Below are positions 1 to 64,000 of a stretch of 64,000 nt of DNA, one piece after another. Source of the stretch: Malacoraja senta. Taxonomy: Eukaryota. The position numbers were made by a program, and so were the translations under genes. Location of the stretch: contig CM075977.1 in the NCBI GenBank assembly GCA_038087875.1, positions 125,736,001 to 125,800,000 on the forward strand. The letters are read 5' to 3'. Position 1 is the first letter of the stretch. Each line of letters begins with the position of its first letter. The notes under the pieces are model-generated. The model was given only the letters and a program-made list of their open reading frames with translations, searched no databases and was not told the origin of the DNA.

Positions 1-417
1 ATAGTACCTGCCTCGGGTAGCTCCTCTGACAGTTTGTTTCGTATTCCGACCAACCTCTGAATGAAAAAGTTGCCCATTGGGTTCCTATAAAATCCTGCCC
101 TCTCACTTAAACCTTTGTCCTGTGGTGTTTGATTCCCCTACCCTGCTTAATACACTCAGAGCATTTGTCCTATTTAATTCCCCTCATGATTCTATACACC
201 TCTAAGTTCACCCCTCAGCTTTCTGCGCTCTAATAAAGACCTACCCTGCCCAACTCAGCCCCTCAAATCCTAGCAACATCCTCATAAATATTCTCTGCCC
301 TCTTTCATAGCTTAATGACATCTTATAAGGTGACCAAAACTGACACTGTGCTCCAAATGTGACCTCACCAATAGTCCTGTAGAACTGTAACATAATGTCC
401 CAACTTCTCAACTCAAT
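1..417 (-). mobile_element. Degenerate CR1 LINE fragment (ORF2 3' part); continues at 1645-1860 after a DNA-transposon insertion
   Basis: Reverse-complement similarity to the CR1 ORF2 C-terminal region seen elsewhere in the window; flanks rejoin as ...actcaAT|acgctgcctaatgaagg. Confidence 0.75.
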
Positions 418-1644
418 AGGGAGGTTGCACGGCAGTGAGGTCACGACCCGTGACCCGTACTGTTGCCACGCAACGCCAACTGGAGTACACGCGATGAACT
501 GCAGGTAAGCATTTACCAAGGCTTACAATGTAACGGACCTGTTAAAAACTGCCGTAATTGTCCATTTTTGCCCTGTAAATAATTGTGGAAATCGGGGTAA
601 CCATGAGAGACATCTATCCTACTTCAGAATTCCAAAAGTGAGGAGAAATGATGGTAGAGAGAAGCGACAGCTGAAAGGACAACAACAGCTAAAGTGGTTG
701 GCGAATATTGTGCAGATATCAAGATTGAAAATATTGGGAATTATCGCGTTTGCTCACTGCATTTCATCAAAAGTAAGGCAAAAGTGTTTTTTCTTGATTA
801 CTTTGGTGTCTAAAAAGTTTCAGAAGTGATAAATCTGGCTGTAAAATTTAAAAATCGCCCATTGTTCTCAAGTGGGTTTTTACATCTGAAGCTAAATTTA
901 TCATTCAAAAAATCATTTTACAATTACATTTTATTCAGATGCAAGCCAAGGAATGGCATAATTGTTAGCTGTTAATCGGACATAATCAATCTCAGCAAAT
1001 TGACAATATCTTTGAAAGGGAGTGAGTGTTTAAGCTGTCAGGACATTTTATTATTTGCCAAAATATACATTTCAATAGCAAAATGATAGAAAACTTACTT
1101 TTCCACACACCACTCGTAAGTCTGGAGATTTTTTTAATGATAAATTTAGCTTCAGAAGCATTTTCTTTTTGCATGCACAAACCCACTTGAGAACCATGGC
1201 CGATTTAAAAATGTTACAGCCAGATTTATCACTTCTGAAACTTTTTAGATACCAAAGGAATCAAGAAAAAACACAAATAATGCCTTACTTTTGATGAAAT
1301 ACAGTGAGCAAACGCGATAATTCCCAATATTTTCAATCTTGTTATCTGCACGGCCAATGTTCACCAACCACTTTAGCTGTTGTCCCTTCAGGTGTTGCTT
1401 CTCTCCACCATCATTTCTCCTCACTTTTGGAATTCTGAAGTAGGATAGATGCCTCGCATGGTTACCACGATTTCCACAATTATTTACAGCGCAAAAATGG
1501 ACTATTTCGGCATTTTTTAACTGGTAAGAAAGTATGCGTTTCGTCTATTAACAGTGTATGCCGGAAGCTGCGATGTCCTCCACATGGATGAGCTGCTCCG
1601 TGCGTCACGCCCTTTGACCCGATGACCTTACGTGCAACCCCCCT
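418..1644. mobile_element. Non-autonomous foldback DNA transposon (ISL2EU/PIF-Harbinger-like) with THAP-domain remnants in both arms
   Basis: Termini AGGGAGGTTGCACG / CGTGCAACCCCCCT; 2-bp AT TSD (416-417, 1645-1646); ~340-bp internal inverted arms (~540-880 vs ~1180-1525) that translate to FCxVNNCGNR..YFRIPK..W..RVCSLHF. Confidence 0.75.
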
Positions 1645-1869
1645 ATACGCTGCCTAATGAAGGTCAATGTATCAAAAGCCTTCTTTGCCACCCTATCTAC
1701 CTGTGATGCTGCATTCAGATCCTTCTGCTGTGCAACACTCCACACAGTCATAACCATTCGCCATGAAGGTCCTGCCCTGGTTTAACTTCTCAAAATGCAG
1801 CTCTTTGCACTTATCTGTATTAACTCCATTGGGCATTCCTCAGCCCACTTACCCAGCTGATGAAGAGCC

Positions 1870-3158
1870 TGATGAAGAGTCAGCATGGATTTACGAAGGG
1901 GAAATCATGCTTGACTGATCTTCTGGAATTTTTTGAGGATGTAACTAGGAAAATGGACAAGGGAGAGCCAGTGGATGTAGTGTACCAGGACTTTCCGAAA
2001 GCATTTGATAAGGTCCCACATAGGAGATTATTGGGCAAAATTACGGCACATGGTATTGGGGGTAGAGTGCTGACATTGGTTGGCACACAGAAAACAGAGT
2101 AGGGATTAACGGGTCCATTTCAGAATGGCAGGCTGTGACCAGTGGGGTACCGTAAGGCTCGGTGCTGGGACCGCAGCTATTTATAATATACATCAATGAT
2201 TTAGATGAAGGGATTCAAAGTAACATTAGCAAATGTGCAGCTATGACACAAGCTGCGTGCCAGTGTGAACTGTGAGGAGGATGCTAAGAGAATGCAGGGT
2301 GGACTTGGATGTTGGGGAGTGGGCAGATGCATGGCAGATGCAGTTTAAAGTGGATAAATGTGAGGTTATCCACTTTGGTAGCAAAACAGGAAGGCAGATT
2401 ATTATCTAAATGGTGTCAAGTTGGGAAAAGGGAAGTACAACGGGATCTGGGGGTCCTTGTTCATCAGTCAATGAAAGTAAGCATGCAGGTACAGCAGGCA
2501 GTGAAGAAAGCGAATGGCCATAACAAGAGGAGTTGAGTATAGGAACAAAGAGGCCCTTCTGCAGTTCTACAGGGTCCTAGTGAGACCGCACCTGGAGTAT
2601 TGTGTACAGTTATGGTCTTCTAATTTGAAGAAGGACATTCTTGCTATTGAGGGAGTGCAGCGTAGATTTACAAGGTTAATTCCCGGGGTGGCGGAACTGT
2701 CATATGCTGAGAGAATGAAGCAGCTGGGCTTGTATACTCTGGAATTTAGAAGGATGAGAGGGAATCTTATTGAAAAATTATATAAGATAATTAAGGGTTT
2801 GGATACGCTACAGGCAGGAAACATGTTCCCGTTGCTGGGGGAGTCCAGAACTAGGGGCCACAGTTTAAGAATAAGGGGTAAGCCAATTAGAACGGAGATG
2901 AGGAAACAATTTTTCACACGGAGTTGTGAGTCTGTGGAATTCTCTGCCTCAGAGGCGGTGGAGGGCGGTTCTCTGGATACTTTCAAGAGAGAGCTAGATA
3001 GGGCTCATAAAGATAACGGAGTTGGGAGATATGGGGAGAAGTCAGGAACGGGGTACTGATTGTGGATGATCAGCCATGATAACATTGAATGGCAGTGCTG
3101 GCTCGAAGGACCGAATGGCCTACTCCTGCACCTATTGTCTATTATCTATTGTCTATTG
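1870..3158 (+). mobile_element. 5'-truncated CR1 LINE (RT region, frameshifted) with (ATTGTCT)n tail
   Basis: ORF pieces QHGFTKGKSC, AFDKVPH, RPHLEYCVQ; tail repeat at ~3134-3158. Confidence 0.92.
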
Positions 3159-3190
3159 ATAACAGTCTTCATTGTCCAGGATTCCACTTA

Positions 3191-3506
3191 TGGCCCTGTC
3201 CCACGATGCGAGTTCATTCAAGAGCTCTCCCGAGTAAAAAAAAAAATCAAACTCGTGGTAAGCACGGAGAATGAACATAGCGGGTACGTCGGAGCTCGGG
3301 GACATCTCTTAGCGGCTCGTAACGCTAACGGCAGGTACTCGGGAAGACTCGCTAATGGCAAGTAAGCCCGGGAAGACTCGTGAAGATTTTTCAACATGCT
3401 GAAAAATGTCCACAAGAGCCTCGAGTACCGACGAGCAGCCATTACCGTAAATCAGGGCAAACTCGGGAGAACTCTTTGAATGAACTCGTACAGTGGGACA
3501 GGGCTT
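3191..3506. mobile_element. PIF/Harbinger-type MITE
   Basis: TIR GCCCTGTCCCAC; TTA on both sides; same family as 49261-49591 in opposite orientation. Confidence 0.8.
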
Positions 3507-4177
3507 TTACTGTAGTGTCATCTGCAAACTTATTAATCATGCCTTATACATTCTCATGCAAATGAGAATTGATTCATTCAATTTGCATGTTATCAGCAGA
3601 CTGGGCATTTAGCCAAACATCAAAACATTTCCAAGCTACTAAAAATTAATCCTGTTAAAAATTTAAAACATGAGATTGGAAAGTTCTGAATGAAGAATAA
3701 TTTATCACAATATTGACTTGGATGTGAATGTGCATGAACCTTTAATGATTCTCCATGGTTGCAAATCTAAATCGGATAAAAACAATATTATGATTGAGTG
3801 TCAGTGCAGTTCAATATAAAATTTGAGGAAAAAGCTAATTTGTCTGATTTCATTTGAATACTGTGCTGTCAACTCACGGGATATTTATTGGAGATCTTGG
3901 AAACTGTTCAGTGGAGGGCTCTTAAAGTTAATTGAAATAATGCATCTTAAGGCATTTAGATGAAGAAGGGAAAATTGCATAAGCATAGAATAGTCAACCA
4001 AAGGGTAAGATGCTGCTTGGTCACAAAGTGAATTTTCTATAAATAAAGGGAAAGGAAAATATTAAATGCTGGTAGGCAGTGTCTAGCTTCTGAATTTCAT
4101 ACTGAAGGTTGAGGAGGAATTTCCTGGTGGGGGGTTGGGGTGGAGGGAGCTGAAACAATCCAACCTTTCCTTGCAGC

Positions 4178-4271
4178 TAGACACAAAATACTGGAGTAAC
4201 TCAGTGGTACAGGCAGCATCTCTGGAGAGAAGGGATGGGTGACGTTTCAAGTCAAGACCCTTCTTCAGACT
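4178..4271 (-). repeat. Penelope-derived short repeat with degenerate hammerhead-like core
   Basis: Matches the ends of the GIY-YIG-bearing element at 61591-62993. Confidence 0.7.
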
Positions 4272-4699
4272 TATAGCTCGTACTCTCTAATCCTGGCACT
4301 AATTAAAGGAAATGATATCAAATTTAAATGGTGAATGGTGCCAGTCCTGTAGAAAATAACTGAAAATGATTTTGTTATTCGAATGAGCCTTCATTAAGAT
4401 AAAAGGGCACAAAGGTAAAATTACTTGCTTTTCATATTAGCTGAAAGCATTAAATATTTTTATGTGAAATATTCAAGTTTATATAGCTTTAGTTTTTGCC
4501 TTTTAAAGATTTATTTTTGATACTCATGATTGTCATTTTGGTCAAATTATTTTTATATATGATGGGGTAGATTCACAGTTCGTAATATGCTCTGGTGTTA
4601 TTTGTACTCCAGTTAATATTTCTCGAATCTGATATAAATTAATTTATCAAAACATTTTAGTAAATGTAAACTTTTTGGGAGTCCTGCATCAGCACTCCC

Positions 4700-4895
4700 T
4701 GTATAAAGTACTAGTGACACTGTCATAAAACTTCATAATAAGTACTTTAATAAGACTGCATACAGGAACCAAATACATAGGTACTGTAGGCTCGAAGTCG
4801 TAGCTGGCATGGTGGAAACCCGACATGGATTATGGATCGAGTCAGCAATAGCAAAACCAGACATGGATCAAATCAGCAATAGTGATTGATCTACA
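4700..4895 (-). repeat. Gypsy 3' LTR
   Basis: Direct repeat of 15358-15373 plus 16441-16658; adjacent to the polypurine tract. Confidence 0.9.
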
Positions 4896-4906
4896 TCCTC
4901 CTCCTT
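4896..4906 (-). other. Polypurine tract of the Gypsy element
   Basis: AAGGAGGAGGA immediately 5' of the TGTAGATC LTR start on the minus strand. Confidence 0.85.
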
Positions 4907-6721
4907 AGGCTTTTGCCCATAAGCTAAATACAAGCATGTAAAGACATAATAAATAAGAATATAAAGTTAACTATCATCTACAGTGGAACAGCAGAGGATG
5001 CAATATGAGTAATATCAGTTATAGTTAGTTAGAGTCCAGCATCTGCCTCTAGACAAAGTCTCTGTATCTTATCACAGGCTTGCAGACCTGTCCTGCACGC
5101 GTTCGTTACAGCCCCTCAGCAGTACTCTTTACAGGTGATGCCGCCATAGGTACAACTTTCACTGGGAGTTTCTTAGCAGGCGATGACTCAACCAGCACAG
5201 GTTTCACAGGGGACTTCTTCACAGGCCTTACAGGAGATTTTACCATTAGCACCAGCCCCACTGGCAGTTCTTTCACAGGTGTAGAGACAAAGTCCCAGAA
5301 CCGCTCACGGTCTGCTGTCACATGTCCATCGTTTAAACAATTGTATCCATCCTTTGTTCAAAACACATCATCTGGGTCATCCGCACAATCGTATCGAACT
5401 TGCTGCGATGGCACCGGCTCATTCACTGGTAGAATATGTCTTTGGTTACATCTGTAGAGACCTTCATCCGATTGAATCAAAGAGGACCTTGGTTCCGGGC
5501 ACACCTCTTTGACTGTGGCCATGTGGTCATAGCCTTTCTGGGTCTGTAGTCGGACAGCCTGCCCCTCCATCAGCGGTTGGAGTGGACGACTGGAACGGTC
5601 GTAATACGCCTTTTGCGTCAGTCTTTTATGTTGCAACTGTGCCTGAACTACCTGAGACTCGTAGACTTGTGGCTGAAGCAGGTGTCTTGAGACAGGAAGA
5701 GTGGTTTGGGTCTGTCTGGACATTAGTCCCTGAGCTGGCGAACCGAGTGGGATCGCGTGGAATATTGCGGAGATTGAGAAGATCTAAAAATAAGTCAGAC
5801 CCGGCTCTGCTGGACTTCTCCATGACCTCCTTAGCACTGCGGACAGCCCACTCAGCCAGTCCGTTCGACTGGGAATACTCCGGACTGCTGGCGATGTGCT
5901 TAAAGTCCCATTCTCTCGCAAAGTCCTTAAAACGCTGGCTCGTGAATTGTCCACCATTATCGGACAAGAGGGAGCGAGGCGCCCCATGGACTGAGAAGTG
6001 TCTTGCAAGTTTCTTGATGACGGCAGCAGAAGAGGTTGTGCGGAGCAAGTCGATCTCGAACCACCCGGAGTAAGAGTATACCAGGACCAAGTATTGATTG
6101 CCGATCTAGTCAAAGATGTCGGTAGCCACGGTGGACCACGGCAGGTCAGGAACAGGGTGCTGCAAAAGAGGTTATTTCTGTTGATGCGGCATCATGCTGT
6201 TGCACACAGCACAAGACTACACCCTCTGGCGTATGTAATCCAACATAACAGGCCAGAAAAACATGCTCTTTGCTCATTGTACGGTTGCCTCGGAACCAGG
6301 ATGTCCTCTGTGTATGGCGTCAAAGTACTCCTGTTGGAGCGAAGCCGGGATCACTGCCTTGTGGCCCTTCTTGATGACTCCATTTTCAATGGCAAGTTCA
6401 TCTCGGACAGGAAAGTAGGGCTGAACAGTAGGCGGAAGCAAATTCTGCTTGCCAGGCCATCCGTGATTGATGACTGAGGTGAGTATCTGCTGAGAGGCAT
6501 CCTCTGCCGTGCGAGCCACCAAAGTATCCAGACGGGAAGGACAAATAAATTTGACTGTTATAATGTCAAAAGTGTTAATTTCAGCTGTGTGCTGGACATT
6601 TGTCCTGCTGGGAGGGCGAGATAAAGTGTCAGCCTAATACATGTGCTTTCCCTGTTTGTAAATGAGAGTGATATCGTACTTCTGGAACTGCAGCATCTTT
6701 CTTTGCAGCCTCGCTGGAGCA

Positions 6722-8692
6722 TAGAAACATAGAAACATAGAAAGTAGGTGCGAGAGTAGACCACCAGGCCCATCGAGCCCGCACCGACATTCGCTCATGG
6801 CTGAACACCAAACAGACACCCTTACCCACAAACAGTAGACACAAGACACAGAACACAAGACACTACCCTCCCCTTTATACCGCTATCACCCCTCTCCACC
6901 CCAAGAACCGCGTGATCTCCTGGGGGAGGCAAAAAACCGGATAAAAACCCAGGTCCAATTCGGGAAAAAAATCCGGGAAATTCCTCTCCGACCCCAATCC
7001 AGGCGATCGACACTTGTCCTGGAGATCACTCAGATCTTACTATACTAACCATACCTAGGTCCATATCCCTGCCCTCTCCCCGTAGCCCCTTATCCCCTTG
7101 GCAGCTAAAAAACCATCTATTTTAGACTTAAATATATTTAATGTTTCTGCTTCCACTGCTCCCTGGTGCAGTGAATTCCATAAATTAACCACCCTCTGGG
7201 TGAAGAAGTTCTTCCTCATCTCAGTTTTAAAAGAGCCCCCCCTTATTCTACAACTATGTCCCCTAGTTCTAGTTTCCCCGATCATTGGGAACATCCTCGG
7301 TGCATCCACCCGATCAAGGCCCCTCACGATCTTATATGTTTCAATGAGATCGCCTCTCATTCTTCTAAACTCCAAAGAGTAGAGTTCCAGCCTACTTAAC
7401 CTTTCCTCATATGTCAATCCCCTCATTGCAGGAATTAATCTTGTAAACCTTCGCTGCACTGCCTCCAGGGCCAGTACATCCTTTCTTAAGTATGGACCCC
7501 AGAACTGTACACAGTATTCCAAATGTGGTCTCACTAATACTGTGTACAGCTGCAGCAAGACCTCCGTGTTTTTATACTCAATCCCCCTAGCAATAAAGGC
7601 CAAAACTCCATTGGCCTTCCTGATTGCTTGCTGCACCTGCATACTAACTTTTAGTGATTCATGTACTACTACCCCTAGATCCCTTTGCGTTGCATTACAA
7701 CGCAGCTCCACCTCATTTAGAAAATAACTTGCCCTATCATTTTTTTTCCCAAAGTGAATGACTTCACATTTATTAGTATTAAATTTCATCTGCCAAGTTG
7801 TTGCCCACTCACCTAGCTTATCTATATCCTTTTGCAAACTCTTCCTATCCTCCTCATCCCCTACTTTTCCTCCCATTTTTGTATCGTCCGCAAATTTTGA
7901 TATATTACACTTGGTTCCCTCCTCCAAATCATTTATATAAATTGTGAACAACTGGGGTCCCAGCACCGACCCTTGCGGAACCCCGCTAGTTACCGGTTGC
8001 CATCCCGAGTATGAACCATTTATCCCCACTCTCTGCTTCCTATTTGTTAGCCAATCCTCTACCCATGCTAATATATTACCCCCAATCCCATAATTTTTTA
8101 TTTTTAGCAATAGTCTCTTATGTGGCACCTTGTCAAAAGCCTTTTGGAAGTCCAAGTATACCACATCCACCGGTTCCCCTTTATCCACCCGGGTTGTTAC
8201 TTCCTCAAAGAATTCGAGCAGATTCGTTAAACAGGACTTCCCCTTCACAAAACCATGCTGGTTCTGTCCGATGAAGTCATGTTTATCCAAGTGCCCCGTT
8301 AGTGTTTCTTTAATAATTGTCTCTAACATTTTACCCACCACCGATGTTAGACTAACCGGTCTATAGTTACCCGCCTTCTGTTTACTTCCTTTTTTAAATA
8401 TAGGTGTTACATTGGCCATTTTCCAATCCACTGGGACCGTTCCTGCCTCCAGGGAGTTTTGGAAAATTATCACCAATGCATCCACAATCCCCACCGCTAT
8501 CTCCCTCAAGACCCTTGGATGTAATCCATCAGGCCCAGGGGATTTATCCTCCTTCAGTCTCATTAATTTCCCTAATACCACCTCCTTGGTGATCTTAATA
8601 GTATTTAGCTCCTCCATTCCTACCGCCCCCTGTTTATCCAGCGTTGGAATATTTTTTGTGTCTTCTATGGTGAAGACTGATACAAAATACTC
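6722..8692 (-). mobile_element. Young 5'-truncated CR1 LINE with open RT frame (7055-8692) inserted in Gypsy RNase H
   Basis: Uninterrupted ~545-aa RT/C-terminal ORF; (GTTTCTAT)n tail; TSD GAGCA (6717-6721, 8693-8697); removing it restores NKPIHAA|PARLQR. Confidence 0.95.
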
Positions 8693-10133
8693 GAGCAGCA
8701 TGTATAGGCTTGTTTAAAATGGTGACGAAAGGCTGGTGGTCAGTCTCAATGGTTACAGCCTTACCAAAGATGTAATAGTTGAATTTGACACATGCAAAGG
8801 CCACCGCCAGCAATTCCTTCTCGATCTGAGCATACCTCGTCTCCGTGTCCATCATTGTTCTAGTAGCGTAGGAAACAGGCTTGCCATCCAGCGGGCACGC
8901 TGCACCGAGGCTGTACTGGGATGCGTCGCAGGTCAAAGTGACAGGCTGATTGACATCGAAATAAACCAGAGTAGGGGGGCACAATATCTGTTGTTTGAGT
9001 GTGTAAAAAGCACGTTGCTGTTGTTCGTGCCACGTCCAGGCAGTGTCTTTGTGAGTAAGCTGTCGTAGGGGAGCCAAGAGCTCGCTGAAGTTGGGAGTGA
9101 ACTTCCCGAGGTAATTAACCATGCCCAGAAATCTCTGCAGGCTGGCAACATCTGTTGGCGCTGACATCTCGCTGATAGCTGTAGTCTTGGAAGGATCTGC
9201 TTTGAGGCCGTCACTTGTGAAAACATGACCCACGTAGCTCATCTAGTTAACACAGAACCGACACTTGTGGGGATTGAGTTTCAAGTTCACTTCCCAGGCA
9301 TGCTCGAGCACTTTAAATTCGCATCATGCTGTTCCATGTCTTTGCCGGTAACAATAATGTTGTCTACGATGATTGCACAAGGGAATCTATCAAAGAGTTG
9401 TTCCATAGAACGCTGAAACACCTCACTGGCCGAGTTGATACCGAACGGCATCCGCAAGAATCTGTAGCGGCCGAAAGCGGTGCTGAAGGTGGTAAGCATA
9501 GATGATGCATGATCCAGGGGGATTTGCCAGAAGAAGCTCTTGGTGTCTAACACAGAGAATACTGCTGCCTTACCCATGTTGGCAGCTACCTCCTCCATGG
9601 TACGCATGAGGTGATGGGGCCTTTTGAGTGTGGTGTTTAGGTCCCTGGGATTGATACAAATGCGAATCTCCTGCTTGTTCTTCGTGGCAGTTACCATTGA
9701 GGATACCCAGTCAGTGGGTTGCGAAACAGGTATATTGACTCCCAGTGCTTCCTTTCTGTCCAGTTCGGCTTTGACCGGGTCTCGCATGGCATTGGGTACA
9801 CGGTGAGCAGGACGAGCCATGGGTCTTACCTCTTACATAGAATACGTAATCGGTAGCTTACCAAGCTCCTCGGTGAAAAGATCATGATAGTCTGTGAGAA
9901 TACGCTGTGTTGAATCAGGAGCTGGAGTTCGTTGATGCACAGCCTTGCTGAAGGAAACCAGTCCTATAACTTTGCAGACATCATAGCCCAAAAGTGGTAC
10001 AACCTTGCTGTCGACGACATATAACTCCAGCTTGTATAGAAACATAGAAACATAGAAATTAGGTGCAGGAGTAGGCCATTCGGCCCTTCGAGCCTGCACC
10101 GCCATTCAATATGATCATGGCTGATCATCCAAC

Positions 10134-13100
10134 TCAGTATCCCGTACCTGCCTTCTCTCCATACCCTCTGATCCCTTTAGCCACAAGGGCCACATCTAGC
10201 TCCCTCTTAAATATAACCAATGAACTGGCCTCGACTACCCTCTGTGGCAGAGAGTTCCAGAGATTCACCACTCTCTGTGTGAAAAAAGTTCTTCTCATCT
10301 CGGTTTTAAAGGATTTCCCCCTTATCCTTAAGCTGTGACCCCTTGTCCTGGACTTCCCCAACATCGGGAGCAATCTTCCTGCATCTAGCCTGTCCAACCC
10401 CTTAAGAATTTTGTAAGTTTCTATAAGATCCCCTCTCAATCTCCTAAATTCTAGAGAGTATAAACCAAGTCTATCCAGTCTTTCTTCATAAGACAGTCCT
10501 GACATCCCAGGAATCAGTCTGGTGAACCTTCTCTGCACTCCCTCTATGGCAATAATGTCCTTCCTCAGATTTGGAGACCAAAACTGTACGCAATACTCCA
10601 GGTGTGGTCTCACCAAGACCCTGTACAACTGCAGTAGAACCTCCCTGCTCCTATACTCAAATCCTTTTGCTATGAAAGCTAACATACCATTCGCTTTCTT
10701 CTCTGCCTGCTGCACCTGCATGCCTACTTTCAATGACTGGTGTACCATGACACCCAGGTCTCGCTGCATCTCCCCTTTTCCTAGTCGGCCACCATTTAGA
10801 AAATAGTCTGCTTTCCTGTTTTTGCCACCAAAATGGATAACCTCACATTTATCCACATTATACTGCATCTGCCAAACATTTGCCCACTCACCCAGCCTAT
10901 CCAAGTCACCTTGCAGTCTCCTAGCATCCTCCTCACAGCTAACACTGCCCCCCAGCTTAGTGTCATCCGCAAACTTGGAGATATTGCCTTCAATTCCCTC
11001 ATCCAGGTCATTAATATATATTGTAAATAGCTGGGGTCCCAGCACTGAGCCTTGCGGTACCCCACTAGTCACTGCCTGCCATTGTGAAAAGGACCCGTTT
11101 ACTCCTACTCTTTGCTTCCTGTTTGCCAGCCAGTTCTCTATCCACATCAATACTGAACCCCCAATGCCATGTGCTTTAAGTTTGTATACTAATCTCTTAT
11201 GTGGGACCTTGTCGAAAGCCTTCTGGAAGTCCAGATACACCACATCCACTGGTTCTCCCCTATCCACGCTACTAGTTACATCCTCGAAAAATTCTATAAG
11301 ATTCGTCAGACATGATTTACCTTTCGTAAATCCATGCTGACTTTGTCCAATGATTTCACCACTTTCCAAATGTGCTGCTATCCCATCTTTAATAACTGAC
11401 TCTAGCAGTTTCCCCACTACCGATGTTAGACTAACTGGTCTGTAATTCCCCGTTTTCTCTCTCCCTCCCTTCTTAAAAAGTGGGGTTACGTTTGCTACCC
11501 GCCAATCCTCAGGAACTACTCCAGAATCTAAAGAATTTTGAAAGATTATTACTAATGCATCCACTATTTCTGGAGCTACTTCCTTAAGTACTCTGGGATG
11601 CAGCCTATCTGGCCCTGGGGATTTATCGGCCTTTAATCCATTCAATTTACCCAAAACCACTTCCCGACTAACCTGGATTTCACTCAATTCCTCCAACTCC
11701 TTTGACCCGCGGTCCCCTGCTATTTCCGGCAGATTATTTATGTCTTCCTTAGTGAAGACGGAACCAAAGTAGTTATTCAATTGGTCCGCCATATCCTTGT
11801 TCCCCATGATCAACTCACCTGTTTCTGACTGCAAGGGACCTACATTTGTTTTAACTAATCTCTTTCTTTTTACATATTTATAAAAACTTTTGCAGTCAGT
11901 TTTTATGTTCCCTGCCAGTTTTCTTTCATAATCTATTTTTCCTTTCCTAATTAAGCCCTTTGTCCTCCTCTGCTGGTCTCTGAATTTCTCCCAGTCCTCT
12001 GGTATGCTGCTTTTTCTGGCTAATTTGTACGCATCATCTTTCGCTTTGATACCATCCCTGATTTCCCTTGTTATCCACGGATGCACTACCTTCCCTGATT
12101 TATTCTTTTGCCAAACTGGGATGAACAATTTTTGTAGTTCATCCATGCAGTCTTTAAATGTCTTCCATTGCATGTCCACCGTCAACCTTTTAGAATTAAT
12201 TGCCAGTCAATCATGGCCAATTCATGTCTCATACCCTCAAAGTTACCTTTCTTTAAGTTCAGAACCATTGTTTCTGAATTAACAATGTCACTCTCCATCC
12301 TAATGAAGAACTCAACCATATTATGGTCACTCTTGCCCAAGGGGGCACGTACAACAAGACTGCTAACTAACCCTTCCTCATTACTCAATACCCAGTCTAA
12401 AATAGCCTGCTCTCTCGTTGGTTCCTCTACATGTTGATTTAGATAACTATCCCGCATACATTCCAAGAAATCCTCTTCCTCAGCACCCCTGCCAATTTGA
12501 TTCACCCAATCTATATGTAGATTGAAGTCACCCATTATAACTGTTTTGCCTTTGTCGCACGCATTTCTAATTTCCTGTTTGATACCATCTCCAAGTTCAC
12601 TACTACTGCTAGGTGGCCTGTACACAACACCCACCAGCGTTTTCTGCCCCTTAGTGTTTCGCAGCTCTACCCATACCGATTCCACATCCTCGAACCTAAT
12701 GTCCTTCCTTTCCATTGCGTTAATCTCCTCTCTAATCATCAATGCTACCCCACCTCCTTTTCCTTTCTCTCTATCCCTCCTGAATATTGAATATCCCCGG
12801 ATGTTCAGCTCCCAGCTTTGGTCACCCTGGAGCCATGTCTCCGTGATCCCAACTATATCATAGTCATTGATAGCTATCTGCACATTCAACTCATCCACCT
12901 TATTACGAATGCTCCTTGCATTGAGACACAAAGCCTTCAGGCTTGTTTTTACAACACTCTTACCCCTTATACAATTATGTTGAAAAGTGGCCCTTTTTGA
13001 TTTTTGCCCTGGTTTTGTCTGTCTTCCACTTTTACTTTTCACCTTGCTACCTATTGCTTCTACCCTCATTTTACACTCCTCTGTCTCTACGCTCACACAT

Positions 13101-13174
13101 TTAAGAAACCCTTTCCCTTTAACTCCATCCTCCACTATCCCATTCGACACCCCACCCTCCTTATTCAGTTTAAA
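10134..13174 (-). pseudogene. CR1 ORF2 (APE endonuclease + reverse transcriptase) broken by one 1-nt deletion near 12185
   Basis: NARSI, ITETWL, GDFN and SDH endonuclease motifs; GVPQGSVLGP and FADD RT motifs; the two ORFs join as ILKG|LTVDMQW if one base is restored. Confidence 0.92.
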
Positions 13175-14091
13175 ACCACCCGTGTAGCAGTGGCAAACCT
13201 GCCTGCCAGAATGCTGGTCCCACACCTGTTAAGATGCAATCCGTCCCTTTTGTACAGTTCCCCCTTACCCCAAAACAGATCCCAGTGATCTAAGAATCTA
13301 AATCCCTGCCCCGTGCACCAGTTCCTGAGCCACACGTTCAGGTCCCGTATCTCCCTGTTCCTGCTCTCGCCAGCACGAGGAACTGGAAGCAAACCGGAGA
13401 TAACAACCCTGGAGGTCCTGCTTTTCAGCATTTTTCCGAGCTCTCTAAAGTCACGCTGCAGAATATTCATCCCCTTCTTTCTGACATCGTTTGTGCCGAC
13501 ATGCACTACCACTTCCGGATGTTCACCTTCGCCCTCGAGGATTTTCTGCACTCTGTCCGTGACATCCTGGATCCTGGCACCAGGAAGGCAGCACACCATC
13601 CTCGCATCCCGTCTGTTGCCACAGAAACCCCTGTCCGTACCTCTCACAATCGAGTCTCCCACTACAATGGCGTTGCCTGCCTTAGGCCTTTTTGGTTTTG
13701 GCTCAACAGCCCTATTCGCATCGCAAGCCAGTCCGCCGCTCAGTGTAAACACGTCTTCTGTCCCAACAGCTTCTAAGTGGGGGAACCTGTTCACAAGAGG
13801 TACAACACCCGGGGACGTTGGCATTCCATGCTTCCCTCCCTTTCTCACCGTCTCCCACCTTCTCTCTTCCAGTACCTTAGGTGTAACAATCGTACTGTAG
13901 GACTTGTCGAGGAACGACTCCGTTTCTCGGACGAACCGGAGGTCATCCACTTGCTTCTCCAGTTCCCCAACACGGCCCTTCAGGAGCTCTACCTGGATGC
14001 ACTTCTCGCATTTGTAGCAGCCAGAGGCACCAGCGGTGTCCTTGACCTCCCACATACTGCAAGCATCGCACTGAATCAGCTTGCCTGACAT
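13165..14091 (-). CDS. CR1 ORF1p: CxxC..CxxC zinc finger, coiled coil, SGNH/GDSL esterase-like domain
   Basis: Intact 308-aa ORF with VVGDSIVR, HVGTND and DGLHLN motifs. Confidence 0.92.
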   Translation of the reverse strand: MSGKLIQCDACSMWEVKDTAGASGCYKCEKCIQVELLKGRVGELEKQVDDLRFVRETESFLDKSYSTIVTPKVLEERRWETVRKGGKHGMPTSPGVVPLVNRFPHLEAVGTEDVFTLSGGLACDANRAVEPKPKRPKAGNAIVVGDSIVRGTDRGFCGNRRDARMVCCLPGARIQDVTDRVQKILEGEGEHPEVVVHVGTNDVRKKGMNILQRDFRELGKMLKSRTSRVVISGLLPVPRAGESRNREIRDLNVWLRNWCTGQGFRFLDHWDLFWGKGELYKRDGLHLNRCGTSILAGRFATATRVVLN

Positions 14092-15343
14092 CTCCTTCTT
14101 TTGTCTCTACCTCTCAAGCGTATAATTGATCTCCTAGATGGCACTGCAGATTTACAATACCGACCGGGTTGACTTCACTATCACCATATGCCACAAGGGT
14201 GGCAATGCAGGCCTTTAATTGCTCAGCATTCCAAACACGAGGAAACGCATCGCGAGACAAAACATTGCATTTCACTCCAGTGTCTATTTTCATTACAATC
14301 GCATTGTTGTTTACCTTCACAGTGGCCATGGGCTCACTATTTTGCACATTTTGTCTTGCCATGGAATGTGTTTGCAGAATCACGCCGTGCACCTTTGGGT
14401 TATCATCAGTGTTGCTATCAGATAAATCAGACAAAGACTCAGCCTGTAGCAGATTCACGGATTGTTTTATCTTCTCTCTGCTAGGCTGAGATCTGCAACA
14501 TCTCCAGAAATGGTTGCGCCTTTTGCAACCGTGGCAAATTTGGCCAAAAGCGGTGCAACTCTCCCTTCTTGCAGCATGAGAACCACTGCAATTTGTGCAC
14601 TTTCTAATAAATCTTGTCACAGGCTTATCAAACTGTGCTTGCATTGTTATCTCTTGCTTCGGTCGTCTAGGAAACGAAGCCTGGACACTATCAATTCCCA
14701 TGGTGGAATGCTGTGCATCTGTTAGCGTTCTTGCATGACAAACATACAGCTCCTAATTTTTGCAGATAGCGATAGCCCTATCCAAAGTTATGGCAGGGCC
14801 ACGGACAAGCTTTCTTCTTAGTTTGTCGTTAATAAGACCGCACACTAATCTGTCTCTCATAAATTCACCCCGAAGCTCACCAAATCTACAGCTTCTTTGA
14901 TCGCACACACAAATGATTCAATAGTCCCACCCTCATTCTGGTTTCGTGAGAAGAACTTCACCCGTTCGATGAGAGGATTGGCTTGAGGGTCACACAGTTA
15001 TTGAAACTTTCTTTTGAGACATTCCGGGTCATCTGGTGATTCAGCAGGGGTAAAGACCGGAGCTCCACCCTCGACAGGTTGATGAGTCACTTCATCTGCA
15101 TACACAAACTGTAGTGTGCGTTCGTAAGCTTTGTCTCCTGCGAGATTGAGGAACATGCTAACACGTGCAGCAGCCGGCTTATCATAGTGAGATGCAGCAA
15201 TGAAGACATTATACTGTCGTTCGAAGAGGCGCCAACGCTCTCCGATTCTATCAAAAATGAGAGGTTCAGGCTTTTGGAAAGCTTAAGCCATCTCTGAGAG
15301 TGTAAAAAACTCGTAAAGATAGCAGACAAAGTCGATCGAAGTT

Positions 15344-15357
15344 CACTTCTGACACCA
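15344..15357 (-). other. Primer-binding site, complementary to a tRNA 3' end (probably tRNA-Leu)
   Basis: TGGTGTCAGAAGTG directly after the 5' LTR on the minus strand. Confidence 0.8.
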
Positions 15358-15373
15358 TGTACAAAGCACTGTT

Positions 15374-16440
15374 ATTTATTATTATTTATTTATTATTATT
15401 AAACTTTATTTCGGACTCAAGGTCCAGACAAGGGACATTACATAAAATACATTGCATATAAAAACACCATAAAATACATATAAAATCTTAGCATATCACA
15501 TAAAAGCATCATAAATTATATACAAAAAACGCAATACATGATTTAAAATCCAGAATAAAAAAGAAAGATCAGTCCTACAACGAGACAGCGATACCAGTGT
15601 CTCTACAACAGGGATTCGTAGCGTGTAGTGCTGAACCTTATGTTTGACAAGGCTGCGATAATTACATTTTTAGAGTCATTTATCCTGCTACTGAATTTAT
15701 ACATATGATTTCTTAGGATAGCTTCTAAAGTACTGACTCCTGCAGCCACAAACATGTTACTAGCACTACACCATCTAGGTTTCCTTAGCAGTGTTCTCAT
15801 GGCATCATTATAGGCCACCTTTAGTCTCTGCAAACTTGTCTTTCCGTAGTTTGACCACTGGTGCGCAGTATAGAGTGGTGTGCAATGTGCTCTAAACGGA
15901 GACATCTTCACCACATCTGTACATGCACCAAACTTACGCAAGAGAATATTCGCCTGTACATACAGCATACGTCGTTGCCTATAAATATCCTCATCATCTG
16001 TCATTTGTTCTGTAATAAAATGCCCAAGATATTTTACCTTATGACCGGCACTAGCAGAACAGACAACATTGAGTCTGGTAACAAGCCATGAATCATAAAG
16101 CCAGTAAAGCTAATAACAAGGAGAGGAGCTATCCTCATACTCACATACTTAAGATGTTCAGCAAAAATATGAACCAAGCCATTTGCTTTGTTGTTGGACA
16201 ACTTGTTCATGGCATGATGCACCTCATGTGACTTAATCACCATTGAGTCATTACTCTCAATATTGTCCACCCTATACAAATCACCTTGGACACAGTTGAA
16301 TAAAGTACTATAATGTTGTCGCCATAACGCTGCAATATTAGCTGTTCTGAAGAAAATCTACAGTGCATGGTAGAGATGTTTTGCAACTGTTAAGAGCTCT
16401 CACTTCTTTCCAAAAATCAGTATCATTGTTACTTAGCAGC
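15374..16440 (-). mobile_element. RTEX-like LINE fragment, internally deleted, inserted in the Gypsy 5' LTR
   Basis: KYLGH..DDEDIYRQRRMLY..LQRLKVAYNDAMR C-terminal ORF2 motifs; (TAA/TAAA)n tail at 15374-15400; clade assigned from memory of motifs. Confidence 0.7.
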
Positions 16441-16658
16441 TTGACACTGCCACTGAGTCATAAAACTTCATAATAAGCACTTTAATAAGAATACATACAG
16501 GAACCATATACATAGGTACTGTAGGCTCGAAGTCGTAGCTTAAACTAAAAGCATGGTTGCTCGCATTCCACAGGATGGCGTGGTGGAAACCCAACATTGA
16601 TTACGGATCGGGTCAGCAATAGCAAAACCAGACATGGAACAATAGTGATTGATCTGCA

Positions 16659-16915
16659 CTCCCAAGTCCCTTTTCACCTCTGATTTCTGGATTCTCTCTC
16701 CATTTAGAAAATAATCGACGCCTTTATTCTTATTATCAAAATGCATGACTCTGCACTTTGCTATACTGAATTTCACCTGCCTCTTCTCTGCCCAATCTCC
16801 TAACCTGTCCAAGTCCTTCTGCAGAATCCTTATTTCCTCTACGCTGCCTGCCCCTCCACCTATTTTTGCATCATCTGCAAACTTGGCCACAAACCCTTCA
16901 ATCCCCTTATCCAAA
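16659..16915 (-). mobile_element. CR1 RT fragment that received the Gypsy insertion (other piece ~4670-4699)
   Basis: KFADDAKIGG..QKDLDRL; flanks rejoin to match the CR1 at 63750-63820. Confidence 0.85.
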
Positions 16916-17033
16916 TCTAAGTTGAACAGTTTTAATCCAGATTACTTAACCAAATATTGTTTAGAAATTTAGGAAGCAAACTCTTTTAGTTAAAATATCT
17001 ATATCTTATACATGGTTATCTTGTGCATAGCAA

Positions 17034-18005
17034 ATTTAGATGAAGGGATTAAAAGTAACATTAGCAAATTTGCAGATGACACAATGCTGGGTGGCAATGT
17101 GAACTGTGAGGAGGATGCTCTGAGGATGCAGGGTGACTTGGACAGGTTGGGTGAGTGGGCAGATGCATGGCAAACGCAGTTTATTGTGGATAAATGTGAG
17201 GTTATCCAATTTGGTGGCAAGAACAGGAAGGCAGATTATTATCTGAATGGTGTCAAATTAGGAAAAGGGAAAGCACAACGAGATCTGGGTGTCCTTGTTC
17301 ATCAGTCACTGAAAGTAAGCATGCAGGTACAGCAGGCAGTGAAGAAAGCGAATGGCATGTTGGCCTTCATGACAAGAGGAGTTGAGTATAGGAGCAGGAG
17401 CAAAGAGGTCCTTTTGCAGTTGTACAGGGCCCTAGTGAGATCACACCTGGAGTATTGTGTGCAGTTTTGGTCTCCAAATTTGAGGAAGGACATTCTTGCT
17501 ATTGAGGGAGTGCAGCGTAGGTTCACGAGGTTAATTCCCAGGATGGCGGGACTGTCATTTGTTGAAAGAATGGAGCGACTGGGCTTGTACACCCTGGAAT
17601 TTAGAAGGATGAGAGGGAATCTTATTGAAACATATCAGATTATTAAGGGGTTGGACACGCTAGAGGCAGGAAACATATTCCCGATGTTGGGGGAAGTCCA
17701 GAACCAGGGGCCACAGTTTAAGAATAAAGGGTTGGCCATTTAGAACAGAGATTATGAAAAACGTTTTTTTCACTCAGAGAGTTGTGAATCTGTGGAATTC
17801 TCTGCCTTAGAAGGCAGTGAAGGCCAATTCTCTGGATGCTTTCACGAGAGAGTTAGATAGAGCTCCTAAAGATAGCAGTCAAGGGATATGGGGAGAAGGC
17901 AGGATTGGGGCACTGATTGTGGATGATCAGCCATGATATCAGTGAATGACGGTGTTGGCTCAAAGGGTCGAATGGCCTACTCCTGCACCTATTGTCTATT
18001 GTCTA
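17034..18005 (+). mobile_element. 5'-truncated CR1 LINE with (ATTGTCT)n tail
   Basis: FADD..HLEYCVQFWSP ORF, 3' UTR and tail. Confidence 0.92.
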
Positions 18006-18025
18006 ATGGTTACCAGTTACCACCA

Positions 18026-18748
18026 GGGGCGCCATACGATGGCAGCTCCGCCAGCAGTCTGTTCATTTTTCCATCTTTTTTTAATTTTTAGTGTTTGTTA
18101 AAAGATTGTTTTAATGTTCTCCGGTTTGTTTTATGTGGGGGGTGGGGTGAAGGGGAGGGGATCGGGGAAACTTTTTTTTAGGTTCTTACCTTCCCGGAGA
18201 TGTGATTTAATTTTCGGATCGCATTCTCCGGAAGCTCTGCGGCCTTCCACCGATGGAGCTGGAGGCCTCCTCGGACTGTCCTGAGCCCCACCGTGGGGCA
18301 TGGACTTAATATTGGAGCTGATCCCTTGCCTGGGATCGCTCCAACCGCGGCCTGCGGACTTACCATCAAGAGCTCGCAGTCTCAGGAGAGGCAGAGTCGG
18401 GAAGCTCCAATGACGCAGAAGGTTCGACCAGCGAGGTTTGATCGCCCGGCGCAGGGAGCTGATTGCCTCGATGCGTAGGGCCCGAACGCCGCCGGCTACG
18501 GGAGTCAAGATCATCCCGTCAACGGAGGGCTCGAGGCCCCTGACCGCGGGAGAACAAAGGGAAGGGACTTGAACTTTATTTCGCCTTCCATCACAGTGAG
18601 GAATGTGTAGGAGTCACTGTGGTGGATGTTCATGTTAAAATGTGTTTTGTGTGTTGCTTTTTATTTGTATGACTGACTTGGCAAATGAAATTTCTCGTAT
18701 GTTGCAAAACATACTTGGCAAATAAAGTACTATTCTGATTCTGATTCT
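18026..18748 (+). repeat. Unclassified GC-rich retroposon-like repeat ending in AATAAA + (ATTCTG)n
   Basis: CpG-rich body and microsatellite tail; no recognisable ORF. Confidence 0.45.
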
Positions 18749-19769
18749 TTAGCAAGGAGATGAGGATTTTTTTTTGTCAGAGGGTGTTGAATCTATGGAA
18801 TTCGTTGCCACAGACAGGTGCGGCGGCCAAGTCATTGGATATTTTTAAGGTGGAAATTGACAGATTGTTGATTAGTGAGGTTGTCGGCCGGAGAATGGGG
18901 TTGAGGATGAAAGTTAGATCAGCCATGGATGAATGACAGAGTAGACGATGGGCTGAATGGCCTAATTCTGCGTCTAGAACATGAATTTATTATGAAGAGA
19001 TTTGTCTTTTGTAGTTTATTGAGGCATTGTGCATTTCAATTTTGCCAAGATAATCTCAAAATGGTTTGCGTTTGCAATGTGAAATCAGGGTTTAAACTAG
19101 CATGTATATTTTCAAGTGATTGTTATTAAATTTTAGTCGCGTTTAAGTTTAATCCAGCGACGCAATCGTCCAGCAATTAAAAAAAAAATAACGCGAATGG
19201 AAGCCCGAACAACCAATACAAACCTGCATTTTAATTCCCCCCCCCCCACCAAAGCCTCCGGAATCGCATGCACAGGCAGTGGCAGATATACAGCGCCGCT
19301 GATGGTAGGGTTTGTAACAATGCTATTTCCTGTTGAGTTTGTTAATGGAGTCATCAGGTTTAAGGAAAATAGCTTGTTACTCAGAATGTGGTATTTAATA
19401 GAATTAATGGGCTTCGGAGATTCTGTGATGAAATAACTAAAATATTTGCTACGCATTGCTGGCTTTTAAATGGTAAAAATAAACATGGTTGCAAATTACC
19501 ATGTTATTCAAGTAATTTCATGGTTGAACTGTCATTTCCCATTTCATTGAGATGGTAAGATTTAGCTTGGGAAAAATGTATTTTAGATGGAAAATTCAAA
19601 GTACTTCAAAATGTGTATCTTTGTTCATCCTAGCCTTAACTCCTATCATTATTTTCTCTCCTTTATGTCTTCTTACTGAAACCTGACACGTGTGTGAAAG
19701 CTGTCTCTTGCTCCCTTGACCCTAAACTACTTACCACCCATCTTCCCTTCCCTTCAAGGCTGCAATGTG

Positions 19770-20330
19770 AGCTAATATTGCTAATGTTTCCATTCACCTC
19801 TCTTTCAAATATGTTGTAATTACAAAAATCCATTCAATCTCCTCAACCGTGCAAAATGCAAGTGCTATCTTGGGCCACAGGTTCTTGAGCATGTTGCTTC
19901 CCAAATTTGTGATCATCATGCTCTGAATCCTTCTGATCAGGTTTCCTTTCATGCTGCAATACTGGAAAAGTTATGATCAAAGTCACTAATGAGTATTTGA
20001 CTGTAACTAATGTAATCTATTCCTCCTTGCCATTCTATACCTTTCTGTAGCCACTGATACAATTGATCTCATCATCGTCATCTGTCTGCTCTCTGACAGC
20101 TGAATAGAATAGCAATTGCTTGTTTTCATTCTCATTGATTTAAGCAGGCAGAGAATCACCGGTAAAGAATATTCTTCCTGTGTCCACACTGTTTCCTTGG
20201 GTTTATCTCTCAATATATTCCTAGCCCGCTCCTATTTCTCAAGTATATGATATCATAATTGATGGCATCCAGCTTTACCTCATCTCCACTGATTGCAATT
20301 AGTTATATTGCCTGACATCCAAAAGTCAGT
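19770..20330 (+). mobile_element. Ancient L2-like LINE RT remnant
   Basis: Eroded QSGF..IKVTN..LLAILxLSxAxDTID motif string. Confidence 0.5.
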
Positions 20331-20621
20331 GAATAGAATGTTGCTCCATATAGTCTCCAATGAAAACGCTCATTCTTTCTGGAAACTGTTTGAAACTAAA
20401 TCAGACCGTTTGCAGTGTTGATGGCACTGTGATCCTTGATTGCATTTTGTATCATGTGTCCCATGCTAGCTTTGTCTGCTGCCTTCGACCTTGTCTTAGA
20501 TGAAGGATTTATTTGTAGATAAACTCTCTTTGTTATCAGATATTTGCCAGGTGGGAGTGCCTTACAATAGAAGTAAAACACAAAATGCTGGAAACAGCAA
20601 ATTAGGAAATAATACAATTAG

Positions 20622-20923
20622 TGTATTTTAGAGACACAGAGCGGAAACAGGCCCTTTGGTCCACCAGGTCCACGCCGTCCAGGGATCTCTGTACACCAAC
20701 ACTATCCCACACACATGAGGGACAATTTACAATTTAACCAAAGCCAATTACAAACCTGTACGTCTTTGGAGTGTGGGTGGAAAACGGAGCACCTGGAGAA
20801 AACCCATGCAGGTCACAGGGGGAGCTTACAAACTCTTTACAGACAGCACCCGTGGCCAGGATCGAACGTGGGTCTCTGCCGCTGTAAGGCAGCAACTCTA
20901 CCACTGCACCACTGTGCTACCCC
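20622..20923 (-). mobile_element. tRNA-derived SINE (HE1/V-SINE-like)
   Basis: A box (CAGTGGTGCAGTGG) and B box (GTTCGATCC) on the minus strand; CR1-like 3' tail. Confidence 0.85.
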
Positions 20924-21064
20924 AATTGAGGATGAATATTGTCAGAAATGCAAAATAGAAAGCAAGTTAGCTTTAAGTTATGTACTGAGGATGAATAGGA
21001 CAAAATAAATGTTTGTGATTGGCTGAGGTCAGGATTGTCATGTTGATGTTTAAGATTTTATTTT

Positions 21065-21335
21065 GGGAGATACAGCGTGGAAACAGTCCGTCGACCAACT
21101 GAGTCCACACCGACCAACGATCACCCGTACACTAATTCTATGTTATCCCAGTTTCATAACCTACACACTAAGGGCAATGTATGTCTTTGGAAAGTGGGTG
21201 GAAACCGGAGCACCTGGAGAAAACATGCGCGGTCACAGGGAGAACGTACAAGCTCGGTACAGGCAGCGCCCATAGTCAGGATCGAACCTGGGCCCCTGGT
21301 GTTGTAAGGTAGCAATACCACCGCTGTGGCGCTGA
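21065..21335 (-). mobile_element. tRNA-derived SINE (same family)
   Basis: B box GGTTCGATCC; similarity to 20622-20923. Confidence 0.8.
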
Positions 21336-22442
21336 TGGATTAATAAGGCATCTTAAAAGAGAATGCAAACGAACAACTATAAATTGTGTGACATGCAGGG
21401 CTACAAGGTATGTTCAACAACTTGGGATGTGATAAGAGTTAAAAGCAGAACCATTATCACACATGGATGATTTAGAACAGAAATGACATACAGAGGAAGC
21501 AAGTAACCTGAAAGTAGTAGAATTTTAGTTTAGTTTATTGTCACATGTGCCGAGGTACAGTGAAAAGCTTTTGTTGCTTGCTATCCAGTCAGCAGAAAGA
21601 CAATACATGATTACAATTGAGCCATTTACATGTTAAGTCCGATCAAGGATAGTCCGAGGGTCATCAAAGAGGTAGATTGTAGTTCAGCACTGCTCTCTGG
21701 TTGTGGTAGGGATAACAGCGAAATAACAGCTGGGAAGAAACCGTCCCTGAATCTGGAGCAGGCACGTGCCGTCAGGGTAGGCAAGGTAGGCAGTGCTTAC
21801 CCTGACTAAAATTATAAAATGGTAATTATTAAATATAAATAGTAAAGGCACGGGAGAATTATGCCTACCTAAGAGATCAATCTCTTAGGTAGGCATAATT
21901 CTCCCGTGCCTTTCATCCGCAGTACATGTAACACGCGAAAGTATGTGCAACTCATGTTCCGTCGACGCTGCTTTAAGCCTTTAATGACAACGGTCTATAA
22001 AGGCAGCTGAAATTCTGCCTTTGCACCGTGGACTGCGTGCATGTAATGCGCAGCGTACTGCGCATGCGCAGCGCAAGTTTCTTGGCGGGTTTTTCAAACA
22101 TGGATTGTCATTATCTTAAGAGTATCTTAAGAAACAAAGAGAAAAGAATGGAGTTTGTGTACAAATAATGTGGTAAGTAAATTTCTTTGAGCTACCGTAT
22201 TTCCCAGCAATGAAGACGCACCCCCAATTCAAGTTGCTAAATTGTCAAAGCCGTTTTCTTGGCTAATTCCTGTTACTAGCCATTTGCATACTTGTGTAAC
22301 AATATCCTTTGCCAATTTAGTTCACCAAAATATCTGATAATTTACTAATAAATTTATTTGTGGGGTTGTTACGTTTAATATGCCAGTAAAGCTGGAGCAA
22401 GCAAGAATTTTAATGTTCCAGTCCCAGCACATAGGACAATTA

Positions 22443-23721
22443 CCGTATTTCCCGGCTATGAAGACGCACCCCCAATTTAAGTTGCTAAATTTTGAAAAAA
22501 GGATGGCGGGACAGGATGAAGGGTTTGGTTTTGTCCAGGGGTCGGCAACATCGCCTGCGTGCCCCAGGACTGGCTTCAGTTCCCAGATCCCTCGCGTCCC
22601 CAGGACTGGCTTCAGTTCCCAGATCCCTCGCGTCCCTGGGACTAGCTGCAGTTCCCAGGTCGCTTGCCTCAGGTCTGGCTGTGACACCCAGGTCGGCCGC
22701 GTGCCCCGCGAATGGCTGCAGTTCCCAGGTCGGCTCGCTTGCCCCGTGTCTGGCTGTTGCGCCCAGGTCGGCTCGCTTGCCCCTGGTCTGGCTGTGACAC
22801 CCAGATCGGCTATGTGCCCCGCAAATAGTTGCAGTTCCTACATTCGGCTCGCTTGCCCTAGGTCAGGCTCTTGCGCCCAGGTCAGCTCGCTTGCCCCAGG
22901 TCTGGCTGTGACACCCAGGTCGGCTGCGTGCCCAGCGAATGGCTGCAGTTCCCAGGTCGGCTTGCTTGCCCCAGGTCTGGCTGTTGCGCCCAGGTCGCTT
23001 GCGAGGCCCGGGACTAGCTGCTGTGCCACAGAACTGGCTGTAGCGCCCAGGTCGGCTCGCTTGTCACAGGTCTGGCTGTGACACCCAGGTCGGATGCGTG
23101 CCCCACGAATGGCTGCAGTTCCCAGGTAGCCTGCCTCGGAACTGGCTGTAGCTCCCAGGTCGCCTGCCCCGGGACTAGTAGAGAGAGAGAGAGCGAGCCC
23201 GGGACGGAGCAGCCAGCCTTCCGCCCAATAGCTACCCGCCAGCCACCACCTTCACCGGTTGCGCCTGTGCCAGAGGACACCGTGGCTGGCTGGCAGGCCG
23301 GCCGGCAGAAGGCGCTGAGGGTTCGATCCTGACTACGGGTGCTTCCCTCGCCGGCCACAATGCAGTGGTTCCGCACACGGAGCGCCGCGGCAACAGTGAG
23401 TGAGTTGCTGGCATGATCCCCGACCCCCTCCTTCTCAACGCTACTGCCCGTGCTGACCCGGGCCAGACTCCCCACATGCTGTGAAAGGAACTCTCCCCTC
23501 CCAGCAGCGCTGTCCTTTTACAGCCGCTTCCCACTTTACAGCCGCTTCCCATCAGCTGCCAGATGGATAGACTTGGCTATCCCTCAGTACAGCAACATCT
23601 GAGGGATAACCAAGTCTATCATTCTTGGCTAACAACCTAACCTTCGGCTTCCAAGATGTAGGTACATTTTCGTACCTTATTTTTGGGTAAAAAATAGCGT
23701 CTTCATTGCCGAGAAATATGG
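22443..23721. mobile_element. Tc1/mariner (pogo/Tc2-like) non-autonomous element nested in the hAT
   Basis: TIR CCGTATTTCCCGGCTATGAAGACGC / GCGTCTTCATTGCCGAGAAATATGG; TA on both sides; orphan left end at 22195-22243. Confidence 0.75.
22555..23175. repeat. GC-rich minisatellite with ~32-35-bp variant units (CCCAGGTCGGCTCGCTTGCCCC..TCTGGCTGT)
   Basis: Roughly 18 degenerate tandem units seen directly. Confidence 0.9.
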
Positions 23722-24043
23722 TATATGTTTTTTAATACTTTATTAAGAGATAAAGGTTTTGAAGACAAATTACTTTATAAAAGTCGACTGACTGCCTACC
23801 GGAGAGGAGAATAATCTGCGCATGCGCGGTTTTTAAGATTTTTAAAAGCCGACTGACTGTCTACCCTGAGTAATTACTCACGGCACGTGCCTGATCTGGA
23901 GGTATGCGTTTTCACATTTCCATACCCTTTGCCTGATGGGAGAGGTGCGAAGAAGGAGGGGCCAGAGTGCGACTCGTCCTTGAGTATGCTGCTAGCCTTG
24001 CCAAGGCAGTATGAGGTATAAATGGAGTCAATAGAAGGGAGGT

Positions 24044-24154
24044 CTGGAACCTGAAGAGTCTGAAGAAGGGTCTCGACCCGAAATGTCACCCATTCCTTCT
24101 CTCCAGAGATGCTGCCTGTCCCGCTGAGTTACTCCAGCATTTTGTGATCTTCCT
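24044..24154 (+). mobile_element. Penelope-derived short insertion with hammerhead-like core
   Basis: CTGAAGAAGGGTCTCGACCCGAAATGTC; flanked by the 16-bp duplication TCAATAGAAGGGAGGT (24028-24043, 24155-24170). Confidence 0.8.
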
Positions 24155-24190
24155 TCAATAGAAGGGAGGTTGGTTAATGTGATAGTCTGA

Positions 24191-24667
24191 TAGGGTTGCC
24201 AACTGTCCCGTATTAGCTGGAACATCCCGTATATTGGGCTAAATTGGTTTGTCCCATACGGGACCGCCCTTGTCCTGTATTTTACTACTATTCGGGTCGA
24301 GGGGTCGGAGCGCCACGTCCGGCCCTGCTTCACCCGTACCGACGTGGTGCAGCCCATGGAGTACAGCAGCATCACCTAGCCCGTGGCCCCGTCGGTCGGC
24401 AGCCTGGCCAGCTGTCCGACCTTCACTTACCGCCGACACCACCACCCCTCCTTCTAATGGCCGATCATCGGTTCATGAGTTGGATCGGGTGCCGGACCAA
24501 AATTCCTCAGCTGGCCCGCCGGCCGGGCTTTGTGTGCAGTCCAGCACCCGGGCCAACTCATCATTCATCCAGCCACGGCCGAGTCGGTCAAAGAATTGCA
24601 ATCAGGAATTTGTCCCTTATTTTGACCATTTGTCCCTTATTTGGGAGTGAGAAAGTTGGCAACCCTA
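24191..24667. mobile_element. hAT (Blackjack-like) MITE
   Basis: TIR TAGGGTTGCCAACT; 8-bp TSD TAGTCTGA/TGGTCTGA. Confidence 0.85.
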
Positions 24668-24699
24668 TGGTCTGAGCTGCAAATGTTTTCAGTATATAA

Positions 24700-25589
24700 G
24701 GTGCTATATAAGTGGAAGTCATTGTAGTTTGTTTTTTGTGCACATCTCAGAGAATGTGCTAAGTCATTGCAGAAATGTTCTCTATTGGCAATCGTTGTAA
24801 TATAGCTTTTAATATGGAAATATTTCCCGAGAACAAAATGAGACTCATTATGAATAATTTATAAATTAGATATAAAAAAGGATACCTGACACTGTTGTGG
24901 ATTTTGCAAAGAATGTTTAGATCTGCAGTTTACAGGAAATTTTCAAAGAAAGCATCATCATTACTGATGAAGATTCTGCCACAGTCTGTCTTGTGTGCTC
25001 TGTAGCAGGCAAGAATAGCTAGATTTAATTTATAAAACTCCTTTATTTACAGTGCTTAAAAGCTACAGTACCTGATTAAATGCAGCAGAAATCTAATTTC
25101 TAATAAACAAACCTTTCTTTCGATGGAGATAGGTGGCTTGCCGCTGTATTGCTCTATGCATGAAAAGAACCCACCAGAAAGGCAGTACTTTCAGTTCCTC
25201 TGGGAGGTGCCTTCAATCTAGCTGCTAAACAGCAGCATAAACTGTGGGGGAGGTACTATAGCACTGACTTGTCTTCCAAGAGCATAACAGCCGGGCTAGG
25301 CAACTTCTGGGCAAATTTTTAACCAGCAGATAATTAATTGTTCAACCTATGTTATCACATGCTGAGAATGTGTTACTTTGCATCGAATTATTTTTTAAGT
25401 GGAAGATGTTTGGCTTGCAGAGAATGTCAGCAGGCTTGCATCATTAATTCAGGCTGCGAGTCCGTTTTGGGCTGAAAATGGCTGGCTTTGCTGGAATGTG
25501 GCAGACAGAAGAAGCTGGAAGCATTTGCACTATATGTATATGACTTAAATCCCGGGGAATTGCAATTCTGCATGCCAAAAGTCAGCACT
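24700..25589 (+). promoter_or_regulatory. MCC: Probable internal promoter / 5' UTR of the short MCC isoform
   Basis: Inferred: apparently repeat-free stretch directly upstream of the alternative first coding exon; no TSS identifiable. Confidence 0.45.
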
Positions 25590-25646
25590 ATGTACTCCGG
25601 AGTCGAAGTTAAATGTGGAACCGATTCAACGGCAGAGAAAAATGAG
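25590..25646 (+). CDS. MCC: MCC alternative first coding exon (short isoform), MYSGVEVKCGTDSTAEKNE
   Basis: 19 codons ending at GAG|gtgaga (phase 0); aligns without gaps to the recalled human short-isoform N-terminus MNSGVAMKYGNDSSAELSE; in-frame upstream ATG at 25572. Confidence 0.85.
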
Positions 25647-26214
25647 GTGAGAGCTGGATAACTATGGAAGAGGATTATGGGGCAGATGAAACTTTAATGG
25701 ACAGTGTGTTTTTGGACTTTTAAAGCTTGTATCATTAATCAGGAAATGATTTGGATGCTTTTGCATTGGCACGGTATTTATTCAGATTTGTCAGTAATAT
25801 AAATTGGTCAGAGAAATCTGTGCAGGAGACATTTAATGGTATTGCGAAAGAGATTCCTTTCGCATGAAACATTTATACTGGTTAAAGTTAAAATTCATTG
25901 TTCAATCTACAGGGTGTGAAGCTTGCAATTAAAATCTGCAGTAAATGACAAATACTGACGGCAGCTTTAGTCCTCTCTTCCGTTTGGCAGACAGTGATAT
26001 TCCAGATGTCAAGATGGATTTGATTGTTTTCCTAACTGGGGGAAGGGTCAGGAAGTAAAAGCTGTATGGGAGTTTAATGTTATAATGAAAGACTAACTGG
26101 AAGTCATTTTCCTTTTATGTTTTTAAGTACCTCCTCCCCTACAAATATTTAAATTGGCTGAAGTGAAGACATTGTCCAAGAAATTTAACGCTCTGTGAAT
26201 TTAATGTCAATTTA

Positions 26215-26660
26215 TAGTCATACAGCATGGAAACGGGCCCTTCGGCCCAACACGTCCATGTTGAACAAGATGCCTATCTAAGCTTGTCCCATTTGCCCAT
26301 ATTTGATCCATATTCTTCAATCTTTTCTATCCACGTATTTGTCCGAATATCTTTTAAATGTCTTTATGTATTTGCGTCAGCCACTTCCTCTGACAACTCA
26401 TTCCATGTACGTACCACACTCTGTGTGGGAAAAACTTGTCCCTCTGGTTCCTATTCAACTTTTCGCCCCTCGCCTTAAACCTATGCCCTCTAGTTCTTGA
26501 TTCCCCAACCCTGGAAAAAAGATTGTGTTCATTCACCTTATTGATGCCCCCCATGATTTTATTTACTTCTAAGATCACCCCTCAGTTCCTTTTCTCCAAT
26601 AGGGTCCTAGCATGGCCAAACTCTCCCTATAACCCAATCCCTCGAATCCTAGCTTTGTGG
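26215..26660 (-). mobile_element. CR1 3' end fragment
   Basis: GESRTRGHRFK motif and CR1 3' UTR. Confidence 0.8.
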
Positions 26661-29600
26661 AATTTTTCCAAACATGGCATTTAACTATGCTTCTCTATAT
26701 TTACATTTGGGGAGATGATGACTTCTTAACTGCCCCCATATTTTTGATCTTTTTAAACCGACTAAGACATGATAAACAGGATTTTATACCTGATAGGTAT
26801 CCTAATATAACTTTGAATCTTCTCACATGGCAGTCACCTGAGTTTTACAAGAAAAATGCGAGAATACCATGTGTAACTGTGTTTCTCTGTGCAGGTGCCT
26901 CCAATTTTGGGATTATGGCACATATTTGCATGACTGTCAAAATCCTGAACTTGCTGTCAGCTGGACAGCAGTTGAATGGTGTCTTCCCAACTGTGATCTG
27001 ACTTTTGACTCCCAATGGGTGTGAAGTTGCATCAGTTCCCTCATTCATGATTGGGCATATCCCAAACAAACAACATCAAGTTAGACCTGGTGTAGTAATA
27101 GTTTGTTCATTTAAATGGAGAGGAACAGCTGCAAGGAATCCATGTCAGTTTTATTTACTCCTTAAACATTATTATACACTGGATGCATTTTAAATTGTGT
27201 ATAAGGCTTTTGTTTTGAAATAAAATTGTTAAAATAGTTAAAAACGAAGGATTTGAATGTTAGAAACATTCATAAATGTTTTGATAGTTGACCAAGCCAA
27301 GGACAGATATTGGACAGTCATCAGTTTTTTCAGCTGCATTGTAGGTGGGACTTAAATATGATTACAGTATTTATTCCTGAAATGCCTTGCCTTCATGGAG
27401 GATCTCCACACTGAGGAAAGAGCTGATTTTGTACAAGTTGTCCCTGGGACTGAGATGAGAATATATTTCTTCACCCAGTGGGTCATAAATATTTGGAATT
27501 CTCGACTGTGGAGCTTCAGTCGCTGAATGTGTCCAAAATAAAGATAGCTAGGTTTGTTTGGAAATTGAGTTATCAGGTTGTTACCAGAAAATGATACTGA
27601 AATAAAAGATCAGTCATTTACATGGTGGAGTGAACTGAATGGTCAACCCTTATTCATATTTTAAATTATAATGGTATAATTTCAGAGTTCTATCAGGAGA
27701 TAAATTGTCAGTTCTAGATTATGAAAATTTAAAATTATTTATTGTTTATTTTCATTCCCCTTTGGGGATTTAAAAAATATAAATCTATATAATTGCCTGA
27801 GGAAGCTGATACCAAAAATTGAATGAAGGTTTTGATATTGTTATTTAAAATCAATGTTTGGTCTGTTGGTGTGGCTAGGAAGATCAACATTTATTGGGGA
27901 ATTACCTAGAACCATGCAGTTCTTTAATAGATGGTACCCCCATAATGTTGATGTGCAGTGAGTTCCAGAATTTAAACCAATGATGATGAAGGAACTGCAA
28001 TATATTTTCAAGTCAGGGTAATGTGAAACTTGCAGGGGAATCTGCAGTTGCCGTTCTTCCCATCAACTTGCTGCTTTTCTATCCCTTGTTTGGCATATAC
28101 TGTTGGATATTTTAAGATGTGTGACTTCAAAGTCCGAGGTATACACAGTAACCTTGGTGCGCCAGTGAGAGAGGGAATAAAATCTTTAGGGTGGTGGGTG
28201 TTGACAATTAAGCAATTACTTTGTCCTGGGCATTGCTGAATTGTATGTGTTCAAAGTAATTTCCAGTAACGTGGAAATTATTCTGTCATGCTTTAGACTT
28301 GCCTTGTTGATGTTGGAAAGTCTTTGGGCAGTTATGTAGTGAGTTAGCCTCTGACATGCTCTTTTGGCTACAGTACTTATTTTACTCCTCCAACTGAGTT
28401 TCTGTTCAGGATGTTATCTGGTAGGTGATTCAGTGTGGATAACATAGTTGAATGTCGGGATACGTGGTTAGGTTCTTGTTGCCGATAATTGTGGCCTGGC
28501 ACTTGGGGTGGTACATGGAGCCTGGATGTTGTCCAGGTCTTGCTGCAGGCAAGCATGGACTTGTTTCATAGAGTTACAAAATTGCAGTTAGGTTGGGCAA
28601 TAAATGCAGGCCTTAACAGCAATGACCACATCCCCCCAAAATAATGATTATATACTGGCATTGGCAGTTAATGTTGAGTAAACGCCACTATGTCACTGTA
28701 TATTACCTCCAATAGGTTTCATATTTTCTGAGGAGTTAAAATGATAAAATGCTACATAATTTCATTGTCACAACTGTGTTTCTGTTGTGCCGTATGAAAT
28801 AAATTGATGCAGTATAAAAGAGAAAGTTATTTGAGTAATATGAGCCCAAATCTCTGTGTTAATACTGGTGAACTATCTCCAATGAAAATCTGGCAATGAT
28901 GTTCTTTCTCTGTGCGATATTAAAATATTTCCATCTGTTTTTAGCAAAAGCATAACCACTTAAGGAAAGTTGGCATTTTAAGGGGAGGTGCTGATTTGTA
29001 TGACAGGCTGGATTTCATGAAAGACGGGGCTATGTCTGCAACTGCAGAGCTGAACTGCAACTGCAGATCAGAGCAATGCTGCCTGATCCAAATGTTTTCC
29101 TAATTTTTCGTTTTTCCAGCATCTACAGTTTTGTTGCACAGGATGAAACAACATTTATACTCATGGTTTAAAGTTTGGATAATGAACGTACAAGAAAAGC
29201 TCTAATCTCTCTGGTAGACTGAAATAATATGGTTAATACACAGTATTTACCAAATGCTTTTTGGTGGTAGTGATGGATATTTAATTTGTACCTGATTTGG
29301 ATAACTAACATCTATCTAATCGTGATACATTGCAATCAACTGAAAAATGTATTTCTGCAACATATGCATGAGTGCATTTGGGTGCTTTTAGTTTTGTTAA
29401 TAAATTGGTAAATGGAGGTACAGATTAATAATTTGATGGTGCATGATTGGGCCATAAACGAGTATTTTAAACTTAAATATGGGACATTATAAGAGTGTGA
29501 AAGAAGAGTTGTTAGGAGTGAACTGGCAAATTAGGTTAAGAGAAGATTAATTGAGAACCAGTAGGAGACATCGGAGGGGATCTGTTGGAATGTGCAGAAT

Positions 29601-30674
29601 GAAATATCCCAACAAGAAAGAAAAAATCCGGGGGGTGGATCAGCATCTTTGGTTAATCAAAAAAGTTTAAAGTAGTATCATATTTGCAGAATAAGCATAT
29701 ATGCAGAGACAGATGGAAGCCAGAAGGTTAGCTAAAAAATGTAAAAGCAACGAATGACTGAAAAATTAATATGGAAGGAAGGATGAAAGAATTTTAATGA
29801 CAAAGGAACACTGAAGAATGTTAACTTAACAGGAAAACTTAATTGAAGAATTTAAAAATAAGGATTCAAGAAATTGAAAAGAATATGGTGGCATAGTGTG
29901 ACATCAATAGAACTGTCTCACAGCTCCAATGACTTGTGCTCAATCTGACCTCTGGTGCTGTTTGGTTTGTACGTTCTCCATGTGACATCTGGCTGCTAAA
30001 GATGTGCAGGTGGTAAATTAATTGGTCCCTATGAATTGCCGCTAATGTGTTGATGACAGGTAGAATCTGAGGGAATTAATGAATATATGGAAAATATCAT
30101 GGGATTATCACAGGATTATGCGTAAATGGGTGCTTGATGGTCCACATGTTTTCAATAGGCTGAAGATCGTTTCTGCGGTGCATAACTATAAAATAAAGGC
30201 AGGCCAAAATGTGAATGCAGTGAGTTTCTATTGATCTTCAAATATAAGACTTGATCCTATAGAAAGCGAGTCTGAGGAATAATTAATCAAAAATAAGGAG
30301 ATGTAGGATGAATTAAATAAGCATTTTGCATTGATCTTCATTAGGGACGATACATTTAACAACCCAGATATTGATTAAATTATGAAAATTAGACTGGTGA
30401 AGGAAGTGATAGCAGGTTATGTGCACACGTCCCGAAGTACAGTATGCTATGTCCAGCTCCTCCACTCTTCTTGCTTTCTTCCCCATCCAACCTTGCAATC
30501 TGTCTGAAGGAAGGGTCCCGACCCAAAAACTTGACCTATCCATATTCTCCAGGGAAGGTGGCCTAACCCTCAGAAAAACTCCAGCATTTTGTCTCTTGTT
30601 TTTAATCCTAAATTCTGATGAACTTCCATCCGAAGAGCTTAAAGTGAGTAAATAGTGGGCGAGTTGATGCATAA

Positions 30675-31121
30675 AAGGCCTGTCTCACGAGTCTGCGGTC
30701 ATTGGCGGTGATACAGGAAGTATCTACCGCTCGTGGACCGCCAGAGACAGCGGGTTCGGTCAAACGACCACCGCCGGGGCCGTGCGGCGTTTGTCCCAAC
30801 ACCGCACGGTGCTAAAAAAAGTCAGCACTGTCCAAAAATAATTTCTTACCGCACAGCCGCCGTCAGTGAGGCACGAGTGCGGCACGGTCACCGCCACAGC
30901 CGCCGCCAGTGAGGCACGAGCGCCGGGAGTTGAACTCTCACCGCCACAGCCACCGCCAGTGAGGCATGTGTGCGGCACGGCCGCCGCCACAGCCCCGCGA
31001 TCCGAAAGACGTCATCGCGTAGCGCGTCGCGTTGGCGCGATGACGTAATCACCCGACGCCGCAAGCTCGTGGAACCGGCCGCTTCACCGCCAATGACCGC
31101 AACACCGTGAGACAGAGCCTT
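30675..31121. mobile_element. PIF/Harbinger-type MITE (CTGTCTCACG TIR subfamily)
   Basis: ~45-bp imperfect TIR AAGGC(T)CTGTCTCACG..GCGGTCATTGGCGGTGA; TAA/TAG flanks. Confidence 0.75.
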
Positions 31122-31659
31122 TAGATTTAATTTTACAAAATTCCCCAGATTTTGAAGGTTTCATTAGCTTAGAAAATAATGAATGTAAGTCCTTTATTCA
31201 AGAATGAAGACTGGCATTAGATAGAAAGCCCTAGGCTGTTTAGCTTAATTAACATCTGACATAAGGAGAAAGTTAGAAGATGTTATTAAAAGCATTTTAG
31301 TAGGACGTTTGGAAAAAATTCAAGTAACCAATGTGGTTTTGTGAAAGATAAATTGTGCTTGAACAAATGTGCTATAGATAAAGTGAACTACTGGATACAC
31401 TAAGATTTCAAGAAGTAATTTGAAATGGTGCCACATCAAATGAAAGCCGGAGGGAGGTAACATGTTAGAATGGATAAAAGATTGGTTGAATAACAGGAAA
31501 AGGCAGGCAGAGGTAGATATTTCTTTGGTCAGCGGGATATAATATGCTGCGCTTCGACATTTTACAATTTATTATCAATAAGTTGGATGAACCCTGGTTG
31601 CTAAATTTGTTGATGATACTGTAGTCAAAGGATTTTAAAAGATCAGGACAGAAGAATGT

Positions 31660-34600
31660 GAGTAAATTGTGAGTCTTTGGCTCGAGAGTCTTTGGCGAGG
31701 AGGGCTGAGGAGAGGAGACTACTCAAAAAGCTGGTCAAAAAGACGGGACGCGGTGAACACATGACGGGTAAGATGAGACAGTATGATGCTTGCAAGATGT
31801 GGAAGCCCAGGGACATGGATGGAGCCTCTTGCTGCTACATCTGTGGCAAGTGTGTCCAGGTTCAGCTCCTGAAGGACCTTGTTGGGGCACTGGAGAAGCA
31901 GCTGGATGACCTCAGGGCCATCCAGGAAACGAGCGTTTCCTGGACAGGACCTACAGTGAGGTTGTCACGCTGAGGATACGGGACGAACAAAGTTGTGTGA
32001 CTGAGAGAAAAGGTGGAACAGAGAGATAGGGGATCTGAATGTGTGGCTGAGGGGCTGGTACAGGGAGCAAGGATTTAGATTTATAGACCATAGGGATCTC
32101 TTCTGGGGTAGGGGTGACCTGTACAAAAGGGACAGGTTACACCTTAACTGGAGGGGGACCGACGTTCTGGCAGGCAGGTTTGCTAGGGATACACGTGTGG
32201 GTTTAAACTATATAGTGGGGGGGGGGGGGGGGAGAGGGATTAACAAATTGGGATTATAAAGATGGAGTTGAAGGGGAAGTGAGTATAAGAAAAGGTACAA
32301 AAGACTCGAATTAATGAGAAGGAAAGTTCGAGAAGGGATAAAAGATTATGGTCAGGGCCAATTGCGAGCAGTGCGAGAGGGGAGGCAAATATGCGCGAAT
32401 TATAAGAAATAAAGTGGACGAGCTTGAGGCTCAGTTAGAAATTGGTAAGTATGATGTTGTGGGAATTACAGAGACATGGCTGCAAGGATTTGAGTATAGG
32501 AGCAGGGAGGTTCTACTGCAGTTGTACAGGGTCTTGGTGAGACTACACCTGGAGTATTGCGTACAATTTTGGTCTCCTAATCTGAGGAAGGACATTCCTG
32601 CCATAGAGGGAGTACAGAGAAGATTCACCAGACTGATTCCTGGGATGTCAGGACTTTCATATGAGGAAAGACTGGATAGACTTGGCTTGTACTCGCTGGA
32701 ATTTAGAAGACTGAGGGGGGGTCTTATAGAAACGTACAAAATTCTTAAGGGGTTGGACAGGCTAGATGCAGGAAGATTGTTCCCAATGTTGGGGGAGTCC
32801 AGAACAAGGGGTCACAATTTAAGGATAAAGGGGAAATCTTTTAGGACTGAGATGAGAAAAACAATTTTTACACAGAGAGTGGTGAATCTCTGGAATTCTC
32901 TGCCACAGAATGTAGTTGAGGCCAGTTCATTGGCTATATTTAAGAGGGAGTTAGATGTGGCCCTTGTGGCTAAAGGGATCAGGGGGTATGGAGAGAAAGC
33001 AGGTACAGGATACTGAGTTGGATGATCAGCCATGATCATATTGGATGGCGGTGCAGGCTCGAAGGGCCGAATGGCCTACTCCTGCACCTATCAATATGGA
33101 TAGAACTAAGGAATTGTAAGGGTAAAAAGACTCTAATGACCCTATCTACAGGCCCCCAAACAGTAGCCTGGATATAGGGTGCAAGTTGAAACAGATATAG
33201 GGTGCGAGTTAAAATTGGCATTTCGTAAAGGTAATGCTGTGGTTGTTATGGGAGATTTCAACATGCAGGTCGACTGGGAAAATCAGGATGGTACTAGACC
33301 CCAAGAAAGGGAGTTTGTGGAGTGCCTCCGTGATGGATTCTTAGAGCAGCTTGTATTGTATAAGGCAATTCTGGATTTAGTGTTATGTAATGAACCGGAT
33401 TTGATAAAGGAACTTGAGGTTAAGGAGCCATTAGGAGGTAGTGACCATAATATGGTAAGTTTTCATCTACAATTGGAGAGGGAGAAGGGTAAATCGGAGG
33501 TGTCTGTGTTACAGTTGAACAAAGAGGACTATGGAGCTAGGAGGGAGGAGCTGGCCAAAGTTGACCTGAAAGATACACTAGCAGGGATGACAGTGGAACA
33601 AAATTGGCAGGTATTTCTGGGAATAATACAGAAGGTGAAGGATCAGTTCATTCCAAAGAGGAAGAAAGATTCCAAGGGGGGTAAAGGGCGACCATGGCTG
33701 ACAAGGGACGTCAGGGACAGTATAAAAATTAAAGAGATTTAATTTAATGAAGCAAAGATGAGCGGGAAGCAAGAGGATTGGGTAATGTTTAAAGAGCAAC
33801 AGAAGATAACTAAAAAGGCAATACGGGGAGAAACGATGAGGTACGAAGGTAAGCTAGCCAAGAATATAAAGGAGGATAGTAAAAGCTTCTTTAGGTATGT
33901 GAAGAGGAAAAAATTAGTTAAGACCAAAGTTGGACCCTTGAAGACTGAAAAAGGTGAATTTATTATGGGGAACAAGGAAATGGAAGATGAGTTGAACAGG
34001 TACTTTGGATCTGTTTTAATGAAGGACACCACAAACAATCTTCCTGATATACTAGTGGCCAGAGGACCTGGGGTGACGGAGGAACTGAAGGAAATCCACA
34101 TTAGGGAGGAAATGGTGTTGGGTAGACTGATGGGACTGAAGGCTGATAAATTCCCAGGGCCTGATGGTCTGCATCCCATGTTACTTAAGGAAGTGGCTCT
34201 AGAAATCATGGATGCATTGGTGATAATTTTCCAATGTTCTATAGATTCAGGATCAGTTCCTGTGGATTGGAGGGTAGCAAATGTTATCCCACTTTTTAAG
34301 AAAGGCAGGGAGAGAAAACGGAATTATAGACCAGTTGGCCTGACATCGGTGGTGGGGAAGATGCTGGAGTCAATTATAAAAGATGAAATAGCGGCACATT
34401 TGGATAGCAGTAACAGGATCGGTCCGAGTCAGCATGGATTTACGAAGGGGAAATCATGCATGATTAATCTTCTGGAATTTTTTGAGGATGTAAGTAGGAA
34501 AATGGACAAGGGAGAGCCAGTGGATGTAGTGTACCTGGACTTTCAGAAAGCATTTGATAAGGTCCCACATAGGAGATTAGTGGGCAAAATTAGGGCACAT

Positions 34601-35765
34601 GGTATTGGGGGTAGAGTGCTGACATGGATAGAAAATAGGTTGGCAGACAGGAAACAAAGAGTAGGGATTAACGAGTCCCTTTCAGAATGGCAGGCAGTGA
34701 CTAGTGGGGTACCACAAGGCTCGGTGCTGGGACTGCAGCTATTTACAATATACATCAATGATTTAGATGAAGGGATTCAAAGTAACATTAGCAAATTTGC
34801 AGATGACATAAAGCTGGGTGGCAGTGTGAACTGTGAGGAGGATGCTATGAGAATGCAGGGTGACTTGGACAGGTTGGGGGAGTGGGCAGATGCATGGCAG
34901 ATGCAGTTTAATGTGGATAAATGTGAGGTTATCCACTTTGTTAGCAAAAACTGGAAGACAGATTACTATTTAAATGCTGTCAACTTGGGAAAAGGGGAAG
35001 TACAACGGGATCTGTGGGTCCTTGTTCATCAGTCAATGAAAGTAAGCATGCAGGTACAGCAGGTAGTGAAGAAAGCGAGTGGCATGTTGGCCTTTATAAA
35101 AGAGGAGTATAGGAGCAAAGAGGTCCTTCTGCAGTTGTATATGGCCCTAGTGAGACCACACCTGGAGTAGTTTTGGTCCCCTAATTTGAGGAAGGACATT
35201 GTGCAGTTGAGGAAGGACAGTGTGCAGTTTTGGTCCCCTAATTTGAGGAAGGACATTCTTGCTATTGAGGGAGTGCAGCATAGGTTTACAAGGTTAATTC
35301 CTGGGATGGCGGGACTGTCATATGCTGAGAGAATGGAGCGGCTGGGCTTGTATACTCTGGAGTTTAGAAGGATGAGACATCTTATTGAAACATATAATAT
35401 TATTAAGGGGTTTGGACTCGCTAGAAGCAGGAAACATGTTCCCGATGTTGGGGGAAGTCCAGAACCAGGGGCCACAGTTTAAGAATAAGGGGTAAGTCAT
35501 TTAGAATGAAGACGAGGAAACACTTTTTCTCACAGAGAGTTGTGAGTCTGTGGAATTCTCTGCCTCAGAGGGCGGTGGAGGCCGGTTCTCTGGATACTTT
35601 CAAGAGAGAGCTCGATTGGGCTCTTAAAGATAGTGGAGTCCGGGGATATGGGGAGAAGGCAGGAACGGGGTACTGATTGGGATAATCAGCCATGATCACA
35701 TTGAATGGCGGTGCTGGCTTGAAGGGCCGAATGGTCTACTCCTGCACCTATTGTCTATTGTCTAT
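31660..35765 (+). mobile_element. Degenerate full-span CR1 (deleted ORF1, EN, RT, tail) containing a younger CR1 3' piece at ~32487-33091
   Basis: ORF1 zinc finger at 31761 and DRLHLN at ~32130; ITETWL and GDFN endonuclease motifs; 470-aa RT ORF; (ATTGTCT)n tail. Confidence 0.9.
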
Positions 35766-35953
35766 AATGTACATTTTTTTCAGCTTGAACAAGCATTTTG
35801 AGATTGCCAATACAAGAGGTTGATGATGTTTGTAGTTTTCTGAGAACGTTAAGTAAATATAAGGAGACAGATCATTTAATTGAAAGCACAAATTTCATGT
35901 CATCACAGAATTATGCAGAAGAACAGGACTTTTAAGAGGCCAGCCAATTACTA

Positions 35954-36274
35954 AAGGTCCCACTGTACGAGGTAATTCAAGAGTTCTCCCGAGTTTTCCG
36001 CTGATTTGAACTCGGAGAATGTCTGTAGCGGGTCCTTAGGAGTTCGTGGATGTCTCGTAGTGGCTCGTACGAGTAAAAAGTAACCATTTATTTCATCACG
36101 AGTATTTTTTAGTCGTGGACATTTTTCACAGTGTTGAAAAAACGTCACGAGTTTACCGGATTTCCCGAGTACCTACCGTTACTTGTACGAGCCGCTACGG
36201 ACATTCTCCGAGTTCGCATCAGGGGAAAACTCGGGAGAACTCTTGATTTACCTCGTACAGTGGGACAGGCCCTT
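35954..36274. mobile_element. PIF/Harbinger-type MITE
   Basis: ~60-bp TIR GTCCCACTGTACGAGGTAA(T)TCAAGAGTTCTCCCGAGTTTTCC. Confidence 0.8.
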
Positions 36275-36589
36275 TAGGCTCCACAGTTAACGAGATGATG
36301 TGAGTTTCAGTTGGACAAGCTGAAAGCAGTTTGCTTCCTTGAGTGACTGTTCTTGAGTGGGTGTATAAAAGGAAGTGGAGCAGTCATATGGAGGTGAAGT
36401 GCAATGTGGAGAGTTAGTGCAAGGCATTGGTTTAAAATGCCATGTTTAGATCAAGTGTTAGGTCTTAGCTTGAAGTACTGTGTGGAGAATAAGTGCAAGG
36501 CATTGGCTCAATAGACTTCGGCATAGAGGGTGACTAATGGCCTAAGGTACCATCTGTTTTTTTTACATAAACTTTCTATGCTCTAGTGC

Positions 36590-38650
36590 AGTAAAGATGG
36601 GAGTTATGCTTCTCCTACAGGATGTTGGGAATCAAGGAAACTTCCAGTGTCCATGAAGATGACACCTGTGGTTGGTGGCCCAGCTACAGATCCTTGCAGA
36701 CCATGTTGGGCAACTGGAGCAACAGCTGGATGACTTCATGATCGCCTGAGAGACTGGGGGGGGGGGTGGAGATCACAGATAGATAGTGAAGTTGTTACAC
36801 CTTAGATATAGGGCAGAGAGTAAGCACAAAGTACTGGAGTTCCCTGTGGCCACTCCTATTTACAGCAGGTATGTCCCTTTGATTACTGTTAGGGAGGATG
36901 ATCAGTCAGGGCAGGGCTGCAGCAGTCAGGTCTGTAACATCAAGTCTAGCTCTGAGGCACAGCGGGGAAGGGTAAATTCAGGCCGAGCGATTGTGCTAGG
37001 AAACCCGCTAATTAATTGCGCAAGCGATTCTGTGGCAGCGAATTGAGACTCCAGGATGGTGTGTTGCCTCCCTGGTGGCAGGGTCCAGGATGTCTCGAAG
37101 CAACCGGAAGTTGTGCACACAAATTACATCGTAGGGAAAGGAATGAAGTCCTGTAAAAGGAATATAGGGAGTTGAGCAGAAGATTATAAAACAGGACTTT
37201 GAGGGTGGTAATGTCTGGATTACACCCTGTGCCACGTGCTAGTGATGGTAGGAGTAGGAAAATAAACCTGGTGAATTGCAGGCCTTGGTGCAGGGGGCAC
37301 GGATTCTGATTTTTAGACCATCGGGATGTCTTCTGGGGCGGAGGCGACCTGTACAAGAGGGACGGGTTGCATCTGAACTGGAGGGTGATCAGTATCCTTG
37401 TTGGTGCTACACGAGAGGATTTAAACCAGAGAGACAGGCGTGGGAGGGAATTGTGGGAGCCTAGATGATTTTTGCGACTTCTCTAGCTACAGGAGCTCCC
37501 GGAGGACTGGAGAGTAATGCTAATGTTCCTCTTTTTAAGAAGGGAAATAGAGAGATTCTAGATAATTAAAGTCCCAGTGGTAAGCTACTGAAGAGGATTC
37601 TTCAGGATAGGATTTGCACCCATTTGGAAGAGAATGAGTTAATTAGGGACTGTCAGCTTGGCTTTGTACATGACAGGTCATGTCTTACTAACTTTTTTTA
37701 GGAGGTGACGAAGGTGATGGATGCGGTGGATGTTGTTGACATGGATTTTAGTAAACCATTTCATAAGGTTCCCATGGTAGGCTGATCCAGAAGATTAAGA
37801 TACACAGGATTAACAGTGACTTGGTCATATGGATTCAGAGATACCTTACTCGTAGATAATAGAGGGTTGTGGTGGAAGGACAATGTTCAGGCTAGAAGTC
37901 TGTGACCATTGTTCTGCAGGGATCTATGTTGGGACCTCTGCTGTTTGTGATATAAATAAATGAATGTAAATAGGTGAGTTAAGTTTGCAGATGGTGCCAA
38001 CATTTCTGGGGTTGCAGACGGTGAGGAAGTGTACAACGGGATATAGATTAGATACAGAAATGGGCCGAGAAATAGCAGATAGAGTTTAATCCATGCAAGT
38101 ATGATGTGTTACACTTTGGGAGGTTGAATGTAAGGGGAAAATATATACAATTAACGGCATGCCCAATAACAGCATTGAAGTTCAGAGGGTTCATGGGGTC
38201 AAAGCCCCCTGAAAGTGGCAATACAAGCAGATAGAGTGATAAAGAATGCTTGCTTTTGTAGGCCGGGGCATGACGTATAATAATCGGGAAATCGTGATGC
38301 AACTTCATAGAACTTTGGTTAGGCTGCATTTGTAGTATTGCGTGCAGTTCTGATTGCCACATTACAGGAAGGATATGGAGGCTTTGGAAAGGGCGCAGAA
38401 GAGGCTTACCATAATGATGCCTGGATATGGGGATATTAGTTACAGGGCTGGACAGACTTGGATTGTTTTCTCTGGAACGCCAGAGGTTGTCGAGAAACCT
38501 GTTAGAAGTTTATAAAATTATGAGATACATAGATAGGGTAGACAGAATGGAAAAAAATAAATACTGTAGGACATTGCTTTAAAGTGAGAGGAGCAAAATT
38601 TAAACGAAATGTGCGGAGCAAGTTTTTTTTTACACAGATGGTGGTAGGTG
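36590..38650 (+). mobile_element. Old CR1 copy (ORF1 remnant joined to RT remnant, endonuclease deleted)
   Basis: RMVCCLPG, ISGL.PVPRA and DLYKRDGLHLN remnants, then an eroded RT. Confidence 0.85.
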
Positions 38651-38911
38651 CTGGGGGTGGTGATCCTGGCTGCGGATGAGGCGCAGGTCTGTGTGCATGC
38701 CGCGGCACAGCTATCGAGAGTGTTTTTCGCTTGTGACCCATGACCTGGGCATGCGCAGTTGGAATGCCGAACTCGCTTATTGAAATTTATCTCCTCATGT
38801 CTTCATATGTAGTACATGGAGAAAGCTGTAAGTGCTTATACTTTGCCTTTGTAAGTAAGAGTTTGAATAAAGCTAAGTATACATTATACCAGTTGTCAGA
38901 AATATATCTAA

Positions 38912-40127
38912 CTAGACTAAGTGGGACCCGTTGGGTCCCAGTCACACGGGAGGCCTGGTCCCCCATCGCAACCCATTCCCCAACGCAATATTCCACCACT
39001 CACCCGTTCCACCAACGCAACCCGTTCCCCCAATGCATTATTCCACCACTAACCCATAGCCCCTAACTGCGCAGGCGCGGCTGACTGGTTCCCGTTGTGA
39101 TGCCCCTGATCCCCCCTCCTCCTCTCACCCCCCCACTCCGCCTCTTGCACTCCCCGCCCCCCACATGCACTCACTCCATCCCCCCTCAACCCACCCCCCC
39201 ATCCACTTAGCGGCTCTCCGGCGGTGCAGCCATTCCTGCTCATTGGGTTCTCATTGTGACATAGAACACGTAGGTATTACTGCGCAGGCTCAACTGACGG
39301 GTGTGGGGGAGGGGGGCTGGGAAGCGTGTGGGATGAGGGTGTGGGGTAGGGGAGGGGGATGTGTGGGGCAGGGGAGGGGGTATGTGGGGAGGGGTGTGTG
39401 TGTGGGGGACAGGGTATGGGGTGTGTGGGGGAGGGAGGGGGGGTGTGGGGGAGGGGATTGTGTGGGGGAGGAGGGGTTAGGGAAGAGGGGTGTGTGGGGG
39501 AGGGGGTTGTGGGGGAGGGGGGATGTGGGCGGGGGGCGGAGGGGTGTGGGCAGGGGGTTTGTGGGGGCGGGTGGGGCGAGAGCTCGGAGAAAATACGGGG
39601 GTTGTGGGTCGTATCACGGGGGAGGGGTGCAGGAGCCAGCGAGGGGGAACAGAGGGGAAGGGGCTGGAGCGGACTCACAGCGGTTGCTGGACCGCTGGTC
39701 GTTCTCCTCCGCCGAGATCAGATTCTCCGCTTTCCGTTTGGCAACATTTCCCGGGCTGGTCCGTTTCCAGTCCCTCTGAAAATTGTGTCCGGTTGGAAAC
39801 CTCCACCGGCCAGCCACTGCTCCAGTAAAGACGTGATGGCGAAGGAAGGGGCAGACCGTCTCGCGGAGTGACAGGGGAAAAGACCAATCCATGCGGCGCT
39901 GAACGGCAGGAGAGCAGATCGATCTGCGCACGCGCGGTTGATAAGAATTTTAAACCTCGCTGAAGTTTACATTAGACCACCGATCGGAACGGAACTTGGT
40001 GCAATCGCAGCGCAGGACAACGGTGAGTAAGCTGGCAAAAAATCGTAGTGGTGTCGCGTAATGTTTTTGCGCAAATAGAATGACTGCGCAACCGGAAGAT
40101 ATGATCAGAACTTTAGTTATGTATAGA
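38912..40127 (-). mobile_element. Non-autonomous Helitron
   Basis: Minus strand starts TCTATACATAAC and ends with hairpin GGGACCC-AAC-GGGTCCC, 7 nt, CTAG; inserted between A and T; no TSD. Confidence 0.85.
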
Positions 40128-40989
40128 TGGTAGTGTGAACCTGGCACAGCAATGTCAAGATAGAGAGGAAAGTAAGATGTCAGGAGAACATAAGGATGCT
40201 ACAAAGGGAAGTAGATATATTAAGTAAGAGGGCAAAGATCTAGCAAATGGAATATGAGAAAATACAAAATAGCTAATTTTGACAGGAACATTTTTCTTAA
40301 ACAAAATAAAATGGTGAGAGAGAAGGATCTAGATGTTCTATTGCTTGATTCTCACGACATGTGCAGGGGAAGCAACTAGTTTGGAAAGCAGACAGAAGAT
40401 GCATTATTGATGGTGCTGCAATGCTGGGAACCTGGTATGTGTCTGTGTCCTTCCTGTCATTATGCATTGCTGTGCTGGGCACCTGTTTGTGGGCTTCACA
40501 CACTGTTGATGCTCCCACACCAATGAAATAGTAATGGTGATCTCATCACTGGCTTGATGTGGCCTGGGAGAGCTAGTGATGTGTGGCTGGGACAAGTGAT
40601 GTTGCTGCTCAGCATTGAGGAAAGATTATATATGGAACTTTTAGGTATAATGAGCTGTATTGTGTGTCAGAAGCAAGGTTTAAGAATAATATTTTGTATT
40701 TACCCTCATTTTTGGTGAAAAATAAAAATGCTGGAATCATTCGGTTAAGCAACATTCGTGGAAAGGGAAACTGGGAACATTTTAGATCCCATCATCAGTA
40801 AACTGGTGCTATTAAATTGCACAGGGAGGGAAAGGGATGCATTGGGCAAGCAGAATATCTCTGAGAGAGTGAAGCAAATCTTTAGTGTGCATTCTTAGTG
40901 GTTGTGTGCTTGTGTTCCAAGACAACGTTAAGATGCAAAATAAATTGTAATAGCACTGGAAGGAATTAGCAGGAGGCCAATTATAGTGG

Positions 40990-43350
40990 AACTGTGATAT
41001 GAAGGTAAAAATAAACTGCTGGAAGAATCAGTTTTTCAGATTGGAGGCCTGTGATCGTGGTGTGCCGCGTGATCTCCTGTTGTGTGTCATATATATTAAT
41101 GATTTGGATTACAATGTGGGTGGCATGATTAATACATTTGTAGATCATTCCAATAGTGGTGGCAATGTGCACAGTAAGGAATGTTGCCTATGGTTACAAA
41201 AGGATATTGATTAACCTGGGCTAAAGAATGGCAGATAGAATTTAACTCTGACATGTGCAAGATGTTCCATTTTGTGTAATTAAACCACGGCAGGGCATGC
41301 ACAGTGAATGGCAGGGCCTTGGGAAGTGTTGTTGAACAGAGACACCTCTGGGTACAAGTACATAGTTCCTTAATGTGGCAACACGGGTAAATATGGTAGT
41401 GAAGACGTTGTATAACATGCTTACTTTCATTGGCTGTTGCACTGGGTACAAGTGTTTGTACAGAATCATTGGTTAGACTGATGGAGAGGTTAATGTATGT
41501 GGTGACACTGGTGGGCTCAAGTCTGTTTATTTCAATGAGTGGATAAACCTGGATGAGTGCATGGAACTATGATGTTATGACCATCACAGAGACTTGGAAG
41601 TGAAAGGGGCAAGATGGGCAGCTTAACCTTCCAGAGTTTTGATGTTTTAGGAAGGTAAAGGAGGTGGAGGAATTCAATTATTAATCAGAGAATGTCACAG
41701 TGGCACTTGGAAGGCATACTGGAAGATTCATTCACTGAGGCAATATAGGTAGAGATCAAATATAAGAAAGATACAAATACTCAAATGGGATTATAAATGA
41801 TTATAGTCAGCGGGAGATTTGTCCGTTGAAGTGATCTGGGTAGAGCTTAGAAATAAGAAAGGTGCAAGCACTCCAATGGCATTGTACGATAGCCGCCACC
41901 CCTCCCCCATCCCCCCCCCCCCCCCGCCCCCCAATAGCAAGCTGAAGAGCAGATTGCATGCAGAGCATGGTAGGCTGCTCTGGATGGTTAGATCGTACGG
42001 GATCCAAGGAGAGAGAGCTCAATGGTTAGAAAATTGGCTTCATGGAAGGAAGCAGAGGATGATGGTGGAAGGTTGCTTCTCGGACTGGAGGCCTGTGACT
42101 AGTGGTGTGCCTCAGGGTTAGGTGCTGGACTCGTTACTGTTTGTCATCTACATCAATGATTTGGATGAAAGCACACATGGCAAGATTAGCAAGTTTGCAA
42201 ATGATACAAAAGTGGGTGGTTTTGCAGATAGTGAAGATGGTTACAAAAAAAAAAGCAGTATCTTGATCGATTGGCCAGGTGGGCTGAGGAATGGTTGGTG
42301 GAATTTAATAGAGAAATGTGAAGTGTCACATTTTGGGAAGTCTAACATGGGCAGGACCTGCTCAGCAAATGGTAGGGCTCAAGGGAGTGTTGTAGAGCAG
42401 AGGGATGCAGGAGTGCAGGCGCATGGTTCCTTGAAGGTAGAGTTGCAGGTAGATCGGTTGGTCAAAAAGGCTTTTGGCACATTGGCCTTCATCAGTCAGA
42501 GCATTAAGTACAGAAGTTGGGAGGTCATGTTGCAGTTGTATAAGACATTGGTGAGGCTGTATTTAAAGTATTGTGTTCAGTTCCGGGCACCATGCTATAG
42601 GAAAGATGTTGTCAAACTGGAAAGGGTACAGAGAAGATTTAAAAGGTTGGTGCCAGGACTAGAGGGTCTGAGCTATAGGAAGTGGTTGAGTAGGCTGGGA
42701 CTCTATTCCTTGGAGTGCAGGAGGATGAGGGGTAATCTTATAGAGGTGTATAAAATCATGAGAGAAATAGTTCAGGTCGACACACAGTCTCTTGCCCAGA
42801 GTAGGTGAATCAAGTACCAGAGGAGACCAGTTTAAGGTGAAGGGGAAAAGATTTAATAGGAATCTGAAGGGGTAACTTGTTTACACAAAGGGTGGTGAAT
42901 GTATGGAACAAACTGCCAGAAGAGGTAGTTGAGGCAGGGACTATACCAACATTTAAGAAACAGTTAGACAGGTACATGGATAGGACAGGTTTGGAGGGAT
43001 ATGGACCAAACGTGGGCACGTGGGGCTTGTGTAGCTGAGACATGTTGGCCCGTGTGGACAAGTTGGACTAAAGGGCCTGTTTCCACACTATCACTCCATA
43101 ACTCTATGACTCTGTCACCCAAAGACTCAACAGGATTGTCATAGTAGGTGACTTTAACTTCCCCAATATTGTCTGGAATTTTCTCATTACAAAAAGCTTA
43201 GACGGGGCAGAATTTGTGCAGTGTATCTGATATGTATCTGAGACAGTTCAACTTGCAGAGGGGCTATTTTTGTCCTTGTATTGGGAAAGGAGCCTGGCCA
43301 GATGACTGGCGTTTAAGTGGAAGGGCATTTTGGGAATTGTGGGCACAACT
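40990..43350 (+). mobile_element. Cluster of old CR1 fragments; best preserved copy ~41960-43113 with (ACTCTATG)n-like tail
   Basis: SGVPQG, KFANDTK and KYCVQF motifs; eroded EN pieces on both sides. Confidence 0.85.
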
Positions 43351-43671
43351 GATCATGGGCAGCACGATGGCACAGCGATGGAGTTGCTGCTTTACAGCGC
43401 CAGATACCCAGCTTCAATTCTTACTACAGGTGCTGACAGATGTCAGTAAGTGGTGCACTGTAAAACATGTTATATTTCTCTATCATAGATTGTGTTGTTT
43501 GTAATAGCCAAAATTTAACAGCTCTACGATTGCTCATTTACACAACTTGTTCAGTTCTTTCGGAAAATAATTTTGTTGGCCTTTTAAAAAAATTCTCATT
43601 AAAACTTCAAGTCTGCAGCGTTTTTTATAAACTCAAAATTTTGCATGCTACTGCAATTGGATAACATTTGC

Positions 43672-43756
43672 CAATGGGTTGTCTCAAGAAATTTCTCATA
43701 CCTTTCTTAATTTTAACATTGACTGGGTATGAGAAATTTCTTGAGACAACCCATTG
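43672..43756. repeat. Perfect 31-bp inverted repeat with 23-nt spacer
   Basis: CAATGGGTTGTCTCAAGAAATTTCTCATACC and its exact reverse complement. Confidence 0.95.
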
Positions 43757-45714
43757 TTTTTCTCAGCTTTTGGGTCGTGGTGCAATGCTTTGCCCAAAGC
43801 TGTGTCTAAACTGAATTTAGTGTTACTTGTGAGAGAGGTCATGTGCCAGGATGCACACGATTCAGTCAATCAGCTCTGTTTAAATATTTTGGTAATTTTA
43901 ATTATTTGAAGAAGAACTTTCTGTTTGTTATAAAATGACTGTAAAAATATCCATAGAAAAAAATCCCTACAGATTTTTGCCTTATCAGCAGTTTGTGTTG
44001 GATAAACTTGAGAAGGTAGATTTTGTCCATTGCTTTTTCTTGTTAGTGAATTTTTACACTATTATTTCAGAACAACTGTCCTCCTGAATACACATTCAGC
44101 CCTCTGATTTGATTTTTTAACATTTCTGCCAAACATATGGTTAACATTCTAGGGCGATAGTGGATCAGAGAATTTCTGTTTCTGTCATCACTCCTGCTCC
44201 TCTCCCCAACCCACCAAGTAAGTGCATTGCTGGTAAATTGGTTATGTGTTAAAAAAAATTGCAAAATCCTAGAATTACATTTTTTGGTCTGTCCCTAGAG
44301 TAGCTAACCCCTAATCACTGCCTTAATATCAGTTCAATTCCAGATATTTGATCTTGTTTGTGGCTGTAGGTTATCAAAGGATTGATATAGATGCTAACAA
44401 TCTTAAACAAAATAAGAAACACTGCATCATATGCTTTTTTGTGGTTCTCTAAAATTTTGTTTTGCACTGCTCCTGTGATGAACCTTGGGATGCTTCACTG
44501 TTAATATACTTATAATTATTTTGATTTGTCATTCCATATTTGTACCTTCCTCTGGTAACAACACTGTAGCATTATTACTGGCAGAAGTTGACATTACAAT
44601 CTACACTACAAATATAAAACTAAGCACAGCATGTATCACTTTTAAAATGGTAATGGTTCAGTTAATCCCAAATTCTAACTTACTTCACCTAATTATAAGT
44701 ACTCGCCTGCTTACGAATGCCCGATGTATGTTTGGGAGACCGACGAGACTGCTGGCATCTTCCACATTATTCCACAATGTTCACATTTCTGACTTGTAAA
44801 CTACGCTAACACCACGGATAATTAACATTCAAAACATTGTGCACTTCTGCACTTTCTGTCCAAAAAGCTAACGGCATTACTCAAAAATGAATCCAGTTGG
44901 CAGTTATGTCAATATTGTGGAACAACACTTAGAATAATCAGTTTTTATATCAGCAATTCTCATCAATAATGCACTGATATATACTTCTATGCCTGGTAGG
45001 TTAATGTGTTCCAGTTTATCAGCCATGTTTCATAATTTAAAAAAAAACAGTTCAGAGGATACCATAGAATTTATAGATGGCTCATTTGTCTACATGCTGT
45101 CAGCTCAAGATATACAATAGTTCAAGGTCGATGCTTCTGTATCTTCACAGGGCAAATAGTACCAGTCAGTGTATGTGGTTCTCGCCAATGAAAACAAACA
45201 TAAAAAGGAAAGCTTTTTTAATTTAAACGGTGAACCATAGAGCTATACATATAATGTACTATTAGTTATTAGTTACCATTAGTTATTAGTTAGATCTGTT
45301 GATTAAGTCAATTAAAATTGAAGTTTTACTTATGTTCTTCGATTAAAATCCACAATAATGGTATAATCTGATTCTGAGCAAGTGGAAGCTCCATATCCAG
45401 AATTTTAAAATCCTTTCTGACTTTAAATATAATAAAGGCTTGTCGACGTTATTTGCGTGATGAAAAATTGTATGCTATATTTGTAAATTATTTGGGAAAA
45501 TTTGCTCAAACGTTCGTTAACATGTCTGGTTTAAAATTGTTTGAAGTATTTTCATCCTTGTCTCAAACAAGAGGGTTTAAGATACAAGGTAGGAGATTCA
45601 GAAGAGATATGTGGGAGAATTATTTTCACCCACTGGGTTGGCTGCAATCCTGAACAGAGAGAGGGTGGTGGAAGAGGCTTGCACCATTTCAGCTGTGTTT
45701 AGAAGAGCACCTAA

Positions 45715-48429
45715 AACCCCTGTCTCACGGTGCGAGCTGACCCACGAGGTACCCCGAGCTTAAAACAAATTTAACTCGTGGTAATCACGTACGATTAACG
45801 TAGCGGGAACGTCGGAACTCGTGGACGCAACTTAGCGACTCTTGGCGCTAACGGCAGGTACCCGTGACACTTGTTAACTCTTGGAAAAATTCAAACATGT
45901 TTAAACTTTTCCACGAGTAAAATGTACTGCTGAAGTTAAAAATTGAAACATTTAAACTCTTTGTAAGAACGTAGTGGCCCGTGAGTTTACCTTAGTGTCT
46001 CGTGAGTCTACCGTGGGCACTCTTTAACTCAGCGGGCAGGCAGCATCTCTGGAGAGAAAGAATGGGTGACGGGATGACTTTTCCAAATTTCTGCTGCGTC
46101 TTTGTGCTCCATCTGCTGCAACTTTAAACTGACATATGACAATCTTAACTCTTCACATTTTACAGGATTGGATGCGAAATCAGTGATATTTTCAAGCAAA
46201 ACATCCAACAGCGCTTTGTCAGGTTGCATGCGCCTGACTTCACCAGTTTGACTGCCTTTACTGTCTGTTTCAGGGCAGCCTCTGAAGCAACTCACTCTTA
46301 CAGTTTGCTCTCCTACGCAACGAGCTTTTCCGACAACGAACTGCTGATTTGGGAAGAATCTAAAACACAACTCTGGCTGTATTTAGGAAATTTTGTAACA
46401 GAGTTTTACATCCCAGACATGAATTCTTTACTGAGACACATCTGTGTGACCTGGGAGTCTCAAGGGGGTGAGATAACAGTCTGGGTCAATGGGAGACGCA
46501 GTGTACGGAAGGTTGGTGATAAGGGTCAGGTTGTGAAAGGGTCTGGTCAGTTTATTCTAGGTCAGGAACAAGACTCAGTCGGTGGAGGTTTTGACGCCAG
46601 TCAGTCGTTTGTCGGAGAGATAACTGTTGTTCACCTGTGGGATCATGTTCTCCAACCCAATGACATAGAGATGATCAGTCAAAGTTGTTTCAGTAAAGGA
46701 GGGAATATAATTGACTGGAGATTAACAATGTTTACATCACGAGGGAACGTAAGAATTAAAGATAATAATGATTGCATGTTTTGACTTTTGTGGAGAGGAA
46801 AATCCAATGTTCTCAAACGGCACTTGTTGAATATGACCTTGCTTTGCGATCTTTCCTCTCTAAACCAGATCAGCAGAAGTAGTGGTGTCGATTCCAGAAT
46901 AAAGGGCTGTTTACGTCGGGGTAAGGGACAACTCGCTGTCCTTCCTGTTTCTCATCACCTTCACTGACAGGGTAATGGCTTCAAACTCAGTACACTAGAG
47001 TCTCGGCCATTCTCCGTCACACATTGAGAGAGGGACGGGGAGTGGGGAACCTTGGTGGATGTCTACAGGGATCAGCAGGATGTAAACTCCAGGGCACTGC
47101 CCCACACACTGACCCTTGACTGAAGCCCAGGGACTGCTCAGAACAGACAAGTCCACCCTCTTTAACCTGACAACATTCACTGACAGTCCCGGGTCCAATG
47201 ATATGGGCTCCACCACGGTTGGGAGTCTCTCCCTGCTGCAGCCTTCTTCCGCCTCAGCAGCCGGTCAAACACCATCCTCAGCCTGTTCCACTGAGGTCAT
47301 CTTCTTGGGCCGCCCTTTGTCTGGGACCTCCCCCTCGACCTTCCTGCCATGAGGCCAGCTTACAGGATCAAGGCACACACATATGTCTCCACTACAAGGT
47401 GGCGACCCTCAGAGATGTCCCAGCCTCACAAACAACTCAACACAATAAATAATGTAAAGCAGCCTGGGGCAAGATGGTTTGCCCATGATATAAATTTTAA
47501 ACGTCATCCCGTCACCCATTCCTTCTCTCCAGAGATGCTGCCTGCCTGCTGAGTGACCATACTGACGGAATTCCCACGTATATGAAGCAGAGAGAAACGT
47601 GAGTTCTACACGGCTCTGCCCGACTTTTGAGAATGGATTCGGTGGTTTGTACCCACTCCCCCTCCCTGCTCACCCACCCACCCACCAAGCCAGCCAGCCG
47701 GACCCCTCCTTGTTACAGCGGCGGAAGCGACATTTCCAAGAGAATGGGGCAGAGAGCTGGGGCAGCGCTGGGATGGGAGCAGGGCAGATGAGGCGCACCA
47801 AAGGAACAAACAAGTTGTTGGCTGCAAGGGGCAGGCGGCAGAGGTCTTGTGCCCCAGCGAGGTAGACCGCTCTTCCCCCTGCAAATGCACACACAGAAAG
47901 AGAGAGATGAGAGCAGAGAATGATCCCAGCCTAGCTCTGGCACTGGACGGTGCGCATTTTCCCTTTGTAGGTCATATCAATAGACGCGGCCACGCTGAAT
48001 TCTACCTTTAAAAAGCCGCAGGATAGAGCTGTCTTCTTTAACACTTGCTTCGCCGCCACCGCCTCCTTGTTGCACAATGGCAGCAAGTGCGGGGCCGAAA
48101 TCTTGCCTAGTTTTTTTAAGTTCTGAAATTGAATAACTTTCAATACTGAATCAGAATATACTTACTGTATGAGATGCTGTCCATCTCCTCTATTTGATAC
48201 TTAAAACAGGCCTTCATTCACGGTTGGCTCAAGAGTAACTCGCGAGAGGAACTTGGTAACTCGGGAGAGGAACTTGGAACATCGCAGAAATGAGAAGTAA
48301 ACGGCAAACTTAGACATACCCGTGGGAACTCAGTTAAACTCTTGATCATAAACTTGGAGTCTCGTACACAACCACAAGTCTTTCACTCGGGGTCACTCGT
48401 GGGTCAATTCGCACCGTGAGACAGGGCTT
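45715..48429. mobile_element. Non-autonomous PIF/Harbinger-type element containing a pentraxin exon cassette
   Basis: TIR AA(C/G)CCCTGTCTCACGGTGCGA..TGACCCACGAG; TAA TSD (45712-45714, 48430-48432); flanks rejoin into an old CR1-like 3' end (gagcaccTAAgtctccaaggcatagaaggctac). Confidence 0.88.
46166..46784 (+). pseudogene. Short pentraxin (CRP/SAP-like) terminal exon, 2-bp frameshift at 46213-46214, no signal-peptide exon nearby
   Basis: Acceptor ttcacattttacAG; GLDAKSVIFSSKTSNS/FVRL..AFTVCFR; signature HICVTWES; ILGQEQDSVGGGFDASQSFVGEI; stop at 46784; AATAAA at 46898-46903. Confidence 0.88.
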
Positions 48430-48919
48430 TAAGTCTCCAAGGCATAGAAGGCTACAGGTTACATAGAAGAGTAGGAGGAGGTGTGGAAAGGAGCTGAATG
48501 GTGAGATGGAGGTTTGCGTGTAGCCCTTGCTCTGGCAATGGAGGCGGAAGACAGACGGGTTGGTTTGGGAAAGGGAATTGAAGTGCCTGAAAACTGGGAG
48601 TTCCAACTGGTCATAGGATAATTACCTGCTTTGCTGAATGCTTGCACTCTGTCTGCCTGGGCCAGCTGAAGCTCCCCATTGTTAGCTACTTCAATTCCCC
48701 TTCCCATTCCCATACTAACCTGTCTGTCTTTTTGCTCAAGACTCCAGTATCTGCAATCTCTTGTGTCTTCAGTTATATTCATGTTAGCTCTTTCTCCTTT
48801 TATGTATGTTGCCTGACCTATGTGTTTAGAGCAATTTCTGTCTTTAATACAGATTTTCAGCATCTGGGTTTCTTTGACTTTCCTTTGCTCTTTGATAAAG
48901 CTGCTTTCTCTTTCACCAG

Positions 48920-49033
48920 CTACATTTAGCAGCTCTGGCATCATTAAAGACGGACATAGTTGATCTCAATAAAAGACTCCAGCATACAGAACGAGAGAGG
49001 GACTTGTTAGAAAAAAAGCTGGCTAAATCCCAG
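48920..49033 (+). CDS. MCC: MCC internal exon LHLAALASLKTDIVDLNKRLQHTERERDLLEKKLAKSQ
   Basis: ttctctttcaccAG acceptor and CAG|gtaagc donor; 114 nt, phase 0-0; matches recalled human LHSAALASLKGDIVELNKRLQQTERERDLLEKKLAKAQ. Confidence 0.95.
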
Positions 49034-49260
49034 GTAAGCTCAAAGCAAAATTGAGTTGCTATTAATAATTAACAGTGCAAACTATTCAGTAAGCTATCTG
49101 CCAATAATGCATATAAAATGTGAAAATATTTAGCTGGAGACACAAACTGTAGATGCTGGAATCTTGAGCAAAACTAAGTGGTGGAGGAACTCAGCAGGGG
49201 CAAATTCTGGCAAGTGATAGGTGGATATAGGTGAGAGGGATTTGCAGTTGGATGGAGTAA

Positions 49261-49591
49261 AACCCCTGTCCCACGGTACGAGTTAATTCCAAGAGTTCTC
49301 CCGAGTTTGCCCTGATTCGAACTCGGAGATTTACGGTAATGGCTGCTCGTAGGTACTCGGGGCTCTCGTGGACATTTTTGAACATGTTGAAAAATCTTTA
49401 CAAGTCTTCCCGTGCTTACCTGCCGTCAGCGAGTCTTCCCAAGTACCTACCGTTAGCGTTACGAGCCGCTAAGAGACGTCCCCGAGCTCCGACGTACCCG
49501 CTACGTTCATTCTCCGTGCTTACCACGAGTTTGATTTTTTTTTAAACTCAGGAGAGCTCTTGGAATGAACTCGTACCGTGGGACAGGGCTT
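49261..49591. mobile_element. PIF/Harbinger-type MITE inserted in an old Penelope-derived repeat (~49135-50040)
   Basis: TIR AA(C/G)CCCTGTCCCACGGTACGAG; TAA TSD. Confidence 0.88.
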
Positions 49592-50304
49592 TAAGCGACA
49601 AAGGCTCGAGGTCAAAAGGAGACAAAAGGGTGTAGTTCAAGAGAGGAGGAATGAAATGTAAAGCCAGAGAGGAATGTGGGTGGATGAAAAGAGGAGGGAG
49701 GGGAAAGTAGCGATAAGAGGAAATTGGGGGGTCTTGGGAATGGGAAATGAATATGCAAAGGAGCAGCATAATGTAGGGGGTGGGAAGATGGTGATAGAAA
49801 TGGAAGTGGGGTGGGGTTTGGGAGCACAGGAAAGAAAGAGAGGATGGGGCATATTGCTTGAAATTGGAGATTTCAATGTTCATACCATTGTGTTGTGAGC
49901 TATCCAAGCAGAATATGAAGTGCTGTTCTGCCAGTTTGCGTGTGGCCTCACTCTGGGAATGGAGGCGGCCAAGAACAGAAAGGTTGGTATGAGAAGGGGA
50001 GTTACAATGGTTCTCAACCTGGAGATCCAACAGGCCTTGGCTGTTTGGTGCAATTAATATTATGAAATATGATTATGGAAATGAAAATTGTTGCAAATTC
50101 CATAGAGTATATATTGTCTTAATGAAATAAAGCAGTGATTTTTAATTTCAAAACCTTTTTATGTAATGAAGGGTATTCATCAAGTATCTCATAAAGGTGG
50201 ACAAAATGGAACCTGTGGCATATTGGTTTGGAATGGGCAATATATGATTTCTTAAAGCTAACTTGCTTTCTCTTTCGCATTTCTGACAATCTTCATCCTC
50301 AATT

Positions 50305-50612
50305 GGGGTAGCACAGTGGTGCAGTGGTAGAGTTGCTGGTTTACAGTGGCAGAAACCCACGTTCGATCCTGACTATGAGTGCTGTCTGTATGGAGTTTGC
50401 ACGTTCTCCCTGTGACCAAGTGGGCTTTCTCTGGATGCTCCAGTTTCCTCCCACATTCCAAAGACGTGCAGGTTTGTAGGTTAATTGCTTTCCGTTAAAA
50501 ATAATTGTTCCTAGAATGTCGGATAGTGTTAGTGTACAGGTGATTGCTGGTTGGCACGGACTCGGTCAGCAGAAGAGCCTGTTTCCATCTCTTATCTTTA
50601 AACTAAACTAAA
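50305..50612 (+). mobile_element. tRNA-derived SINE with (CTAAA)n tail
   Basis: A and B boxes; family similarity. Confidence 0.85.
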
Positions 50613-50950
50613 TACGTTTTAAATGGAGATTTCCCACGAGAACCAAGTTTGATCACTTAAATAAATTGAAAGGCATTTCACTGTCAGTGTGCAGCTGGTG
50701 TTCGATTTCACGCTGTACATCATGTAGATGAATGTTGATATTCCTGACAGAAGCAATTATGTAATTTTGCAGTAGTCTGCTGTGCCACCTTTATTTGGCC
50801 GACCTTAACAAATCAAAGATGGCTCCTTGACCTGGAATCTGTGCACTCATGATCTACAATGGAAAAAGTTAGGGTTACATTATATCATGCTTTTTGGCTT
50901 TATTATGTCCATGATCATTACGATAAAGCTGGCGGTTTCATGTCCTAGTC

Positions 50951-51920
50951 CAGGGGCCTCCAAACCTTTCAGCATGAGGGCCACATTATATATTTGGCAC
51001 ATTTTTGCGGGGCCGTAGGAAAAAATAAAGAAAGGTCTCTCACACGCGCACACACACTCACTCACACTCACAACACCCGGCTCGGACCTGCCCCGCAAAG
51101 ATTGGGTTGCCCTGAACCGGCTCCGTACAGGGGTCAGTCGGTTCAACGCCAACATGCATCGCTGGGGGCTGCGTTCATCAGCAGCCTGTGTATGTGGAGC
51201 AGACCAGCAAACAGCGCAGCACATTTTCGACTGCACTATCCTCCGCCCCCTGGTGGAGGGGTAGACCATCACGGCCCTCGACAACAGCACATTGAACTGG
51301 CTACAGCGCCTGGAGGGCATTACATTACCTCTGCTGCCGCAAACGCAAGCAGAAGAGAGAGAGAGGAGGATTCCCGTGGCCGCGCCGGCACGCATCGGTG
51401 GAGACCCGGTCAAAGGGTCCAGGTCAGTGTGGCGCCCCGGAGCGGGAGCTGTTCGCAGGTCACCTTCACGGGGGGAGACCATTACACACCGACTCTGGCC
51501 AACCCAGCCACCAATTAGTTCCCCCCCCCCCCCCTCCACCTCGCTCCACTCCGCACCCCACGCTACCACCCTGTACAACTTACCTGTGCTTACTGCGCCA
51601 GAGACCTGGGTTCCATCCTGACTATGGGTGCTGTCTGTACGGAGTTTGTACCTGCGTGGGTTTTCTCTTGGTTCTCTGGTTCACTCCCACACTCCACATT
51701 TGCGGGTTAATTGAATTTGTCCCGAGTGTGTGTAGGATAGTGCTTGTGCGTATGGGCATCGCTTCGATGGGCCGAAGGGCCTGTTTCCGCTCTGTATTTC
51801 TAAAGCTGCGTTACCACAGAACCCGCTAAATAGCCCGCCGCACGGAATGTGTTAAGAGCTGGATAAAACCTCGTGGCGGGCCGGATGAGTCCCGCGGGCC
51901 ATAGTTTGGAGACCCCCCTG
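50951..51920. mobile_element. hAT (Charlie-like) non-autonomous element carrying an Ingi/Vingi-like LINE 3' fragment and a SINE fragment
   Basis: TIR CAGGGG..CTCCAAAC; 8-bp TSD TCCTAGTC; 51076-51240 reads [35 protein letters not shown]. Confidence 0.85.
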
Positions 51921-52594
51921 TCCTAGTCTCTGCTGGCTCATAAATCAATCTCATTCTCCACCCCCCCCAATAGTTTTCGCTTTAACTCCTCCCCATATTA
52001 CCCTTAATTCCCCACTCCACCTCACACACAAGGCAATTTACAGGGTCGAATAAGCTAGCAACCTGCATGTTTTGGGGATATGGTAAGAAGCCAGAGCACC
52101 CAGAAGAAACCCACATAGTCACAGGGTAACCTGCAAGCTTCACACAGTGCCAGACATTGGTGAGGCAGGAGCTTTACGAGCTGCAACATTGTCATGTCCT
52201 GAATGCCTGGCAATTATTGAAGTACTTTGAAGTGTTCACATTATTATATGTGAAATGCTAGAACAAATTTCAGTAAAAGATGATCTTCTGAACACCATTG
52301 TGTTACAGTTAACTTGTGTGTTAGTGATTGGGGATGAAGGACACTTTCATTCGTTTTACCCCCCCCTAGTATGTCAGATTTTACTTATCTCCATTTTACA
52401 TCACCTCAAGAAATATTTAGTCCACCTTATAGCTAGCACCACCACTATATGCCATCAGTCTCTTCTCACCTCCACCCTATCAAACACATTCCCGTTTGTT
52501 CTATTTGTCCCTCTCTTTTGCTTTAATTTAAATTTTGCTCAATTTCTAATTTTAATCAGCACTGCTGCTCTCACCATAGATACCACCTAACCGA

Positions 52595-54662
52595 CAGTGC
52601 ACTCCATAATGTTTGGGACAAAGACCCGTCATTTATTTATTTGCCTCTGTACGCCACAATTTGAGATTTGTCATAGAATAAATCACATGCGGTTAAAGTG
52701 CACATTGTCAGATTTTAATAAAGGCCATTTTTATACATTTTGGTTTCACCATGTAGAAATTACAGCAGTGTTTATACATAGTTCCCCCCCCCCCCCCCCC
52801 CCCAATTTCAGGGCACCATAATGTTTGGGACACCGCAATGTCATGTAAATAAAAGTGGTCCGCAATAACCAACCTGATCTCCCGGTGGCTCAGCACTTCA
52901 ACTCCCCCTCCCATTCCGAATCCAACCTTTCTGTCCTGGGCCTCCTCCATGGCCAGAGTGAGGACCACTGGAAATTGGAGGAGCAGCACCTCATATTTCG
53001 CTTGGGCAGTTTGTACCCCAGCAGCATGAACATTGACTTCTCCAATTTCAGGTAGCCCTTACTGTCTCCTCCCCTTCTCAGCTCTCCCTCAGCCCTCTGG
53101 CTCCTTCTCTTCCTTTCTTCTTCCCGCCCCACCCACCCTACATCAGTCTGAAGAAGTGTTTTGGCCTGAAACATTGCCTATTTCCTTCGCTCCATAGATG
53201 CTGCCGCACCCGCTGAGTTTCTCCAGCATTTTTATCTACCTTTGATTTTCCAGCATCTGCAGTTCCTTCTTAAACAATAGTCATGTTTAGTGTTTTGTTG
53301 CATATCCTTTTCATGCAATGACTGCTTGACGTCTGCGATTCATGGACATCACCAGTTGCTGGGTGTCTTCTCTGGTGATGCTCTCTGCCAGGCCTGTATT
53401 GCAACCATCTTTAGCTTATGCTTGTTTTGGGGGCTAGTCCCCTTCAGTTTTCTCTTTTGCATATAAAAGCCATGCTCAATTGGGTTCAGAATGGGTGATT
53501 GACGGCCACTCAAGAAATTGACCATTTTTTTTTAGCTTTGAAAATCTCCTTTGTTGCTTTAGCAGTATGTTTGGGATCATTGTCTGGCTGTAGAATTAAC
53601 TGCCGGCCAATGAGTTTTGAGGTATTTGTTTGAACTTGAGCAGATAGGATGTGTCTATACACTTCAGAATTCATTATGCTACTACCATCATCAGTTGTAT
53701 CATCAATGAAGATAAGTGAGCCAGCACCTTCAGCAGCCATACATGCTCCAGGCCATAACACCCCCACCACCGTGTTTCACAGATGAGGTGGTATTCTTTG
53801 GATCTTGGGCAGTTATCTCCTCCATACTTTGCTCTTGCCATCACTCTGATATAAGTTCATCTTGGTCTCATCTGTCTGCAAGACTTTTTTTCCGAAACTG
53901 TGGTTGCTCTTTTAAGTACTTCTTGGCAAACTATAACCTGGTCATCCTATTTTTGCGGCTAACTAGTGATTTGCATCTTGCAGTGTAGCCTCTTTATTTC
54001 TGTTCATGAAGTCTTCTGCGGACAGTGGTCATCGACAAATCCACACCTGAAGAGTGTTTCTGATCTGTCGGACAGGTGTTTGGGGATTTTTCTTTATTAT
54101 AGAGAGAATTTTTCTGTCATCAGCTGTGGAGGTCTTCCTTTGCGATTAGTAAGCTCACCAGTGCTCTCTTTCTTCTTAATGATGTTCCAAACTGTTGATT
54201 TTAGTAAGCCTGAAGTTTGGCTGATGTCTTTAACAGTTTTATTCTTGTTTCTCAGTCTCATAATGGCTTCTTTGACTTTCATTGGCACAACTTTGGTCCT
54301 CATGTTGATAAACAGCAATAAACGTTTCCAACGGTGATGGAAAGACTGGAGGAAAGACTAGGTGCTGAGAGCTCTCTTATACCTGCATGAAGGAGGCAAT
54401 TAAACACACCTGAGCAATTACAAACACCTGTGAAGCCATGTGTCCCAAACATTATGGTGCCCTGAAATGGGGGGATTATGTATAGACACTGCTGTAATTT
54501 TTACATGGTGAAACCAAAATGCATAAAAATGGCCTTTATTAAAATCTGACAATGCACACTTCAACCGCATGTGATTTTTTTTCTATTACAAATCTCAAAT
54601 TGTGGAGTACAGAGGCAAATAAATAAATTACGGGTCTGTCCCAAACATTATGGAGGGCATTG
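52595..54662 (-). mobile_element. Tc1-family transposon (IR/DR type) with degenerate transposase ~53290-54318 and a Penelope-derived insertion at ~52855-53277
   Basis: ~250-bp TIRs, each with two CATAATGTTTGGGACA direct repeats; HTH..GRP N-terminus; DNDPKHTAK catalytic motif; frameshifts. Confidence 0.92.
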
Positions 54663-55394
54663 TGCCTGGTATTTCCAGCATTTCCTACTTTTATTTCAGA
54701 CAGTAGTTGGTGTCTGGCGGGAATTGTGGCAACAATGTTGTCACCTGACATTAAAACAGATTCATGATCGATGGAGCCGGTGTCATTTTACCACAGTAGC
54801 ATTTTGGTTTTACTGATTTGTTGGGGAACAATTGATAAACTGCCGTGATGACCTTAGAACAGTGGCAATGACAGCCATGAAGACAATTATCTCAGATTAC
54901 AAGCAGACAGCACTCGGATCTTAAGAAGTTGTAGCCTATTTATCAGAAGCTGCATAATGCAATAGCTTTCTTCTTTTTGATGTGATTCACTCTAATAATC
55001 TGTATGAAGGCCTGTACAAATGAATGCTGAATTCTTGACAAGGTTCTTGATAAGAGTTCTTGACAAGGAGCAGATTATCTGGCAGATTTTGAAATTCATT
55101 TAACATTTGCTTGGATAAACTCATTTGTTTTCTTATGTCACCTGGCCCATTAAAGTCTTTGCTCAGACATCTGTGTGAGTAGGATAGCCCGCAACCTCAA
55201 AATCATTCTTGCACCCTCTGGCGAGTTGATAGACGTCCTATAATTTCTGACTCCGAACCCCAATTCCCTCAGATTTGGCTTCCTGCATTTCTTCCTACTG
55301 TGTCACCACTTGCAGATCCTTCCTTTATCCTGTCCTTCAGAATATATAGTGAATGCACTGGTTGCTCCCAGTGCAAGGTTAAACAAAGTTCTTA

Positions 55395-55765
55395 ATTTAC
55401 ACCCCAGTGGTGTGAACATTGATAGTTTACACCCCAGCAGTATGAACATTGTTAGTTTACACCCCAGCGGTATGAACATTGTTAGTTTACACCCCAGCGG
55501 TATGAACATTGACTTCTCTAACTTCAGATAGCCCTTGCTTTCTCTCTCCATCCCCTTCGCCATCCCAGTTCTGTCACTAATCTTACTGTCTCCGCCTGCA
55601 TTCTATCTTTGTCCCGCCCCCTCCCCTGACATCAGTCTGAAGAAGGGTCTCGACCCGAAACGTCGCCCATTCCTTCTACAGAGATACTGCCTCACCCGCT
55701 GAGTTGCTCCAGCATTTTGTGTCTACCTTCGATTTAAACCAGCATCTGCAGTTCTCTCTTACACA
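55395..55765 (+). mobile_element. Penelope-derived 3' fragment with 4x 30-bp tandem repeat at its 5' junction and a hammerhead-like core (55637-55664)
   Basis: (AGTTTACACCCCAGCGGTATGAACATTGTT)x4 variants; CTGAAGAAGGGTCTCGACCCGAAACGTC. Confidence 0.85.
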
Positions 55766-56454
55766 GTAAACAAAATCCTTTATTGCTTTGCAGGACACCA
55801 GTTATTGTGGTACATGAAATGAGGGTTAGGTTGATGATCATTGGTTAAAGTATGCACACACAGCCTCCTGTTGTTCCATACTGTTGCCTGCATATAGAAA
55901 AACCTCCAGTGACCTCTGGAAAAACTTGAAACTTGATGATGCAGCTTTTCTGAAAAATACCTCTGCACAGATTTGGTTTTCAAATTATTTCCACCACTTC
56001 ATACTGGGAGAATTTATATCATTTGTAAGCACCATAGGCTGGTTTTCATGTATGGTTCACTTTATCAGGCCTCTAGCTGTCAAGTAATGTCAAGGGCAGT
56101 AATCATGCAGAGCAACATATTATGCCAATTTTACATTCTGTTCTATATATGGGTGTGAGTTACGGATAAGAGGTGGCGGGGCCACTTTTACAGATTTCTT
56201 CCCCCTACTCCAATCGATCTGAAGAAATGGCCCGACCCAAAACATTGTTTGCCCATTCCCTACCCAGATGCTGGATGACCCACTGTTCTTCTAGCACTTT
56301 GTGCTTTTGCTCTTTTCAACTAGATATTTTGCCACTTGATACTTAGCATGACATTGAAGTTTGGTTCATGACATTGTTTTAGTTTAGTTTATTATTGTCA
56401 TGTGTACTGAGATGCAATGAAAAGCTTTTTTGTTGTTTTACAAGTGTAAAGTAT

Positions 56455-56715
56455 TTTGCTTGGTATTGATTTACAACCTCATCCTATTACTGCAATTTTT
56501 GGGCTACCAATGTTAGATTTTATTCATTTGTCCGCCCATCGGTTGATTGCTTTTACCACATTAATCGCCAGAGGATCTATTTTATTTAAATGGAAAGACT
56601 CCAACCCTCCGACCACACTCCAGTGGTACTCTGAAACGATATCATGTTTAAATTTAGAAAAAATCAGGAGTGACATTGTTGAACCCATGGTTAAATTTGA
56701 TAAGACTTGGGGAAA
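56455..56715 (+). mobile_element. L1/Tx1-like ORF2 C-terminal fragment
   Basis: IARxxILFKWK..PP..W..LEKIR..KF..W motif. Confidence 0.65.
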
Positions 56716-57139
56716 TTTTTTTTCCCAGTCAGCCTCACGATCACGAATGTAAACAACCGATAGCGCGGCCAGCGAGATACCGCGGCATCAACAACAACCG
56801 GCTCAGTCGCAGCCCCAGCCAGTGCAGCCTACCAAGAAGGCGCCGGTCGGCCCACCGTCACCGAGCGCGTCTTGTTGGTCGCGGCGTCCAGAAAGCAACA
56901 AGAGGCGCGGCATCCTGCTGGCCACGCTATCGTTTGTTTACAAATGCTGTGCTCACTTGATCACGACGATGTTTTGATGAAAAGGAATACTGTGTGCATA
57001 GAAAAGCACCTCAAAAACATATTGCTAAACAAAATGTGAGCAGAAGTGCCCAACATCAAGATCGTGCTGCTTCCCAAGAAAAAAAACGGACATGGCACAG
57101 CAGAAGAGGGAGAATGTTTGGTAGGGTAGGTATATGAAA

Positions 57140-57220
57140 TGAATTTTCGACTTACGATATTTTCGATTTACGATGGGTTTATCAGAACATATCCCAATCG
57201 TAAAGTTGAGGAGTACCTTT
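57140..57220. mobile_element. Tigger/pogo-like terminal sequence
   Basis: TTTTCGACTTACGAT repeats and ATCGTAA..GAGGAG terminus; left end not identified. Confidence 0.55.
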
Positions 57221-57439
57221 AACTTTAAATTATACCCTAAAATACTCTATGGTATAAAATTATTCTTAAAATTTAAGAAAAGTTCTTAATTAGGTATTTC
57301 TGAAGACAATGTTCAATCAGCAGCTAATGAGAAATCACTTTAAAATGGGGCTGTTGGATTACATACTCAAAACGAAGACAAATTATAAATCTGAATTACA
57401 AAAGAGTTTTTTTTAAATTATGGAACTTCTCAACCAATT

Positions 57440-57745
57440 TGGCACAGTGGCACAGCAGTAGAACATTATTTAAAAATATTACTCTTTTACCTCACAGTGC
57501 CAGAGACCCGTGTTCAATCCTGACCTTGGGTGTTAACCATGTGGTGTCTGCACATTCTCCCTTCGTTTTTCCGGTTTCCTCCCATATCCCAAAGACGTGC
57601 AGGTTTGTAGGTTAATTGGCCTCTGTAAATTGCCTCTAGTGTGCAGGGAGTGGATGTGAAAGTGCATTAACTAATATGAACAGGTGATCAATATTCGGCG
57701 TGTACTTGGTAGGCTGAAGAGCCTGTTTACGTGCTGATCCCTAAA
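57440..57745 (+). mobile_element. tRNA-derived SINE
   Basis: A and B boxes; family body. Confidence 0.8.
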
Positions 57746-57888
57746 CTCGTTTTTCGATAAAGTTGTTTTCTGATTGTGGGTTGAAGTAGCTATGCTTCAA
57801 GATCAGTTGGTTGAAAAATTAGCCTTAAACGTTATTTAGTGTGCAAACTTGATGCTTTTTTTTCTCACCGTGATAATTGTCTATTTAG

Positions 57889-58031
57889 TGTGAACAATCC
57901 CATCTGATGAGAGAACATGAAGATTCGCAGGAAAGGACAACATTACGCTATGAAGAACGCATCACTGAACTTCACAGTATAATCGCCGAGCTAAATAAGA
58001 AGATTGACAGGCTGCAGGGAACAACAATAAG
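57889..58031 (+). CDS. MCC: MCC internal exon CEQSHLMREHEDSQERTTLRYEERITELHSIIAELNKKIDRLQGTTIR
   Basis: tatttAG acceptor and AG|gtgatc donor; 143 nt; in frame with the preceding exon; near-identical to recalled human MCC. Confidence 0.96.
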
Positions 58032-58209
58032 GTGATCTGTATTGAAATACCAATAGTGTTTTTAAGTTGAAAGCTTACTGTTGTCTGATTCAGTCTTTCT
58101 CATAGGATTACTAAATGCTGCAATTTCTAAGGTTGATTGATCTTGGCTCTCCAGGCACCAATATTAAATTAAATGAAAAGGTTCATAATTTTGCGAAAAT
58201 TAGTAAACA

Positions 58210-59152
58210 TGACATCTCCAAGTTTGGGGATGACACAAAGCTGGGTGGCAGTGTGAGCTGCGATGAGGATTCTATGAGGCTGCACGGTGATTTGTATAGG
58301 TTGGGTGAATGAGCAGATGCATGGCAGATACAGTATAATATGGATAAATGTGAGGTTATCCACTTTGGTGGCAAGAACAGGAAGGCAGATTATTATCTGA
58401 ATGGTGTCAAATTAGGAAAAGGGGAGGTGCAACGAGACCTGGGTGTGCTTGTACATCAGTCACTGAAAGTAAGCATGCAGGTACAGCAGGCAGTGAAGAA
58501 AGCTAATGGGATGTTGGCCTTCATTGCGAGAGGCTTTGAGTTTAGGAGCAAGGAGGTCCTACTACAGTTGTACAGGGCCCTGCTGATACTGCACCTGGAT
58601 TATTATGTGCAATTTTGGCCTCCTAATTTGAGGAAGGACATTATTGCTATTGAGGGAGTGCAGCGTAGGTTCACCAGGTTAATTCCCGGGATGGCGGGAC
58701 TGACATATGATGAACGAATGGGTCGACTGGGCTTGTATTCATTGGAATTTAGAAGAATGAGGAGGAATTTTATAGAAACATTTAAAATTCTTAAGGGATT
58801 GGACAGGCTAGATGCAGGAAAAATGTTCCTGGTGTTGGGGGAGTCCAGAACCAGGGGTCACAGTTTAAGAATAAGGGGTCGGCCATTTAGGACTGAGATG
58901 AGAAAAAATGTTTTCACCCAGAGAGTTGTGAATCTGTGGAATTGTCTGCCACAGAAGGCAGTGGAGGCCAATTCACTGGATGTTTTCAAGAGAGAGTTAA
59001 ATTTAGCTGTTAGGGTTAAAGGAATCAAGGGATATGGGGAAAAAGCAGGAACGGGGTACTAATTTTAGATGATCAGCCATGATCATATTGAATGGCGGTG
59101 CTGACTCGAAGGGCCGAATGGCCTACTCCTGCACCTATTTTTCTATGTTTCT
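58210..59152 (+). mobile_element. 5'-truncated CR1 LINE
   Basis: 240-aa C-terminal ORF2, 3' UTR and TTCTATGTTTCT tail. Confidence 0.92.
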
Positions 59153-60676
59153 AAATCGGAGAGCTTTATAAACTAGCAAAGGATGACTATAAAATTGTTG
59201 GAAGAAGATGCATTAAGCGAATAAGCTGGAAAGAAATGTTAGATACAATTAAGAGCTATCTACAATTATATTAAAGAAGGAAAGATGGTGCCAAAGGTAG
59301 ATACAGATCCCTTAGCGATAGAGACAGGAAAATATAGTGGGAAATAATTGTGATATTAGGTATTGTATTTTGGTCTTCCTTGTAAAAGCTGCTATTTTTG
59401 TATCATTGAGGAATACGGCTTAATATTACCATAGAGAAATTCCAGGAGAATAGAGGGAATTTAAATTCAACATTGCTGGGTTGTGCAGAGGATTTTGGTG
59501 GATGCTTTAAGATTATCATTATTATCCTTATTCTGGAGTCATTGCAGCAGGAAGTTGGAAGATATTCCACATAAATTGAAAAAATGAGAGAGAAAATAAG
59601 AAACATGCATGTTCAAAAAAAATGTGATCATGCAGTCAATATGACTTCCTACTGGAAAATTGTATTGACAAATCTGAAAAGATAAACTGCAGGCAGAACT
59701 CCATGGATCAAGGTGGTGGAGGCATAGGGATAGTCGACATTTCAGATCGCGATTCTAAATTAGGACTGAGTGTGTAGAGGGAAGTGGGCCAGCATATAGG
59801 AGGGGGTGAGACAGAGGGGTTAGGTGGAACCAGATGAAGGGGAGGAGGGAGAGTATGATGGGCAGTTGGAGCCCAGGAACATGTTGAGGCAGACCTCTGG
59901 CTCCTCTCGAAACATAAATATGAAGTGTTGTAACCTTAACTTTTCTCCTGTCCTTGCATTTTAAAAATCCAATTAAATTTATTTGAACTTTGATATGCAA
60001 CATACTCCAAATAAGGGGCACAGACTGGAGATTTCTGGTGCAATAGTCTCGTGGTTTGTTGTAATACCAAGTTTGTCTGCAGGATTAGTGTTGGCGTGGG
60101 GGTGAATGCGAGTTGTGGGCCATATTTAGCCAGCCCATGTTAAACTGACTTGGCCATGGTTATAAAGAACACTCGCTACTTTCGAGTCCTCTGGCACAAA
60201 GTGTTAGATTGAGCAAATGTTGTTTGGAATGTTATATTATTTTGATCAGGTTTCATGTGTGGTCCAGTGTGAAGAATGAAACAACTTAACTTGGAGGCAA
60301 TTGAGTATAGATTCACTTGATTGATTCTGGGGATGAGGGCCTTGCATTTGATAGAGAAATTAAGTAGCATAGTCATAGATTGATTAGTTCAAATGAATGC
60401 AAGATGATCTCAATTAAATATGTGAGATTGTAAGTGGGTTTGACAGGCTAGATGCTGGAAGTCTGTTTCATTTGATTGGAGAGTCAGGAATTAAGGACTA
60501 TAGTTACAGGGTAAGCATTTGGACAAGAGAGGGATGATATATTTCTTGGACATTTGTTCATTTCTCAGGGCTGTTACGAAAATATTTAAGGCTGAGATCA
60601 TTTATACATTCTGGTTTCATGGACAATGGAGATCAGATAGAAATAAGGTAAAGATAAACTGATCTTAATGTCAGAG

Positions 60677-60784
60677 GTAGATAAAAATGCTGGAGAAACT
60701 CAGCGGGTGATGTTTCACCAGCTGAGTTTCTCCAGCATTTTTATCTACCTTCGATTTTCCAGCATCTGCAGTTCCTTCTTAAAC
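60677..60784. mobile_element. Minimal inverted Penelope-end insertion
   Basis: Inverted arms; 15-bp TSD ATCTTAATGTCAGAG (60662-60676, 60785-60799). Confidence 0.8.
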
Positions 60785-61590
60785 ATCTTAATGTCAGAGC
60801 TGGGTCATTTTTGCTGTTTGGTGTACATTTATTTATTACATTAAGTGCTGTAGTGGAATGCACTGCTTTCAATACTCTTCACATTTTCAGCTTGCCTATT
60901 TCGCAATCTTAATTAGTACTTGGTCCAATGATTTCAGTCACAGCGTTGCTGCATGAGCTCACTTGGTCCATTAATTTAAGTTTGAAAGGGGATGCTAAAA
61001 GTAGTTGGAGGAAGAATTAAATCATCTACTTATGGTAATATTGATTATGGCTCTGGTGATTTAGAAGATGAGTTCATCTAATGTATTTATGGGATTCATT
61101 TGCATTTTGTTAATAAGCTGGAACATTGTATCAGTGAGTGAGGAATTGTAGCGTAATTGAGCACAGAAGAGGGACGTTCAATTTATTAACATTGTGATGG
61201 CACTTTTGATGACACACATTTCAACCTCTTCCTTCATTCTAGTTTTCTTTCTTCAATATTTACACAATTCCCTTTTGAAAGCAACAATAGAATTGTTACT
61301 TCAATTTAGCTAAGCTTTGGAATTGATCATACTGGCCAGCAGGCCATATTGCTTGTCTGCAAAACATCAGATTTGCAGATCAAGAGCTTCACTTTGAGCT
61401 CCAGCATTGCAAGCGATTTCCAGGAGGACGATGGTAAATGCTACAAGAGCATTATCAAAACACGATTGGAAAAATGCGATGGTTTATTGTCTTGAGGAAA
61501 GCCCTGATCCAAAACCCAGGTATGAGGAAGGGGAAGAGCACTTTAGATTTATTTGATGGCAGACAGAACCCAAATATGAAGAGCAGAAGG

Positions 61591-62993
61591 TCGACTAAAA
61601 TGCTGGAGAAACTCAGTGGGTGAGGCAGCATCTATGGAGCGAAGGAATAGGTGACGTTTCGGGTCGAGACCCTTCCTCAGACTGATGTGGGGGGGGGGGC
61701 GGGAAGAGGCAGAGACAGTAGGCTGTGGGAGAGCTGGGAGGGGAAGGAGGGAGAAAGCAAGGACTACCTGAAATTGGAGAGGTCAATGTTCATACCGCTG
61801 GGGTGTAAACTACCCAAGCGAAATATGAGGTGCTGCTCCTCCAATTTGCGGTGGGACTCATTCTGGCCATGGAGGAGGCTCAGGACAGAAAGGTCGGATT
61901 CGGAATGGGAGGGGGAGTTGAAGTGCTGAGCCACCAGGAGATCAGATTGGTTAATGCGAACTGTGCAGAGGTGTTGGGCGAAGCGATCCCCAAGCCTGCA
62001 CTTGGTTTCACCGATGTAGAGCAGTTGACACCAAGAGCTGCGGATGCAATAGATGAAGTTGGAGGAGGTGCAGGTGAACCTCTGCCTCACCTGGAAAGAC
62101 TGCTTGGGTCCTTGGATGGAGTCGAGGGGGGAGGTAAAGCGACAAGTGTTGCATTTCCTGCGGTTGCAAGGGAAAGTACCTGGGTAGGGGGTGGTTTGGG
62201 TGGGAAGGGACGAATTGACCAAGGAGTTACGGAGGAAGCGGTCTCTATGGAAAGCCGAAAGGGGAGGAGATGGGAAGATGTGGCCTATAGTCGAAGAGGG
62301 GAACCCCCGTTCCGTAAAGAATGAGGACACAAGAAGCAGGGTGGGAAGAAGTGTAGTCCAGATAGCCCTGTAAGGACTCTATCCCCTACTCCCAATTCCT
62401 CTGTCTACGCCGAATCTGCACTGAGGATGAGGTGTTCCAAACCAGGGCATCGGAGATGTTGTTATTCTTTAGGGAACGGAGGTTCCCCTCTTCGACTATA
62501 GATGAGGCTCTCACCAGCATCTCCTCTATATCCCATAGCTCCGCTCTCACTCCCCATCCCCCCCCACTCGTAACGAGTATTAACCAACCTGATCTCCCGG
62601 TGGCTCAGCACTTCAACTCCCCCTCCCATTTCCGAATCCGACCTTTCTGTCCTGGGCCTCCTCCATGACCAGAGTGAGTCCCACCGCAAATTGGAGGAGC
62701 TGCCCCTCATATTTCGCTTGGGTAGTTTACACCCCAGCGGTATGAACATTGACTTCTCCAATTTCAGGTAGTCCTTGCTTTCTCCCTCCTTCCCCTCCCC
62801 TTCCCAGCTCTCCCACAACCCACTGTCTCCGCCTCTGCCTTTCTTCTTCCCGCCCACCCCCACATCAGTCTGAGGAAGGGTCTCGACCCGAAACGTCACC
62901 TATTCCTTCGCTCCATAGATGCTGCCTCACCCGCTGAGTTTCTCCAGCATTTTTGTCTACCTTTGATTTTTCCAGCATCTGCAGTTCTTAAAC
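61591..62993. mobile_element. Penelope-like element fragments (GIY-YIG endonuclease) in inverted arrangement
   Basis: Minus ORF 61764-62330 has IYCI..LYIGETK..R..QH; hammerhead-like cores at 61653-61680 (-) and 62870-62897 (+); 15-bp TSD ATGAAGAGCAGAAGG (61576-61590, 62994-63008). Confidence 0.9.
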
Positions 62994-63489
62994 ATGAAGA
63001 GCAGAAGGATCTTGGAACCATCCAAATCATCCATCCCTGTTTCAAATGAATATGCTTGCAGTTTCAAGCTTCAGGCTTGAGAGCAGATTCTCCAGTGTAA
63101 ATGCTGGGAAATCTGAGTAAGCTCCTGTTGTGTTGGATTTCAAGCAATGTAATTTCTGTATTCACATGGGAATTCTCAAATCTTTGTGATAAAGTGAAAA
63201 ACTTTGTTTGCTATCCTGTCAAATAGTACCTTGCATGAGCACAGTCAAGCTGTAAAAAGTGCAACAGCAGTGCAAAGAAGAAAATAACCAGAGTGTAAAA
63301 TATATTATTACTTTGTTACAGTTACAGAGAAAGTACAAATTTAAAAAGGTGCAAGGGAGATCGGGTTTATGAAAGGTCCATTCAGTACTCTGATAACAGC
63401 AGGGGAAAGAAGCTGTTCCTGAATCTGGTGGTACCTGTTTTTAATCTTGTGTATCTTCTCCCCGACGGAGAGGGTAGAAGAAAGGATGA

Positions 63490-64000
63490 CTGCAGGGCTC
63501 GGTGCTGGGGCCGCTGCTCTTCACGTTGTATATTAATGGATGAGGGGATGACGTTTTTTTTGCCAAGTTTGCGGATGATACAAAAATAGGTGGAGGGGTA
63601 GTTAGTGTAGAGAAAGCAGGGACTTTGCAGAAGGACTTAGATAGGTTGGGGGAGTGGGCAGAGAAGTGGCAGATGGAATATAATGTAGCAAAGTGTGGAG
63701 TCATGCATTTTGGTAGTAGGAATAAAGGAGTCGATTATTTTCTAAATGCAGTGAGAATCCAGAAATTAGAGGTGCAAAGGGACTTGGGAGTGCAGGTGCA
63801 GGATTCCCTAAAAGTTAATCTGCAAGTGGAATCGGTAGCAAAGAAAGCAAACACAATGGTAGCATTTATTTCGAGAAGGCTTGTATACGAAAACAGGAAT
63901 GTTACACGGAGGCTCTAGAAGGCACTGGTCAGGCAGCATTTGGAATATTATTAGCAATTTTGGGCACCATATCTGAGGAAGGAGGTGCTGTTCTCTGGAG
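63490..64000 (+). mobile_element. CR1 RT fragment running off the window
   Basis: QGSVLGP, KFADDTKIGG and QKDLDRL motifs. Confidence 0.88.

Follow-up and report, generated by a model that had tools for sequence, protein, structure and literature searches.

The analysed DNA, a 64-kb stretch from Malacoraja senta referred to as the window, harbors at positions 45715-48429 a unit of 2715 bp that is bounded by inverted repeats. An exon of a host gene is located 490 bp downstream of this unit, on the same strand as the pentraxin sequence (the cargo) carried by the unit. The features of the locus are listed below in window coordinates.

45712-45714 and 48430-48432, no strand: left and right target-site duplication TAA, read from the sequence; contigs with the empty site carry one TAA
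45715-45758, plus strand: left terminal inverted repeat, 39/44 positions matching the right repeat
45715-46026, plus strand: left part of the putative non-autonomous element, with three subterminal motifs of the ACTCGNG type
46027-46089, plus strand: inner inverted-repeat arm, a piece of a hyper-abundant skate repeat, with a 7-nt insertion common to both arms
46090-46165, plus strand: tail of pentraxin intron 1 with splice acceptor, ~76 bp, from alignment to the loci L002 and L003
46166-46784, plus strand: pentraxin terminal exon, stop codon 46782-46784, private 2-bp insertion at 46211-46212
46785-47171, plus strand: pentraxin 3′ UTR and flank, 387 bp, conserved AATAAA at 46898-46903
47172-47491, plus strand: interspersed repeat TE-X, unrelated to pentraxin, with a copy in A. 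radiata (L003 17174-17493)
47492-47554, minus strand: inner inverted-repeat arm, 63 nt, 90% complementary to the other arm
47555-48163, no strand: GC-rich non-coding repeat, absent from the L. erinacea copy and far more abundant than the cargo
48164-48429, plus strand: right part of the putative element, with four subterminal motifs and the right terminal repeat (48386-48429)
48920-49033, plus strand: host-gene exon of 38 codons, phase 0, coiled coil, with ag/gt borders and a single open frame

In an inverted-repeat search, 45711-45758 pairs with 48386-48433 over 48 nt at 88%. After removal of the duplicated TAA and of one flank base, terminal inverted repeats of 44 nt with 39 matching positions remain, and TAA is found on both sides, which bears out the matching terminal repeats and the target-site duplication that an earlier note on this DNA had ascribed to the 2.7-kb unit. 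The terminal sequence is also present in the window at 3194-3503, at 49264-49588 and at a solo end near 36253, and because of this recurrence at other sites it represents a family rather than a chance pair of repeats. The small family members at the first two of these positions are relatives of the left part of the element, whose word depth in public contigs exceeds that of the flank by a factor of tens of thousands. In A. radiata, a fourth complete family copy resides at L003 10683-10981, within the first intron of the pentraxin gene. TWA duplications (TAA or TTA) flank all four complete copies, three in the window and one in A. radiata, and at both solo ends (n = 2) TAA or TTA follows at the correct offset. 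Furthermore, of the 24 sites at which the 64-kb window shows the 7-nt motif ACTCG[T/G/C]G or its complement, 20 are located within family members; in the element itself three are found in the left part, four in the right part and none in the interior.

Elements of the PIF/Harbinger superfamily duplicate 3 bp of target sequence, preferentially TWA, and their autonomous members encode a Harbinger DDE transposase and, in animals, also a Myb-like protein. No transposase domain was detected in the element, and among the large ORFs of the 64-kb window, which are CR1-type LINE proteins, no Harbinger transposase was found. A 3-bp duplication together with terminal repeats of 25-50 bp has been described as the usual mark of the superfamily (PMC2572040). 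Judged by its end features only, namely the TWA duplications, the terminal repeats and the subterminal motifs, the element would be a non-autonomous transposon of the PIF/Harbinger type.

The interior of the element contains an ORF (46224-46781) with a Pfam Pentaxin domain (PF00354, E 3.7e-52). The cargo protein is 82-88% identical to skate pentraxins, the best full-length relatives being P0001 from A. radiata (82%) and P0011 from R. longicauda (88%). Each of these is the last pentraxin gene before a gene with an IPPT domain, which is taken to be TRIT1. Judged from the two orthologues, the cargo stems from the last gene of the pentraxin cluster, adjoining TRIT1; the parent locus that the earlier note had asked for is represented by these orthologues in A. 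radiata and R. longicauda. For the parent gene in Leucoraja erinacea, neighbouring-gene orthology gave no close orthologue among the matches listed. A second sequenced copy of the transposon is found in this species at locus L001; the annotation there gives a gene model of 154 aa named "mucosal pentraxin-like" (P0005). A frameshift apparently common to P0005 and P0011 (C-terminal NDRDDQ...) was considered and rejected, as it is not present in R. longicauda DNA and is a feature of the "low quality" gene model of that species.

The gene-derived cargo extends over 1082 bp (46090-47171) and is nucleotide-collinear with the parental orthologues L002 and L003, the latter from A. radiata, whereas no part of the outer element matches these parental loci. 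The splice acceptor (ttacag/G) is located at 46165/46166. In comparison with a complete short-pentraxin gene of the CRP/SAP type, exon 1, which encodes the signal peptide, is absent from the cargo, and the reading frame is interrupted by a +2 frameshift. The pentraxin exon cassette described in the earlier note is thus confirmed with respect to terminal exon, acceptor and poly(A) signal, but its 3′ sequence amounts to 387 bp instead of ~600 bp and its intron tail to ~76 bp instead of ~85 bp. The positions ~46027 and ~47554, formerly believed to be the cargo junctions, are in fact the outer ends of the 63-nt inner inverted repeat, and the gene fragment ends elsewhere.

Compared with the other sequences, the window copy contains two additional bases at 46211-46212, an 11-bp deletion in the intron tail and a 23-bp deletion after the stop codon; other copies in the window's species do not have the 2-bp insertion. 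A segment of 184 bp (46939-47122) is missing from both sampled parental orthologues and is present in both transposon copies as well as in a neighbouring paralogue. Since high-depth contigs from an RNA-type run of organism I cover this segment and continue as parent-type sequence past 47171, the true source lineage probably still has it.

Over the 883 columns common to all sequences, the distance between the window copy and L001 is 0.035, that of either transposon copy to either parental orthologue 0.095-0.10, and the two parental orthologues are 0.107 apart. The capture therefore dates between ~3.5% and 10% divergence, and can be placed no closer than that. From the collapsed family contigs of its own species the window copy differs by ~1.7%. 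Both sequenced copies are frame-broken, the window copy by its +2 insertion and L001 by two independent -2 deletions. A dN/dS of 0.26 between window copy and L001, calculated from 23 differences, was set aside as a sign of constraint, as divergence is much the same in the exon (3.8%), the 3′ flank (3.6%) and the intron tail. Likewise, the nonsynonymous rate of 0.025 is about equal to the rate of the non-coding cargo (~0.03). With a private frameshift, and with an exon that diverges no slower than the non-coding cargo, the exon looks like a neutral passenger with no visible constraint.

As for the host gene, long RNA-type contigs of two species match only 48920-49033, at 99-100%. An Atlas search with the 38 residues encoded by this exon yielded only generic coiled-coil clusters and thus gave no confirmation of MCC, the gene to which the earlier note had assigned the intron. 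A splice from a phase-0 host exon into the acceptor at 46166 would reach a stop after six codons and would thus be expected to produce a truncated host protein, not a fusion.

A function of the carried exon, be it as a domesticated pentraxin module, as a mobile cassette of acceptor and poly(A) signal that alters host transcripts, or as a source of small RNAs directed against the parent gene, is regarded as improbable. When the private 2 bp are disregarded, no frame-breaking indel is seen between 46186 and 46793 in the collapsed family contigs, which together with the dN/dS value, the annotation of L001 as a gene model and the sense orientation of the cargo upstream of the host exon would be compatible with such a role. 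Contrary to this, the cargo has neither signal exon nor start codon, the frameshifts in the two sequenced copies are independent of each other, nonsynonymous and non-coding changes have accumulated at nearly the same rate, with exon and flank diverging alike, and the premature stop would be met upon splicing from the host exon.

Because intron tail, exon and 3′ sequence are all collinear with the parental loci, the cargo is best described as a DNA-level copy of a pentraxin intron tail, terminal exon and 3′ UTR/flank. This agrees with the view of the earlier note that unspliced or genomic sequence was captured rather than a processed retrocopy, as indicated by the intron tail, the acceptor and the sequence past the poly(A) signal. 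A processed retrocopy of pentraxin mRNA inside a DNA transposon would explain the presence of the whole terminal exon with its poly(A) signal, but it is hard to reconcile with an intron segment and acceptor that have been kept while exon 1 is absent, and with a cargo that has no poly(A) tail or A-tract. In addition, the cargo of L001 continues for ~830 bp past the stop codon, beyond both AATAAA signals, and remains collinear with the parental locus. We consider the retrocopy very improbable. An unspliced read-through RNA is formally conceivable as the template of the cargo.

Comparison of the window with L001 provides evidence that the captured DNA has travelled. P0005 is located on a chromosome other than that of the L. 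erinacea pentraxin cluster, and outside the element only interspersed repeats are common to its locus and the window. Within the element, L001 9547-10962 corresponds to window 45760-47171 and L001 11564-11805 to 48164-48427, and the right end of L001 finishes in the terminal repeat followed by TAA. The junctions of the outer left part with the arm and of the arm with the intron are identical in both loci. The former is also crossed by contigs, and the latter likewise by a contig, of species without this particular insertion. In X1, the collapsed cargo contigs have a depth of 900-1399 with a flank depth of 19.7 (46-71x), and in X2 a depth of 94-110 with a flank depth of 3 (31-37x). This suggests that the cargo is present in roughly 30-70 copies in the window's species, contig depth not being equal to true copy number. 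In organisms E and G, 34-42% of the cargo 31-mers are present.

These comparisons indicate that the cargo moved together with the element. The earlier note had considered that the cassette might have landed in the element after the latter had inserted at this site, and that all other family copies might be devoid of cargo; both notions are contradicted by L001, which carries the cargo with the same left junction, and the first also by the ~30-70-fold depth. The bracketing of the cassette (46027-47554) by a 63-nt inverted repeat of 90% is what a one-off secondary, e.g. nested, insertion into an element already residing in the intron might look like. However, the same left junction at the unrelated L. 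erinacea locus, combined with the multi-copy depth, argues against such an event. Furthermore, contigs of organisms B and C cross the junctions although both species are without this insertion, no target duplication is found at the ends of the inner repeat, and L001 lacks the right arm altogether. A secondary insertion is thus highly improbable. The proposal of a vertebrate Pack-Harbinger that disperses pentraxin domains stands insofar as copies are found at unrelated loci, but it is true only of dead DNA copies.

In order to characterize the insertion site, public contigs of four species were aligned to window positions 44800-49200. Single-copy contigs of the sister species B, C and D align from 44800 to 45711, have 48430 as their next base and proceed onward to 49200, with one TAA (...cc TAA gtc...) and nothing else at the site. 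Their depths of 50 (B), 6 (C) and 18 (D) equal those of the flanks, which are ~3% different from the window flanks. In the window's species, two samples, which may include the one assembled, have contigs that lead without any difference from unique flank into the element; these unitigs stop 19-23 nt inside the element, where the assembly graph branches at the repeat, and thus stay under the 31-nt bridging rule. The insertion is real and precise. As the empty site in B, C and D is exact, the insertion is younger than the split of these species from the host species. Both the rejoining of the flanks stated in the earlier note and the empty orthologous site that it had sought are found, the latter cleanly in three sister species. 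For the "CR1-like end" proposed there, the rejoined flanks were compared with all other parts of the window by sensitive BLAST, which gave no match across the junction. That an assembly artefact fused a transposon with a pentraxin gene is scarcely credible: no single contig covers the whole element, as short-read unitigs break inside repeats, but 3-bp duplication and empty site are exact, the flank-to-element unitigs are free of differences in both samples, and the independent assembly of another species shows the same chimeric left junction.

The remainder of the interior is a mosaic of repeats. The cargo is joined to TE-X at 47171/47172 by a shared TGAC microhomology, and in organisms C and D TE-X is 15-60x more abundant than the cargo. 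The stretch 47182-47497 has a match in A. radiata, 5 kb downstream of the parent gene, and was also considered as part of one long original capture; this was rejected, as its abundance in C and D is far above that of the cargo and marks it as an independent repeat. ORFs of the segment 47555-48163 gave no protein signal in Pfam and Atlas searches. The two inner arms represent the same stretch of a repeat that is present at millions of word-depth units. As both have the same outer and inner limits and the same 7-nt insertion relative to generic copies, either one arm was copied from the other or both go back to a single small palindromic unit. The arm repeat often forms such palindromes in its generic copies, too, with ~24-37 nt between their arms. 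No target duplication flanks the arms of the element. Rfam reported no family at gathering score across the 64-kb window, and no hammerhead was found up to E=10 in the generic arm-repeat copy at 23980-24200, with the restriction that Rfam may not cover minimal Penelope hammerheads. By eye, the string CUGAAGA...GAAA can be seen in the generic arm repeat.

The copy in L001 is of a different build. It contains neither the right arm nor any of 47172-48163; in their place are another 601 bp of parental 3′ flank, which meet the right part of the element at a shared ACTG. The simplest reading would be a single capture, with the left junction in common, that was followed by different deletions or replacements in the two structural forms. 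Contigs of B, C and D that cover 47155 end 17-18 nt later. Since the window's species alone has contigs that cross the joint at 47171/47172, its lineage may be the one in which the 2.7-kb form originated and multiplied.

Taken together, we regard it as very likely that the locus holds one copy of a non-autonomous cut-and-paste transposon of the PIF/Harbinger type with a captured genomic piece of a short-pentraxin gene, i.e. a Pack-type or transduplicating element. Its movement would depend on an autonomous relative that supplies the transposase and the Myb-like protein in trans. In Pack-MULEs, Ds and P-element derivatives, joints at short microhomologies together with filler sequence are an established outcome of abortive gap repair with template switching, and the same process may have produced the joints found here. 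The cargo and the other interior pieces would then have been copied in as filler during the repair of a double-strand break, an origin that the mosaic interior with its joints at 3-4-nt microhomologies would support. A small palindromic repeat that the element already contained may have been the site, with the break falling at its midpoint. The 2.7-kb form described here would have arisen by rearrangement and then have increased in number mainly in this species, its exon being a passenger in neutral decay.

A more specific version of this scheme is put forward only tentatively and is on balance rather unlikely. In this version the palindrome, comprising the two 63-nt arms and possibly derived from a Penelope element, would act as a fragile site within a Harbinger-type element; repair of a break would have copied host DNA into its centre, and the cassette of acceptor and poly(A) signal would then constitute a mobile gene trap. 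If true, cut-and-paste transposons of a vertebrate would have a concrete and repeatable entry route for gene capture, and the sense-oriented cassette would be a gene trap that is mobile by nature.

Plants offer many examples of gene fragments captured by cut-and-paste transposons, whereas few have been documented in vertebrates. Our literature search found neither a report that links pentraxin, skates and transposons nor one on gene capture by Harbinger elements in elasmobranchs. The skate element resembles the Pack-MULE and Pack-TYPE elements of plants (PMC5861414, PMC8903248) in being non-autonomous, in its terminal repeats and target duplication, in the DNA-level fragment of a host gene including intron sequence, in its amplification after capture and in its mosaic interior. 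The plant elements belong to the Mutator, CACTA or hAT groups, whereas the skate element is flanked by a 3-bp TWA duplication of the PIF/Harbinger kind, resides in a vertebrate host and combines one gene fragment with filler derived from repeats. Turmoil-1 of C. elegans is likewise an animal element of the PIF/Harbinger type with protein-coding host sequence; contrary to the skate element it is autonomous, carries its fragments inside terminal repeats of 760 bp and is known from one complete copy (PMC2572040). The skate element has no transposase, contains a whole exon with splice and poly(A) signals in its interior and is present in tens of copies. Helitrons of vespertilionid bats also are vertebrate DNA transposons that spread fragments of host genes to many loci, but they are rolling-circle elements without terminal inverted repeats and without target duplication (PMC4224331).

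The vertebrate case offered by this locus is unusually clean: the empty site is exact in the sister species, the source gene has been identified, the two structural forms have their capture junction in common, and amplification followed capture. It also holds a warning for annotation, as one L. erinacea copy has already been called a pentraxin gene and such copies can inflate pentraxin counts. For the skates themselves, the results point to a family of Harbinger-type elements that has been mobile recently and that can scatter an exon of an immune gene among the introns of other genes, together with its working splice acceptor and poly(A) signal.

Besides the cargo-bearing element, the window harbors the following features (coordinates in the window, except for the last line).

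4180-4270, 24040-24150, 53186, 61625 and 62907: a hyper-abundant skate repeat, with a copy at each of these positions
7055-14701, minus strand: CR1-type LINE open reading frames
35980-36270: right end of a further member of the element's family, solo; it contains five subterminal motifs, and TTA follows the end
48920-49033, plus strand: conserved 114-nt exon, phase 0, encoding a coiled-coil segment
L001 (the L. erinacea locus with the second cargo-bearing copy), 9077-9186 and 9233-9539: rearranged left end of that copy

Long RNA-type contigs from organisms C and I align to the exon alone, at 99–100%, and the exon sets the plus strand of the host gene. The LINE frames comprise reverse transcriptase, endonuclease and ORF1, the latter with a GDSL-lipase/OSK-like domain. 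No left end of the transposon family is found near the solo right end.

The inner arms, a 63-nt inverted repeat inside the element, originate from the hyper-abundant skate repeat, whose palindromic form is frequent in public contigs with a spacer of about 24–37 nt. The repeat contains CUGAAGA...GAAA, resembling a hammerhead core; an Rfam search with the whole window and one generic copy (23980-24200) gave no match for it.

The L. erinacea copy lacks the left terminal repeat; at its left end, the left subterminal region is present as an inverted duplicate, followed by an interspersed repeat of ~300 bp. Its pentraxin exon, which carries two frameshifts, is publicly annotated as a 154-aa 'mucosal pentraxin-like' gene (P0005, L001 10001-10465). 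The C-terminus of the 'low quality' R. longicauda model P0011 is in the same shifted frame, at a position where the R. longicauda DNA itself is unshifted.

In A. radiata, a small member of the transposon family (L003 10683-10981) lies within the parental pentraxin gene, in intron 1, bordered on both sides by TTA and located ~210 bp upstream of the start of the captured fragment; it is absent from the R. longicauda orthologue (L002). Its position beside the parental exon may be coincidental. Alternatively, it hints that family members close to the pentraxin exon may have aided the capture.
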